NCBI GenBank assembly: GCA_023334545.1
Contig: JAADVB010000047.1
Span: forward strand, 1-64,000
Direction: 5' to 3'
Length of the DNA: 64,000 nucleotides
Origin: Salisapilia sapeloensis CBS 127946
Lineage: Eukaryota > Protista > Oomycota
The stretch's first letter is position 1. The number at the start of each line of letters is the position of its first letter. The position numbers were made by a program, and so were the translations under genes. Shown here piece by piece: positions 1 to 64,000 of this stretch. The notes below the pieces were generated by a model. That model made no database searches and was not told the origin of the DNA. It saw nothing but the letters and a program-made list of their open reading frames with translations.

Positions 1-215
1 ATTTTGGCATATACGAATAAAGCATGCTCGAAAGTGTCTAGTGGGCTGGTCTAGAGTGTCTACAAGTCGTTCCTTCATCTCTAAAATGATCAAAGTATAT
101 CTACGACCGTTCAAGGTACACCGAGTGCTCGTAGGCTCGATTACTGTCCTAAATTGCCACGAGCGTGCAGTCATAGTACCGAGATCATCGATAAGTCGAA
201 AAAGGAGGAAAACAC

Positions 216-925
216 TACAGCCGTACATGTTGCGCAAAGGACTGGATATAATGCAAAAGATTTGGGGGATGATGTCAAGAGATATGCAAAAACGACAGTT
301 GAGATCAATTTCAAAGTCTTTTGCAATTCGTGCTACTATTATGCTGGTATTGACCTCTCCATTTCTGTCATCGTGTATTGTCCACTCCTGTGTCATGCTT
401 TGGCGGGGAATAGCGTCGAGTGTATCGTGGTTTCTAGTCGGAAGTCATCGAGGTTGAAGTTGCATTCGATTTAGTTGCAACATTGAGTTCTTCACCATTT
501 CAGTGGGACAGAGTACAGTATGAGTCATGATGCTTCCCAATTATTTCATCTACCACGGTACATCGCCTGTTCCGAAATAATAGCGAAGAGCGCAATAGCG
601 CAAGTGAAGAGCTCAGCAAGCGGCGCGATTGTTTCGCGCGCTTTTTCAAATGTGCACATTTCGAGCACTGGGCATGCCTTGAAGACTTCTCGAAGATGGT
701 TTCCGCTTAATTACATCCAAGACGAACGATCTTATGCTTTTGTACTCCTCGTTTGGCGAGAAAGTTGTATTGAAGCGATACGCTAGGTTTCCAATGGCAA
801 GTGGCAAAACAAAATTGGTTATTTTCAACGAACGCGGAATTTCCCGATTCGATTATCATGAGTAGAGTTACAATAGGTGAACTCCTAGTTGTGCCAAATC
901 GGTAATAAGCGCGAACACGGTCTAT
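216..925 (+). repeat. Dispersed decayed coding-like repeat, copy 1 (most divergent; may extend beyond the left edge)
   Basis: Shares blocks with 9446..10198 and 25625..26378, e.g. ttggcggggaatag, gaagttgcattcgatttagttgcaac, cagtgggacagagtacag, gcctgttccgaaataatagcgaa, atacgctaggtttc. Broken + strand reading gives EVAFDLVATLSSSPFQWDRVQ...FARFFKCAHFEH...FSKMVS with stops and frameshifts. Boundaries approximate. Confidence 0.85.
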
Positions 926-1240
926 CTGAAGTCATGGAAAACATCTACAACGACTTCGAGAGATACCATATCAACACGACGATTTCTGTATAGACGATAG
1001 GATTGGTACATGTTCAGGCGAATAACCGCGCCTTCACCTGTGCTTTCGCTTTACAACTAACGCAAATTATTCTTTAGCAGCGGTGCTTTGCTTCAGAGCA
1101 AGCAAACATTATTGCACTACATCTGCAGTCAAATCAAAGCTTACTATCACTTCAACCACCATGAACTTGATAAACTAGAAACGACAAGTAGAAAGTGTAG
1201 TCAAACAGTGCATTGAAAGTTTCTAATTGTACAAAAAAGT

Positions 1241-1990
1241 TTACGCCTTTGTCGGTGCATTGCCGACCTCATTCTGAAGAGTAACTAGTAACTTCATGGT
1301 CGCCGAAGTTCCCAAGAGGCTAATGATGCTCGCCGGAATGTACCCCGAGAGGTCTGCGTGTCCGATTAGAACCACGTCGCAGTATACATGTCCATTGCTG
1401 TCTGTCTTTTCATCCAGAAGGTAGCCCGAGATCAGGTTGATGCCTCGCACATGACCTTCCCCGACCGGAACATCTTGTACGTCGACGCTTCGACTAGCAA
1501 TGGCAGTGCGGCCATCCTGCAAGTCGACGGCACTCGTGATCAGGACAAACTCACGAGGGGCTGTCGGGAACTGTCCGACACTCTGAACCAGTCGCAGAGT
1601 CACACGTCCATTGCTGCCTTTTTGCTCGTGCAAAACCTCTACGTTCGCCATCATTTCGTCGAGCTTCATGAGGGAAGCTGGGTCGAGCAGTGCCTTTTCA
1701 ATGGCAGCCTTGGGCGCATCAATACGGCGCGACACTCGGAATGCCGACCAGGAACAGTCCGTGACGGTTCCCCTCCAAATCATGCCTTCGTCTCCATTGT
1801 CCGTAATGAGTTTCCAGTCCGTGACACCGTCCGCACCGGAATGTCTTTCCAATAGCGTCCGGACATTGTCTTTCGTGAAAGTGTCCATATCAATGTCCGT
1901 GGCCGTGTGATAAGATTCCACTGGGCTCCCAGAGTCCGAGCCACTGTCGTTATCGTTCGAACCAAAGCTCAGTGCGTGCATAAACTTCAT
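1241..1990 (-). CDS. START/SRPBCC lipid-binding domain protein (paralog A)
   Basis: Intronless ORF with START-like motifs WKLI, PREFVLITSAVDL, VRGINLISGY, ADLSGYIP. The ORF track starts at TTG 2014; ATG 1990 (MKFMHALSFGS) aligns with the paralog start MNFVRGLSFGS. Confidence 0.8.
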   Translation of the reverse strand: MKFMHALSFGSNDNDSGSDSGSPVESYHTATDIDMDTFTKDNVRTLLERHSGADGVTDWKLITDNGDEGMIWRGTVTDCSWSAFRVSRRIDAPKAAIEKALLDPASLMKLDEMMANVEVLHEQKGSNGRVTLRLVQSVGQFPTAPREFVLITSAVDLQDGRTAIASRSVDVQDVPVGEGHVRGINLISGYLLDEKTDSNGHVYCDVVLIGHADLSGYIPASIISLLGTSATMKLLVTLQNEVGNAPTKA

Positions 1991-2655
1991 CCTGCCTTGC
2001 TTTCGTCTTGTCAAATGCCACTATGAGCCAATGTTGTGGAGGAAGGTGCGGACATTTCTCAGCGGCTTTCTCTGAAGGCACCGATGATAGGTTTTCGGTT
2101 CAGGAGATTTGCAACGTTTATGCATGCCTTCGTACCATTTGCGCACAGGGGAGGGTGCAATCTAGCCAATGATTGCGGGCTACAAATATATTGAACAGAC
2201 CAATCAAACCATCATCAAGCCATAGTCGGCGCGTTCTATAGTGCGGTGAGTACAGATACTAACTACAGCGAAGCAGCGTATGTTGCAGGTGCGGGAAAGA
2301 AAGAATATTTTTGCATTTTCTAAAGCACCGCAGCGAAACGGACAATTGAAACATTGTATTTGTAATTGATGTGGACCACTTCAAATTTAGTGCCTCTAGG
2401 CCATTTCTTTCTGAAGTAATGCATCCGCGAGTAGGATGCTATGACAGCCTCTCCCTCCCTCGCATTCCTATCCACGAATGTCTCTATTGAGACAAGGTTG
2501 AGACGCTGACTACTTCCTACCCACGGTCGTATATTCACTCGTGTACTGTCGTCACGCATACCGCCGACGAGATCAACAAGTAGACGCAAAGTGTTAAGAT
2601 CAGTTCCATTTTGGCATTAGGTCCATGCTTATTCATTGCACGTGGTACATTCAAT

Positions 2656-3405
2656 TTATTTCGCCGGTGTTCCGATCTGGTTCTGGATGCTCACGAGAAT
2701 CTTCATCGTCGCCGATGTGCCGAGCATATTAATGACGGTGGCAGGAATATATCCGGACAGATCCGCATGGCCAATGAGCACCACGTCACAGTAGATGCGG
2801 CCATGGCTGTCCTTCTTCTCCGTGATCAAGTAGCCTGAAATGAGGTTGTTGCCGCGCACGTGTCCGTCTGGCACAGGTACATCCGTTAGATCGACACTTC
2901 GGCTCGCAATCGCCGTCGTACCGTCCTCTAAGTCGACTGCACTCGTGACGAGAACGAATTCCCTTGGAGAAGTTGGGAACACGCCTTTTGCAAGTACATG
3001 ACGGAGTGTAATACGACCGTTGCTACCCTCCTTTTCACGCAAAACCTTGACGCTTGCCATCATTTCGTCCAATTTCATGAGCGAATCCGGATCCAAGAGT
3101 GCATTCTCGATCTCGCTCTTGGAAGCGTCGATACGACGAGAGACTCGGAATGGGCTCCAAGCACAGTCCTTGACACTTCCACGCCAAATGCGTCCGCCAT
3201 CGTCACCGTCATCTGAAATGAGCTTCCAGGTCGTGACGCCGTCTTCTCCCGTGTGTCGTTCTCGAAGGATACGCACGCTTTCATGCGTGAAAGCGTCTAG
3301 ATCAATGTCGTTTGCAGTGGCATACGAGTCCTTGGGTGTCGTACTCGCCGGTCCAGTCTCGTCGTCATTCGACGAACCAAAGCTCAGTCCTCGAACAAAG
3401 TTCAT
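2656..3405 (-). CDS. START/SRPBCC lipid-binding domain protein (paralog B, tandem duplicate)
   Basis: 249 aa ORF colinear along its full length with the 1241..1990 protein (PREFVLVTSAVDL, VRGNNLISGY, ADLSGYIP). Confidence 0.8.
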   Translation of the reverse strand: MNFVRGLSFGSSNDDETGPASTTPKDSYATANDIDLDAFTHESVRILRERHTGEDGVTTWKLISDDGDDGGRIWRGSVKDCAWSPFRVSRRIDASKSEIENALLDPDSLMKLDEMMASVKVLREKEGSNGRITLRHVLAKGVFPTSPREFVLVTSAVDLEDGTTAIASRSVDLTDVPVPDGHVRGNNLISGYLITEKKDSHGRIYCDVVLIGHADLSGYIPATVINMLGTSATMKILVSIQNQIGTPAK

Positions 3406-3570
3406 GATGCTCCTTGAAAGGTTATGCGCTCTTCGTCCGTTTTAGGATGCTGTAATCTGGATCGTGGGTGTAATATATCTAATTTTCCAAGATCCGACCA
3501 ATACTAAGATGGGGAGGAATAGTGGGTTTCCAGCCATTCCTCTACGTGGATATGTGACGCGTTGTAAATG

Positions 3571-3578
3571 TACATGTA
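3571..3578. promoter_or_regulatory. TACATGTA palindromic motif in the divergent START/PX-RING intergenic region
   Basis: Exact TACATGTA, a motif known to be abundant in oomycete promoters. Further exact copies at 26388..26395 and 54093..54100. Confidence 0.5.
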
Positions 3579-3753
3579 TAGAGATTTAGATACACCTCGT
3601 CCTTGATCCGAGACATCTGGAACTGAAGACGTTCGCAATGCTATAAATACCTGAGAGGAGCTGTCAAGGATGAGGGAGAGGAAACAACCCTTGGCGCCGA
3701 CGACACCATGTCAGTCTACCCTTCACTCTTCATTCATCATTCCTCGAGCTCCA

Positions 3754-4629
3754 ATGCATGCCAACAGGATGGAAATGCCGTTCATGCGCAGACGCAAGTC
3801 TCGACGCCGTAATTCATTGCAAGACGACAAGTCGAGTCGTTTCAAGCGCCAGACCTCTCGACCGTCCTTGGAGCGTCATTCCACTCGGCACTTGACTAGC
3901 ACCATGGAGGAAGCGCTACTAGAGCATGTGCGAGTGGACTTTATCAAAGCCATTGTGCCAGGGCAAAAGCTCGGCAAACCACGCTACATCATGCGCATCA
4001 CGAACCAAGCACTCGGTCGGTCGTGGGAGATGGGTCGAAGCTTTAGTGAGTTTCACGAACTCAAGGAGAAAATTGTCCGAGTCCTCAACCACGGCCACTT
4101 TTGCACTGCTGACTGTCCTTGGATCTACATGTTCGTCACGCACCACTTTCCTCATCGCCAGCTCTTCCAATGGCGACGCGCTCGTGTCATTGCCACGAGG
4201 CTCACGGAGCTCCAGAAGTTTATCAACACATTGTTGTCCATGATCCGAGACAACCGGACGTCTGCATGCCCAGACTCGGCCGACAACCTCCCTCGCCTAC
4301 TCTACGAGTTCCTTTTCGAAGGCATGATGTTCAGTCGAGAGGACTTCAACAACACCTTGTTGGAAGACCGAGTGTCCATCCACAGTGGTAAGCCAAGTGA
4401 CGTAGGGGAGCTACCGCAAGAGTTTACCTGTCACATCTGCTCCCAAGCCTTGATGCATACCAGCACCTCGCTCTCAAGTATCGAATCGACGTGTGCGACC
4501 GAGACGAGTGGGTCGACAGAACATGAACTACAGGCATTATCGACTCTAGAATGTGGCCACCGCTTTCATGACGAGTGTATCTTAACGAAACTGAATGAAA
4601 CGCTCATGTGCCCCATCTGTGGGGCCTAG
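3754..4629 (+). CDS. PX-like domain + C-terminal RING-H2 zinc finger protein
   Basis: PX-like segment (RYIMRIT...WEMGRSFSEFHEL...FPHRQLF...RLTELQKFINTLL) and RING CHIC...CGHRFHDECI...CPIC. ATG 3754 follows an INR-like TCACTCTTCATTC; the ORF track starts at 3670. Confidence 0.8.
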   Translation: MHANRMEMPFMRRRKSRRRNSLQDDKSSRFKRQTSRPSLERHSTRHLTSTMEEALLEHVRVDFIKAIVPGQKLGKPRYIMRITNQALGRSWEMGRSFSEFHELKEKIVRVLNHGHFCTADCPWIYMFVTHHFPHRQLFQWRRARVIATRLTELQKFINTLLSMIRDNRTSACPDSADNLPRLLYEFLFEGMMFSREDFNNTLLEDRVSIHSGKPSDVGELPQEFTCHICSQALMHTSTSLSSIESTCATETSGSTEHELQALSTLECGHRFHDECILTKLNETLMCPICGA

Positions 4630-4660
4630 CGTCGTACGTCAGAAGGGATTCGTATTCGTG

Positions 4661-6133
4661 TTAAAACATATCAATCTCATCCATTCCTTCTACATTCGCC
4701 AAGTCCAAACGTGCACCAGCTTCCTCTCCTCTCCTCTTACACTTTGCATCAAAGTCGAAATCATATAAAAAGTACTCGTACGCTTCCTCGATCTCTGATA
4801 GTTCGCAATACAAAGCTTTGCAACCAGGAATGTCCGCTACGACTTCATTCACGACGATCTGAAGCAAGTCGGAACGATTTGAGTCTTCCAAATCACGATA
4901 TAATCGGAACTGGACGTTCGTAGCGAAGGGAGATAAGGACGACGCACGAAAGTCTCGATCGAAGATCTCGTCCATCGTATAGTTTGCGCGTAGCTTGTCG
5001 CGACTGCCGTAGCCGAGGAGCGTCAGTAGCGGTAACACTGTCTCGGCATGAGCAAAGTAGAACGTCCCGGTGTGCGCCATGTCCGTATTGTTCGACCTCT
5101 GTTGCATACGCATGTACAAATCGCGGAATAAGGGCGATGCGATCTGGTAATTCAGGTGATGTCCTCCTGCTAATGTATAGAACGCATGCAAGTCACTAGC
5201 ATAGTCCATCAAGTAGAGAGTCGTAGGAGATAGGAGGGAACACCAGTGGTCTGTGACATTATACAGTGCATAGTCAAAGGCACAGGCAGAGTAGGCTCCA
5301 TGGAGATCCGTAACGTTTAAATCCACGGGCGTCTCTTGGATGTGCAGTGCCTCCTTGAGCTCGACGACCAGAGCTTCCACTCGATCAGTGTGTTTAAAGG
5401 CATAGTACTCTTCCTGTGCATCTTCGTTATGCTTGATCGACGACGTATACTCTGGACAATCATCATAGAAACGGAGGAGCGGGTCTTTGTCTTCGGGGAA
5501 TGTAATGTAATCTACTTGGTCTGGGTTACCAAAGTACTCACTAGCAAATGCGACGGCGGTTTCATGCGTGCGTTCGACGTGAGTATTCGCGACGCGATAT
5601 TGGTCTTTTGAGTACTTGGCAGCATGCCCCTGTTGTGTTGCCTCGAGAATCCGGTGCGATAGAGCCTTCATCTCCAAAACGCCTGACTCGCTCAAATCGC
5701 CGGCGATGCTGAGGTTGTAAGGCAGACGATAGCCTTGCAGCCACTTTGGCAATGCATCCTGGTACGGCTCTAGTTTTTCGAGTAGCGTCTGTATCTGCTT
5801 AATGTTTGATGACGTCGGGTATCGAATGGCATGGCGAGATACAAGCTGCGTTTGAATGAGGCCATATCCTTCCAGATCTCTTGGTGGCGAAGATCCTGTT
5901 TGGTTCCAGTACACATTATGCGTAGAGAAAGCTTCATCTAAGGGGTGTACATCGTCCTGACTATCGCTCAAGTCCATGAACGTCGAACTCGCTACCGTGC
6001 TAGCTTGTAGGAAGAGCACAATGGATGATACTGCGAGCATGGAGAAGAGCGTTTTGGATAGAATAACCATCGTCGTCGATGCAGGTGCTGCCTCTCTTGT
6101 TCGCAACAAGGTATATTCGGTTTTGAGTGTCAT
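4661..6133 (-). CDS. MINPP1: Multiple inositol polyphosphate phosphatase / histidine acid phosphatase (phytase-like)
   Basis: Catalytic motif SRHAIRYP, downstream FAHAET, LRFYDDCP, SPFATN, and an N-terminal hydrophobic segment. First ATG at 6133; the ORF track begins at GTG 6151. Confidence 0.85.
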   Translation of the reverse strand: MTLKTEYTLLRTREAAPASTTMVILSKTLFSMLAVSSIVLFLQASTVASSTFMDLSDSQDDVHPLDEAFSTHNVYWNQTGSSPPRDLEGYGLIQTQLVSRHAIRYPTSSNIKQIQTLLEKLEPYQDALPKWLQGYRLPYNLSIAGDLSESGVLEMKALSHRILEATQQGHAAKYSKDQYRVANTHVERTHETAVAFASEYFGNPDQVDYITFPEDKDPLLRFYDDCPEYTSSIKHNEDAQEEYYAFKHTDRVEALVVELKEALHIQETPVDLNVTDLHGAYSACAFDYALYNVTDHWCSLLSPTTLYLMDYASDLHAFYTLAGGHHLNYQIASPLFRDLYMRMQQRSNNTDMAHTGTFYFAHAETVLPLLTLLGYGSRDKLRANYTMDEIFDRDFRASSLSPFATNVQFRLYRDLEDSNRSDLLQIVVNEVVADIPGCKALYCELSEIEEAYEYFLYDFDFDAKCKRRGEEAGARLDLANVEGMDEIDMF

Positions 6134-7410
6134 CGGATCTACACTGCGCACCCAAGCTCTGCAACACTGAGTCGTGTGAACCTATCGCGTCCCGCTTTGC
6201 GGATCTCAGCGCGTGCTGTTAGAACATGTGGTGCATCTCGGGTAGAAAAGATGCGATCGTGCCAGTAGGTGCAGATTCGGTTCTTGGGAAAACCTCCTTT
6301 ACGAGTGGCGCTTTTGCCATCGCGTATGGAAGGTGGGACATCCAGTCATCACACAGAGTCTATCTTGAAAGAGAATTCGCTTGAGATGATTCCAATCGGA
6401 TTTAAAACGCGTAGAAACCAGCGATAGCGTACATGATATAGTGGGAGAAGGGAGTGGTACTTACACCAGATTACCGGTAATTTAATTCTTTGGGGTCGAA
6501 TGCTAGACAGAAAGCTGTATGTACAGCACTTCACCTGCTTGGGCATGAGTCAGAGCCTAATAAAGGTGCATTGAACAGCAAATTGGAGACGAAGGTGGGA
6601 GGAAACTGTCAGGAGCATGCTATTAAGTGTCGACCAGACCAACGCCGTATGAATCTACATTGCGCGATGCTTGCTATGTTCACAGCGTATGCAGGTGCTA
6701 GCACGACAAAGCTCTCCTAGTCCAGCGCCTTAGCACTCTTAGCTACCGACAGATAAGTAACACCCATTTGACCGCTGAGATGAGGACTCCATTCGCCTTG
6801 GCAACACATATTAAACTTAGCTGCTGACACGCTACCTCGCGACCATTTTGTTATCAACCCGATAGTAGCGGACTCGCTGATCTTCGGTTGGATTAATATG
6901 TACATGATCGAAGCTGTAGTCATTCCCAAGGAAGTGTTAGAAATTGATGATCAATTTCCAGACCTAGAGTCAGAGGCTATTATGAAAGACTTAATGGACT
7001 ATAAGACACGAGGTAATGAAAAGGTGAATAATGGACATCCATCGATAGCAGAAACAAAAGACAAAGCAGCTCAGTTTAGTCGCCGAAGTGTAGTTCTCTT
7101 GACGAGCGAGGTTATATGCAAGAGCGCTTCATAAAAGAGGACGACATACTCCGATCCACCAACAATGTTTAGCATGGAGCACCACGGCTAAAAGTATGAT
7201 GATCAAAAGCAAGCAACAAAGCATACTGCCAGCAAAGATAAAGCTCTCTTGAACTACATTCACCTCAGCTAAAGCACGACATTTTCCCTCTACCTCAGAT
7301 CCCATAACTATCTAATCATCCAGCTGAAGCCGCTGCTCTGTCATCTTCAGCCATGCCAACTGCCGATCACACTCTTGATCTTTCAGATCGAGTTCCGGTA
7401 TGCTACCGCT

Positions 7411-8840
7411 TCATACATTTTCAATCAAACTTTCCAACGCTTCTTGATTGTTCCCAGTGTGTCGTTCAGCAGGGCCTTCGCCAGATGATCCTTGCCTAGA
7501 CTCGGTTATCTCGGCAGCATCACTAGATGATGTAAGCTGATCAAAGGCGTTCAGTGAACTTTCAGTCGATGGGCTAACTTGATCCGAGTTAAACTCATAG
7601 ACTTTGTTACTGCACGATTTATTACATGTCAAAGAACTTGATCCTTCCGTCAATTGCTAAATCATGGATGGTTCGACAACCGTGGATCCGCTGCGATCTT
7701 TCTCATGCCTACCAGCTATAATTTCTTGTCGAGCAGCGTAATACGAATTGACTTGGCTAGTAAGTTGGTCGCAAGTAGAACAGAGGTGACCCTTCTTGGT
7801 TATCTGCCCTAGCTTGGGAATGGCATCGATTAGCTCGATGGGAAGCACGCATTTCCTAAAAACTGACGGATCGCACAAGTTGCACGAGTAAAATCTACGT
7901 AGCGGACCAAAATGCTTTTTGCAGGATCGACATTCCGACTTGCTTCCAGCTTCGCGGTTGCCAATCAAGCCGATAAATCGTTCTTGTTCGCACTTTTCCT
8001 CTGAAGTATCCACGAATGCTCCTTCATCTTTGCAAATTGGCTGGATGTCCAAGTGTCCATGAGTGCCCCAGCCAATGCGATAACACTGATGGAGTCAAGA
8101 AGGTTGTTGCTAAATACTCTATAATACCCTTTGATAAAAACTTTGACCGACTGATCCTCCACTGGCTTAAACAGGACACAAGATGAAATACGGGTACGCA
8201 TGATGGCTCGTTCTTTAAGCGGCGGAGTAGATCGCAAGTCGAGTGAATGCATCAGATTGTACCCGATACGCTCGTTTTTAGCGAATTGAAGGATTCCGGT
8301 CGCTCAAACGTAACCACCATCTCGGTCTTTTATAATTCCTCGGAGTGCTAGACTTGGACTACCAGAGTGTCATTGAAGCAAAGTAGTACGATATGGATGT
8401 TGTAGAGCTGGCTTCTCTATCGACGACAGCATTTGACAATTTGTTATAGGTGATTCGGAGTAGCAGATACCTTGTAGTACTGGCGCCTCGTCGCCGTGCA
8501 CGATACCGAATAAGATGTCATCAATATTAACCGAGATCATCCCGTTAGCGATGATGATACGAGGCATTTGACAGCCAGCACTGTTGTTGTATGAATCCTT
8601 CACCACACGCCGAGATGGATTCCTCTCTCGGTACATGGTCACATCATTGGATGCCTTGATCGGTTTCCAGCGCTCACTATCCATCTCTTGAGGTTCCGAC
8701 TAACCAAACTTTTGATATTGACGAAGGGCTTCGTAACCGAGAGTCATTGCGATACGCTTGCAATCAGCCTTCCGTTCATCTGAGAGAGAGAGAGGCCTAT
8801 GTATGTGTCTGCTGTCCACTGTGTGGCCATGACTTGTAGA
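7411..8840 (-). pseudogene. START-like + FYVE domain gene, pseudogenised
   Basis: One frame reads LSDERKADCKRIA...*...WKPIKASNDVTMYRER...LLQ*...DRDGGYV*ATG...ERIGYNLMHSLDL...VKVFIKG, with stops at 8700, 8370, 8304 and 7965. A frameshift then leads into a FYVE-like CRSCKKHFGPLRRFYSCNLC...CSTC (7657..8052). This is the typical oomycete START-FYVE architecture. Confidence 0.8.
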
Positions 8841-9445
8841 CACTGCGAGCGTGCTAATTCGGAAATGGCACAAAGAGGCAATTCTAAACCTTTCGGTGGA
8901 GACGATATGGCGAAATAAGCTGTTGGCGGGCTTTAAATACCACCCTTCTGTCGCATCACGCTTGCCGTGTGCTAGATGTGGCAACGTACCTCGGACAGAA
9001 TTTGGACAACTTGGTTGAATGCTCGGACGCTTCCGATGATCAGATAGTAATCGTATCCAAATCTGCTTCAGGAAGACGAGAGTTAATGGTGTTGGTTAAG
9101 AGCAAGAGTCTCAAGAGTGAGCAGACAAGATGGTGCACATGCATTAAGAGCAAGCGAAATGCCATGATTCCGTCGGCTTTATGCTCTCCTCTTCTTCAAT
9201 TGCAGACGTCTTTATACCTCCGAGGGAATTAGATCAATTCCCACATGCGAATTTGCTGATAATGATAGTAGTCGTGCTATTATATTATTCATAACGTTTT
9301 CTATGTCGAGTAGCTCATCGTTTGGGTATCTAGATTGCCTAAGCAACGAGAGCATAATGTGGCAAAGGTCCGATATAGTTCCTAAAACAAGCGTCGATGC
9401 GCCTTACCACACCAAACGGGCTTCTAGCATCAGCCGTTGAATAGA

Positions 9446-10198
9446 TATAGGCCGTGTTCGTTATGTAGATAACTGGGTATTATGGAAGGCGTAGCAGGCA
9501 TTATGAAAACGATCACGCAAACACTGTAATAGAGATCAATGCCTAAGTCTTCAACTATTCGTTCTATTCGTGGATGGCTACCCGTCTTTCCATTCCTATC
9601 CATGCGTATCGTCCGTTTCTCTGCCATACATTGGCGGGGAATAGTGTCGAGTATATCGTGGTTGATCGCCGGAAGTCATTCGGATTGAAGTTGCATTCGA
9701 TTTAGTTGCAACACTGAGCTCATCGCCAATTCAGTGGGACAGAGTACAGCGCGAGTCACAATGATCGATCAATTATTTGATCCACCATGGTACATCGCCT
9801 GTTCCGAAATAATAGCGAAGAGCGCAATAGCGCAAATAAAGTGAAGAGCTCACTGAGTCTTTCGCGCACTTTTTCAAATTTGCACACTTCGAGCACCAGG
9901 CGGCGCTTGAAGGCTTCTCGAAGATGGTTTCCTCACGATTGCATCAAAGACCAAGACAGACATAGATCAAGAATATAGAGTGGTGTCCTCACTGGCAGTA
10001 CATAACACTCGCTTATGCATTCGATATGATGAGAGAAAATTATATTGAAGTCATACGCTAGGTTTCTATAGCATGTAGCTACTCTGTATGGCAATTATCA
10101 ATGAGTGCAGAGCTACCCGATTCAATTATCACGAATAGAAATGCAAATGAGAATCCTCAAAGTTGCTGAACCGGTATCCAGCGCGAATACGGTCGTAC
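9446..10198 (+). repeat. Dispersed decayed coding-like repeat, copy 2
   Basis: Aligns by eye with 25625..26378 over its whole length; 9909..10132 vs 26087..26310 differ at 6 of 224 positions. Multiple stops and frameshifts; no terminal repeats seen. Confidence 0.9.
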
Positions 10199-10527
10199 TG
10201 ATTTTTTGGTGATAAGTATTGATATGGTGCTGGTCTGGGTGGACTTTGACGCACTAGTGTCTATCCTGACACAACGCAAGTCGGTTCCTGTATCCAGAGC
10301 AAATGGATCATGCCAACAAGTCATAGGCCCTTACATTCTCGACGCCTAGTCTCTATTGCCGTGAAATCACTGTAAACAAAGCGAGTGTCGTGCTACGCAG
10401 ACCAACACGACCTTATTTCCACCGACATTTGGGATACTGCGCTCAAACGTATCCATATCTATCAGCAAACATGACACCACAACCATCGTCTGTGGCAGGA
10501 ATCTACCTATATTCATTTATCTAGAGT

Positions 10528-12750
10528 CTACTTAGACGTGGAGCTTCTAGGCACGTGTTGATGCCTCTTCTCCTGCTTCTGTCCTCTTCCTTGCTTCTTC
10601 ATGCCCTTCTTCCCACCTCGAACAGCAACAAACGGATTATACCCCTTCTTACTCTTCTCCGTTGTCTTTCCTTCCAAGTCGACATCAGCTCCCGAGATCT
10701 GTTGACTAGCCGAGGCAAAGTCAAAGGCTTGGAAACCTTCCGGCTTGCTCTCAGCTACATCATCTACTTTTTCCTCGATAAAGTCCTTTGCTCGTGTCTT
10801 GACAGCCGGCTCTGGCGTCGGTTTGATCTCCGGCTTCTTTACAGGTTTCTTTGGCATGTCATATGTCTCCCTCAGTGACTGCGGCATCGGCTTCTCCTCC
10901 TCCACCTTGACCTTCTTACGCGGTGAGCTTTGCTTCTCCTGCACTTCCGTATCCATCAGCGAAAACGTCTGCTTCGCCAGCATCTCTCCGACTTCCTGCA
11001 CTCTATCCAGTGCGTTGGCGTCGTAGGAAGAGGTCAGATCCATCGTAGGCACTTGCTCCACTTCAGTCGGCGACATGCTCCTCGCCTTTCGCTTCCCACT
11101 CACCCAAGGAGCATGCTCCTTCATCTCCGAGTCCATCACAACAGGAGCACCAACTGTATCCTTCACGACCTCCTGCACCGGCACTTGCTCCTCTTCGCGT
11201 GCTTTCAGTTCCTCTGCAATCATCTTGGTGATCTCCAACGCATGCTTTCTCACAAACGTCGGTACTGGGTTACAAACTTGATTCAGCTCGCCAACCTTTG
11301 TCGGCAGTTGCTTTGCAAGTCGCATGAGGACGTGATTCGGCATGACGTACCCAGTACTCTCGTCCTGCGTCCTTGCAATGTCATCACGCCAAAAGTAGAG
11401 ACGAGAGAAGACGCGATATTGACGCTGACTAGGCTGACGGAGCTGAACAGCGTCCTTGAGCTTGTGCAACAACCGATCACATTCTTGTGGAGACGTCTCA
11501 GGTTTCTTGTACACAGTTAAACAGATCTCATTCGACCGCTTCAACACTTGGAGCAACATCTCGGTCCCTCTACCTTTCTCCAGTAACTCGGTCTTCATCC
11601 GGTCATAGATAAAGTGGAGATATCTCGTGTCCTCTCGAGCGTACTTGGTCATCTCTGGACTAAGCGGTCGCTTCCGCCAGTCGGACAATTGGTACTGCTT
11701 GTCTGCTTCGACGTCACAGTGGCTTTTAAGGAGATAGGCGAGGGAGAAGCGAGGGTACCCGAGTGCTCTGGCTGCTCGACCGGTATCGAAGAGATTGACA
11801 ATGTACAGTCCGAGGTCTCGTTGGAGCCATTTGATATCAAAGTCTGCACCATGGAGCACCTTGACTTTAGCAGGATCACAGAAGACATTGTTCAGGACTT
11901 GGAGCTTGCCTCGTAACGCCAACGTGTCGACGAGAAAGTCTTGGCGTGGTGTCGAGATCTGCATGAGACAGACTAGACCCAAGTACGTCCGATAGGAATG
12001 GTGCTCCAAGTCGACTGCGATCACTTTTTCACTCACGTCTCCGAGCACAGACATCATCTGTTGGACTTTGTCTTCCGTATCGACCCACAGGAATGATGCG
12101 TCGTCTAGCGATACCATCTCATACGGATCGGAAGACGACGATAGCATCCAGTCAGCATACTTTAACGCACGAATCTCTGGTGCATACGGATGATACTCCT
12201 CTTCTTCATCTTCGGCACTAGTCTTCGTCTCATGCAGTGCATGTGGCTTCGTACGTAGCTTATGAACGAACGGAGCGTCGGAATTATCGATCTCGTCGGC
12301 GAAATTCGTCTGTGGTTTCTCCATATCACTCTTGGACTCCATACTCTCTTTATCCTTCTTCGCACTAGCATCCTTACTAAATTCCTGCGGGCGATTCTCC
12401 AAAGGTTTAAGGCTCTGACCAGTCGACGAGGACTGTTTGGCTTTCACGGCATCTTCGAGCTGCTTGGACGCATCATCTAATAACGCATCGACAAAGTCCG
12501 TGATTCGACCATTCGGCTCTGGTCCATCAAAGACGCTTAAATCCTCTGCATCATCCACCTGCTTCCCATCCAACCGTGTCAGACGCTCGACTAGCTCCTG
12601 CGTCCGTTTCCCAGTCGACTCTGCCTGCTCACGAAATTTGCTGCTGAATTGATGATGGTAATTATACCCATCATCCTCACTCGGGACACCATTCGAAGCC
12701 TTCACAGCTCGAATAAGTGCCTTGTACACGCTCGTAAGCTGGTCGTCCAT
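10528..12750 (-). CDS. RRP6: Exosome complex exonuclease RRP6/EXOSC10
   Basis: 740 aa ORF with DEDD motif IAVDLEHHSYRTYLGLVCLMQIST, VLHGADFDIKWLQRD, YAREDTRYL and an HRDC domain (LYFWRDDIARTQDESTGYVMPN). Confidence 0.95.
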   Translation of the reverse strand: MDDQLTSVYKALIRAVKASNGVPSEDDGYNYHHQFSSKFREQAESTGKRTQELVERLTRLDGKQVDDAEDLSVFDGPEPNGRITDFVDALLDDASKQLEDAVKAKQSSSTGQSLKPLENRPQEFSKDASAKKDKESMESKSDMEKPQTNFADEIDNSDAPFVHKLRTKPHALHETKTSAEDEEEEYHPYAPEIRALKYADWMLSSSSDPYEMVSLDDASFLWVDTEDKVQQMMSVLGDVSEKVIAVDLEHHSYRTYLGLVCLMQISTPRQDFLVDTLALRGKLQVLNNVFCDPAKVKVLHGADFDIKWLQRDLGLYIVNLFDTGRAARALGYPRFSLAYLLKSHCDVEADKQYQLSDWRKRPLSPEMTKYAREDTRYLHFIYDRMKTELLEKGRGTEMLLQVLKRSNEICLTVYKKPETSPQECDRLLHKLKDAVQLRQPSQRQYRVFSRLYFWRDDIARTQDESTGYVMPNHVLMRLAKQLPTKVGELNQVCNPVPTFVRKHALEITKMIAEELKAREEEQVPVQEVVKDTVGAPVVMDSEMKEHAPWVSGKRKARSMSPTEVEQVPTMDLTSSYDANALDRVQEVGEMLAKQTFSLMDTEVQEKQSSPRKKVKVEEEKPMPQSLRETYDMPKKPVKKPEIKPTPEPAVKTRAKDFIEEKVDDVAESKPEGFQAFDFASASQQISGADVDLEGKTTEKSKKGYNPFVAVRGGKKGMKKQGRGQKQEKRHQHVPRSSTSK

Positions 12751-12843
12751 GCTCCCAAGCCAATCGACCGATGTTTATTCCTTGTTCCGATATGTTCGTT
12801 TACGAATATCAATATATAATGTACGGAATGACAAGCATCAGAT

Positions 12844-14583
12844 ATGTCCTGGCGATCTTCGACCACCGCGGACCATCCGCGCCGAGGCTGGCGGAGCCTC
12901 GTGAATGCGCTGCAGGATCCTGCTCGAAGTGAATTTGCATTCGTGCCTCATCAATACTACTCTCGTGAACAACTAGAAGAAAATGTGAGTCTCAACAGTG
13001 CAGACGATGCCTCGGCCTCAACGCCACGAGACGCCACGCCTTCCAACGTATCCAAGTACACGACAAAAGATCAGGAGGTGCCGTCGCATCAAGTCAATTG
13101 GTTCTTTCTTTTGCATCTATTCGCAGTCGCAAGTGCTGTCATGTGCTGCATATGGGCGTCGCTCTTCCCTCTCTCACCCGTGAGACTGTATAACATGCAG
13201 GTCGACATCTTTAGCATGAACCACGCACACACGACGTTCTACTTTATGCCGTGTCTTGCACTCGGTAGTATCGTCGGTGCGTCTTTCGCTGGAGTCTTAG
13301 GAGACAGGATCGGTCGAGCAGGTACGTTGGAGCTAGCTGCCGTACCGTACCTCCTCGGCTGGGTGCTCATCACACTCACACACCAAGAACTCCTCGTCAT
13401 CCTCGGCAGGTTCCTACTCGGTGCCTCCGCAGGTCTCATCGCGACTGTAGCTCCCATTTACTTGGCAGAAGTTACAGCTGCAAGCACAAGAGGTCGAGTC
13501 TGGTGCTTCCAAGCACTCGCCGCTTGCGTCTCAGCTCTCCTCTACGTCAGTCTCGGAGGTCTCTTCATCCACCTCAGCCGAAACTACTCTGGTTTCAACC
13601 TAGCTGAATGGAGGCTCCTCGGAATAGCAAGTCTCTTTCCAGGCTTCCTGCTCCTCCTCTTCATGCACAGATTACCAGACTCGCCTACGTGGCTACTACA
13701 TAAACATCAAGACCCAGACGCAGCTTTCAGTGTCATGAAGAGGCTATTTGGTGGTGACAGTCACGTCGCAGAATTCAACATCAATGCTCTCATCCATGCC
13801 AAGGAGCTGTCGACGTCGGAAAGAAGTCATCACGGCGCCTTCTTCCGTCCACTACTCTTGTGCCTACTACTCTTTGCTCTCAAATCTGTTTGTTCCTTCT
13901 TCCTACAGCCTACTCTCCTTCCTACACCAGACACGAACGACACCTTTGCATTCGCTATCTTTGGCATTGGCCTAGAGGTCGATCCGATTGCCTTACTACT
14001 GGTCATGAGCTTCATTTGGGTCGCAGCTTCCATCGGAGCCTTTGCCTGCTTCTTCCTCATCGACGTTCGCGGTCGACTCGTGGCACTACAGTCCGGATGC
14101 TACATCACCATCGCGGCGTGTTGCTTCCTCCTACTAAACGTCTACCGGTCCCGAGATATCCAACTTGAGTCCACTGACAGGAACTCGGCAGCAGTGCTCC
14201 TCGCAGCTGCAGCCCATCAACTCGGTCTTGGTATCGTCCCGATCGTCCTCGCGACGGAACTCTTTGCCGTCCGACAACGTCTAAGTGCCTTTAGCATCCT
14301 CGTCGTCACCGATCAAGTCGTACGGTACTTGCTAGCTCAATCCTTCGTCCCGCTCGTCCAGCGCTACTTCAGCACGACGCAAGTCTTCGCCACGAGCGTG
14401 ACGCTCGTGCTACTGTGTAACTTGGCAGCACTCGTAACGTCATGGATGTCGATTCCAGAGACGAGTAAACTTAGTCTACAGGAGATTGAAGCTGTGTTAT
14501 GTGGATGGAGACCAGCAACACCCCAATGGGCATCGTCGTCAAAAGTCCGACTAGGCAAATCCGTATTGGACTATGGCACATAG
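12844..14583 (+). CDS. MFS sugar-porter family transporter
   Basis: 579 aa with about 12 hydrophobic segments and motifs GDRIGR, GRFLLG, PIYLAEV, PDSP, DVRGR, PETSKLSLQEIE. Confidence 0.88.
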   Translation: MSWRSSTTADHPRRGWRSLVNALQDPARSEFAFVPHQYYSREQLEENVSLNSADDASASTPRDATPSNVSKYTTKDQEVPSHQVNWFFLLHLFAVASAVMCCIWASLFPLSPVRLYNMQVDIFSMNHAHTTFYFMPCLALGSIVGASFAGVLGDRIGRAGTLELAAVPYLLGWVLITLTHQELLVILGRFLLGASAGLIATVAPIYLAEVTAASTRGRVWCFQALAACVSALLYVSLGGLFIHLSRNYSGFNLAEWRLLGIASLFPGFLLLLFMHRLPDSPTWLLHKHQDPDAAFSVMKRLFGGDSHVAEFNINALIHAKELSTSERSHHGAFFRPLLLCLLLFALKSVCSFFLQPTLLPTPDTNDTFAFAIFGIGLEVDPIALLLVMSFIWVAASIGAFACFFLIDVRGRLVALQSGCYITIAACCFLLLNVYRSRDIQLESTDRNSAAVLLAAAAHQLGLGIVPIVLATELFAVRQRLSAFSILVVTDQVVRYLLAQSFVPLVQRYFSTTQVFATSVTLVLLCNLAALVTSWMSIPETSKLSLQEIEAVLCGWRPATPQWASSSKVRLGKSVLDYGT

Positions 14584-14681
14584 GCAACGATACTTGTTGA
14601 AACATGAACAAACCCTACTTTTTTCTCTTCCTGCGGACTAGGTACTGGTAGAATGATAACTTAGACAAGATTCGACTGACA

Positions 14682-15293
14682 CTAGGCATCTGCATCGGAG
14701 GACGAGTACTCGAGATCGCTCGTGAGTCGTCGTAGCACATCTTCGTAGGAGCAGCACCAGGACGAACTTGTCCAGTATTTAATCCGACCGTAGCACCGGA
14801 TCTCTTTTGGCGAATTAAAAAAAGCATGCATGTGGACGTGATCGATGCTATTGAAGGGCGGTAGATGGAAGGCGCACTTGACGTTCTTAAGCGTCCCACA
14901 CACGATGTTTTTATCGGGGTCGTGCGAGAGCGATGGTGATCGGTCCATTAGATCCGTCGGACGGCGCGAGTCGATGGACGTCGACAGCACCGTCGTAGCT
15001 GCTCGATGCATGCTCTTGAGCAGATCGATGTGGTCGGTCGTTAGGTGCGTGACGTTCTTGATGTGCACGCGAGGCACGATGAGCACGTGAGAGCTCGTGA
15101 CCGGATGCAAAGGGCGGAAGACTACAACGTCATCATCGTCGTAGAGCATCGGCTCCGTGTGCATGCGCAAGATCTCGCAGAACCGGCAGCTCTTGACGCA
15201 TCCACCAGCGTATCGCACGCCTTTGTTCCGGGACAACAGGCCGAATCGATGCCATGTCGGAGCTTGCGACGGCAGTGCGACTGGATCATCCAT
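14682..15293 (-). CDS. HINT3: HIT-family nucleotide-binding protein (HINT3-like)
   Basis: CRFC, HVLIVPRVHI and AFHLPPFNSIDHVHMH (histidine triad). First ATG at 15293; the ORF track starts at TTG 15386. Confidence 0.8.
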   Translation of the reverse strand: MDDPVALPSQAPTWHRFGLLSRNKGVRYAGGCVKSCRFCEILRMHTEPMLYDDDDVVVFRPLHPVTSSHVLIVPRVHIKNVTHLTTDHIDLLKSMHRAATTVLSTSIDSRRPTDLMDRSPSLSHDPDKNIVCGTLKNVKCAFHLPPFNSIDHVHMHAFFNSPKEIRCYGRIKYWTSSSWCCSYEDVLRRLTSDLEYSSSDADA

Positions 15294-15810
15294 ACCGATG
15301 GAACACAACGGACAAGGTCGTACGCACAAGCTCCTTGAGGAGCGTCTAGCGTGCGAGAAAGCGTTGAGGGGGGTGGCTGTGCTCAAATTGAGATGGGCAC
15401 CAGCCTACTGAACTCTACGGTGTCACACCTTTTGTTATGCCGGACAGTCGAACGGAGGTTATGGGCCACCTGCGGTGCTAGACCGGTTTGTACTTGCCAT
15501 TTGTATACTCCACATGATGCACCTTCCATCTTTTAAGATGTAACGGAGTATGGAATCGGATATTTATTAATCGAACGAGCGGATACGATAGCTGGATAAA
15601 TAGGTAATTTAAGATCGAATCAGAAGCGCGTGGATTGTATACATTAGCTAGCTTGGCAACTTGCTTCCTCTCGACACAAACGTACCGACTTAAAATACGA
15701 TTGCATACTGCAAGTTTCTCCTCAGATCGTCAACGATTTTTTCATGTCAAAAGAAGGAGTTCGATGCACTCTTCTAATTTTTTATATCGCATGGCCGCCA
15801 GTGCTTGCGT

Positions 15811-15824
15811 TCATTCTGCAATTT
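15811..15824 (+). promoter_or_regulatory. Oomycete INR+FPR core promoter element
   Basis: TCATTCTGCAATTT matches the oomycete consensus TCATTYYNCAWTTT and ends 13 nt before the kinase ATG at 15838. Confidence 0.7.
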
Positions 15825-15837
15825 CCATCGACCTCTA

Positions 15838-16752
15838 ATGGACAACTACACCTTCGTCCAGCCACTTGCGTCGGCCTTGTATGGCCAAGTCGATCTCTAT
15901 CGCGATGGACGGACTAAACAGCTCGTCGCTGTCAAGACCATGGAGCTAGCGTATGCACAGGAGAATAGGACCAAGCTAGGTGATATCCATGTCCAGGAAG
16001 ATGCCTTTATGGAGCTACGAGTGAACGCTAAGCTCAAGCTACTGGGTGGACACGACCACGTTCTACCGCTCGTCGACTGTTTCGTCGACACAGGGTCCAT
16101 CGTCCTTGCCATGTCCTTTGCTGGCAATGGCGAGTTCCTATCAGTGCTCAACCAAAAGCTGCCGAACTTGACGTCCACCGAGACGACGCACTACTTCCGA
16201 CAGATCCTCCTAGGTGTCAACTTTCTACATGCCAATGGCATCTACCACCGGGATTTATCCCATGAAAACATCCTCGTGAGCGACCAAGGGCTACTACAAA
16301 TCGCCGACTTTGGCCTTGCTACGTTTGAGACCCACGTGCCGTCTGCAGGTGCTGGCAAGACGCAGTACATGGCTCCAGAAGTATACGCCGAAGATGGACA
16401 CTTGTATGACACAAAAGCAGCCGACCTCTGGTCTCTCGGCGTCATGCTCTTCTCCATGGTCGCAGGAGAATACCCGTACACACGTCCGCATCGGGAAGAT
16501 CAGCAGTACAAATTCCTAGAGGAGCACGGCGCGAAGAAACTCCTTCGTGCCATGAGCGTGAACACAAAAGGTAGCAACGCACGACTCGTCCACGTCGTGG
16601 ACCAGCTACTCCAAGTACATCCCGGACGTCGGACACCAGTCGCGGATATTTTGCATCAAAAGCCATTCGCCACGTCCTTTGTCTCCAAGTTCAGCCACAA
16701 GATGCGCGGGAGTATGAAAGGCCTCGCACCACTCATCGCGCCTTCCCACTAA
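15838..16752 (+). CDS. Ser/Thr protein kinase, oomycete CAMK-like family
   Basis: VAVK, HRDLSHEN, IADFG, GKTQYMAPE, DLWSLGV. Start supported by the INR+FPR element. Confidence 0.9.
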   Translation: MDNYTFVQPLASALYGQVDLYRDGRTKQLVAVKTMELAYAQENRTKLGDIHVQEDAFMELRVNAKLKLLGGHDHVLPLVDCFVDTGSIVLAMSFAGNGEFLSVLNQKLPNLTSTETTHYFRQILLGVNFLHANGIYHRDLSHENILVSDQGLLQIADFGLATFETHVPSAGAGKTQYMAPEVYAEDGHLYDTKAADLWSLGVMLFSMVAGEYPYTRPHREDQQYKFLEEHGAKKLLRAMSVNTKGSNARLVHVVDQLLQVHPGRRTPVADILHQKPFATSFVSKFSHKMRGSMKGLAPLIAPSH

Positions 16753-16825
16753 AGTATTATCAGTCGTATGTAGACAAGTACGTTTCAAGGAAAAGCGTAA
16801 TAAATCGTGTATTGTAAATCCGTTC

Positions 16826-19800
16826 TCATGCATCCAACGCATTCTCCAAGGTCGTCCATAAATCTCCTAATTCCTCTTCATCTTTGTCGTGAGCTGTCTC
16901 AAGTGCAGAGTACAATCCAGATGTCCACTCTTCTAGGTCCGTAGAACAAGTCTCTTTGGACGTCTGCAGCACATATAGCAACTGTGCTCCATGGTAGAAC
17001 ACTGCTCTTTCGATTGTTTCCTCCGTTAATGCCTTACGAACAGCTCCCACATACGCCTCCAAGCAAGAGACATCCGAGTCGTTCAAATCGTTTCGTTCCA
17101 TCATGAACGCCACACCTTCCGACACGAGCATCGCGATGAGGCTAAAGAGGTTCCGCCATCGAATCGTCAGCATCTCTCGAGACGACAGACTCTTGCCTCC
17201 ATGCTTTCGCTTCGTTGCACTGTCACCTACCATGCTATGGAAATCTGGAAGAAGATCGAGTACCCACTCGCCAAACGTCACTAGATCTGACGACAAGTGA
17301 AAGCGACTGGATGGATCGACTCGTTCGACCATATCGAGAGATAAGTTCCGGATATTGGATCTATCTAGCCTATCTATTCCTTTCGTAGCAGTAGCAGACG
17401 ATGCTAACGCCAAGGACTTGGCGTATACTTCCAGCAGTCGGAATAGCGTCGCGCCGTCACGTTTGTGGAGCTTGTAGACGTACCTCGATCCACCTTTCAT
17501 GACACTCGAGGCACTTGCAGCTAAGCTTTTCGATAGACGTTTCGTCTGCTTAGTAGATAGGAGGACGTCGTCTGCTTCCAACATGATCTCGACGATCGTA
17601 AGCACGACGATTGGGTGTAAATGATCTTCACGATGCATATGGAAGAGGTCTTGTTCATCCAACACTTCAAACGCTTTCTCCATAAGTACGTTCGTCAAGT
17701 CCCACCTGACGAGACACTGGACGATAGCTTCCAATAGCTTCCGATCCACCGTCTCATTCATATTCAAGAGCGTCTGCATCAATAATTCTCGCAGTTCTTC
17801 CTGTGCTACCTCGCCCAACGCACCAATCACTTTCCACACGGCACCTTGTGCGTCACTAGTATACGGCACGTCCTGATCATACGCATCCAACAGTGTCTCT
17901 AACATACTAGCATTCAAGTGCTGAGCTAAAAAGCTTTTGCACTCAACATACTCTTGGTCAAAGAGCACTTGCTCTCGTACGCTACCGATCAACTCGGACA
18001 GTACTTGTAGCACCACTACTTCCGTCGCTATACTCTCCTGTCCTGCACTACGTGTAGATACCATGTCGAGAACACCTTTTAGCAACAAGGCAGCAAGCTT
18101 ACAGATTGACCCGACGGATACTTGTCGATAGACGTTTCGATAGAAGACGAGTGCTGCCTCTGGACGCTTCCTCACAAGCTCCAGTGCTCGTGCTAGCTGC
18201 TTACTCCCAGAAACGTTCTGTGGGAAGTAGGAATTCAAGAACAAGAGAACAAGTTGTTTGATGATGTTACTCGAGTTTGCATCCAGGACAAGACGATCTA
18301 AGAGATCGTCTAGAGGCACGACGTCAAAGAATCGGACGCCACGAATGCTCTTGAGACGATTGAGCAGCGTGATAAAGTCACCTCGTACTTTTTCGTTCTT
18401 GTCGTGGATGAGAGGAGAGAGGGAGGAAAGGTACTTGGACAAGAGAGCGTGTGTGTCGTGGTTGTCCAATATGAACGGCAGAGCCTGGAAGACTGCGGAT
18501 CGAACCAATGGACTGGATGTATCATGCGCCAACTGCTTCATGAGCTGTTGCACCCACTTTCGACGGAACGTGTCGGGGATTAAGTCCCAATAGACAGATA
18601 AGATCTTGGCGATACCATGGACACTCGCGACACGTACGGCTGGGATCGAGTCTTCAAGTAACTCGTCAAACAGACCGAATTGTTTCTCAAAAGCGAGCTC
18701 CAAGTCTGCTTGACCGAACGTCGGATCACGAAGTGGGAACGCATCAAACAATAAAAGGGCTGCTTGTCGACGCACGAGGCCGTTGGCAGCACTTACGCCT
18801 CGCCATAGCACTGGGCTACATAGTCGAAAGAGCATTTCATCCACTCCTTCCTGCTTTTTACTAGTAAAGAACGACTGGAGCAGCGTCCGAACGGCGTTAA
18901 ACAGAGATGTGCTTCTTGCATGGACAGCATCCTCGACAAAGCGTTGGATGCATTCATTCTCGATCTTTTGTCTGTACTCGTCCGAACAGTCTGTCCAGGC
19001 TTGATGGTATATCGCACCAAGCTTTTGGAGCATAGCTTTCCGCTGGTCAGGTATGAGGTTTCGAATCGTTTCATCAATGTCGGAAATGAAGTCTAGATCG
19101 AGAGAAAAGAGAAAACTAAGAAAGCCGATGGCGTCAGGAGACTTGAAAAACGTTGGCTGCATGTAACATCGAAGGAGGACGTCTCGCAGGAGTCTACAAA
19201 TACATAAGGATGAGATAATGACATCGTCTAGCCAAGATAAGAACGTACTGACTGCTGTGGTCGGCTAAGTCGATAAGAGTGAGAGCTTCTTTCACAGCAA
19301 AGAGACGACGGATCGGATGTTTCTTGCTGTGAAAAGCACCTTTGGCAGGCGACTCGTACGCTTTGATGATGAGGTACGGTAGGAGCTGAGCGACCATATC
19401 GGATTTATTCAAATCCTTCTTCCAGCAGCTTTCACATAACTGACTAATCGCTTCCTGCGCTTCTTCCTTCTCTTCTCCATCACCTCGAACCATCAATAGC
19501 ATATCATGGAGCTGGTGCGCTACGTCTGCGACTCGATCCCGATTCACAGACACATTCTTCGTTTCAAGCAATAGACGAGTAAAATGGGCAATAGCAACTA
19601 GACCAGTCAAATTGCTAGCATATTGCTGTATAATACTGATAGCTGCATCGTAAAACGAGTCAATCACTCGTTCTGGTAATTCCTGGACCTGCTTGATGAC
19701 TTGAACCTCTTCTTCCTCATCAAATCCGACGTTTTCAACCTTTTTAGGCTTTCTCCCAACTTTTCGACTCTGTTGCGCCTGCCACAACTCCACCAATTCA

Positions 19801-19856
19801 TATAAAGGCATCACATCTCCTCCATTAAGCGCATCCAATGCCGCTTTCGCAGCCAT
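16826..19856 (-). CDS. NCAPG2: Condensin-2 complex subunit G2 (HEAT repeats), 2 exons
   Basis: Join of 19249..19856 and 16826..19193, with a 55 nt intron GTACGT..TTTGTAG restoring [19 protein letters not shown]. Motifs [39 protein letters not shown]. Confidence 0.88.
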
Positions 19857-19943
19857 TTTCCAAATTTGTACAAAATGGCGCCAAAAAGCGACCAAATCCC
19901 TCTCTATACCGACTTGCACGCTACTGACATGGTGGTACATCCT

Positions 19944-19979
19944 GATTGGTGGTAAATCTAATTTATATGCTTTGATTGG
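19944..19979 (-). promoter_or_regulatory. Two CCAAT boxes in the 172 bp NCAPG2/TCP1 bidirectional promoter
   Basis: GATTGG at 19944 and 19974, 30 bp apart, between divergent ATGs at 19856 and 20029. Confidence 0.5.
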
Positions 19980-20028
19980 AGAAAATCCGACCGGGCGGAA
20001 GCGCTGGAGCCAAAAGATCAAACGCATA

Positions 20029-21775
20029 ATGGAGTCTACTTCGGATCTCGTGGTCGATGGCACTCGTACGACCGGAAAGGATGTACGTGAACAGAATGTG
20101 ACAGCCGCGCTGTCCATTGCCAATATTGTCAAAAGCTCCCTCGGCCCCGTCGGCCTCGACAAGATGCTCGTGGACGACATTGGCGACGTCACTATCACGA
20201 ACGACGGCGCGACGATTCTCAAGCAGCTCGAGGTCGAGCACCCTGCTGGAAAGGTCCTAGTCGAACTAGCTGGCCTGCAGGACCAGGAAGTCGGCGATGG
20301 CACCACCTCAGTCGTCATCATTGCCGCGGAACTACTTAAAGTATCTCTCGACCTAGCTCTTTATCGACTAAAGTCCTAACGATCTGCCGTAGCGTGCTAA
20401 TGAGCTCGTGAAGAACAAGGTCCACCCCACGTCCATCATCGCAGGATACCGTATGGCCATGCGTGAGGCTGTGAAATACATCAAGGTCCGTCAATCGTCC
20501 ATTCTAGCCTCACTCGCCACTCACTCGTGCTGTCTATAGGAAAACTTGAGCCTCCCAGTGGATTCCATCGGTCGAGAGAGCCTCGTAAATGCTGCCAAGA
20601 CCAGTATGTCGTCGAAACTCATCGGTCCCACGAGCGACTTCTTCGCTAATCTCGTCGTCGACGCCGTGAGCTCCGTCAAGACGTCGGAGACCTCGACCAA
20701 GGGTAAAATCGTCTCTCGATACCCCGTCAGCTCCATCAACGTCCTGAAGTCGCATGGTAAATCCGCTCTCGAGTCCGAACTCGTCGACGGATTCGCTCTC
20801 AACTGCACTCGAGCATCGCAGCAGATGCCATCGTGGGTCGAAGACGCCAAGATCGCGCTTCTTGACTTTGATCTCCAACGCCATAAGATGCAAATGGGCG
20901 TCAGCGTTGTCGTGAATGACCCGAATGAACTGGAAAAAATCCGACAGCGAGAGGTGGACATCACCAAGGAAAAGATCCAGAAGATCCTTGACGCCGGTGC
21001 GAATGTCGTGCTTACGACTAAGGGCATCGATGATTTGTGCCTCAAGTACTTTGTGGAGCAAAAGTGCATGGCTGTTCGTCGATGCAAGAAGGAGGACTTG
21101 GACCGTATCGCCAAGGCGACGGGAGGACAAGTCGTCCTCACGCTTGCGGACATGGAAGGAGAGGAGTCTTTCGACGCCGCGAGTCTCGGACACGCCAAGT
21201 CGGTTAGTGAAGACCGAGTGGGCGACGGAGAGCTCATCTACATCAAGGGCTGTGCCACGCGTCGTGCCACGACCGTCGTGCTGCGAGGCGCGAACGAGAA
21301 CATGCTCGATGAGATGGACAGATCGCTCCATGACTCGCTCATGGTCGTCAAGCGTATGCTCGAGTCCAACCAGCTTGTCGCTGGCGGTGGCGCCGTCGAA
21401 GCCGCTTTGAGCATCTACCTCGAGACGTTCGCGCCGTCCCTCGCGACGAGAGAGCAGCTCGCGATTGCCGAGTTTGCGGATGCGTTGCTCGTGATCCCGA
21501 AGACCTTGTCGGTGAATGCTGCCAAGGATGCATCCGAGTTAGTGGCGAGACTACGTGCGCAACACAACTTGGCGCAGCATGAAGGCAAGAAAGAGTTGCG
21601 CTTCATGGGCTTAGATTTGATCCAAGGACAAGTGGTTGACAACTTTGAAAAAGGTGTGGTGGAACCTGCGATTAGCAAGATCAAGAGTCTCAGATTCGCG
21701 ACGGAAGCAGCGATTACGATCCTCCGTATTGACGACCTGATTAAACTCAATCCGAAGCAGGAGGAAGAGCAATAA
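20029..21775 (+). CDS. TCP1: T-complex protein 1 alpha (CCT1), 3 exons
   Basis: Join 20029..20340, 20393..20485, 20540..21775 (GT-AG introns of 52 and 54 nt). Motifs [40 protein letters not shown]. Confidence 0.96.
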
Positions 21776-21925
21776 TACAAGGAGGATTTCGTTCTAGCTA
21801 GAAGACTTATTGTACTTGGTTTTTGTATAAGGGTGTTTTGGTTGTAGGTGGGGTATAGGAGGAATGTAGGTAGAAAGTGACTGGACATTTGTATGCGTGG
21901 CTTTCGGATCGAAAGCGAATAAGCC

Positions 21926-23447
21926 ATGCACAGGATGAACTGGTCGGCGCTACTATTGCTGTCTACTACGAGTCTATGTGTTCACGCACTTGTAGTTGAA
22001 CGGTATATATCTATAGATCCAGTCCTGTGTATCTAGATACTTAAGTACTTGTTCGTATGCTTCTTCTTGAAAGGCCCTGCTGCACCTCTCTCACGCACGT
22101 GTATGTCGTTCATCATCTACTTTAATACGTCTACTTTGTCATGTTCATCTCTACTATCAGCTCAGCTGAATTTACGGACTTGGAAGAGCTCGAGCAAAGT
22201 GATGTCGTACAAAAGGAGCTCGTACCAGGTACTAGCAGCATGCATACCTTAGCATACAAGACCTCACGGTACATGTGCAGTGGAACCTTTCCAAGCATGC
22301 ACCAAGATCACGAATGCAGCACAAGTGCAAGGCAAAGTGGCATTCATCCAACGCGGCCAGTGCAATTTCGCTGACAAAGTTCTGTACGCCCAAGAAGCTG
22401 GTGCTGTCGCTGCTGTCGTCATGGACGATGCTTTACGAGACGAGTACGTCTTTCTACCGTGTCTAGCGATCGATCTAGAGCCTAAATAGTCGTATACATT
22501 AGATCCCCGCATCATATTATCATGCAAAAGGATCGAGACCCTCTCGAGGTCGACATCCCCGCCGTCTTCGTCGCTTATAGTGAAGGCGAGAAGCTCATGC
22601 TGAGTATCCACAAGGCTCTGCCATGGAATCCCGTGCTCGTCACTGTCGATGAAGAAGGAGAGCGTACGCATAAGCAGTTTATACATGCCTCTATCATCGA
22701 TTAACTATAGTGCTAGTCCCTCCGAACCAGTCGACGAACGTCATGCTCCGTCGCGCTCTCGTCTACGTCTTTGTCGTCTCCGTCGTATGCGTCTTCTCCA
22801 GGTACTCGTACTTTACAACCAGCAATCGTAGCTCCACTCACCTCTCTACCAGTGGCTTAAGCCTAATCTCATCCGCTCTCTTTGCCTGGATGGCAAGGAC
22901 AGGACGTGCCAAGGCAGCGAAACGTCTGCCAGTCATGACGTACGCGGAACACTTCCATCCAGTCGCAACGAATATATCTTCCGATGGAGACGAAACGATA
23001 GGACACAATAAAAAAGCAAAGCAAGAGAGTTGCGTCATTTGCTTGGACGATTACGAAGACTCAGACACGGTCAAAGTACTTCCGTGCAACCACTGCTTCC
23101 ACGTCAATTGCATCAACCCGTGGCTGGAAGGACGTAGTAGTCGCTGTCCGCTCTGCAAATGCGATGCCATCGCTAGTGGTACACTCGATTCTTCTCTCAC
23201 CCTGATAACATGCTGATGGATGAGTAGTGTCTGCGGCTCCCAAGTGCTTCTTCGGCTTCACCGTCCCTCGTATCGACCAGATCGTCGAGCAAGAACATGT
23301 ATGCTATCTAGCCTACATCTATCTTTCTGCTCCTACTAACTCTACAAGCAGTACTTTCACGCCTTCTTCCTCATGCTGCCAGCGAGTGTCATTAGCTGCT
23401 TGATCCTGAACACAGTCATGTCGATCGTCCGTAGTACATGGGGCTAA
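21926..23447 (+). CDS. PA-domain / transmembrane / RING-H2 E3 ligase (RMR/RNF13-like), multi-exon
   Basis: Signal-peptide-like start MHRMNWSALLLLS; PA domain (KVAFIQRGQCNFADKVLYAQEAGAVAAVVMD...DIPAVFV); TM segment; RING CVICLDDY...LPCNHCFHVNCINPWL...CPLCK. Several short GT-AG introns; exact boundaries of the small exons are uncertain. Confidence 0.8.
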
Positions 23448-23598
23448 CCTCATCTTCCGAACGACGTCTATGCATCCAGCTACTTGTCTATTTACCTTTT
23501 AAGAAAGAGAAAAACAACTTTACATTTCTCCATTGTCCTCTTGTTCTGTTTGACTAGTCCACCACACATGTGGACACTTGGTCTTGTCCATCTCTACT

Positions 23599-25044
23599 TT
23601 ATTCGAAGGACTGTCGCTGATCCGAGTCATACGATGGAGATCTCGATCGGAACGTACTTGCTGCGTTCTGGGGAGAAAACAATTGTGCGGATGCATCGAG
23701 CATCTCTTGCTCATCCGCTGCTTGCTCTGCTTCTCGTTTGAAGTAGGCGAAAAGCGCGATGCCGATGAGAGATAGAGGTACGCACACGTCCGTCACGAGC
23801 CACATCGTCCGAGCTCCGTAGTTTTCATAGAGAAGACCACCGAGGAAGCTACCAATAGCTTTCCCGAGACCGTTCTGGACGGCATTCAAAAGACCCATGA
23901 CCGTCGCCTCAGCTCCCTTTGGTGCTCGAGTATACACGTACTGCGTGATGGCTGCCCACGACATGCCAAACGAGATACCATGGAGGAATTCGAAAGGAAT
24001 GGCTGACCAAGCGGATGTCATGACGGCGTAGTACGTGATGCGAGTAGCAAATGCCGCAGCGGAAAGTAATAAGACATTCACCGTTCCGATTTTGCTAATG
24101 ATCTTTTGCGAGAAGAAGAACGCTGGTAACTCACTCGTTGTCTCTGCAAGAATCGCAATTCCGACGATCTGAGGGTCCTCTCCAGACAGAATGTACAGAT
24201 TGAGAGTGAGGAAACTTGACAAGACACCACACATGATGCTTAGACAAAGGACTACACCGAAGAGGACAAGTACATCCGTTTGCTTGACAAGTATCTGCAA
24301 GCCTTCCAGAAGTGTTGGTGGCTTCGTTTCCGGTTCCGAGTTCAGCAATCCAGTCTCTTCATCCGTACGATTCGTCTCGCTATGCTTCTTGGGCGCTGGG
24401 ATCCACTGGAGGATGACGACACCCAGGACACCCAATATGAGCTGCATGTGGAAGGACCAGGAGAGACCACCGACACTAACGAGGAGACCAGTGAGGTAGG
24501 CGAAACAACCAAAGCCGACAGCTCCAAACATCCGCTGTTTACCATACTCGCCACCGACTTTATCAAGCAAATTTAGCACAGATGTGTCCAAGAGCGCTTG
24601 AGCAGGAGCACGGAAAAAGTATCCCACGAAGATGAGGACAGCCATTAGCGTGAAAGACGTTGTGAATTGCATCGTCCAGAGGACCGCCATGGCCGTCAGC
24701 GTCGTGGTCACGTGGATCAAGCGCTGGTTGTCAATGGCGTCGGCGACAGCGCCCCACAAGGGAGGGGATACCATGGAGCAGACGCTGCCCACAGTCTGCA
24801 GGAAAGCCATCTGCACCTTGGTCAGACCCGCAGTCTCCCAGAAGACCGGGAGGTAATTGACAAGCGAACTCGCTCCGCCAGAGCTCAGCGCATAGCATGC
24901 CTTTGCTTCCCACAACGTACCCTTAAGCATATTCATTAAGCCTTTGGTTGTGCCGCTTGATGTGCAAATGACGTCACAAGCATCAAGCAGCTGGTGCCAC
25001 GCATGATAAGGTGACATTGGAAAGCTGAGCTTCAAGGATAGCAT
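23599..25044 (-). CDS. MFS transporter, MFSD6/MFS_1-like
   Basis: 481 aa with about 12 TM segments; YLPVFW, PLWGAVAD, YGKQRMFGAVG, SELPAFFFS, EFLHGISFG. The start could be a downstream Met. Confidence 0.85.
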   Translation of the reverse strand: MLSLKLSFPMSPYHAWHQLLDACDVICTSSGTTKGLMNMLKGTLWEAKACYALSSGGASSLVNYLPVFWETAGLTKVQMAFLQTVGSVCSMVSPPLWGAVADAIDNQRLIHVTTTLTAMAVLWTMQFTTSFTLMAVLIFVGYFFRAPAQALLDTSVLNLLDKVGGEYGKQRMFGAVGFGCFAYLTGLLVSVGGLSWSFHMQLILGVLGVVILQWIPAPKKHSETNRTDEETGLLNSEPETKPPTLLEGLQILVKQTDVLVLFGVVLCLSIMCGVLSSFLTLNLYILSGEDPQIVGIAILAETTSELPAFFFSQKIISKIGTVNVLLLSAAAFATRITYYAVMTSAWSAIPFEFLHGISFGMSWAAITQYVYTRAPKGAEATVMGLLNAVQNGLGKAIGSFLGGLLYENYGARTMWLVTDVCVPLSLIGIALFAYFKREAEQAADEQEMLDASAQLFSPQNAASTFRSRSPSYDSDQRQSFE

Positions 25045-25624
25045 GGATGGAAGTCATGATACACATGTGGAAATTGATATCTAACAGAAAGATAAAGCTG
25101 AGCTTCAGGAATTAGTTCATTTGTCAGATTAGACATGTGTATTGCTTCCAAAGATGTCGTGGGCAAAAGGAACGAGGGATTTGTATTGGAAATAAAGTTT
25201 ACAGAGTTCTTTCGGCTACCATCCTGTCGAAGTTTATGCTGGGTTTCCATTTTGCATGGAGTACTAGAGTTTGCTTATATGTTGGGAGAATTGACCGCTA
25301 TCAAGCAATTGAGTCTCATTAGAGTGCTTATCTACATACCTACTGATCTTTTGATACGCTCGCTTTAAAGGTATAAAGCTATGGAGTCTGAGGTTATCTA
25401 TCACAAGACTATGGCTTGTAGAAGAATACTCAAGTGCTAGTGCTAGCGAGCATGACCACTCGTATATTAATGAGAGGAAGTTGAGACTCTAACGCAGCTT
25501 CCAGTAGATCATGCTGATACTGAATGCCTGGTCGTCCGTTGAAGCGATACCTTTTGCTTGAGTAATACTTACATCGAACCAGAATATAAATGGATTGCCT
25601 ATTTTATGGAAGGTACTTCCATTT

Positions 25625-26378
25625 TATAGGCCTTGTTCATTGAGCGGATATTTGGGTATTGAGCAAGGCATAGCAGGCACTATGAAAACGATCACGCAAA
25701 CACTGTAATAGAGATCAATGTCCAAGTCTTCAGCTATTCGTTCTATTCGTGGATGGCTACCCATCTTTCCATTCCTATCCACGTGCATCGTCCGTTTCTC
25801 TGGCATGTCTTGGCGGGGAATAGTGTCGAGCATATCGTGGTTGATCGCCGGAAGTCATTCGGGTTGAACTTGAATTCGATTTACTTGCAACTGTGAGCTC
25901 TTCGCCAATTCAGTGGGACGGATACAGTGCGAGTCGAAAATAACACCCAATTATTTCATCGACCACTGTACTATGCCTGTTCCGAAATAATAGCGAATAT
26001 CTCAATAGCGCAAGTAGAGCGAAGAGCTCACCGAGTCTTTTGCGCGCTTTTTCAAATTTGTACATTTCGAGCACCAGGCGTGGCATGAAGGCTTCTCGAA
26101 GATGGTTTCCTCACGATTGCATCAAAGACCAAGACAGACATAGACCAAGAATATAGAGTGGTGTCTCCACTGGCAGTACATAACACTCGCTTATGCATTC
26201 GATATGATGGGAGAAAATTATATTGAAGTCATACGCTAGGTTTCTATAACATGTAGCTACTCTGTATGGCAATTTTCAATGAGTGCAGAGCTACCCGATT
26301 CAATTATCACAAATAGAAGAACAAAATGCAAATCCTGAATTTCTCTGAAACGTTATTCAGCGCGAATATCGCCGTATT
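25625..26378 (+). repeat. Dispersed decayed coding-like repeat, copy 3
   Basis: Direct alignment by eye with 9446..10198 and 216..925. Confidence 0.9.
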
Positions 26379-26508
26379 GTTCATGGATACATGTACACAT
26401 CGCTAGCGAATATGCTTTTATAAACGAAAGCAGGTACACAGCAATGATAGAAATACATCCAAACAAATCTCTCTCCACGATGATGTTGTAATTCATCCAA
26501 AGACGTTG

Positions 26509-27453
26509 TTAAATTTCGTCCACTTTGCCATCGTATCCGGCAAACATGTCTTTCTTCTCATCTGCGTGAGCTCGCGCCTTGTCCGATTTCTCACCTTGAT
26601 GCGGTTGATAATTATAATGAGGAGGCGCTTGCGGACGACGAGCGGGACGTTCGTTCGGCTGGTCGAAAAAGCTTGGAGGCTGCTTATCCATGCGACCCAA
26701 TTCCTTCTCCAGTCCTTCAAAGAAACTACTATCGTCGCCACCAAACATGCCTTCACCAAAGAGCTCTATACAGACGATTAAGATTAAAGGTGGGGGTTGA
26801 AGAGACTATTTAAACCTACTTTCGAAAGGGCGCAGCATCTCCTGACGGAAGAACTCAAACGGATTCATCTGAGCCTCTACTTCGTCCTCTCTATCATATA
26901 TCCAAGTAGCTTTAAAGTCAGAAAAAAGGACGATAGAAGGTTGTCCACTAGATCTTACCCTTGCTGGTTCGAACGGAAGAACGAGTTCATGCCAAAGCCG
27001 TCCCTAGTTCGATGACATTTCCCGTTAGAAATTGATAATGAGTTTTTGAATATTCATAAAGATGAGCTTACCATTGTCCACCATCCATCTTCTCTCTGTT
27101 AAAGAAATCACCTTCTTCAAAAGCACCTCCGTGCTCATCTTCTGTGACTTCCTTCTGATTAGAAATCACTTCCTAACGATAATATTATGATCAGCAGCCT
27201 ATCACACTAGCTGGATGTATACAACTACCTTGCGTTTGCCTGGACATTGCCGAAAGATCTTACGAATCACTTCGCACTTGCTATCGCCATTCACAGACTT
27301 GCACGATTGCGACAGAGAAGTCGAATAGAAGCATTCTACGTATAAAACATGAATTTGCTGGTACCAGCGTATTGCAAGGTACATCTATAAACCTGGATTC
27401 GCTTCGCGATCCTGCTCCATCAATGCACGCTCTTCTTCGCTCAAAGAAGCCAT
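26509..27453 (-). CDS. Hypothetical ~215 aa protein with a twin CX9C motif, 6 exons
   Basis: Five GT-AG introns join with consistent phases to give MASLSEEERALMEQDREANPECFYSTSLSQSCKSVNGDSKCEVIRKIFRQCPGKRKEVISNQKEVTEDE...GKVDEI. The ORF track shows only fragments. Confidence 0.75.
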
Positions 27454-27588
27454 CGTAGGACGCCAAAAACTCGTTCGTGTCGATGTTATTCGATATTGTG
27501 TCATTGTACCTAGCTTGTACCGTTTGATCAGTAGATCTTGCACAGTCGCAAGGTTTCCACTTCAAGAACCTAAGAGCTACGTCATTGT

Positions 27589-29677
27589 CTACTGCACATT
27601 ACATGCACCTTTCTTGCCTTTATCTTTTGTCTTTTTGGTTTCTTCTTTCGTAGTAGCTTCTCGAGAAGGTGTACTAGTAACCTCATATTGTGGACTCATG
27701 CCGTCTTGGACCACGGTCTCTGGTGCCACTCGTGGGGATTTGCTTCGATCAGATACATTGCATTGATCCCTAGAATGAACACCGTCGATAGTAGATTTGG
27801 ATGATTGCTTGCATGCCTTCTGTTTGAGCTCCTCATCATATCGATTTAATACTACTCCACGAAATTGGGCGAATGGAGCGTCCATCTGTCCATCCGTTGC
27901 CATGCTGATTGCATCGCTTGCTTTCCCATTTCGAGACTCCAATTTAAAAGTATAAGGCTGCGTGTTGGCTTTGATTTTATCAAAGAGAGACTTATCGGAC
28001 TCATCCCTAGCCTCTAGCATTCCCTTAAACTCGATAGAACCCCTTTGGACATGTTGTTCCGCAGACTCCACAATATCGAGCGTAAAGTCATAGCGATAGA
28101 GACCTTTCGGTTCCGCTTGTTGTTCAAAGTAGAAACGAAAAGATGCCAATGCTTTCTCTCGTTCGTCCGTTTGAAGTGGCTTTGAACGAAATAGTGGCAC
28201 GTGGTCATCGACTCCTACCGATAGCTCTGATTCTTTGAGGTTACCATAAGCAAAATAATAAAATGATAAACTTACTTTTGAAGCGTGGTGAATCGATGTT
28301 CCTTCTCAAATACTCATCCTCTGGCTCTGTGCAGGCCATACACAGCTCTCTGCAGGCTGTGCATAAATGTATTTTTGATAAATCTTCACACAATCTTCGT
28401 GCATGTCCTAAAGTATCATCAAGGATGCCAAACTCTTCCTTGTGTTTCATCATCCATCTGAATAGTTCTAATCGATTTAACCGTCGTTTGTGATGACGCT
28501 GATCCATATCTAAACAGCTTTGTTGCCATGTACATGAAGTACTGAGCGGGAAGATCACTCGAAGAAAGCATGCACGAGTGCAGTCTTGAAGTAGCAAATG
28601 GCGTACCCATCGAAGAAAAGAGCGATGAGTTGCAATGCTTTTGGGGCGACAAAGTTTATGGACTTCAAGCTTTTCAAAATGCGTCGTAGTGAAGCAATAA
28701 TCTTGGCTGATTGCAAGCTCGAATATAGTACGCATAAAGCTTGCCATGATGGATAGAGGAAGAGTATGAACTACATAAAGGGATCGAGAGACAGGTTTAA
28801 CTTCTTCATCAGTTAAATCTTCATCCTCAAGATGGTGCAAGCACTGTGTGAGGCTGGTTGCTAGATGTACTGCTGCCCGAAACACATCCCCATCATCATT
28901 CTCCAATGCGATCGACAAAAGCGCAACCAAACCTTCAACAGTAACTTCTTCCCCTGCGGTGTCTAAAAGTACTGGAAACAACCTTTCAGCAGTTTCGAGG
29001 CAATAGATAATAGACTCTGCGTCTTGTGTCTGCATGCATTGCGCAAAAAATGCTCCGAAAGTATACGCTATGATCTTCCAGTCGGATGTTTCCCGAGGTG
29101 AAAGTGGTTGTACGCCTACTGGCTGTGGTGCCAGATCGTGGATTTGAGACACAATGCTTTGCTCTCTGTTACGTTGCTCCAAGAGTCTTCGAAGTATGCT
29201 TTCAGTTGGTAGTGATAATAATAGCTGGCTATCGTCTTTTGATTCTATTGTGTTTTCAGCATCAAGTAGAGAGTTGTCAGGCTGCTCGTCATTTCCAGGT
29301 GCAGTTCTTGGCTTCTCGATCAGGTCACTTGATGAGCTTGCATTCTTGTTGCCCTCTTCTTGGGGTACAGTAGTTTCTTTAATTGGAGATACTACTACAT
29401 CTACATCTTCTTTTTCTTTCTGCTCATTGTCGATATAATTTTTTTCTACGTCGTCCTGCTCGTTGCTGATGGATATTGTTTCCACGTCCTCCTGTTCGTT
29501 GTCGATATAAATGGTTTCTACATCTTCCACTAGTTCCACTTGATCAAGCACTTCATCTGTAATGGGTAGTGACAATGCTTCTGCTATCAATCGAGTGGAT
29601 AGACCCGCATCACATAGTGCCTTCTTGATATCATCCACATCAACTCTATTCAGTCTATCTGTATTTCCTGCTGCCAC
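27589..29677 (-). CDS. Hypothetical 679 aa protein ending in a CaaX box (CNVQ), 2 exons
   Basis: ORF 28241..29677 splices at GTAAGT (intron 28227..28275, 49 nt, ends CAG) in frame into ORF 27589..28200; total 2040 nt. Ends KGKKGACNVQ*. Confidence 0.75.
29421..29528 (-). repeat. Three imperfect 36 bp coding tandem repeats
   Basis: Units 29421-29456, 29457-29492 and 29493-29528 encode EDVETIYIDNEQ / EDVETISISNEQ / DDVEKNYIDNEQ. Confidence 0.8.
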
Positions 29678-30048
29678 TTCCGACCGAGGTGTGTTAAAGT
29701 CATATATGGATATCAGATCTGTACTAAACCGCTCGCTACTTGGTCGGCCAAGTACTTGAATTCGCTTTAGTAATACCTAAATGGCCATCCTTTAGTACGA
29801 TTCTTGCAGCTATCCAATTTATACAAGCACCTGTCGAGGAACATTGTCAATCATAGACATATACACAACTAATTTTATGAATTTGCATCCATGCTCATTC
29901 ATCTCAATACACCTTTCGTCCGACGAAGGTGTCATTGTTTGGTTACTCTTCCACATTGCAACCTCCCTACGTACATCCATCGTCATGCACTATTCTTTAC
30001 ATCCTGGAAACTAGCCATTGCAGGTAGATACGAACTACCTCAGCTTAC

Positions 30049-30526
30049 CTACACGCACAGAAGGATGCTCCAAGAAACTGCGAGATACTGTCCAGTCGTC
30101 GGGTGTGAACACTCAACTCGCTCGATAGAACAAACAGCGCTTGGACTGCACGTTTCTGTCTTTATTAATCGATTCCCTAGACTATCAAACAAGTTGATAG
30201 TACCTTGAGAAGGTCGTCGACTACCATCCGCGACTAGCCGTAAGCATCGAACTTGATACAGCTCGGGTGTAAGTACTTCGATTCCGACTTCTTGCGGATA
30301 AGACTTGGTCCTACCTCCACGATTACCACATAAGAAGGAGTCAAGATACCCAGAGTACAAACCGATCGGAAGCCCAAGTAACACTAAAGTCATCTTCATC
30401 CTCCACATTTGTCGACAGCAAATGACAAGACACATCTTTCCATTGACTTCCTCTTCCAAACTCCAATCCATTGACATCAATTAAACGAATCGGAAGCGAC
30501 TGCAAGTCGTCTTGCTCCTCCATCAT
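30049..30526 (-). CDS. Small hypothetical protein, about 3 exons
   Basis: MMEEQDDLQSLPIRLIDVNG...TWASDR|TKSYPQEVGIEVLTPELYQVRCLRL...SQ|ETCSPS...LCV*, with two GT-AG introns in consistent phase. Confidence 0.5.
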
Positions 30527-30623
30527 GACGATAACAAATACTCAGTTTGAAACGGATACAGGTATCTCCATTCTGTCGTTTTGTATTTTTCTCATGCTCA
30601 TTGCTACGCTAGCTACAACCTTC

Positions 30624-31863
30624 CTAGACCTCTGAGGCATTCGTCAGCGTGCTCATGTAAATGTACGCGTCAACACCGTGCCCGAGCATCGGCATCAACA
30701 TCAAATCGCCACCAAAGTACTGTGCATACAATTGAGCGATGCGAAGACCGAAGGAATCGAGGAAGTTAATGCCACTCGCGCGTCGTTCAAGAGCGGCAGC
30801 CACCGGGTCGTAAGACGATTTGCTGCCAGGTGCAGAAGACGTCTGTCTGTAGGAAAAGAGCGTATTGGCTTGTTCACGAGTCATGCCGCCGCCGAGGTCA
30901 GAGACACGGATGCAGAATCCTTTCTCTCCTCCTGTCGCCAGGATGGACACTGGCGATAAGGATGATCCGTCATGGATACTGTTCAACACAGCGTTTTTCA
31001 GCACTTCCGACAGGACCAGCTCCATGTGCTTCGGGATGCAGCGATAGGTCGCTCCCGGCTCACCAGTCACTTGGATCTCCGGAAGCGTTCGACCGCTCAA
31101 ACTAGGTTGCCACAGAGGTGTGACGGTATCCACGACCTGCTGCACGAGCTGCACCGGAGAGCATTCATCGCAGACGACACCAGAGTACCCTGGCTGTGGA
31201 TTCTGAGCAGCCACATGCTGATCCACGAGCGTCCGGACGCCGATGCGAGAGCTGTAGAAGCTATCGAGGCTTTCGCTGAGCCCTTCTGGTTCATAGTCCA
31301 GCGATTGCACGGCCTCCGAGACGTTCGAGTGCATGGTCGCGTGCTCATCACGAATCCGACGATGCATCTTCATGAACTCACGCTCGCCTTCCAAGTTCTG
31401 AGGAATCGGGAAGCTACCAGCCCAGGATAGAATGAATAAATGCTTCATAATAGAGCTATTTACTACCGTCGTACCTGATCATTTCGTCAAAGCTCTCGAT
31501 GAGTTTCTCACGTAGAGAAACGATAGGAGTCATGGATGGTAGATCATCCGGAAGATTTTCCAAGTCGACGATTCGTCTCGCGAGACGGATCGGTACTTGC
31601 TTGTGTAAGTTCTGAGCAGACATGACGATCTGAGGAGCATTCATCTCCTTCCACTACAATGAACAAGCAACTAGATGAGTACCCTCGAAGGCTACAAAGG
31701 CATTGAAAACGTCTACTTTCTGGAGCTCCTCTGGATGGTCACGAAGATTCTGAGCCACCGCCTTGGACACTCGAGGACCACTTTGCACGAGCTCACGCAG
31801 CGTGATCGGTCGGACCGGGATATGGTGCAGGCGATATACTTCGGCGAGAACCTTGCTAGTCAT
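30624..31863 (-). CDS. Pyruvate/branched-chain ketoacid dehydrogenase kinase-like protein, 3 exons
   Basis: Join 31717..31863, 31475..31653, 30624..31413 (1116 nt). Motifs VPIRLARRIVDLENLP, YSSRIGVRTLVDQH, SEVLKNA, IRVSDLGGG, LYAQYFGGDL, GHGVDAYIY. Confidence 0.88.
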
Positions 31864-32199
31864 TTCGTTCTATGCAATGAGGTATGGTCGGTGCCTTCCG
31901 GTATTGCGCAAATATAGTGCTGTGAAGAGTTGTACGCCGATCACGCAACATGATGTGCTTCAAGGTAGACATGGAGCTTTATTCATGTACTTAGAGCTAC
32001 TATCCTACCATATATGTCTACAAAGTAGTCTTGGAGTCTTGGATCATTAGATAGATGATCGCTTTGCCATTCTCGAGCGCTAGTACATAATTAGCCAGGA
32101 ATACTAGTCGAGTAGATTATTATCTAAAGTACCTTGGTTGTCGGTCGTGTCAACACGCGTTCCTCCATTTCCTTCATAGTAGCTACGGGAGCATTCGGG

Positions 32200-32681
32200 T
32201 CTTCATCAAGCCAAAACTTTTCCTACTTATGGCATAAGAAAGTGGATGACAAAGTAGATTCCTAGTAAAGTACTTGATCGATAGCTGTACTACGTCGCAA
32301 GTCCTGGTTACTCGGTACGACGAACTTGGCGACAAAGTCTATTCCTTCATTCGCCCATGATGTTGGTGGCGAAGCAAGTCGGAAATCATGTGAACTCGGT
32401 GGTCGGTACGCCGTTCGAATCGCATCATTCGTCCTCGCAGCACTCGTCTTGAGTTCATACGTTCCATCGACACGAACGGCAGTCTGAAAGGACTTGGCTT
32501 GCATCGTCGGTGGTCGATACGAGTACTTTGGTGCTCGACTAATCGGCCTTCCAACCGTCTCAAAGTGTTCTCGTGGGAACGTTCGGTCATACCGATGCAA
32601 ACAGTCTTGCAGTTGAAAAGAGCAAGTAGCATTCGTGAGCTCTCGTCGGATGTACTCAACTTCCGGTACATTCGTACTCAT
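32200..32681 (-). CDS. Hypothetical protein (3' end uncertain, at least one intron)
   Basis: Open frame of about 136 codons (KYSYRPP...AYRPPSSHDFR) ending at a GT donor (GATCAA|GTACTT). Downstream exon usage is ambiguous. Confidence 0.5.
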
Positions 32682-32814
32682 ATCGGTCCAAAGCTAAAAT
32701 GAAAGACGTAAAGACCATCGGATAAGACTCGAAGAGATATAATATCATTTCTTCTTCCTACCTCTACCTACTTGGGCAAGTAAGAAAACATGAAACGGAC
32801 AGCATCTGCGTCCA

Positions 32815-34257
32815 TTAGACATGGCACGTCGTGTGCCAGCGCCATTCATAGTACTGCACGGCATTCGCAAAGTGCACTAGAGCTGCGATTAAGACACAGA
32901 CATGCCAGAGCTGGTGACTGGAAAACCAAACGTCGAATCGTCCGGGGTAAAAGCGTTCTGGGAACTTGGTCGCGTAGATGATCGCGCCGAGCGTATAGAG
33001 CAATCCCATGAGCAGCAACGGTCCGATCATGACAGTCACATGCGGGTCGAACAGCCCAAAGTGCCAGATCAGATGGGATACAGGGATGACTCCGAAGAAA
33101 CCAAGGGACAGGAAGATGGCTGTGCGCATGACGAGGAACTTGGGCGTCCCAAACGCCGGCACCATCGTCACACCGAACGTGATACCAGCTAGAGCTGTGA
33201 TCGCCGCTAGATAGAAGCGCAGCATCCACGGGTGGCAGTAGAACGAGTAGTAGATGACAGGGTAGAAGGATCCGGCGATCATGATGGTGATGCCGCCAAA
33301 GTCGAGTCGAGAGAGAATAGCGTAGGCTGATCGACTGTGGACGAAGAGGAGGTGGTAGATAGCACTAAACGTAAGACAAATGGCAGCGCTACCCATGAAC
33401 ACAAAGATCGGCCAGTGCGGCACGTCGTGCGAGTCGACCGTCGACATGATGTGCAGACCGTTGCGGACGCTGCCGGCCAGGCCGTGCAGCTCTTCCAGCG
33501 CGTACTGCACCGTCAAGTCGGCACCAACGTTGCTTGCTATCGTCTGCAAGAAGGACGAAAAGCTCTCGACGTGGTGGCTCAGACGTTCCTTGACACTACG
33601 CAGCTGCGCATTGTCCGTGGCATTGCCGAGACGGTGCTGGAGGACGCTCAGCTCATCTCGCATGAGCTGCAGCTGCGTGCTAGCCGCGTATGACAGACCA
33701 TCCGCCTGCTCCTCTAGGATACCATGCAGACGCTCGACGCTCGGCATTTGGTGCAGACTGTGCTCAAAGATGGCGGACGCGACCTCGTAGTAGTAGCGTT
33801 TGCGGTCCTCTGGCACCTCGACAGCTTGCTTTACTGGACAATAGTCCGGTAGTGAGCTCTCGAACGCCATGCGTGGCGTATGCAATCCCTTGTGCAGGTA
33901 CAGTCCGTCGTCATGACACCACGCCGGCGACGGACCAGCGTCCGACGAGCTCGCGATGAGTGAACTACCGAACGCTAGGTAGAGCATGAGCGAGACAAAG
34001 ATCAAGGAGCCGACCATGTGCGTCCAGACATTGAGCGTCTCGTTATGCAGCTCAAAGAGCGATCGAAAGCAGTCGGCGAGACTGTAATTCAGCCGATAGC
34101 CAGACCGGATGTACGAATTATCGGCTAGATACGAGAATCCTTCTTGATGCAGCCTTTCAAACGATTGCAACTTGCGTTCCACTTGGTCTTGTACATTTGG
34201 CATGCTTTCATTCACTTCCTCCTCCATCTCTTTCGCCATCTTCCTCGTACGCACCAT
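32815..34257 (-). CDS. PAQR / adiponectin-receptor-like (hemolysin III family) heptahelical protein
   Basis: DNSYIRSGYR, HNETLNVWTH, SAIYHL, RLDFGGI, KFPERFYPGRFD, SHQLWH. Likely ATG 34257 (MVRTRK); the ORF track opens at 34395. Confidence 0.92.
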   Translation of the reverse strand: MVRTRKMAKEMEEEVNESMPNVQDQVERKLQSFERLHQEGFSYLADNSYIRSGYRLNYSLADCFRSLFELHNETLNVWTHMVGSLIFVSLMLYLAFGSSLIASSSDAGPSPAWCHDDGLYLHKGLHTPRMAFESSLPDYCPVKQAVEVPEDRKRYYYEVASAIFEHSLHQMPSVERLHGILEEQADGLSYAASTQLQLMRDELSVLQHRLGNATDNAQLRSVKERLSHHVESFSSFLQTIASNVGADLTVQYALEELHGLAGSVRNGLHIMSTVDSHDVPHWPIFVFMGSAAICLTFSAIYHLLFVHSRSAYAILSRLDFGGITIMIAGSFYPVIYYSFYCHPWMLRFYLAAITALAGITFGVTMVPAFGTPKFLVMRTAIFLSLGFFGVIPVSHLIWHFGLFDPHVTVMIGPLLLMGLLYTLGAIIYATKFPERFYPGRFDVWFSSHQLWHVCVLIAALVHFANAVQYYEWRWHTTCHV

Positions 34258-34584
34258 CTTCGACGAGTGGCTATTAATGGAATGACGTGAACACTTCCAA
34301 TTTGTATGTGGTCCACAATCAAAGAAGAGTGTCTTAAGTTTCGACGCTAAATTTTGAATCGAAAAGATGACAGACAAGACAGAAATGCTCATCACGAAGA
34401 GACATCTCTCCCTTTACGAATAAAATGTTTTCACTTTGATAAGAATTGGCATGAGACACGTACCTAGGATCGAAATACCAAAGTGGATCTACAAGAGACA
34501 CTCTGTACCAAACTGTACCACCACAGAATGCCACGTAAAATCCACGAATTTGTCAATCAAAAATCTTAGAAGAGGGAGAGAAGG

Positions 34585-35853
34585 ATGGAAGCCACGGAGC
34601 CCCTTGCGAGTCTACTAGACCAGCTCACAACACGCCTAGAGCGTGTGGAAGCCCAGATGGGCCTAGCCAACACCCAGCCAGCTGCCCCTGCCAAAACGGC
34701 ATCCACGCCAGCTCCGCAGGAGGAAGGAGAGCTGTCTCCGCAGATGGAAGCGTATGACGAGTACGTCTCCCAATGCCTTCCTCGCTTCCTCGATGCCTGT
34801 GCTTCTCTCGGTGATGAAGCTAAGGCGTTGGGAGACGTCACGAAACGTGCTTTCGATGCCCAACGCTCGTACCTCTTAATGGCGAGCAAATGCAAGAAGC
34901 CTGCATCGCCCAACCCGGATCATCTCAAGGCTCTCCAGTCATGCCTCAAAGAGCTCAATGACATGCGAGACAACAGGAGCGACTTTGCCAATCACCAAAA
35001 CATGGTGAATGAAGGTGTACAGGCACTCGGGTGGCTGCTAGTCGAGCCTGCACCCAAGCCGTTCATCGAGAGCTACCTCGGTGGATCGGACTTTTGGGGC
35101 AACAAGATCCGCGTCCAGCACAAGGCGTCGAACCCAGCGCAGATCGAGTTCGTCGAGTCCTTCCGCAACTTGCTTGTGCAGCTCATGGCGTACGTCAAGG
35201 AGCACCACACGACCGGCGTCACGTGGAACCCGAACGGTCAGGACGTCGCATCCTACGCTCCATCCCAGTCGGCTCCTGCCACCCAACCGGCCAAGAAGAC
35301 ATCTCCCCCTCCTGCACCTGCCAAATCCACCGCAGCGTCCAAGCTCGCTGGTGCCAAGCCGAAGAAAGAGCCGACGTGTGAGCAGCGTAATGGCAACTGG
35401 AACATTGAGTACCAGTCGAACCTCTCTCAGCCGATGACGCTGTCGGACATTACGCTCAAGCAGCAAGTGTACATTTTCAATTGCCAGGACGCTGCCATCA
35501 TCCTAGAAGGTAAGGCGAAGAACATTGTGCTGGATACGTGCAGCAACGTCAAGCTGCTCTTTGACGACGCCGTGTCCAGTCTTGAGATCGTGAACTGTAA
35601 AAAGGTACAAGTGCAATGCAAGGGCACGGTGCCGTCCGTGGCGATCGACAAGACAGATGGCTGTCTCATCTTCTTAGCATGGGAAGGCCGCACGACGCAA
35701 TTCGTGACGTCCAAGAGCTCCGAGATGAACGTCATGATGCCGGATGGACCTGGTAGTGAAGAAGTGATCGAACGTCCTTTGCCAGAGCAATTCGTCCATA
35801 AACTCACGGACGCGTTGGACGTGACGTCGGAAGTCTCGGACCTTTACAGCTAA
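34585..35853 (+). CDS. CAP1: Adenylyl cyclase-associated protein (CAP/Srv2)
   Basis: N-terminal RLERVE (RLE motif), helical domain (EGVQALGWL...DFWGNKIR), Pro-rich linker and CARP beta-domain (SLEIVNC, AIDKTDG, TSKSSEMNV, PEQF). Confidence 0.95.
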   Translation: MEATEPLASLLDQLTTRLERVEAQMGLANTQPAAPAKTASTPAPQEEGELSPQMEAYDEYVSQCLPRFLDACASLGDEAKALGDVTKRAFDAQRSYLLMASKCKKPASPNPDHLKALQSCLKELNDMRDNRSDFANHQNMVNEGVQALGWLLVEPAPKPFIESYLGGSDFWGNKIRVQHKASNPAQIEFVESFRNLLVQLMAYVKEHHTTGVTWNPNGQDVASYAPSQSAPATQPAKKTSPPPAPAKSTAASKLAGAKPKKEPTCEQRNGNWNIEYQSNLSQPMTLSDITLKQQVYIFNCQDAAIILEGKAKNIVLDTCSNVKLLFDDAVSSLEIVNCKKVQVQCKGTVPSVAIDKTDGCLIFLAWEGRTTQFVTSKSSEMNVMMPDGPGSEEVIERPLPEQFVHKLTDALDVTSEVSDLYS

Positions 35854-35894
35854 TTCCATCGTTTGCTAATGAACAATCCAAGTGTCTTTTTGCT

Positions 35895-36422
35895 ATGGCC
35901 GTTTCACTCGACATGTTCTCGCTTGACCAAGTACAAGCTCTGGATGCAGAGGATAGTATACAGGATAAGCTTCGTGTCCTACAAGCATCTCTAGACATCA
36001 AGGCGTACGATCGGAATGACAAGAGTAGAGCCTTCGTAGACTATTATTTTGGTATATATATCTTCGGGAAAGAAGAGGCGCAGTTCACGCCTGCACAAGT
36101 CCATTTGCTGCTATCCATCGCACACCAAGTCTTTCTCAAAGCTACACAAGGCTCTACGGCGTCAGAAACGTATGCGCTCTTCGTACAGCTCTTACGAGAC
36201 AAGTGCTCTGACTTGGATCCTTCCATCGAGATAGCCTTCACACTGCCGCAAGTAGAACTAGTCGTGACGTTCATGACGTCTACCTTCTTCCGTCATGTAC
36301 GTGCGTACCAGTACCTCTTCTCCCATACACGAGAGACATGTATCCATCTCGTGCCGCTGATGATCGAGAAACCTCTCGTCCCACCTCCTCTCCCTAGCTA
36401 TAAGACACATGAACAAGAGTAA
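35895..36422 (+). CDS. CLAMP-domain protein (CFAP119/C1a-32-like, flagellar central pair)
   Basis: 175 aa: FVDYYFGIYIF...FTPAQVHLLLSI...FTLPQVELVVTFMTSTFFRHVRAYQYLF, recalled as the CLAMP family pattern. Confidence 0.65.
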   Translation: MAVSLDMFSLDQVQALDAEDSIQDKLRVLQASLDIKAYDRNDKSRAFVDYYFGIYIFGKEEAQFTPAQVHLLLSIAHQVFLKATQGSTASETYALFVQLLRDKCSDLDPSIEIAFTLPQVELVVTFMTSTFFRHVRAYQYLFSHTRETCIHLVPLMIEKPLVPPPLPSYKTHEQE

Positions 36423-36484
36423 AGGAAGCAAATAAACGCTCTTGTCTTTTTATTTGCAAACTCGTCGTTTTGTGCATGTCTGTT

Positions 36485-37720
36485 CTATCGTTGGAAGATC
36501 TTGGATATGCTATCGAGGTTCACTTCATGCATGGCCGTGATCGTGCCGTTAAGAATGATAAACGAACCAACAATTTGAGAAGTACGGATCGTCATGCCTT
36601 TCGGGAAGACGAGTGCCAAGACGGTTGCAGTCATGTATCGAGCACTTGGCGGAATGCTCTTCGGAACACGAGACTTGCTGTACTCGATAAAGTCCTCGAT
36701 ATGGACCTTGTAGCTCTTCTGAGGGTTCATGAGCTTCATCGTCGACAGGTTATGCGGGACGTGGCTAAAGTACCCAGAGCAGATACCTGCCAAGACACTC
36801 GCCGCTGCGTTCTTCATGAACGGACTCATGTCGAGTGGAATACGCTCCTCAAAGTAGTCGGACAATTGGTTCAGACCGACACCAAAGATCACTTCACGCA
36901 AACAACGAGGCGCAAGACCTCGCATCCAGCGCGTCGTGAGCGACTCTGGGTTCATATGACCAGCGTTATAGGCTTCCAACAAACTACTGATGGGCGTCAT
37001 GATAATGCCTGGAGATACAGCTTCGACTAAACGAACGGTCTGAGGGTACGCATAGTCATCCGCGTCGACGTGCTTTTCCAAGAGGTGACGAAGACCTTTG
37101 AAACCGTTAAAGTAGACGACTCGAGTCGGGACTTGGAGAGTCATGTTCGGGAACAATTGGCCCACGGGTTGACCTGTTAGACGAGCATTGAGCATCGAGT
37201 TCATGGCGCTACGGAAGAACGCTTCAAGAGAGGCCGCGACGGACGTCGCAAAGTACGGCGTCGGCTTGGCGTGTTGCTCCAATAGAGGTGTCTGCAAGAG
37301 CCACGCTTGGTGCCGGATCTCCTTGTTCAGACTCACGATGACTTCGCGAGAAGCGTCGCGGTCGGAGATGACCTCCTCCAGTCCATCCGCAGAGAGTTGG
37401 AAGCCCGTCACGGGCGTCGTCGTGGTACACCCGACGCTCGTGGTGTCCCGAGGTAGGATATGGTTGGCCCCGATGCAAGATCCGCCTGTGGCGACAGCCA
37501 AGACGTGCTCCTGGTCATCAATCGTCTTATGGCGCTCGACCCGTCCGGATTCGATCATGACCATTTCGGTCTGTCGCTGGCCTTCCGTGGCGATGGCATG
37601 GCCTCGAGGGAACGCGACGCGGGTGGCCCTGTCACAAATACTTCGGAGCGTCTTCTCCGAGCATTGGGAGAAGATGCCACAGCTCGACGCCGTTCGCATA
37701 CACGCCTCGTGATCGCCCAT
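36485..37720 (-). CDS. Cyclic-nucleotide-binding domain fused to a divergent mitochondrial-carrier-like domain
   Basis: N-terminal CNB fold (IFSQCSEKTL...FPRGHAIATEG...MVMIESGRV). C-terminal three carrier-like repeats (QVPTRVVYFNGF; GIIMTPISSLLE...RGLAPRCLREVIFG; AGICSGYFSHVP...KGMTIRTSQIVGSF). Confidence 0.75.
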   Translation of the reverse strand: MGDHEACMRTASSCGIFSQCSEKTLRSICDRATRVAFPRGHAIATEGQRQTEMVMIESGRVERHKTIDDQEHVLAVATGGSCIGANHILPRDTTSVGCTTTTPVTGFQLSADGLEEVISDRDASREVIVSLNKEIRHQAWLLQTPLLEQHAKPTPYFATSVAASLEAFFRSAMNSMLNARLTGQPVGQLFPNMTLQVPTRVVYFNGFKGLRHLLEKHVDADDYAYPQTVRLVEAVSPGIIMTPISSLLEAYNAGHMNPESLTTRWMRGLAPRCLREVIFGVGLNQLSDYFEERIPLDMSPFMKNAAASVLAGICSGYFSHVPHNLSTMKLMNPQKSYKVHIEDFIEYSKSRVPKSIPPSARYMTATVLALVFPKGMTIRTSQIVGSFIILNGTITAMHEVNLDSISKIFQR

Positions 37721-38144
37721 TGATTTATCAAGTGTTTGCGCGATTTTATATCTGAGTGGTGCTTCGTCGATCGGTTTTTACACACAATTTGTATTTGCGT
37801 GTCAGCGAATTGAATGATTATTAGGCGTTCTCTTTAACAAATTTGACGGCGAGTAGATGACAAGAGAGACTAGATAGCGAACGTCATACGATTCTAGGTG
37901 TACTCGAAACAAGTGTCCGACCAGGCGGAAGCGATCGATAGGTGAAACATACATAGGAGATGGATGGACGACGTTTATGTATCTTTCCAAGGTACTGGTG
38001 GAAAAAGCATGTGGCGAGCGTGTATCGGATTCGAAGCGGCGGCGAAACGACGTTAGACGGTGCGAGTGGTACCTTCGAGAAACCTCGTTGGAGCGACCTC
38101 CGACACGATGGGCATCACTCGAGCACGCGAATCTACCATCTAGC

Positions 38145-39068
38145 ATGTTCAGCCGCTCTCTTCTTCGCTCACCGATGCGCTCGGCCTTTAAAAATGCTGT
38201 GCTAAAGCCCAGTGGGAATCAAGCAGCTGCCTTCTCCAGTGCTCCTGACGTACACTTTCTATACTCCTTCCTACTCGACAGCAAACCTGAGCCTCTCATG
38301 CTTCTTGTCTGCAGATGCATGGCACGACCATTCTGTGCGTCCGCAAGAACGGCAAAGTGGTATGCAATCTAGTTCTATCCCATCCACTTCATCCCACACT
38401 GATTCAACCGATTGCAGTGTGTCATTGGCGACGGCCAAGTGTCGCTCGGAAGCACCGTCGTCAAGCCAAACGCCCGCAAGGTCCGCCGTATCAACGACGG
38501 CATCGTCGCTGGCTTTGCTGGCTCCACCGCGGACGCCTACACACTCATGGAGCGACTGGAAGGCAAGCTCGAGGAACACCCTGGACAGCTCACTCGCGCC
38601 TGCGTCGAGCTCGCCAAGAACTGGCGTACCGACAAGTACCTCCGTCGACTCGAGGTAAACTATTTCTTCCCCAATTACGACCAAATACCACTCTAATTCC
38701 CTTCTTTTAGGCCATCCTGATCGTCTCCGACAAGGATAATTCGTACACTTTGACCGGCAACGGCGACGTCGTCGAGCCTCACGACGGCATCATCGGTACA
38801 CCCAGTATCCTCCATCTCTATCCCCTCCTCTAATCCTCTTGCACAGGCATCGGATCTGGCGGAACCTATGCACTAGGTACCTTTCCTTTTTTCTATACAA
38901 AAAGCAAGTCTAATCGATGCACTAGCTGCCGCACGAGCCCTCGTGGACATCCCGGAACTCGATGCGGAAGAGATCGGTCGTCGTGCCATGCGCGTCGCAT
39001 CGGACATTTGCATCTACACGAACGACAATTACGTCGTCGAGACGATCGAAAGTGACTCGAAGGAATAA
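38145..39068 (+). CDS. hslV: Mitochondrial ATP-dependent protease subunit HslV (ClpQ), 6 exons
   Basis: Join 38145..38249, 38315..38359, 38418..38654, 38711..38795, 38847..38876, 38926..39068. Arg/Ser-rich presequence, then [45 protein letters not shown]. Confidence 0.93.
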
Positions 39069-39158
39069 ACGCATCAAAGCAAACATCTTGCCTATGCAAA
39101 GAAGTATGGTCGTGTATATTGTTCATGTGCGTACGATAGATCGTACGTCTGGCAATGC

Positions 39159-40457
39159 TTAAATGTTATTCGCCATCACCGTGTTGTACTTGTCAATGTT
39201 GCGCTTCAGAATGTCCTCCAACGGACCCATCACTCGCTTAAACGTCTTCCGGTCTAGCAGGAGACACTTGACATGGCCTTTCGCAGTCACCGTCGCCTGT
39301 CTCGGCCTCGTCGTCAAGAGTGCGATCTCACCAAAGTACGCGCCAGGCCCGAGCGCACCCATCTCCACTGGTTCATCCGCCGGACTCAGCTGCTTGTAGC
39401 ACATGGCCTCGCCTTCCTCAATGATGTAAAAGTGGTTGCCGTCGTCGCCTTGCGAGATGATCACTTCACCGTCGTTAAACTGCGCCGTCTTGAGCGCATC
39501 CGTCACCGTCAGCCGCTCATACTCACTAAGCGACTCGAGCAACGGCACGCGCTCGATGAAGCCCTTGTGCGCCTCTCGCTTCTTCAACGTCGTCTCCATG
39601 ATAATGTACTTGAACGTCTGTCGGTCTAACGCCCAGACCTTGGACGCTTCCGTCGCTTTTACCGTCGCGGCACGAGGCGCATTGTACATGAGCGCGAGCT
39701 CTCCGAACGACATAGCTTCCGTGCATGTCTGGACGAGCACACCGTCCTTGTAGACTTCGCACACGCCGCTCTCGAGAATGTAAAAGTTGTCGCCGTCTGC
39801 ACCTTGCTTAATGATCTCTTCTCCCGCCGCGATTTCACGAGGGAACATGGCGTCCAGGACGATCTGCAACTGCGACTCGTCCAACGACTTGAACAATATG
39901 TTCTCCGCCACCATCGCACGAATACCCGCACGCTCTTCATCTGACTTAGGATGCACCACACGCTCAAACTGCTTGGCACTGGCACATCGTTAGTAGAGGT
40001 TCTAGACACGTAATCGCTAGTAAAAAGGTACCTGGACGGGTCTATCGTTTCCGCCGACACGGACGTGCGGCGGCCTTTGGGAATGGCTGGCGGTGGAGGT
40101 ATCTTTTGCTGGATCTCACCGAGCGTATCGTTATGCTCGTCTTCGTCTTCACTGTCGGAATAGTCTGACTGGTCTATGCCAAGCATTCATATCGTTTGCT
40201 ATCTGCATCGTAACTAGGAGACACGTACCGTCATTTGCCGCCGGGTCCGGGCCAGTGGATGAACGAGCGGACTGCGGCAGCTTGAGGCTGCCGAGCTCAT
40301 CCGGGAAATTCGACTGGAGGTACTGGACAATGTGCTGGATCGGGTTGTCTGGTTTCGCGAGCAAGAGGGACTCGACGAGATTGATAAAGAGTGTATTGAT
40401 GCCTTTTTTCTGCAGGTAGTCCTGCAGCTCCTGTTGTACGCCTTCTGCGTCTGTCAT
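39159..40457 (-). CDS. PKAR: cAMP-dependent protein kinase regulatory subunit, 3 exons
   Basis: Join 40229..40457, 40032..40173, 39159..39978 (1191 nt). Docking domain (LLLAKPDNP), inhibitory site RRTSV, two CNB domains (FGELALMYNAPRAATV; FGEIALLTTRPRQATV). Confidence 0.95.
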
Positions 40458-40609
40458 GATGCGTGTGTGTAAATGTGATAAACGACGTCTGTCGATCGAG
40501 TTCTAGGTAGATGGAAGACGCGCTTGTTTGAATTTTCTTCTGCCTCTTTCCTACTAGTTGATGGAAAGAAATGCACAGGACGATACTGCGAAGAAGCGTC
40601 GGTTGAATC

Positions 40610-41122
40610 GTACGAAAGCGATCGTTTCAACGCCAAATAAAAGCCAAGGACACTAAGAATAGATCAAGCCGAAGAAGGCTCGTAGGGAAGAGATAACGAC
40701 GGTTGGAAAATGGGTGGTACTCTGAGGAGTTGCAATGCTTCGATTTGTGCTGCTTGCGAGGAGCTCGAGGACTCGACGATAGATAGATCCGAGTGGCAGA
40801 TAAGAGCGACGGACGAACGGACGTCGCAGAGGAACGCAAGTAGCTAGTAGAAGGAGAATAGAGGATTCTTTTCATCGTGTTGGCATACTGCACGCTCCCG
40901 CGACATGTACTCGGGACGGAATAAACTAGACCACGACATCGTTTGCAACTGTAGATACGATCGATTCGACGCCGGACGACACGGACGGGCTGCTACTTGT
41001 TCCTTGCTCACGTCAAACTTCCAGTATACCGGATGGGGGACGCTACTTCGCTCGGCAAAAGATTGTTGAAGCTTATCGAGATGCAGCTGCGTCTTCTGGG
41101 TCGTACGAAGGATGTTTAACAT
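40610..41122 (-). CDS. Possible small spliced hypothetical gene
   Basis: MLNILRTTQKTQLHLDKLQQ...RPEYMSRERA|LLAFLCDVR...EALQLLR|, with two plausible GT-AG introns. No family recognised; start and end uncertain. Confidence 0.35.
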
Positions 41123-42000
41123 GCCGGGGCAAAGGACGCAAATGCACATGAAAAGTACTCTATGGATCGACGTTTCCGTCGCCAGCACTTGGCTTCAACC
41201 CGATGCTGGCGACTCGATCTTGACACGTCAGAGTTTCCACACCCTTGGGTTGCTTCTGGCATGTAAAAATTTAAATCGAAGAAGAGCTCATCATCCTATA
41301 GTTCTAATCTTCCATGCAAAGTAGCGTGCGTGGGTCAGTACAGATAGCCGAAACGGTAGCTTTTATGACTGCAATCGAACACATAAATAGCTCTTTATTA
41401 TGAATAGTCGGTCGCATGCTGATAATGACAATACACTATTTTTATTTGCGTGTTAGCTAGAGATGCTGTAGAGGGTGAGGAGGATGGTATTGCTTCATTC
41501 CATACAGCCTTGCTGGTATCCTTCATCGATCCAGTCGGCAGTATTTTCAAGTTAACTACAAGCGCTGATTCGGATCAAGCAATCTTCTTGCAGGTATCCA
41601 GCACGGACATTAGCTCTGGCATGTTTCCTGCACTAGCTTCTTAGATATCTAGGCTTCACGTCAGCAATTACTATCTCCAGCAGAGGATTGCCAGCAACAT
41701 ACTCGCACAGCATCGGCTTTCCAACAACATTCGTTTTTATATCCAGTAGCATCGATATACTACCATGAAACTCCTAGAATATTCCCCGTAAACTGTTCCC
41801 CCCATCAACCTTTACATAACTCTGGCTAGAGTACCTACTCGTCCATTCGAAATACCATTGCGACCATGCAAGATCGCTCTCTTCAATCTATCGCATAGTA
41901 CTTTTCAAGACACCAGCATATAAATTTACGTTAAAACCTCGTCCTATATAACTATATCCAAAACAAATTGTTTGGACCGAAAAGCGAAAACCGGTTTGAG

Positions 42001-42989
42001 ATGGCTCCGACGGCAGGTCAGTGGAGCATATCGTCCGATAGCACCTACATGCATCCTTCTAACTCGCTCTAAATCTTCCATGCATGTAAACAGGCACTCG
42101 ACTGCGCTTCCAGAAAGCGAATCAGCAAAAGAAGACACACAAGAGCAAGAAAGTGCCTTCGCTCAAGAACCGTATTCGAGCTCTCGAGCGATTCCTCCAG
42201 CGCAGTAATGTACACCAGTGCTTTTCTCAATTGTAATGACCTTCAATTAACTTGTAAACGTAATAGAACTTGACAGATGACGTAAAAGCCAGTAAGAAAA
42301 CTGAACTCCAGCAGCTACGAGCTGAGGTATGTCTATCTCTACCTTGCACCTCGTAATGGAGCAACGTACTAATACTATCATCTCTGTCTGTAGCAAAAAG
42401 CAAAGGAAGATGCTGAAGTAGAGAAACAGAATGCAGTCAAGTCCAAAAAGGTATGTCGACACAATTGACACACTAGCCATCCCAGCACTCACTTTTCCGA
42501 TGCTAGCCCCGCTTCTTCGAGCGTATTAAACTCACACGCAAGCTCCGACAAGCGAACAAGCATCTGGAAGAAGCCTCGACGGATGAAGAGAAAGCAAAGC
42601 ACCAAGAGACGATCGCTAATACTCGACAGAACCTCATGTACATTTACTATTTCCCAAAAGCCGAGCCCTACCTCCCTCTCTTCCCTCCCAAGCCTCACCA
42701 CGCGGACGCTCAGAAACACCAGGACGAGCTAAAAGCTCAAGCCATCGAACGCTTCACGAACGAAGAACCAGGCGACGCGTTCGAGCAGTTCTGTGTCATC
42801 GACAAGAAGGAGTCGGCTCCGTCTCTCTCGGCCGCCGAGCTCCTCCTCAAGTCGTTCAAGACAGACAAGAGGTCTTCCAAGCCAAAGAAGAGCAAGTCTA
42901 AATCTAAAGACAAGGTCGATTCGACCGTCCTCGTCGACAAAGACCAAGTCGATGCGGGGGATGAGGAGCAAGATGACTTTTTCCTGTAG
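42001..42989 (+). CDS. EFG1: rRNA-processing protein EFG1, 5 exons
   Basis: Join 42001..42016, 42094..42209, 42267..42326, 42394..42450, 42507..42989 (732 nt). Motifs SLKNRIRALERFL, RFFERIKLTRKL, LMYIYYFPKAEPYLPLF. Confidence 0.85.
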
Positions 42990-43071
42990 AAACAAAAGTA
43001 GAATGGATTTGGATTCGATGCTTACGTCAGATCTTGTAGCATTCATGCTATAAAAAACTATCAAAAGAATG

Positions 43072-45375
43072 TCAAAGCCATATGCAAAACGACGCGTCTT
43101 CTTCCACGTCAGCCATCTGAGTCTCCGCCTCAGACATGGAAGCTGCTGCAAGCGCACTCATGTTCGTGTAGCTAAAGTTATGGAAAGATGCACTCTCCTG
43201 TGTATCGACTGTACTGTTGTACATACCACTAGGAAACTTACAAGGCGATATCTCGGACATGGGCACTTGCTCCACTTGCTCCACGTCATCGATAAAGTCC
43301 TCCGTCAAGTCGCGATTGTTAAAGTAACTCGTGTCCTGTGGTCCTTCCAAGGACGGGACGAACGGCGGGACTTCCTGGAAGAGATGATTCCAGTCGATGC
43401 CTTTGAAGAAGGTATGCTCCTTCAGTTCCTTCCAACCCATGCGAGTCCTCGGGTTCGGATCTAACAGTCGCTCGATCGCGTCCATGGCTTCTGGACTTAG
43501 ACACTTGTCTCCATCCGGCCAGATGATGTTCTGCTCGAGGATGTTGCCAAAGATCTTCTGCACCGTCTCGTCATTGAATGGTGGGAACCCTACGAGCATC
43601 TCGTAGAGCATGACACCCAGCGCCCAGTAGTCTACCTCTGGTCCGTGCGCTTGTCCGAGCACGATCTCTGGGCTAAGGTAGTCTGGCGTACCGCAGTGGC
43701 CATTCGTGTGGCTGTACATGGTCGCTCTTTTCTCCACGCGCTCTTGGAACGACATTGCGTCCAAGACGTTCTGCTCTTGATTCGAACGTCGACAGACATC
43801 TGCAGCTTGCTGCACATCTACGTTCGAGTCCGGTAACCCGACGCCTTCTTCACTAAGTCCAAAGTCGGTCAATTTGATGTGTCCACTCGTGGAGATGAGG
43901 ACATTATCTGGCTTGAGATCTCGATGGACACACCCTTTCGAGTGCAAGTGACGTAAAGCGACGGCGATCTGAGCAATGTAGACTTGTGCTAGATCTTCAT
44001 CCAATTGGACGATACACTCCATGAGCGACATAAAGTCTCCACCAGGTAGATACTCCATCACTAGGAACAAGTTATGTTTCGACTGGAATGTCCAAAAGAG
44101 TTTCACGACGAACGGACTCTCGACACGCATCAGGATATTCCGTTCCGTTTCAATCTGACGCACTTGCTTCTTACGCACGAGATGCTCTTTCGCCAATACT
44201 TTAATCGCATACTGGTCACCCGTCGTCTTCTTCCGAGCTAGATAGACTTTCCCAAAAGCTCCTTTCGAGATTGGTTTCATCACTTCAAAGTCCTGGATCG
44301 AAGCACGGAATGCTGAGCTACGACGACGAGTATGGCGAGTGGGACATGGAGGGTCGTCCATCTCCTCTAGCGACCGCGTCCGATGGATCGCATGTCGCTC
44401 TGGCGGTGGTGTCGCCTGTAGCAACACCTTTTGCGTCGCTCGCATCTTGCTCATCTTGGCATGGATGCAGTTACGCAAGGTTGCTAGTAACTTGATCGCA
44501 CGCTCAACGACCGCGTCTTCGTCCACGTCTTTCTGACGCAGACTATCGACGACCTTGATGAGGCCACTGCAGAGCGTCAAAGACTCGAAGCAAGACGCGT
44601 CACAGGCCGCTGCCTGCATTGCGATCTCTTTCACATTAGCGAACAAGCGCTGGTCCTGCGCTCGCTGGACGAGGTCGCTACCGATGGCTTCGTCCACACT
44701 CTCCGCCACGTTCATCAACGCGCCGTCCACTTCATCCGTCTCAAGCGCCAAGCGCGTGGACAGGACGCAATAGTTCGTGTGATCCTCTAACGTCTCGGCG
44801 TCCACACGTCGCTCACAGAGCTTACAGATCACTTTAGGACGCAAATGCCGACGGAAACGTAGGCTGAGAGGACGAGATGCCTCCTGGAGCATTTCGAGGA
44901 TGTCGATGGCTGCCATGTCCTGGACTTCACATCCGTTAATCGCCTCGACGACCATCCCTCGCTCCACCGCTCCGGTAGTTTCGGCGCTCCGGACCACGAC
45001 GTTAGCGCCACTAGCAGACGCGACGAACTCGATACCGAGGTGGCCGACGCCAAAGACAACTTCGTACCCATCCTCCTGCAGCTCAAAGTTGGACTCGGCG
45101 CCGATCAGATGGTCACTTGGGAGGAGTGACCGGACACTGGCATCGCTCTGGTTCCCATTCTGTCGATTCGACATCCGTCGCGACTCGTGCATGGGCTTAT
45201 AGGGAGACGAAGCCTGGGGTAGATTGAGGCTCTGCTGCCGTGTGATCGGCTGGCGAGTCGGGAGGTCGAAATCTTCGACCGGGTCTAAGAACGCGACATG
45301 ACTAGTCTCGGTCTCGGTGCTATCTCGCCGAATCGACATTCTTCCAGTAAACTCGAGAGCCTCGACTGTTTGCAT
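43072..45375 (-). CDS. AGC kinase of the Greatwall/MAST/IRE/Rim15 type with N-terminal PDZ-like and C2HC zinc-finger-like domains
   Basis: KPISKGAFGKVY, HRDLKPDN, DFG + long insert + GTPDYLSPE, PPFVP...DTSYF. Upstream YEVVFGVGHLGI...VEAING (PDZ-like) and CKLCE...LEDHTNYC. Confidence 0.9.
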   Translation of the reverse strand: MQTVEALEFTGRMSIRRDSTETETSHVAFLDPVEDFDLPTRQPITRQQSLNLPQASSPYKPMHESRRMSNRQNGNQSDASVRSLLPSDHLIGAESNFELQEDGYEVVFGVGHLGIEFVASASGANVVVRSAETTGAVERGMVVEAINGCEVQDMAAIDILEMLQEASRPLSLRFRRHLRPKVICKLCERRVDAETLEDHTNYCVLSTRLALETDEVDGALMNVAESVDEAIGSDLVQRAQDQRLFANVKEIAMQAAACDASCFESLTLCSGLIKVVDSLRQKDVDEDAVVERAIKLLATLRNCIHAKMSKMRATQKVLLQATPPPERHAIHRTRSLEEMDDPPCPTRHTRRRSSAFRASIQDFEVMKPISKGAFGKVYLARKKTTGDQYAIKVLAKEHLVRKKQVRQIETERNILMRVESPFVVKLFWTFQSKHNLFLVMEYLPGGDFMSLMECIVQLDEDLAQVYIAQIAVALRHLHSKGCVHRDLKPDNVLISTSGHIKLTDFGLSEEGVGLPDSNVDVQQAADVCRRSNQEQNVLDAMSFQERVEKRATMYSHTNGHCGTPDYLSPEIVLGQAHGPEVDYWALGVMLYEMLVGFPPFNDETVQKIFGNILEQNIIWPDGDKCLSPEAMDAIERLLDPNPRTRMGWKELKEHTFFKGIDWNHLFQEVPPFVPSLEGPQDTSYFNNRDLTEDFIDDVEQVEQVPMSEISPCKFPSGMYNSTVDTQESASFHNFSYTNMSALAAASMSEAETQMADVEEDASFCIWL

Positions 45376-46058
45376 TGTGCGAAAGAGAGAGGTACAGCCT
45401 CTAAGACGTCGATAGTATTACTAGAAGAAGAGATTCTTTGCTCGAGTAAAGGTCGTTTAAAGCCAACAGCGTCTCGAGTCACCACGAGGCGTGCAATACC
45501 TTTTGAACGAAATTGCTTAATTTATAAATGCGCCGGCTTCTTAAATCCTTCCAGCCGACCGTTTCACGCTCGGCTCCCCGGTCTTCGGCTTTCTATGGGA
45601 AGACCGTGGAAACAATTGCGCGATAGATAAGATCTTCGGATGGATCTCGAGAGCACTAAGGTTCAGCACGAGTGCGAGAGGGAGTAATAAGACAAACAGG
45701 AGATGGGTGTGGATGGAGAGATATACGTGTGGAATCGAAAAAGAATGGAGAGCGATAGGAGGTGTCCACGCCAAGGCCGCAACATCCCAGGCGAAAATGA
45801 CAATAAACGAAACGTGTATGGCCGGAGACTCTTCTGGTAGAGCTATATTCGGCCGAGTTAGTTCGATCTCTATAGCAAGGAGAAAGTAGAAGTTTTGACT
45901 AGTAGACTGTCGGTAGTAGATAGGAAGAAGAAAAAGATTTGTGTAGGTGTATGATGGATAAAAGCGCCGTGTGGAAGTCGAGTACGAAGTGCTGTTGCGT
46001 TGTATGTTAAAGGAAACGAGGACTAGCTTTCTATTCCAGGAACGACATATATGAAACG

Positions 46059-46490
46059 CTAGGCGGTAGGAGCTTCCGATGCATTTTTTTCTAGAATAGC
46101 GACGTAGCCGTTGCGTCTGCAAGCAGGGAAATCTGCCACACCAACCATTGGGACTATTTTTGGCAAGAGCAAGCTTTTAATATCAGTATTGAGAAACTCG
46201 GAAGATGCAGGGAGAACTATTTGGATCAGTCGACGAGTAGTATCACCGCATCTCGATGCTAGTTCCGACCAAAGATCCATCGCATCCGATTGTCGGTTGT
46301 AGCTCTGCATAAAATGTCGCACAAGAACACTCCAATCAGTAGTTATGTGTTTGCTATCTTAGAAAAGTTGAGCCAGTCGTATATCTTCTTTTATTTGAAT
46401 CGTATCAAATCAAGCCGTGATATTCGACTTAAGTACCTGATCCAGCCTCCGTTTGCTTTATTTCATCTTGTAGATGCCGCTATCTTCAGT
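46059..46490 (-). mobile_element. Possible degraded retrotransposon gag fragment
   Basis: One frame with stops reads ...TA*FDTIQ...ITTDWSVLVRHFMQSYNRQSDAMDLWSELASR, resembling Ty3/gypsy gag W..L...F...Y spacing. AT-rich, gene-free context; no LTR or pol seen. Confidence 0.35.
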
Positions 46491-47698
46491 TACCCTTAGT
46501 ATAACCGCTGAAAGCTCAAAAGATGTACATTGCTTCCGAATTACTACATCCACACAAGACTCTTGTCCAAATTTTAGGACTACCACAATAGGATAAGCGG
46601 ACACTCGAGTCTACATATGCGATGAATAGACACTTCACTGGTACTGTGCGGCATAGACCCTTTCTTATCTGTCCGTGCACATGTACTTTAAGGCAAACTA
46701 CGCGGTCGTATACAAGCAGGAGAGGGGTTTAAAGTTTGCGCATCTATTTATCCCAAGCTCAGATGTAATAGTAAATGACTAGAGGCTGATCATCACCAAC
46801 GGCATCCTGGCGGCACTAGCCACAAAAGCCATGATAAAAAAACTCCTGATCAAGTGTATTTATTCCTAATTATGCTCATAGTACTTATAAACGTAGTAAT
46901 ACCTAGCTATATGGTCTCCAGCTTCGGTATCATAGGTAGCATCAGGCTTTTGCTGAGTCATAGCCATTTGTCGGTAGATATTTTCCATGAAAGTTCATAG
47001 ATCTTCCATTCTGGAATCTTTCCAAGGTTCCAAGAGAGCATTTATCTTGCCTATGTTCTATTTGAACCGTATGCTTGTATCAAAGGGACATCTTGAGGCC
47101 ACAAACTCTGCATCACGCACGTCAGATCAGGCGCCATGATATAGTGTCCTGACTCAAGTAGCATCTCTACCTTTGGTATTGAATTTTCTACAAAAGGTAC
47201 GTCGACACCGGACGACAGGTTGGAGTATACTGGCACCATCTGCTACATCAGCCAAGACATGAATCATTAAGCTGTCTCCATTTGATCTTCTGGGCTCTCT
47301 GTCTCACAAAAGGTAACTTCGGAAGCGTAGTACTATCGACTAGAGACGTCGCCAAAACAAGTCCAGACATTAAGTATTTCGAATGTAACGACTACTTCCA
47401 ATGTGACATCCCTGACCTGCCATTTAGCTTCCGAAGTATACAGCAGCATTGCATCCATCTCGGCTCGAGTGGTAAGCTCTAGTCAGGTACGAGCAAAGCC
47501 GTCGATGTAAAGACAAGTTTATTCTAGCTTTTAAAGCTCTTAAGCCAAGAAAACTCAGTGGAAACTTTGGTAGGATGAGCAACAAAACGCAATAGAGTAC
47601 GAAGCGTTATGCGCTGGCATGCAAGATACACAATTAGTACCACACGAAAGGAAGAAAAGACTAGCTTGCTAGAGCAAAACGTCTATCGATTCACATGA

Positions 47699-48691
47699 TC
47701 ACGAATCATATCGAACAGCTTTATCGTTTCCTGATTCTTTTGCGTCCGAGTCTTCCCGACGTCGCTTCCTCTGTGACACTCTAGTCAGTATGCAAATGCC
47801 ATGTCTACTAGCAGTCATCCGATTGTAGCCTACGTTATCATCCTTGTCTGTAGCTACAGAAGCCTTTTCGCATGCTTCCAGTATCGCATCGAGTCTCGAT
47901 CTCGACTCGAGAGCTTGCTCTATCGACAGCAACCATCATTAAGAGCATTAAACTCACTGCATGCCTAAAGTCACATCCACCGTACCATACGAGACGGCAG
48001 GTTTCTCAGGTCGCGTCCATGTCGTCTCATTCGTACGTCGATTCCAGTAGTAGTACTCGCCACTGGAACTATCATATATCGCCTCCCACTCCCTTTCCAT
48101 CTCTTTCATCAATTCTATTCCTACTCTACATCCAGCCTAGAGCAACGTACTTGGGTAGAGAACTCGCATCCTCCTCCTCTTCCTACCACCATCATAAATA
48201 CTTGAACGCTACCAACATGCCATATCATCATCTACCTTTGTCTCTTGCGGATGTTCCCATGACGTCTCCTTTGTCACCTGTACATCCACTCTAGTAAAGA
48301 TACGACTACTACATCTCCATGCCTACAATGTCCATACGTCATTCCAATAGTACACATCGCCCGAGGTCGGATCCACCGCCTGCTTCCATCCTTCCGGAAG
48401 GTCTGTCGTGCCTACACTTCCTGTCTGTCCTACCACCGAGCCCCTGTCTTCCTCCACTTCCTCCTTCCTCCTGCCTCGTTGTCTCGCCAGTGCCTCCAGC
48501 GTATTATCTCGCTGCTGCATCATCGGGTCCGGTGTCTGTACCCCAGCTTTCGCCTGTGTATTCCTTGCTGCCTGCCACTGTCGCTGCTCCTGCAGCTCCT
48601 TATGACTCGGCCCGCTCCCTGTTTCCTGTAGATGCTTCAGCGCCTTGGCTCGAGCGCGCTGGGCCGCGGCCTCGGCCTGCTTCCGGTCCAT
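47699..48691 (-). CDS. Tandem WW-domain protein, 6 exons
   Basis: Five GT-AG introns join in phase. WW1 LPEGWKQAVDPTSGDVYYWNDVTKETSWEHP; WW2 EWEAIYDSSSGEYYYWNRRTNETTWTRP; basic C-terminus RKRRR. Confidence 0.8.
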
Positions 48692-48749
48692 GCTCCGGGT
48701 ATACTGAAATCAAGTGTAACCAAGCACCAACGGATCCGGTCGCATCGTG

Positions 48750-51311
48750 ATGTTTTCGCCAGCGCTGTCCGGAGCGACGCGGACGCCTCGAGGAGGGACG
48801 CCACAGGAACGCTTCGAAGAACGTAGGAAGCATCGACAGCAACAGATTCATGAGGAAAATGTTAGGACGTTAGCAAAAACACATAGTTGGAACGATGAGT
48901 TCGACGACGCAGAGCGTCTGCCGCTCGTCCAGCGCTCTTTAAGCGAAGGCAAGAGCAGCTTGTCGACATGGGCAAGTGCTTTGAACTGTAGTCACTATAC
49001 GAACGCATTGCTCTATGGTATCATTAACTCGGTCCTGACCGTGCCGTGCATGTACGGCTACGCCGTCATCATTTTCAGCCATCAGGACTTTAACGCGTAC
49101 ATGCCAGCGCTGTCCAAGCTCGTCATGTGGTCCAGTGCCGTCCACCAGATCGTCTTCACGATCATGAGTTCCCTCCCGTTCGCCATCGGCCAAGTCCAGG
49201 ACGCCGGACTTATCTTCCTATCAGCCATCTCGGCCTCGATCTGCCGATCTCTAGGCCAAGACACGCCTCTCGATGCGAAAATCACGACGACCGTCGTCTT
49301 CATCGGCCTTGCCACCGCCTCTCTCGGTATCTGTCTTGTCCTTTTAGGCAAATTCAAACTCGCCGGCCTCGTGTCCTACCTCCCGATGCCTGTCGTCGGC
49401 GGCTACCTCGCCTACATCGGTCTCTTCTGCCTCTACGCCGGCTTCTCGCTCTGCACAGGACTCGTCATTAACGATTTCACTTCCTTCCTACAAGTCTTCC
49501 AGTCCCACGAACTCGTACTGTGTCTACCAGGTCTCCTCGGTGGCATCCTCCTGCTCCTCGTCTCGCAACGATGTGAGCACTGGTTAGCTCTCCCAGGCTG
49601 TATCCTCGCCATGCCACTCCTCTTCTACGCGCTCCTTCCGCTCACTGGTTCATCCATGGAGGACGCGAGAGACTTTGGCTGGGTCGCTCCGTCCACGGAC
49701 CCCGCGACACTGTCCGACATGTTCTCGCTCTTTGACTTGAACAAGATCCACTGGTCTGAACTCCCTCGCCAGCTCCCGACGTGGGCTGGCATGGTCTTTG
49801 TCGTTGCCTTCTCCTCATGTCTTGACGTCGCTGCCATCGAGATGGACATGGGCCAGAGTCTCGACATCAACCACGAGCTCTCGAGCGTTGGATGGTCCAA
49901 CTGTATCAGCGGACTCCTTGGCGGCTACACAGGTTCCTACATCTTCAGCCAAACGATCTTCACCTTCCGTTCCCACGTCAATTCCCGCATCGTCGGCCTC
50001 TGTGTCTTCGTCTCGGAACTAGCTCTCGTCGTCCTCCCCATCTCCGTCATGAGCCTCGTCCCGCGCTTCTTCTTCGCCGCGACACTCATTTTCATCGCCG
50101 TCGACCTCATGGTCGAATGGCTCTTTCTCGTATATGCGAAGCTCCTCCTACGAGAGTACGTTGTCCTCTGGCTGTCCTTCTTAGCCATTAACTGGGTCTC
50201 TCTCGAGCTCGGGATGATCCTCGGCATCGGTTTTGCCATCCTAAACTTCCTCCTCGGATACGCCAGTGTCCGTGTCGTCACGCGGCGCAATCGCCGGTCT
50301 GCTGCCGTGCGCAAGTACGCCTCACGCACGGTGCTGGCATCCAAAAGAGATGCGATCGTCTACCTCGAGCTACAAGGCTACCTCTTCTTCGGTAGCTCGT
50401 TACAGATCTTAGAAGACGTTCAGCACTCTGTCCTCGTCCCGAAAACCTCCTCTAGTCCATCTGTGTATGCACCGTTGCAGCACCGCGTGTCCATCGGGAA
50501 CAAGAGTCCTTTGACACCCAATGCACCTGTCCAAGTGCCTGTCGAATACTTGGACGGGACACAACCAGCGGAGGCGTTCGGGACACCCACGGAACACGTC
50601 GTCATGGACTTCCATCGTGTCACTGGCATGGACGCCACCGCTGCGCGCAGTGCTCTCATGATCCTCCAGCAGCAATACAAGCAGCACAACATCCGACTGG
50701 TGTACGCCGACGTGCTGCCGGAGATCCAGAGTCTCCTCCTTCGGAACGACATTGCGGACCCCGAGAGCTTCCAGCCGAACGCCGATGCAGCGCTGGAGCT
50801 CTGTGAGAACCAGGTGATCGCTGCCTCGAGTGTCTTCGGAGGTGCTCGCCAAGCCCAGTCGCATGAAAGCATGAGCGTCCTCCTGCATCGCTTCATGGGC
50901 GAACCGGATACGTCCGACACGTTCGACGGCATCGACGAGTACTTTACGACCGAGACAGTGGACGCAGGACACGACTTCTACGGCGTCGCGGACGAGTCCA
51001 GTGCCTTCTACTTCTTAGCAAGCGGCCGAGTCGCGCTGCTCGTGAATCAGGACGGTAGTGCCGCCGCGAACAAGTCGCTAAAGCTACTAGAGCACGTACT
51101 CCCTGGCGCCATGTTCGGTGAAGTCGACTTCTTCGGACGACAGCTACGACAGCTAGCAGCACAAGCTCAAGCCCATTGCGTCGTCTTCCGCATGTCACTT
51201 GAAGACTACGAGCGTCTTGAGCATGACGCACCAACGCTCTGGAATCGACTGCGAGACGTCGTGATGCAGAGCATGGCACTCGCCGTTGCGAACACGACGA
51301 CACTTTCATAA
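48750..51311 (+). CDS. SulP/SLC26 anion transporter with STAS and cyclic-nucleotide-binding domains
   Basis: SLPFAIGQVQDAG, YLPMPVVGGYLAYIG, GYTGSYIFSQT, STAS (LQGYLFFG...MDFHRVTGMDATA), C-terminal CNB (FYFLASGRV...GAMFGEVDFF). ATG 48750; the ORF track starts at GTG 48747. Confidence 0.92.
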   Translation: MFSPALSGATRTPRGGTPQERFEERRKHRQQQIHEENVRTLAKTHSWNDEFDDAERLPLVQRSLSEGKSSLSTWASALNCSHYTNALLYGIINSVLTVPCMYGYAVIIFSHQDFNAYMPALSKLVMWSSAVHQIVFTIMSSLPFAIGQVQDAGLIFLSAISASICRSLGQDTPLDAKITTTVVFIGLATASLGICLVLLGKFKLAGLVSYLPMPVVGGYLAYIGLFCLYAGFSLCTGLVINDFTSFLQVFQSHELVLCLPGLLGGILLLLVSQRCEHWLALPGCILAMPLLFYALLPLTGSSMEDARDFGWVAPSTDPATLSDMFSLFDLNKIHWSELPRQLPTWAGMVFVVAFSSCLDVAAIEMDMGQSLDINHELSSVGWSNCISGLLGGYTGSYIFSQTIFTFRSHVNSRIVGLCVFVSELALVVLPISVMSLVPRFFFAATLIFIAVDLMVEWLFLVYAKLLLREYVVLWLSFLAINWVSLELGMILGIGFAILNFLLGYASVRVVTRRNRRSAAVRKYASRTVLASKRDAIVYLELQGYLFFGSSLQILEDVQHSVLVPKTSSSPSVYAPLQHRVSIGNKSPLTPNAPVQVPVEYLDGTQPAEAFGTPTEHVVMDFHRVTGMDATAARSALMILQQQYKQHNIRLVYADVLPEIQSLLLRNDIADPESFQPNADAALELCENQVIAASSVFGGARQAQSHESMSVLLHRFMGEPDTSDTFDGIDEYFTTETVDAGHDFYGVADESSAFYFLASGRVALLVNQDGSAAANKSLKLLEHVLPGAMFGEVDFFGRQLRQLAAQAQAHCVVFRMSLEDYERLEHDAPTLWNRLRDVVMQSMALAVANTTTLS

Positions 51312-51352
51312 GAAAACAAGCTACTTGGACTTTTATTTCTTGCATTAAAATG

Positions 51353-53095
51353 TTAAAAGCGCATGTTGCGCCCCATATCTCGCACGGCGTTCTCTTCCAC
51401 CCACGAGCAGATGAGCGTCAGACTCTCGGTGCTCGGCTCAAAGATAATGTCCATCGGACTCGTGCCGACAAAGTAATGCCCCGCACGCTCTTCCACACAG
51501 AGCGACGTCCCGAACAAGTGCGTGAACTCTTCGCCACCGATTGCATGGCGCACGAGCTCCGAGTGAAGAAAGTCGTTCGAGGAGTAGTGCGTCACGTCGC
51601 ACGGGAGACCAAAGAGTTTCAGGAACGCGAGGCGACGGACACCTTCCTGGGTTACCGACAAGAAACCTGGCGGCAAGTCGCGCCCGCCTTGTCTGCCTCG
51701 ACGACCATCGTCCGAGCCACCGCGAGGGTACTGTCCATTCGCGAGCTGCCGAAGCTGTGTGCGCAGCATCGTAATCAGTCGCTCTCGCACGCGATGCGCC
51801 TCACGCTCTGCGAGTCGACTCTCGAGCGCAAAGCGGTTGTTCATGTGCATCTTGCGCTCCTTCTCATAGCGTTTGTATCGATCCAACTGCATCTGACGCT
51901 CCGCCAGCTTCGTCATGACCGTGTCTGTACGCGAGACGCTAGGCGCTTGGTCCTGCATCCGGAGCTGAGCTCTCGCATGTGCTAGCGCTTGCTCCAGTTC
52001 ATCCGTCACGCGTTTCGATTGCTCATGCGCTCGCGAAAGCTCTTCATTTGTCGCCGCACGAATCTCATCGCATTGGATCAACGCTTGCTGCAGACGTTTA
52101 CGTAACGAAGCATTTCTATCGGCCAAAGTCTCTCGATCCGACCGTTCTTTTTTCAGTTCTAACACTAGCGCGTTCACGACTTGCTTGTGCGTCGCATCGC
52201 CGTCGGTCACGACGTCCATGTTCGGCCGCGCAGTCTTCCGAGCTGGCTCCATCGATGTACCAGTCATAGACGATGGGGGCTGTGCATTAGATGTCGGACA
52301 ACTACGCTTCTTATTCGGAGTCGGCCGTTTCCCACTGCCGACGGCAGGAGCGTCTGGTGCCACCATGGCACCAGACGATGGCGGCTGCATCGCTTCTACC
52401 TCGCCCGTACCGTCCACATTCATAGACTCGGACGTATTGAAGGGAAAGTTAGACTCGTTCAACTCGAGCGTCGGGTCGCGCTCGATCTCGAACTCAAGCT
52501 CCCCTGGCGGCGCCGTCTTGAGCTTTTGAATGGCTTCGAGAAATCCAGACTGCATCAAGCTCTGGCCGTTCATGGACAAGAGGCGGTCACCAATACGCAG
52601 TGGAGAGTTCGTCGAGGAGGTGTGCATCGTCGAGACAACGAGACGATGCTGCGGGTCATGGCAGACGCCAAAGCCGAGCTTATCGCCATCCTTCCAGGCT
52701 CGCACCGTCATCTTTTGTACATTCTCTTTCGAATTTGTATCACCTCGACTAGTCTCATTGGCTACGGATTCATTCTGCTTACTCTTGCATTCACTAGATG
52801 CATTTGCATTCGAATAGGACGGAGATGAAGAGGAGGAAGATGGCATGGTCCCATGCGTCGCGTCCCGAAGCAGATTCGTAAACGATGTCTCTTCACCCGG
52901 AGCTTCAAGTCCACTCGTCTTACTCTCCTCGACCGACCCGTACTTGGCATCGGCATCAGCTCTGCACTGGTCGAGTCGATTCGTCCCATGTGGTTGTCGA
53001 TAGGCGTCGCTACTCGTCTCTCGATAGGAGGACACAGTGTCCTCATTCATTGGAGCTTGAGATGTGGACACCCCGCTTCGCTTCTGCTGCGGCAT
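51353..53095 (-). CDS. PDZ-like + coiled-coil hypothetical protein
   Basis: 580 aa ORF; PDZ-like DKLGFGV...LRIGDRLLSMNGQSL...EAIQKLK; heptad region LVLELKKER...KLAERQ; unrecognised C-terminal domain. Confidence 0.75.
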   Translation of the reverse strand: MPQQKRSGVSTSQAPMNEDTVSSYRETSSDAYRQPHGTNRLDQCRADADAKYGSVEESKTSGLEAPGEETSFTNLLRDATHGTMPSSSSSSPSYSNANASSECKSKQNESVANETSRGDTNSKENVQKMTVRAWKDGDKLGFGVCHDPQHRLVVSTMHTSSTNSPLRIGDRLLSMNGQSLMQSGFLEAIQKLKTAPPGELEFEIERDPTLELNESNFPFNTSESMNVDGTGEVEAMQPPSSGAMVAPDAPAVGSGKRPTPNKKRSCPTSNAQPPSSMTGTSMEPARKTARPNMDVVTDGDATHKQVVNALVLELKKERSDRETLADRNASLRKRLQQALIQCDEIRAATNEELSRAHEQSKRVTDELEQALAHARAQLRMQDQAPSVSRTDTVMTKLAERQMQLDRYKRYEKERKMHMNNRFALESRLAEREAHRVRERLITMLRTQLRQLANGQYPRGGSDDGRRGRQGGRDLPPGFLSVTQEGVRRLAFLKLFGLPCDVTHYSSNDFLHSELVRHAIGGEEFTHLFGTSLCVEERAGHYFVGTSPMDIIFEPSTESLTLICSWVEENAVRDMGRNMRF

Positions 53096-54285
53096 AGCTT
53101 GTCTTTCTGATATACGAGGATTCGAATGGGCTAGTACTAGGTATGGATCGATAGACGGACGATAGGCGAGTTGATAGGACGCGCTCCAAAGAAATTATTT
53201 TTTACTGTACGATCATCGAAAAACGACGACGGTGCTTCGAGGAAGACCGCAAAGTACTTGGCTAGACTATGGGCGACAGGATTCTTATTTTGCACATCCG
53301 CTGTCAAAGACGAAAAACCAGGATCAGATCGAGGAGTCTTAGAAGAAGATGTCTAGCTAGAGTTCAAGTAGATATCCTTTAGACGTTGGATTTTGGTTGA
53401 AAAGCACTGGTGGATAGTTGATTGATCAAGGTATAGATAGGATACACGTGTCTTCGTAGTGCTAGTTGCTTTGTGTACTGATAGATGCATGTATAAGTGC
53501 TATATGGACTGAAATTTGACCACATCTTTTAGTTGCAGCCAAGTAGATGTACGGCCTCGTCTAGCAAGCACTCGAGTCTGTATAACTTCTCCTTGATTGC
53601 TCTTTTGTTGGAGACACAACTATAAAGCGCATCCACCTTGCTTACCATCGTCGTGATCTCGTTTGCTATTGACGTGTCTGTACTGGTGTACACGTGCTAT
53701 GATGCAATTAAGCACGGACATGGTTCGACCTTAAAGCCGTATCTGTCCAACCTACTCTTTACCGATCTATACAATGCTTATTCAGTATTTGATGGATCTT
53801 CTACATCCCTCATCAAGCACATGTAAGAGTCATGGACACTGCCAACGTACGTTTTAAGCGTTCGTACTTCCTTCGTGGTCATCTGGCAAACCCACTCACA
53901 AGCTAAAGAACCAAAGCTCCAAACCAACGATCGAAGCTTTCTCGTCTCATCTTCATCCTAACATACAGTCATGATTCGACCGAGCAAAAACGCATCAGTC
54001 GCCGAACAACTCGACGCAGTCCAAAGCTACAGCAATTGGACACCTAGCTAAAACTTTAAAGTACGTAATAATCAAGTTAAACGTCTATACACTACATGTA
54101 GTTGATCTCTCTCCTCTCAAGACAGTATGTTCAATATCTCACCAAAGACCAAGGAACTCATCCTGACAATAAGCTCCATGATACCTCTAAAGAAACTCAA
54201 TCGAACCACAACTCCAGAAAGCAAGTAAAAGACAAGTATATATCCATCAAATGAATCTTCAGAATTGCCAAAGCTACAAGTCGAC

Positions 54286-55377
54286 CTATCCTTCCTTGGT
54301 CTGATACCGCAGAGGCTTCCCTTCCTTTCCGTCCGTCGTCCTAAACCGTTTTAAAATGCCCATGAAGAAAGCTCGACGGTTCTCTACATGATCTCCAATA
54401 CTAGTCTCAAACTCATCCAGCGCCTTCTTCGCCGTCGCGTAGTCGAACCAGGATAAAAAGTCGACCATCCGGTCGTCCACATCGTCTTCCGTCAGCTTAA
54501 AGTCCGGATCCTTTGCTCGCTTCTGCGCCAACGCACTCGCTTTCTTCACTTGCACCTCGCTCTGCTTCGTACGCAGCTTACGGATCTTCTCTTTGCGTTC
54601 CTCTGACTTGCTGCCACCGCCACCAGCAGTCAGCTCGACGTTGATCCGTCGCCCGTGCAGCAGCGTATGGTGCTGTGCTAAGGCAGCTCCAAGCGCCTTG
54701 CGGTCTGCCACTTCGATGAACGCCATGCCTTTCGACTTACCAGTCTTCTTATTCGTCCGCAGGCGGACGGTCACCTCGCCAGCTTCGGCAAAGTGCTTCT
54801 TGACGTCCTCTGCCGTCGCGTTGAACGGTAGCTGGCCAACGAATAGCGTAAGGTGGATGCTTTTTTCCTTCTTTGGCTCCTCCAGTTCCTCCTCTCGAGG
54901 TCGTTTGTCACCGACGGCACTCTCTTCCTGCTTCACAGACTCCTTCGCACCATCCAATTTCACCTGCAATGCCTTTGCAACCTCCGGATCTGTTTCCTGT
55001 TCTATCTTACGACGCAGCTTTCGTCTCTCCTTGGCATTCAGTGGCTTGTCAGCGCCCTCATCATTCGTCTCAATCGCTTTCATCTCCTTGGCGACTTTTG
55101 CTCTCGTCGGGTAATCTCGGTTTTCCGGTACAAACCATTCTGGATGAAGCTTCTTGACTTCCTCCAACTGCTCTTTCGCTTTTAGTTGCTCCGGATCCGA
55201 GCCTTGGTAATCCTCAGCAGCAAACCACTCAGGGTGGCGGGCTGCCATGCGAACGAATTTCTTTCGAGATTTGAGGTTAAAAGCTACCTTTTGCTTCGAC
55301 TTGCCCTTTTTAGCATCAGTAGCTTTTGCTGGAGAAGTATTGGCACTAGCATTTGCATTGCTTTCCGTGTCCGACAT
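54286..55377 (-). CDS. RRM RNA-binding protein, Nop6-like
   Basis: RNP2 LFVGQL, RNP1 KGMAFIEV, and RRINVELTAGGGG characteristic of Nop6-type RRMs. Lys/Glu-rich N-terminus. ATG 55377. Confidence 0.8.
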   Translation of the reverse strand: MSDTESNANASANTSPAKATDAKKGKSKQKVAFNLKSRKKFVRMAARHPEWFAAEDYQGSDPEQLKAKEQLEEVKKLHPEWFVPENRDYPTRAKVAKEMKAIETNDEGADKPLNAKERRKLRRKIEQETDPEVAKALQVKLDGAKESVKQEESAVGDKRPREEELEEPKKEKSIHLTLFVGQLPFNATAEDVKKHFAEAGEVTVRLRTNKKTGKSKGMAFIEVADRKALGAALAQHHTLLHGRRINVELTAGGGGSKSEERKEKIRKLRTKQSEVQVKKASALAQKRAKDPDFKLTEDDVDDRMVDFLSWFDYATAKKALDEFETSIGDHVENRRAFFMGILKRFRTTDGKEGKPLRYQTKEG

Positions 55378-55997
55378 GACGTCCACGAGCGTATCAGCTA
55401 TTTGAAATGGTTCGTTTGTGTGTGTCTCGGTTTAGTAGGTGCAATTTGTATAGCGTTTTGTATGGGTGGTGGCAGCAGCACAAGAAGGACTTGACAAGCA
55501 TGAAGAGTTGAGTGGGTACAATGCTAGGCAAGTTCCATCATATACTGTCTAGCGAGGAGATGATATATTCAACATTGCCACTGTCGGCTCCGTTAGACGT
55601 TTTGTCTTTTCAATCTCTTTAAATCATTTGGAACTCTTTCATACTACTTCGAAACGACATCTACTACTTCTACAGGAAAAGCTAAAGTGGAAATGCTCAA
55701 GACGCTGGAAACCAGTCAAACGCCGTGTCACAAATGACCGGACATGCATACCTCCTTCCTCTGCTTCCGTCGCACGTATCCTCTTCCCACATACCTAAAA
55801 GTATATATCAATACAAGTAAGCATGAGTACAACTACAGATAACAGTAGTAGAGTATATGTCATTTTCTCCATTCAAATCGATTTAATTGACAAATCTTGA
55901 AGAGGTGTTCGTTCTCAGATAGACAAAACATCTTAAGCTAAGTATACGTCGTTCGGTTGGCTCCAGCGTCTTATTGCCAAGAAAGCGCATCAGAAGC

Positions 55998-57386
55998 ATG
56001 TCTGACCAGGAAGCAAGCACGTCTCCAGCGGCTGAAGCCCCGCAAGAGGAAGAAATTACTACCTTTGCAGCACTCGGTGTTGACGAAGTACTATGCGAAG
56101 CCATTGCATCGCTCGGATGGGATAAACCGAGTAAAATCCAGCAGCAAGCGCTGCCATTCGCACTCCAAGGTCGAGACATCGTCGGTGTGGCCGAAACTGG
56201 GTCCGGCAAGACCGGTGCCTTCGTCATCCCGATCTTGCAAAACCTACTCAAGTCTCCACAACGTCTCTACGGCCTTGTACTCGCACCAACGCGTGAACTC
56301 GCGTACCAAATCAGTGAACAGTTCGAAGCCTTAGGCTCGTCCATTGGTCTCAAGACAGCTTGCATCGTCGGTGGCATCGATATGGTGCAGCAGCAAGTAG
56401 CTCTCGCTCGTCGTCCACATATTGTCATCGCCACGCCCGGTCGTCTAGTGGATCACTTGGAGAACACCAAGGGATTCTCGCTCCGGACGATGAAGTACTT
56501 TGTCTTGGACGAAGCCGATCGGATGCTCAGTATGGACTTTGAAGAGGAGATCAACCAGATCGCTCAGCTCCTGCCTCGCGAACGCAACACCTTTCTCTTC
56601 AGCGCCACCATGACGTCCAAAGTCGCGAAACTCCAGCGTGCGAATCTCCATAAGCCAGCCAAAGTCGAGGTCACGCACAAGTTCGCGACGCCTCAGACGC
56701 TCCGTCAGCACTATCTCTTTATCCCGGCGAAGCATAAAGACACGTACTTGTCCTATCTGTTGAATGAAGTCGCTGGACAGACCGTCCTCATCTTCGTCGG
56801 CACGTGCTCAGCAGCTGAACGCTCTGCTCTACTCCTGCGCAACCTCGGCTTCGAAGCCATCTGCCTACACGGCAAGATGACGCAGCCGAACCGTCTCGGA
56901 GCGCTGAACAAGTTCAAAGCCAAGAGCCGCAACATCCTCGTCTGCACGGACGTCGCGAGTCGAGGTCTGGACATCCCGAGCGTCGACGTCGTGCTCAATT
57001 ACGACATCCCAACCAACGGCAAGGACTACATCCATCGCGTCGGGCGTACGGCACGTGCCGGTCGCGCTGGTGTCGCCGTCTCTTTCGTCACACAATATGA
57101 CATTGAGAACTACCAGCGGATCGAGCACCTCCTCGGGAAGAAGCTCGACGCTTATCCTTGTGACGAAGAGACTGTGCTGGTGCTCTCCCAACGCGTGAGT
57201 GAAGCGCAGAGACTCGCGACGATCGAGATGAACGAAAGTGGGCGAGGAGGGAAGCGAGGTCGACAGGACGATTCGGACGAAGAAGATGAAGGAGGTCCGA
57301 AGAAGTACAAGTCTGCTGGAAGGGTGCAAGGTCGCGGACGTGGACGCGGACGTGGGCGTGGAGGCAAGAGAGGAGGCAGACACTAG
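55998..57386 (+). CDS. DDX47: DEAD-box RNA helicase DDX47/RRP3
   Basis: [38 protein letters not shown] and an RGG-like tail. ATG 55998. Confidence 0.95.
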
Positions 57387-57441
57387 TAGATAAGTTAAAC
57401 AAGTCTTTTAGATGGTAGAAACATGCTTGTGATCGTTATGT

Positions 57442-59349
57442 CTATCGAATGACGTTGCCTGGACCGAGAGGCAATACGAGAGCCGAGCCGAAACGACTGC
57501 TGCCTTTGACACCACTGCTAGGGAATGCGTTCCAAAACCGAAGTGTTTCGTCTCCAGCTCCCGTGACGATTGTCTGACCGTCAGGCGACATGGCCAAGTA
57601 CAAGACGCGGCACGTGTGTCCCGTGAGCGTTGCTACTTTCCTCATGGAAGGATAGTCCCAGATGAAGATCTGGTTCAGCGAGTACCCGTGTGTGCTCACG
57701 AGCTCATTCACGTTCTTAGACCACATCAAGTTGCAGACTTGGGACCCTGTGTCTATAGACCTCCGTCCAGTAGCTGGTTCCATCGTGTTGTTGCTTGCGT
57801 TCTGCCCCGTGTTCATGTTCCAGAAGCGAATGCAACGGTCGGCAGTGCCTCCACCGGACGCGAGAAGACCGTGCTGATGTGGTGACCATGCGATGGCTTT
57901 GACTGCCGCTGTGTGGTCACTGAATCGAAACAATGGTTCGCTTATGCACTCTCTTCGAGCGCCGACGGGATTGTTGCTCGGTGATGAAGAGAGCTTTAAG
58001 GCACTCCAGACACAGAGCTTATTGTCATTTCCACCAGACGCCAAGTGGAGATTGTCAAAAGACCACTTGAGACCACAGACCTCTTGCTTATGGCCGGTCA
58101 GTCGATGCTCGAACGGTTCTCGAGCACGAACGTCTCGGGCGAGGATACTCCGATCTCGGCTTCCTGAAGCTAGTAGATGGGAGCTCCAAGTCGACGATCC
58201 AACTCGTCCAGCATGCCCACTAATAAGAAAACAGTCAGATCACCTCGCATCATACAAGTACAAGTGTAATCGTACTGCATCGTTCGCACAAGCTTTTCTG
58301 CGCCTGCATCCCAAATCTGTAGCTGTCCATTGTTGGTTCCGACTGCCAAGTGAGTTCCCTGCATTACCATTCGACCTTCTTAGATACATATAAATGGAGA
58401 AGCCAAAGTAGGGATGTGCATACTCGACTATTCCAACACACAGATGAAACGGAGTTGGCGTGCTCGGAAAGATCCAGAAGCTTGTCTGCTTTGCTCGTAC
58501 ATGCACTCCAGAGGTACACACTGGAACCGAGGCCAACAGCTAGTTTATTCGAAGGCGACCAGTCCACTAGATTTAAATAAAAGTCGTCTTGTAGCGTTGG
58601 TGCATCAAGGACTTTGAATGGCGTCTTGGCGATACGACGTCTTGCTGGGGTCGATGTGTTGGTGAGATAACTAGTGGGTCAAGCTACTACTCAAACATTC
58701 TCAAGGTACTAGAGTAGGTATCATACCGTTTGGAAGAGTAGAGTGTGCTGCCGAATAGCGGTGTATGCGTCAATCTAGCATTCGACCCTGGACGCTCCAT
58801 CTTGAACCGAAGTATACTGCCTTGTCGCGATCTAGTAGCAAGCGTTATACCAACTGATTGACACAAGTGCATGAGTTTCTATGAAAACTACCGCGAGGAT
58901 TGGATGGGTGACCGCTCTTCCGAGCATTTCCATGATATTCGACACGGTCGAGAAGGCGACGGAAGCCCAAGTAGCTCTCTCTTAAGTAGCTTTGTAAATG
59001 AGCCGGGGCTTTCTTCTCTCTGTTGCTCATTGTTACCATCTGAAGGTCGAGATGTCGAGTTGTTTGGATTTATAGGACGCTGTGTGGGTCTATCGATACA
59101 AGCATCTGAAACATAGTTCCTAGCATATAAAGACAGTGGTCACCTATATGCATCGTCCTCTTCGTCCGACAGTGGTGCCAACGCATCCAAGTTGGTCGAT
59201 GCTCGAGACGGGATGAATCGGTCGCTGTAAATGTACTTGGATCTAAGATATAAAATCATGATCCCTACGAGCCTGTAGAATAGACAGAAGCAGAAGACTT
59301 ACTTGGTGGGTCGAGCCGCGAATTGCTTATAGCAGACAGAATCATTCAT
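57442..59349 (-). CDS. FZR1: APC/C activator Fizzy-related/Cdh1 (WD40), multi-exon
   Basis: C-box SDRFIPSR, KVLDAPTLQDDFYLNLVDW, ASGGNDN, SGGGTADR, STHGYS, GDETLRFW and a C-terminal IR tail. Several short introns; the second intron boundary is ambiguous. Confidence 0.9.
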
Positions 59350-59659
59350 CTATTAATGATGATGAGACGGTTTAGCAAAGCATTCGATGAGATCCCATTA
59401 TAAGGGAGCTGCCAAATTGGCTCGTGTTGACTCTATCTCCATCCAATGCATACCTGATTGAGAGCATCAGTGGTAACGTCGGCTGTGCATGCTGTTATCT
59501 CCGGACCGGTGCCCATTCCAGACAGAGCTCGTGTCCGCTCGCTCTTTTAAAGATGACGCTTTATCGCTTTGTGTTGAGCCGTTTTACTCCTTCTTGGCTC
59601 TACCAAATTATGTCCGTAACGGCTCCAAGATAGATGACCATGCCTGTCCGCTACATTTG

Positions 59660-60166
59660 TCGAGCCAAGTAGTCGTATTCTGTAGCAAGCATCCATTACC
59701 AAGGCTTTAGATGAGACTGCACTCTCGAACATTTTCTTCTCGCTCGACGAAAGGACTTGTGGGGTTAACTAGACGCAGGCACGTCAGACATAGTAACTTG
59801 AGCGAGGGACAACGAACGATTGCTCATGGCAGAGAATCCAGCTTTCGTAACTGTCAATATGAATGCTTTCCTCCCCCTGTCTTTGCAGCACAAGGTGCTA
59901 AATCGCAGACGACGTTCCCTTGGTCACCAAGAGTCTAGTACAATCCGTTAAGTCTGTCGGTAGTTGCAAACGACGTGGTAACTAGTCTTCAAGATTGAAA
60001 AATCTCGACAGATGTGCAGGCTTGGAACTTTCAATGACATGAGAGGATACAAGATCCGAATCCATTGGCACCCGTTCAGGAGTTCGACGCGTATGTCGCT
60101 TGAGCTCGAAAGTCTCACGTAAGTGTCATCTTCAACATGATATGTCAACACGCTGTTTCGTCCCAT
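59660..60166 (-). CDS. Possible small spliced hypothetical gene, divergent from CEPT1
   Basis: ORF 59948..60166 can splice (CAC|GTCGTT..TACTAG|ACT, 40 nt) into a further open frame TLGDQGNVVCDLAP...SYESWILCHEQSF. 3' end unresolved. Confidence 0.35.
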
Positions 60167-60218
60167 ACTCGGCCCAAGACACTTTCGAAGCCATTGGTTT
60201 CAAGATCGATCCGACCCA

Positions 60219-61669
60219 ATGGCGACCGTAGCAACGCAGGCCGCGGCACAGCGCGATGTCGATGAATTGCACCAACGAGTTCGACATCGATCTGTGGCAG
60301 ACCCAGGCAAATCTCTCTACTTTGGCAAATACGTGTCTCAAGAAGGATGTGAAAACCTGCTCACGTACGAGTACCACGGCGCAGATCATTCCTACATCTA
60401 TAAAAAGTTCCTGACGCCCATGAATAACTATCTGGTCGAATTGCTACCTCTATGGCTTGCACCCAATCTCGTATACATTGCTTGGAAGAGTATGGAGATT
60501 GCAAGACTAAAGAGTGTCTGTGGCATAGATTACGCTTCTCGGACTACTCACCGTCGGAACGACGCATGTGCTTGTCTTTTTCTATTGCCCATTTCTCGAA
60601 GGCGACATTCCTCCATGGCTATGCACCCTATCAGCATTCGCACTCTTTGCCTACCAAGTACTTAATACCATCCCTAGCTCCTATCGTCACTAGCTCATCC
60701 ATATACTAGACCCTGGACAACCTGGATGGCAAACAAGCTCGTCGGACAGGCACATCCTCTCCTCTCGGCCTTCTATTTGACCACGGATGCGATGCTCTCA
60801 ACGTCTCCGTCGGTCTTATCACCATGTCCTGCTTCATGCAGTTCGGGACCACGTGGAAGGCACTCGCCATGCTCCTCAGTGGCCACATCGTGTTCATTTT
60901 CGCTACATGGGAAGAGTACTACTGCGGCTCTTTGGAACTACCAGTCGTCAACGGTCCGACGGAAGGTGTGCTCATCGGCATCGGTCTCAAGCTATTCACA
61001 GCCATCGCAGGCACGTCGTTCTGGACCTCGGAGACCATCCCAGGTGTCCAGAACAACACACTCTTCCTCTTCTCCACTCTCTCCGGCACCATATGCACCA
61101 TCATCGTCAAGTACTATCTTCCTCTTACTTGTAGTAAACTCGAGCTAAGACATGCATAGCGTTGTGAACGTCGTACGCGCCGTGCGTCTACGCCACGATT
61201 CGATCGTCGTGGCTTGCACAAGACTAGCTCCCTTCCTCACTATCAACTCCATGGCAGCCGTCTGGGCACTCGTCTCTCCTTCAGACATCTTCACCATCTA
61301 CCCTCGCCTCTTCCTCTGGATGCTTGGCTTCCTCAACAGCAAACTAGTGGTACGTCCTTCTACCTCCTACGAGTCACTAATGTCACTCATGTAAGCTCCT
61401 AGCTCCATCTCATGCTCGCACACTTGTGCGGGGAAGAGTACCATCCGTTCCGAAAGACGCTCGTGCCTCTCTTTTACGTCGCAGGCCATTGTGGCTTTAG
61501 TATGCTCCAAGGCATCTACGACGGCGTGAACGAGCTCTTGATCGTCCAAGAGTTTTTCTTCCTCTCTCTCGCTTCTTACATCCACATCGTCGTAACAGTC
61601 GTGTGGGAAGTGAAGACTGTCTTAGACATTCCTGTCTTCACTGTACCTCGGAAGCATAAACAAAAGTAA
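60219..61669 (+). CDS. CEPT1: Choline/ethanolamine phosphotransferase, 5 exons
   Basis: Join 60219..60470, 60529..60657, 60710..61110, 61160..61349, 61403..61669 (1239 nt). APNLIT and the CDP-alcohol phosphotransferase motif LDNLDGKQARRTGTSSPLGLLFDHGCD. Confidence 0.93.
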
Positions 61670-61708
61670 AAAACACACGAATCTACGCATCTCCCTCTCT
61701 TGTATTTC

Positions 61709-62812
61709 TTATATGACGTTGCCTGCTACCATGGATGCAAAGAGCCATGCACCAAGCCACTTGTTACTACCAAACCTCTCCTGTAGATTCACTGGGTCAT
61801 CTAGCTTGGCTGTGTTCACCTGCCACGCCAAGTGGCCAGCACTCGCGCCTAGACCGAGGTAGAATGGCCAGTCCAGACCAGCCATGTACCCGGCAGATCC
61901 GATGCCAAGCACCGTCGCGGCCGAGAAAGCGTTTAGAATCATCGGCGTCTTGTCGCCAAAGAGCAGCGCAGTGGAGCGCACGCCGATCTTCCGGTCGTCC
62001 TCCTTGTCCTGATGCGCATACAGCGTGTCGTACACGATCGTCCAGGCCATGCCACCGGCATATAGAGGTAGCACGGTTGCCCAGTCGATGGAGCCGTGGA
62101 CGGCTGCCCACCCGAGGATTGCGCCGTAGTTGAACGTGAGACCGAGGAACGCCTGTGGCCAGTAAGTGAGTCGCTTCATGAGCGGGTACGTGGCGACGAG
62201 TGAGAGAGACGCAGCTCCTACGGCGATGCTGTAGTAGTTCAGCTGCAGTAATATGCCCAGACCAGCAGATAATTGAGCAGCGAGGAAGCCCCACGCCTGC
62301 TTGGACGTAAGCTTCTTCGCAGCCAATGGCCGCTGGTTGGTGCGTTCGACCTGCCGATCAAAGTCTCGGTCCCACATGTCGTTAATAGTGCACCCGGCAC
62401 TACGCATGATGAAGGCTCCAGTGCCGAAGAGCGCGAGGAGCTTGAGATCCGGGAGCTGACCGACAGGTGCGGCCAGCGAGATGCTCCAGAAACATGGCCA
62501 CAGGAGCATAAAGGTGCCTGCTGGACGATTGATACGAGCTAGCTGGATGTACGGGAGCAGCCAGTCAGGGCTATGACGTTCTGCCCATGTGTGTTTTTCT
62601 AGCTTATAGACATCGTCCTGGAGGACGGATGGCTGCTTATGCTTGTCATGCTCGTGGGGTGACGAGCTAAAGGACAGTGTTTGGCTCAGATTGACACATA
62701 CCGATGGTCTATGACGTAGCAATGGTTGCGATCGAGATATGAAAGCCAAGGGCTGTAAGAATGCTCGTCGAGAAGACGTGCGGATGGCCGCCGCAGCCGA
62801 GAGGAGTGCCAT
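61709..62812 (-). CDS. COQ2: 4-hydroxybenzoate polyprenyltransferase, mitochondrial
   Basis: Presequence-like N-terminus; LARINRPAG, AGCTINDMWDRDFDRQVERT, YPLMKRLTYWPQ, YDTLYAHQDKEDD. Confidence 0.96.
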   Translation of the reverse strand: MALLSAAAAIRTSSRRAFLQPLAFISRSQPLLRHRPSVCVNLSQTLSFSSSPHEHDKHKQPSVLQDDVYKLEKHTWAERHSPDWLLPYIQLARINRPAGTFMLLWPCFWSISLAAPVGQLPDLKLLALFGTGAFIMRSAGCTINDMWDRDFDRQVERTNQRPLAAKKLTSKQAWGFLAAQLSAGLGILLQLNYYSIAVGAASLSLVATYPLMKRLTYWPQAFLGLTFNYGAILGWAAVHGSIDWATVLPLYAGGMAWTIVYDTLYAHQDKEDDRKIGVRSTALLFGDKTPMILNAFSAATVLGIGSAGYMAGLDWPFYLGLGASAGHLAWQVNTAKLDDPVNLQERFGSNKWLGAWLFASMVAGNVI

Positions 62813-63255
62813 CGATTATCGGGATGAGCTGATCGTGTCACATTATCCGTTCTGTATCCGGATGTTCCGACCTTTGAAGATCGCGATCTACTATGCAGGT
62901 ACGATAAAGGAGTCTTCTATCTACGTTCAAGTTGGATGATAGATGTATGTGTTGATAGATAGAGATGTCATTCATGTATGGTTATGACTAGGAACTATTC
63001 TTAGACAATATAGAAAAGATAGAGATAGAATGGAATGAGCCGTTGGACGATCTGGATGCAGGATGGAATAAGATGTAGGTTGAAGAGAGGTGTATATCGC
63101 CACTGGTGATTCTTTTCCTGGAAATCGAAAAGAAAAAAGATACGCAGTTATCGCTCTTTTAGAATTGACGGCGTCTTCATTCTTGTTTTGCGTTGCAATC
63201 ACAAGACCTCTTGTCCATCGCTCTTGCAACGTCGAAAGAAACAACGTCGACATCG

Positions 63256-64000
63256 ATGAAGAGTATTTTCGGCATCAAGACATCGCCACCACACACATCG
63301 AGGCGGTCACCACCCGTGACACCACCGCCACTCGTTCTGTCGTCCATTTTTCCACCGAAAAACGATCTTGTTCCGCCCGACAGTGTCCACGATGCAGACA
63401 CGACGGAGCCTTCCCATAGCTTCCTGCATCTCGATGCATCCGAAGTGTCAATTTATGACCACCACGATACGTCTACTTCTCTCACACCTGCCATACCGTC
63501 ACGGCAGCTACCACATCTGCATCCTTCACTACTAGTTGCGTCCATCGACATGTACGACGAGACCGCGAGTCCCCACTTGAACAACTGTAAGTCTGCTACT
63601 CTAGCATAGACCAGCATTACACTGTCACTCATTACTATCCACAGTCCTACTTGATGACAGCTTCATGCCACCTCCATCGAGCTACGTTTCTCCTTCTACA
63701 ATAACACCGCATGCTCCTCTACCTTCATTCGTCTGCTCCACCGACTCTTCTACCTCTACTTTCCAGGACCCACTCCCGATCATATCACCGTCGACTTCCT
63801 ACCCATATCTACCCGTGGCACCCGCAACGTCATTCCTAAAACATACGACTAGTACCTACTTTCCTACTGTCGACGCTAGATCCAACGTCGTGTCTCCGCT
63901 CGTGTCACCTGGTACTTCCACAGTCGACGCTGTCTCCATTCCTTCACAAGATGCTGCAATGCAGTCAACACCACAGCTCCAAAAGGCTCCGCAGTCAGCT
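63256..64000 (+). CDS. Pro/Ser/Thr-rich hypothetical protein, partial (runs off the window)
   Basis: MKSIFGIKTSPP... open frame with a GTAAGT..CAG intron (about 63587-63644) joining in phase to FLLDDSFMPPP. No family recognised. Confidence 0.5.

Follow-up and report, generated by a model that had tools for sequence, protein, structure and literature searches.

A protist protein family that joins a CNB-type sensor domain to a divergent SLC25-like membrane domain and may represent regulated organelle transporters of a new type

To our knowledge, calcium is the only signal for which mitochondrial carriers have built-in sensors, as in aralar/citrin (SLC25A12/13) and SCaMC/APC (SLC25A23-25). A 411-aa protein encoded in a 64-kb window of Salisapilia sapeloensis DNA (the whole stretch that was analyzed) is alike in logic, as a soluble N-terminal sensor precedes a predicted SLC25-fold membrane domain, and the sensor is likewise expected on the intermembrane-space side, reading cytosolic signals. 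However, the sensor is of the CNB type and not built from EF-hands, for which a Pfam scan of the protein gave no match (E<=10), and the carrier part has neither a PF00153 match nor the salt-bridge networks. No sequence relationship to aralar/SCaMC-type carriers was detected. The preliminary description knew of no characterized CNB-gated carrier, and literature searches on CNB together with carrier or SLC25 gave none. This uncharacterized family may comprise regulated organelle transporters of a new kind; if so, mitochondrial carriers would have a second type of sensor, unrelated to the first.

The features of the gene are listed in Table 1. Three transcriptome contigs (X1, 36427-37897; X2, 36430-37805; X3, 36430-37834) match the genome with no differences and no joints. 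They represent RNA, because the introns of the neighboring HslV gene are spliced out in the same runs, and they are colinear with the genome over the entire ORF, which had been called intronless from the sequence. The ORF is expressed and unspliced. A word search returned 389 homologs of the same length and architecture with E-values down to 5e-186, which places the ORF far beyond chance; homologs of 407–432 aa align over 98–100% of its length. The motifs quoted in the preliminary description are found at residues 83–96 (IGANHILPRDTTSV), 198–207 (PTRVVYFNGF), 242–249 (TPISSLLE), 267–276 (RGLAPRCLRE), 320–327 (HVPHNLST) and 374–379 (KGMTIR).

Table 1. Positions of the gene, its transcript and the encoded domains in the window
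Feature	Position	Strand	Details	Basis
Complete CDS	36485..37720	(-)	411 aa + stop, no intron	ORF list, homologs, RNA contigs
Transcribed region	36427..37897	(-)	5' UTR up to ~177 nt, 3' UTR ~55 nt	Transcriptome contigs
Divergent intergenic region common to the 411-aa gene and HslV	37721..38144		424 bp	Coordinates
CNB-fold sensor	37298..37693	(-)	aa 10-141; N-helices, beta-roll, long C-helix	Pfam, PDB, Foldseek, AF2
Phosphate-binding-cassette equivalent	37421..37474	(-)	aa 83-100; without Glu (A85) and Arg (T94)	Alignment to Mtb CRP
Conserved linker TPLLEQ	37274..37291	(-)	aa 144-149; CNB C-helix to carrier helix 1	Family conservation
Carrier-like repeat 1 (predicted)	37070..37255	(-)	aa 156-217; H1 156-182, H2 193-217; short loop, no matrix helix	AF2
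Carrier-like repeat 2 (predicted)	36842..37045	(-)	aa 226-293; H3 226-252, matrix helix 261-266, H4 269-293	AF2
Carrier-like repeat 3 (predicted)	36527..36823	(-)	aa 300-398; H5 300-331, matrix helix 337-349, extra helix 358-371, H6 376-398	AF2

The N-terminus had been described as a CNB fold, and this assignment holds. Residues 35–119 match Pfam PF00027 with an E-value of 5.5e-10 (39.5 bits, above the cut-off of 27.5), and Foldseek recovers the fold with its beta-roll and C-helix (E 1.4e-8). The best TM-scores by target are to PKG/PKA CNB domains (0.75–0.86), with PKG CNB-B at the top (0.86), and AF2 confidence over the sensor is high (pLDDT 91–97). Among PDB sequences the matches are to CRP-family proteins including CRP/GlxR (E 4e-7, aa 13–135), and the closest sequence relatives of the sensor are bacterial CRP/FNR-type proteins.

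In the phosphate-binding cassette of CNB domains a Glu contacts the ribose 2'-OH and an Arg contacts the cyclic phosphate. A HMMER alignment to M. tuberculosis CRP shows A85 in place of the Glu and T94 in place of the Arg, in agreement with the earlier observation of an atypical cassette without Glu. Across 113 family sequences column 85 is S, A, M, T, G or V and never E, and column 94 is A, S, V, C, T or G and never R. Since both residues are missing in all of the members checked (113/113), canonical gating by cAMP or cGMP is unlikely for the family, and the nucleotide sensing put forward in the preliminary description is not borne out. A mitochondrial transporter gated by cAMP or cGMP, which is the literal form of that proposal, would be consistent with the above-threshold match to the Pfam cNMP_binding model, with a fold nearest to the cAMP-binding CRP/GlxR and PKG/PKA domains, and with a cassette scaffold that is partly retained, as Gly84 is kept and most relatives also keep Pro93, Ala96 and Thr97. 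However, beyond the loss of the two contact residues in all sequences checked, the cassette of the Salisapilia protein is degraded further, with T93, T94 and T100 replacing the P, A/S and C found in the family, and it lacks A96 and T97 as well. In addition, a gene for a PKA regulatory subunit only 1.5 kb away retains both canonical cassettes, so this organism uses the standard motif where cAMP is bound. We consider direct cyclic nucleotide gating very unlikely.

CNB folds that lack this Arg, including those of KCNH channels, CooA, CprK and PrfA, bind other ligands or none. The KCNH CNBHD and the CooA, CprK and PrfA-type CRP/FNR sensors are like the domain described here in lacking both the cassette Arg and Glu, but their output is a channel or DNA binding, whereas here it is a carrier-fold membrane domain. 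The sensor has a conserved set of its own, His72/His87/Asp92/Cys100, that is specific to this family (H72 97%, H87 85%, D/E92 95%). Two members, P0148 and P0154, have an ACT domain inserted within the sensor, an arrangement that would fit small-metabolite sensing. The linker that follows the C-helix is also strongly conserved (T144 97%, P145 99%, L146 94%, Q149 93%), and it is missing from stand-alone relatives without the CNB domain.

The preliminary description had named beforehand the fold of the C-terminus as a point on which its reading could fail, and the outcome speaks for that reading. The AF2 model of residues ~156–398 (pLDDT 92.1, pTM 0.86) shows six predicted helices in three tandem repeats that can be superposed on solved carriers, and an SLC25-like fold is supported by the model. 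Although helical bundles may reach Z ~13–14 by chance in VIA-align, the model aligns at Z 15–16 over 84–88% of the domain. The highest scores are to divergent carriers of Tetrahymena complex IV (7w5z chain M2, 8b6h/8bqs chain DV; Z 15.6–15.9, 240–241 of 274 residues, rmsd 4.5–4.7), in a match that includes the N-terminal linker region. UCP1 (8hbv) follows with Z 15.3 over 231 residues (rmsd 4.0), and the ADP/ATP carrier (1okc/6gci) scores Z 14.4 in the BKA-inhibited and 10–11 in the CATR-inhibited form. The top 11 entries are all SLC25 proteins (Z 10–16), and the next unrelated fold is found at Z about 6–7, some 4 units below the lowest carrier and 9 below the best. The top seven Foldseek matches of the domain are likewise all carriers (E 2.5e-4 to 6e-3), a shape search of the ESM Atlas returned the phosphate carrier (TM 0.67), and all 30 named matches by protein-language-model features are Mito_carr clusters (best 0.90).

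Sequence methods did not reach canonical carriers. Pfam and NCBIfam scans of the protein gave no match to Mito_carr PF00153 at E<=10, and there was none among 42 C-terminal domains of the family at E<=1. A family-profile search of PDB sequences found no carriers, its best match being noise (FadI thiolase, E 0.13), and the exhaustive profile search described below reached no canonical carriers and stayed within the family. PF18405 (SLC25_like, 'Mitochondrial SLC25 homolog') is the sole Pfam model with any match to the membrane domain, spanning roughly helices 4–6; 14 of the 42 members match it at E<=1 (best 9.7e-5; P0141 at 20.8 bits, E 2.2e-4), all under the 34.5-bit cut-off, and the Salisapilia protein itself has no match. 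Alignments between the repeats by hhalign are not significant (E 0.06–0.18), but although short they are correctly in register. The three carrier-like repeats of the preliminary description therefore stand at the level of the fold, through the structure matches, and not in sequence statistics, where no Mito_carr match is found and the repeats are not significantly alike.

These weak sequence links, together with the Z that helical bundles reach by chance, are what would be expected if the C-terminal domain were unrelated to SLC25 and represented a convergent six-helix bundle or a prediction artifact. However, the best structural scores exceed that chance level over most of the domain with carriers only among the top 11, the five AF2 models are concordant (pLDDT 90.7–92.1), language-model features independently indicate Mito_carr, and one third of the members have sub-threshold SLC25_like matches. 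The repeats align in the correct register, and H4 in repeat 2, the most carrier-like of the three, reproduces W-x-R-G-x-x-P-x-x-x-R, within which we take the register G268-x-x-P-x-x-x-R275 to be that of the Pfam carrier consensus. An unrelated fold is thus highly improbable.

The domain shares with UCP1 and the ADP/ATP carrier the six-helix fold, the H4 motif and kink prolines in H3 and H5. However, identity to these proteins is 9–16%, and neither Px[DE]xx[KR] nor [FY][DE]xx[KR] is present. Instead of the former, H3 has P243-I-S-S-L-L and H5 has P322-H-N-L-S-T, while H1 lacks the proline, for which A163 is the likely equivalent; the erosion noted earlier is borne out. The uncharged residues at the signature positions (S245, L248, N324 and T327) are themselves 89–99% conserved. 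Of the cytoplasmic [FY][DE]xx[KR] network, D288 on H4 alone fits when the register is counted from the helix-start Gly, with E291 at the partner position and nothing that matches on H2 or H6. Possible traces of the [DE]Gxxxx[WYF][KR]G motif are E259...W265-M-R267-G268 in repeat 2, with a one-residue insertion, and F372-P-K-G375 in repeat 3; repeat 1 lacks a matrix helix. A scan of the window and the loci L001 and L002 for canonical-carrier motifs found none.

In contrast to canonical carriers the repeats range from 62 to 99 aa, and the family has an invariant set of its own, which includes the Arg triplet R200/R272/R379. In repeat 1 the invariant positions are E166, R170, N174, P191, Q196, P198, G206, K208 and R211, with R200 at 99% and Y203 at 98%. 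Repeat 2 has P237, M241, G268, R272, R275, E276, G282, N284, Q285, E291 and R293, with P243, S245, E249 and E292 at 99%. Repeat 3 has S308, G312, Y317, S319, H320, H323, S326, P333, P373, R379, Q382, I383, G385 and N391, with K329 at 99%.

With both signature motifs absent, the known alternating-access gates cannot operate as described, and because both salt-bridge networks are missing a transporter role is something that we infer. Several SLC25 folds with eroded motifs, namely MTCH2, SLC25A46 and the Tetrahymena complex IV subunits, are not classical transporters; MTCH1/2 and SLC25A46 are outer-membrane proteins with a carrier fold and no sensor domain, and no chain of this type is among the fold matches listed for the C-terminal domain. 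The protein described here might similarly have ceased to transport by alternating access and act as an insertase or in lipid handling, like MTCH2/SLC25A46 at the outer membrane, or as a structural or regulatory subunit of a respiratory complex, like the Tetrahymena complex IV carriers, with the CNB-like domain as an interaction or regulatory module. Such a role would fit the family-wide loss of both salt-bridge networks, the complex IV carrier subunits as best structural matches, and the irregularities of repeat 1, where the matrix helix is missing, and of repeat 3, where a helix is added; tight protein-protein contacts could likewise account for how very highly the membrane domain is conserved. 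However, most of the invariant residues are polar or charged and follow i, i+3/4 spacing along the transmembrane helices, a pattern more in keeping with a solute cavity than with a groove facing lipid, and the same residues persist in the CNB-less relatives. Identity to the Tetrahymena subunits, which lack a CNB domain and have a structural role in the complex, is only 11–12%. We regard a non-transport function as possible but somewhat unlikely.

An exhaustive profile search of 1.84 billion proteins identified 384 representatives of the family at E<=1e-3. The CNB domain is present in 167 of the 186 complete members (~90%), and fused proteins predominate in this closed and ancient family, which spans most protist groups, stramenopiles included. 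Representatives occur in oomycetes, diatoms, a pelagophyte, a xanthophyte, brown and red algae and cryptophytes, as well as in Rhodelphis, a colponemid, Euglena, Cryptobia, Papus, the amoebozoan Vermistella and the choanoflagellate Salpingoeca; euglenozoans are among the groups represented. No member from animals, fungi or land plants was found among the named matches. Given this presence in oomycete pathogens, diatoms, algae and euglenozoans, the family is relevant to protist mitochondrial physiology, and the same distribution bears on how the carrier set of ancestral eukaryotes is reconstructed. Named members are annotated as 'hypothetical' or 'cyclic nucleotide-binding domain-containing' throughout, so that the family is invisible to current annotation, and literature searches on PF18405 and on the identifier of the Guillardia ortholog gave nothing relevant.

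Relative to the query, the sensor has a median identity of 27% and the carrier domain, about twice as conserved, one of 56%. The membrane domain is ~56% identical across eukaryotic supergroups, and the CNB-less stand-alone relatives retain the same invariant carrier residues. The SLC25 fold can thus remain under very strong selection despite the loss of both salt-bridge networks that define the accepted mechanism of transport, which points either to another gating principle for transport or to a new non-transport use of the fold. A truncated gene model was considered for the CNB-less member P0174 and rejected, as an unrelated phosphatase gene is found 55 bp upstream of its gene. Other short matches may be fragments.

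The organellar location proposed earlier is weakly supported by the Euglena ortholog EG_transcript_7927, which is part of the verified mitoproteome with an Mt/Cp ratio of 1.90 (PMC7403612 Suppl. Table 4), a modest 1.9-fold enrichment over chloroplast in which the inner and outer membranes are not separable. The diplonemid mitoproteome paper makes no mention of the family.

The reading that we favor, and to which we would give about an even chance, is that of a two-module membrane protein in which a CNB-fold sensor controls an SLC25-fold domain in response to a ligand that is not a cyclic nucleotide bound in the canonical way. The sensor (aa ~10–141) is joined through TPLLEQ to the six-helix domain (aa ~156–398), and the protein would reside in a mitochondrial membrane. 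Because six helices leave both termini on the same side, the sensor would be exposed to the intermembrane space or the cytosol, by analogy with the Ca2+-binding domains of aralar and SCaMC. A putative central cavity, lined by invariant polar and charged residues, could accommodate a small charged solute; by sequence register, candidates are E166/R170/N174 on H1, E249/N252 on H3, R275/E276 on H4, H320/H323/K329 on H5 and Q382 on H6, and the Arg triplet, whose members occupy corresponding positions on H2, H4 and H6, would also line it. When the ligand occupies the sensor, the signal would travel via the C-helix and the linker and regulate access to the cavity. From the sequence register of H4 we take R275-E276 to be contact point II. 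An R-[DE] pair at this point is said, after Robinson and Kunji in 2006, to mark amino-acid carriers, and an amino acid or other zwitterion is on these grounds a tentative substrate class.

A more specific version of this two-module reading, which we think unlikely, is that the family represents an ancestral eukaryotic ligand-gated uniporter or channel derived from SLC25, in which the CNB domain is a removable cap replacing the salt-bridge gates. Held over the cavity mouth by the invariant TPLLEQ linker, the domain would take the place of the lost gates and sense a metabolite other than cAMP, either an amino acid or a cofactor or metal coordinated by His/Cys. The cargo would be of the amino-acid type, as suggested by R275-E276 and by the ACT-domain insertions in some members. 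If true, this would be a gating principle undescribed for any mitochondrial carrier.

The gene is head-to-head with HslV, the respective starts being at 37720 (ATG) and 38145, and the coordinates confirm the 424-bp gap between them. This adjacency was considered as a pointer to a mitochondrial role. However, the arrangement is absent in the two other oomycetes examined: a WD40 gene is the 5' neighbor of the ortholog in Pythium oligandrum, and in Aphanomyces the surroundings are altogether different from the Salisapilia locus. Because the neighbors differ in both, the adjacency carries no weight, and we rejected it as evidence. The CLAMP-CAP-PAQR side of the locus, whose genes nothing ties functionally to the CNB-carrier gene, is kept in P. 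oligandrum.

Contigs from three small transcriptome runs of the same organism (X1, 36427-37897; X2, 36430-37805; X3, 36430-37834) cover the CNB-carrier gene with no differences from the genome and no joint, as expected for the intronless gene described in the preliminary description. The neighbouring HslV gene appears in these runs without its five GT..AG introns, and the contig breaks fall between genes; the contigs are therefore transcripts, and the CNB-carrier mRNA is unspliced. The gene is real and expressed, and expression is also seen in a second organism that is roughly 97% identical. The closest relatives of the protein are from oomycetes (Pythium insidiosum 68%, Lagenidium and Phytophthora 63–64%, Albugo 60%, Saprolegniales 54–56% identity), with equal length and coverage of 98–100%, which places the origin of the window in an oomycete. 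The motifs quoted in the preliminary description are all found where it placed them. Residue numbers count from Met1 of the 411-aa protein; as Met1 is missing from alignment A1 and from the full-length model, positions there are one lower, and position i of alignment A2 is residue i+137.

The C-terminal domain has no family match in a Pfam scan of the protein, a search of PDB sequences with the family profile found no carrier, and similarity among the three carrier-like repeats is not significant. Despite these silent sequence methods, structure prediction gives an unambiguous answer. AF2 models of the domain alone (pLDDT 92.1, pTM 0.86, five of five in agreement) contain six long helices (H1–H6: 156-182, 193-217, 226-252, 269-293, 300-331 and 376-398), short helices after H3 and H5, and one extra helix (358-371). 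In an exhaustive scan of 48,161 PDB representatives carriers rank top: a Tetrahymena complex-IV carrier subunit (Z 15.6, 240 of 274 residues aligned, rmsd 4.6), human UCP1 (Z 15.3, 231 aligned, rmsd 4.0), the bovine ADP/ATP carrier (Z 10.6, 218 aligned, rmsd 4.2) and a third Tetrahymena carrier (Z 10.2, 190 aligned, rmsd 4.9), with the first unrelated fold at Z 7.2 (183 aligned, rmsd 5.5). When the top 1000 Foldseek matches were re-aligned, all 11 entries at Z 10.0–15.9 were SLC25 proteins and the next entry scored Z 6.1; the seven best Foldseek matches are likewise all carriers. Additionally, an ESM Atlas shape search returned the phosphate carrier (TM 0.67). Sequence-derived evidence of two kinds concurs: every one of the 30 named language-model neighbours is a Mito_carr cluster (best 0.90, with 180 shared features), and Pfam PF18405 'SLC25_like' matches 14 of 42 members below threshold (best 9.7e-5). 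Helix 4 reproduces the carrier consensus (W265-x-R267-G268-x-x-P271-x-x-x-R275). We regard the SLC25 fold, first proposed from the carrier-like look of the C-terminus, as established, and remote homology to SLC25 carriers is probable.

A word search gave a family of 389 proteins, and an exhaustive profile search of 1.84 billion representatives reached only 384 at E<=1e-3, none of them ordinary carriers; by these searches the family is sharply bounded. Among the retrieved proteins, 186 have the membrane domain complete, and 167 of these carry the CNB domain. A few members lacking it (P0174, at 1764-2537 of locus L002, P0181, P0183 and P0186; 257–275 aa) keep most invariant residues and lack the TPLLEQ linker that follows the CNB domain. 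The P0174 gene follows an unrelated phosphatase gene at a distance of 55 bp, and this protein is among those we consider genuine stand-alone forms. Named members come from oomycetes, diatoms, a pelagophyte, Vaucheria, brown algae, Aplanochytrium, red algae, cryptophytes, Rhodelphis, a colponemid, Euglena, Cryptobia and Papus. The amoebozoan Vermistella and the choanoflagellate Salpingoeca urceolata are also represented, each by a transcriptome, so contamination is possible. No animal, fungus or land plant appears among the named members. This distribution suggests that the family is old in eukaryotes and has undergone losses.

The canonical SLC25 matrix network, Px[DE]xx[KR], is absent. As the preliminary description had noted, its signatures are eroded: H3 reads P243-x-S-x-x-L and H5 P322-x-N-x-x-T, with the uncharged residues 89–99% conserved in the family, and no proline occurs on H1. 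Of the cytoplasmic network, [FY][DE]xx[KR], only D288 is left, and repeat 1, unlike that of canonical carriers, has no matrix helix. About 50 residues are instead invariant in the family, many of them polar or charged within helices. These include E166, R170 and N174 on H1 (spacing i/i+4/i+8), E249, N252, R275, E276, H320, H323, K329 and Q382. Each of the three even helices has an Arg (R200, R272 and R379) at position +4, counted from the Gly at the helix start or from the residue equivalent to it. Relative to the query, family members have a median identity of 56% in the membrane domain and 27% in the sensor; by the alignments the former is far more constrained.

The N-terminal CNB fold suggested earlier is borne out by a Pfam cNMP_binding match (aa 35-119, E 5.5e-10, 39.5 bits, cut-off 27.5), by actinobacterial CRP/GlxR as the nearest solved sequences (E 4e-7, aa 13-135), and by an AF2 model (pLDDT 91–97) that superposes on the CNB domains of CRP, PKG, PKA and HCN (Foldseek E about 1e-8 to 1e-6). 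Aligned by HMMER with M. tuberculosis CRP, the domain retains the cassette Gly as G84, with A85 at the ribose-binding Glu position and T94 at the cyclic-phosphate-binding Arg position. The 113 members aligned have S/A/M/T/G/V at position 85 and A/S/V/C/T/G at position 94, never Glu or Arg, respectively. The atypical, Glu-less cassette noticed earlier is thus family-wide; of the nucleotide or other ligand sensing suggested in the preliminary description, the nucleotide reading is not supported. Conserved instead are H72 (97%), H87 (85%), D/E92 (95%), P93 (82%) and C100 (80%); the S. sapeloensis protein has also lost P93, A96, T97 and C100. Because the cassette Glu and Arg are missing throughout the family, while a PKA regulatory subunit encoded 1.5 kb away keeps textbook cassettes, we conclude that the domain is a CNB-fold sensor predicted not to bind cAMP or cGMP canonically. 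In P0148 (689 aa) and the pelagophyte P0154/P0270 (533–536 aa) an ACT domain interrupts the beta-roll of the CNB fold after the H72 strand and before the cassette, which fits small-metabolite sensing.

A six-helix carrier fold places both termini on one side of the membrane, which in inner-membrane carriers is the intermembrane space. From there the sensor would respond to small molecules with access from the cytosol, the role played by the EF-hand domains of aralar and SCaMC. Ligand in the CNB-like pocket may displace the linker (aa 144-149), which is invariant, together with the long C-helix (121-141), and would thereby gate entry to a polar cavity with invariant residues along its walls. 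The helix-4 register puts R275-E276 at contact point II, where an R-[DE] pair was reportedly described by Robinson and Kunji in 2006 as a signature of amino-acid carriers; an amino-acid-like substrate is thereby weakly indicated. A non-transport use of the fold, as insertase, in lipid handling or as a complex subunit, is the main rival to a gated carrier, and it is strengthened by the loss of both gates and by the fact that structural subunits of Tetrahymena complex IV are the best structural match. Public names of members are solely 'hypothetical' or 'cyclic nucleotide-binding domain-containing', and a literature search for the CNB plus SLC25-like architecture found nothing, in agreement with the preliminary description, which knew of no characterised CNB-gated carrier. 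The protein is of the same general kind as the known sensor-fused carriers, but its sensor type is new and its carrier module has given up the canonical gates.

The Euglena gracilis member P0073 (46% identical, E 4.5e-100) is EG_transcript_7927, which is among the 'Verified Transcripts' of a purified-mitochondria proteome, with a mitochondrion/chloroplast ratio of 1.90, no TargetP signal and function 'Unknown' (Hammond et al. 2020, PMC7403612). This lends modest support to a mitochondrial location, the proteome not distinguishing the membrane.

On its 3' side the gene meets a CLAMP-domain gene tail-to-tail, and CAP and a PAQR (HlyIII) receptor gene come next; this order (32815-37720 of the window) is conserved in Pythium oligandrum (L003 7001-12511). 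The order on the HslV/PKA-R side is not conserved in P. oligandrum. The head-to-head HslV neighbour described earlier is present in the window but is not kept in P. oligandrum or Aphanomyces, and we therefore draw no inference from it.

Positions of the CNB-carrier gene and other loci in the window
Feature	Positions	Strand	Remarks
BCKDH-kinase-like protein	30624-31448	(-)	mitochondrial-type kinase domain + HATPase_c
CAP	34585-35853	(+)	41 bp from CLAMP-domain gene
CLAMP-domain gene	35895-36422	(+)	41 bp from CAP
CNB-carrier ORF	36485-37720	(-)	single ORF, 411 aa
HslV-type protease gene	38145-39068	(+)	introns skipped in transcriptome contigs: 38250-38314, 38359-38416, 38653-38708, 38795-38845, 38868-38916
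PKA regulatory subunit	39159-40186	(-)	two canonical cassettes, FGELAL..PRAATV and FGEIAL..PRQATV
Protein kinase, 767 aa	43072-45375	(-)	kinase domain in two Pfam stretches

The convergent CLAMP and CNB-carrier transcripts end about 5–10 nt apart (36419/36424 and 36427/36430), and the termination region between them (36422-36430) is extremely compact. CAP and CLAMP share a single contig in runs X1 and X2 and lie on separate contigs in X3; the joint contig could reflect overlapping transcripts, read-through or an assembly merge. The contig of the second organism differs around the last two HslV introns, skipping 38797-38918 with 22 other letters between. The PKA regulatory subunit appears divided between two ORFs, suggestive of an intron or frame change near 39659-39959.
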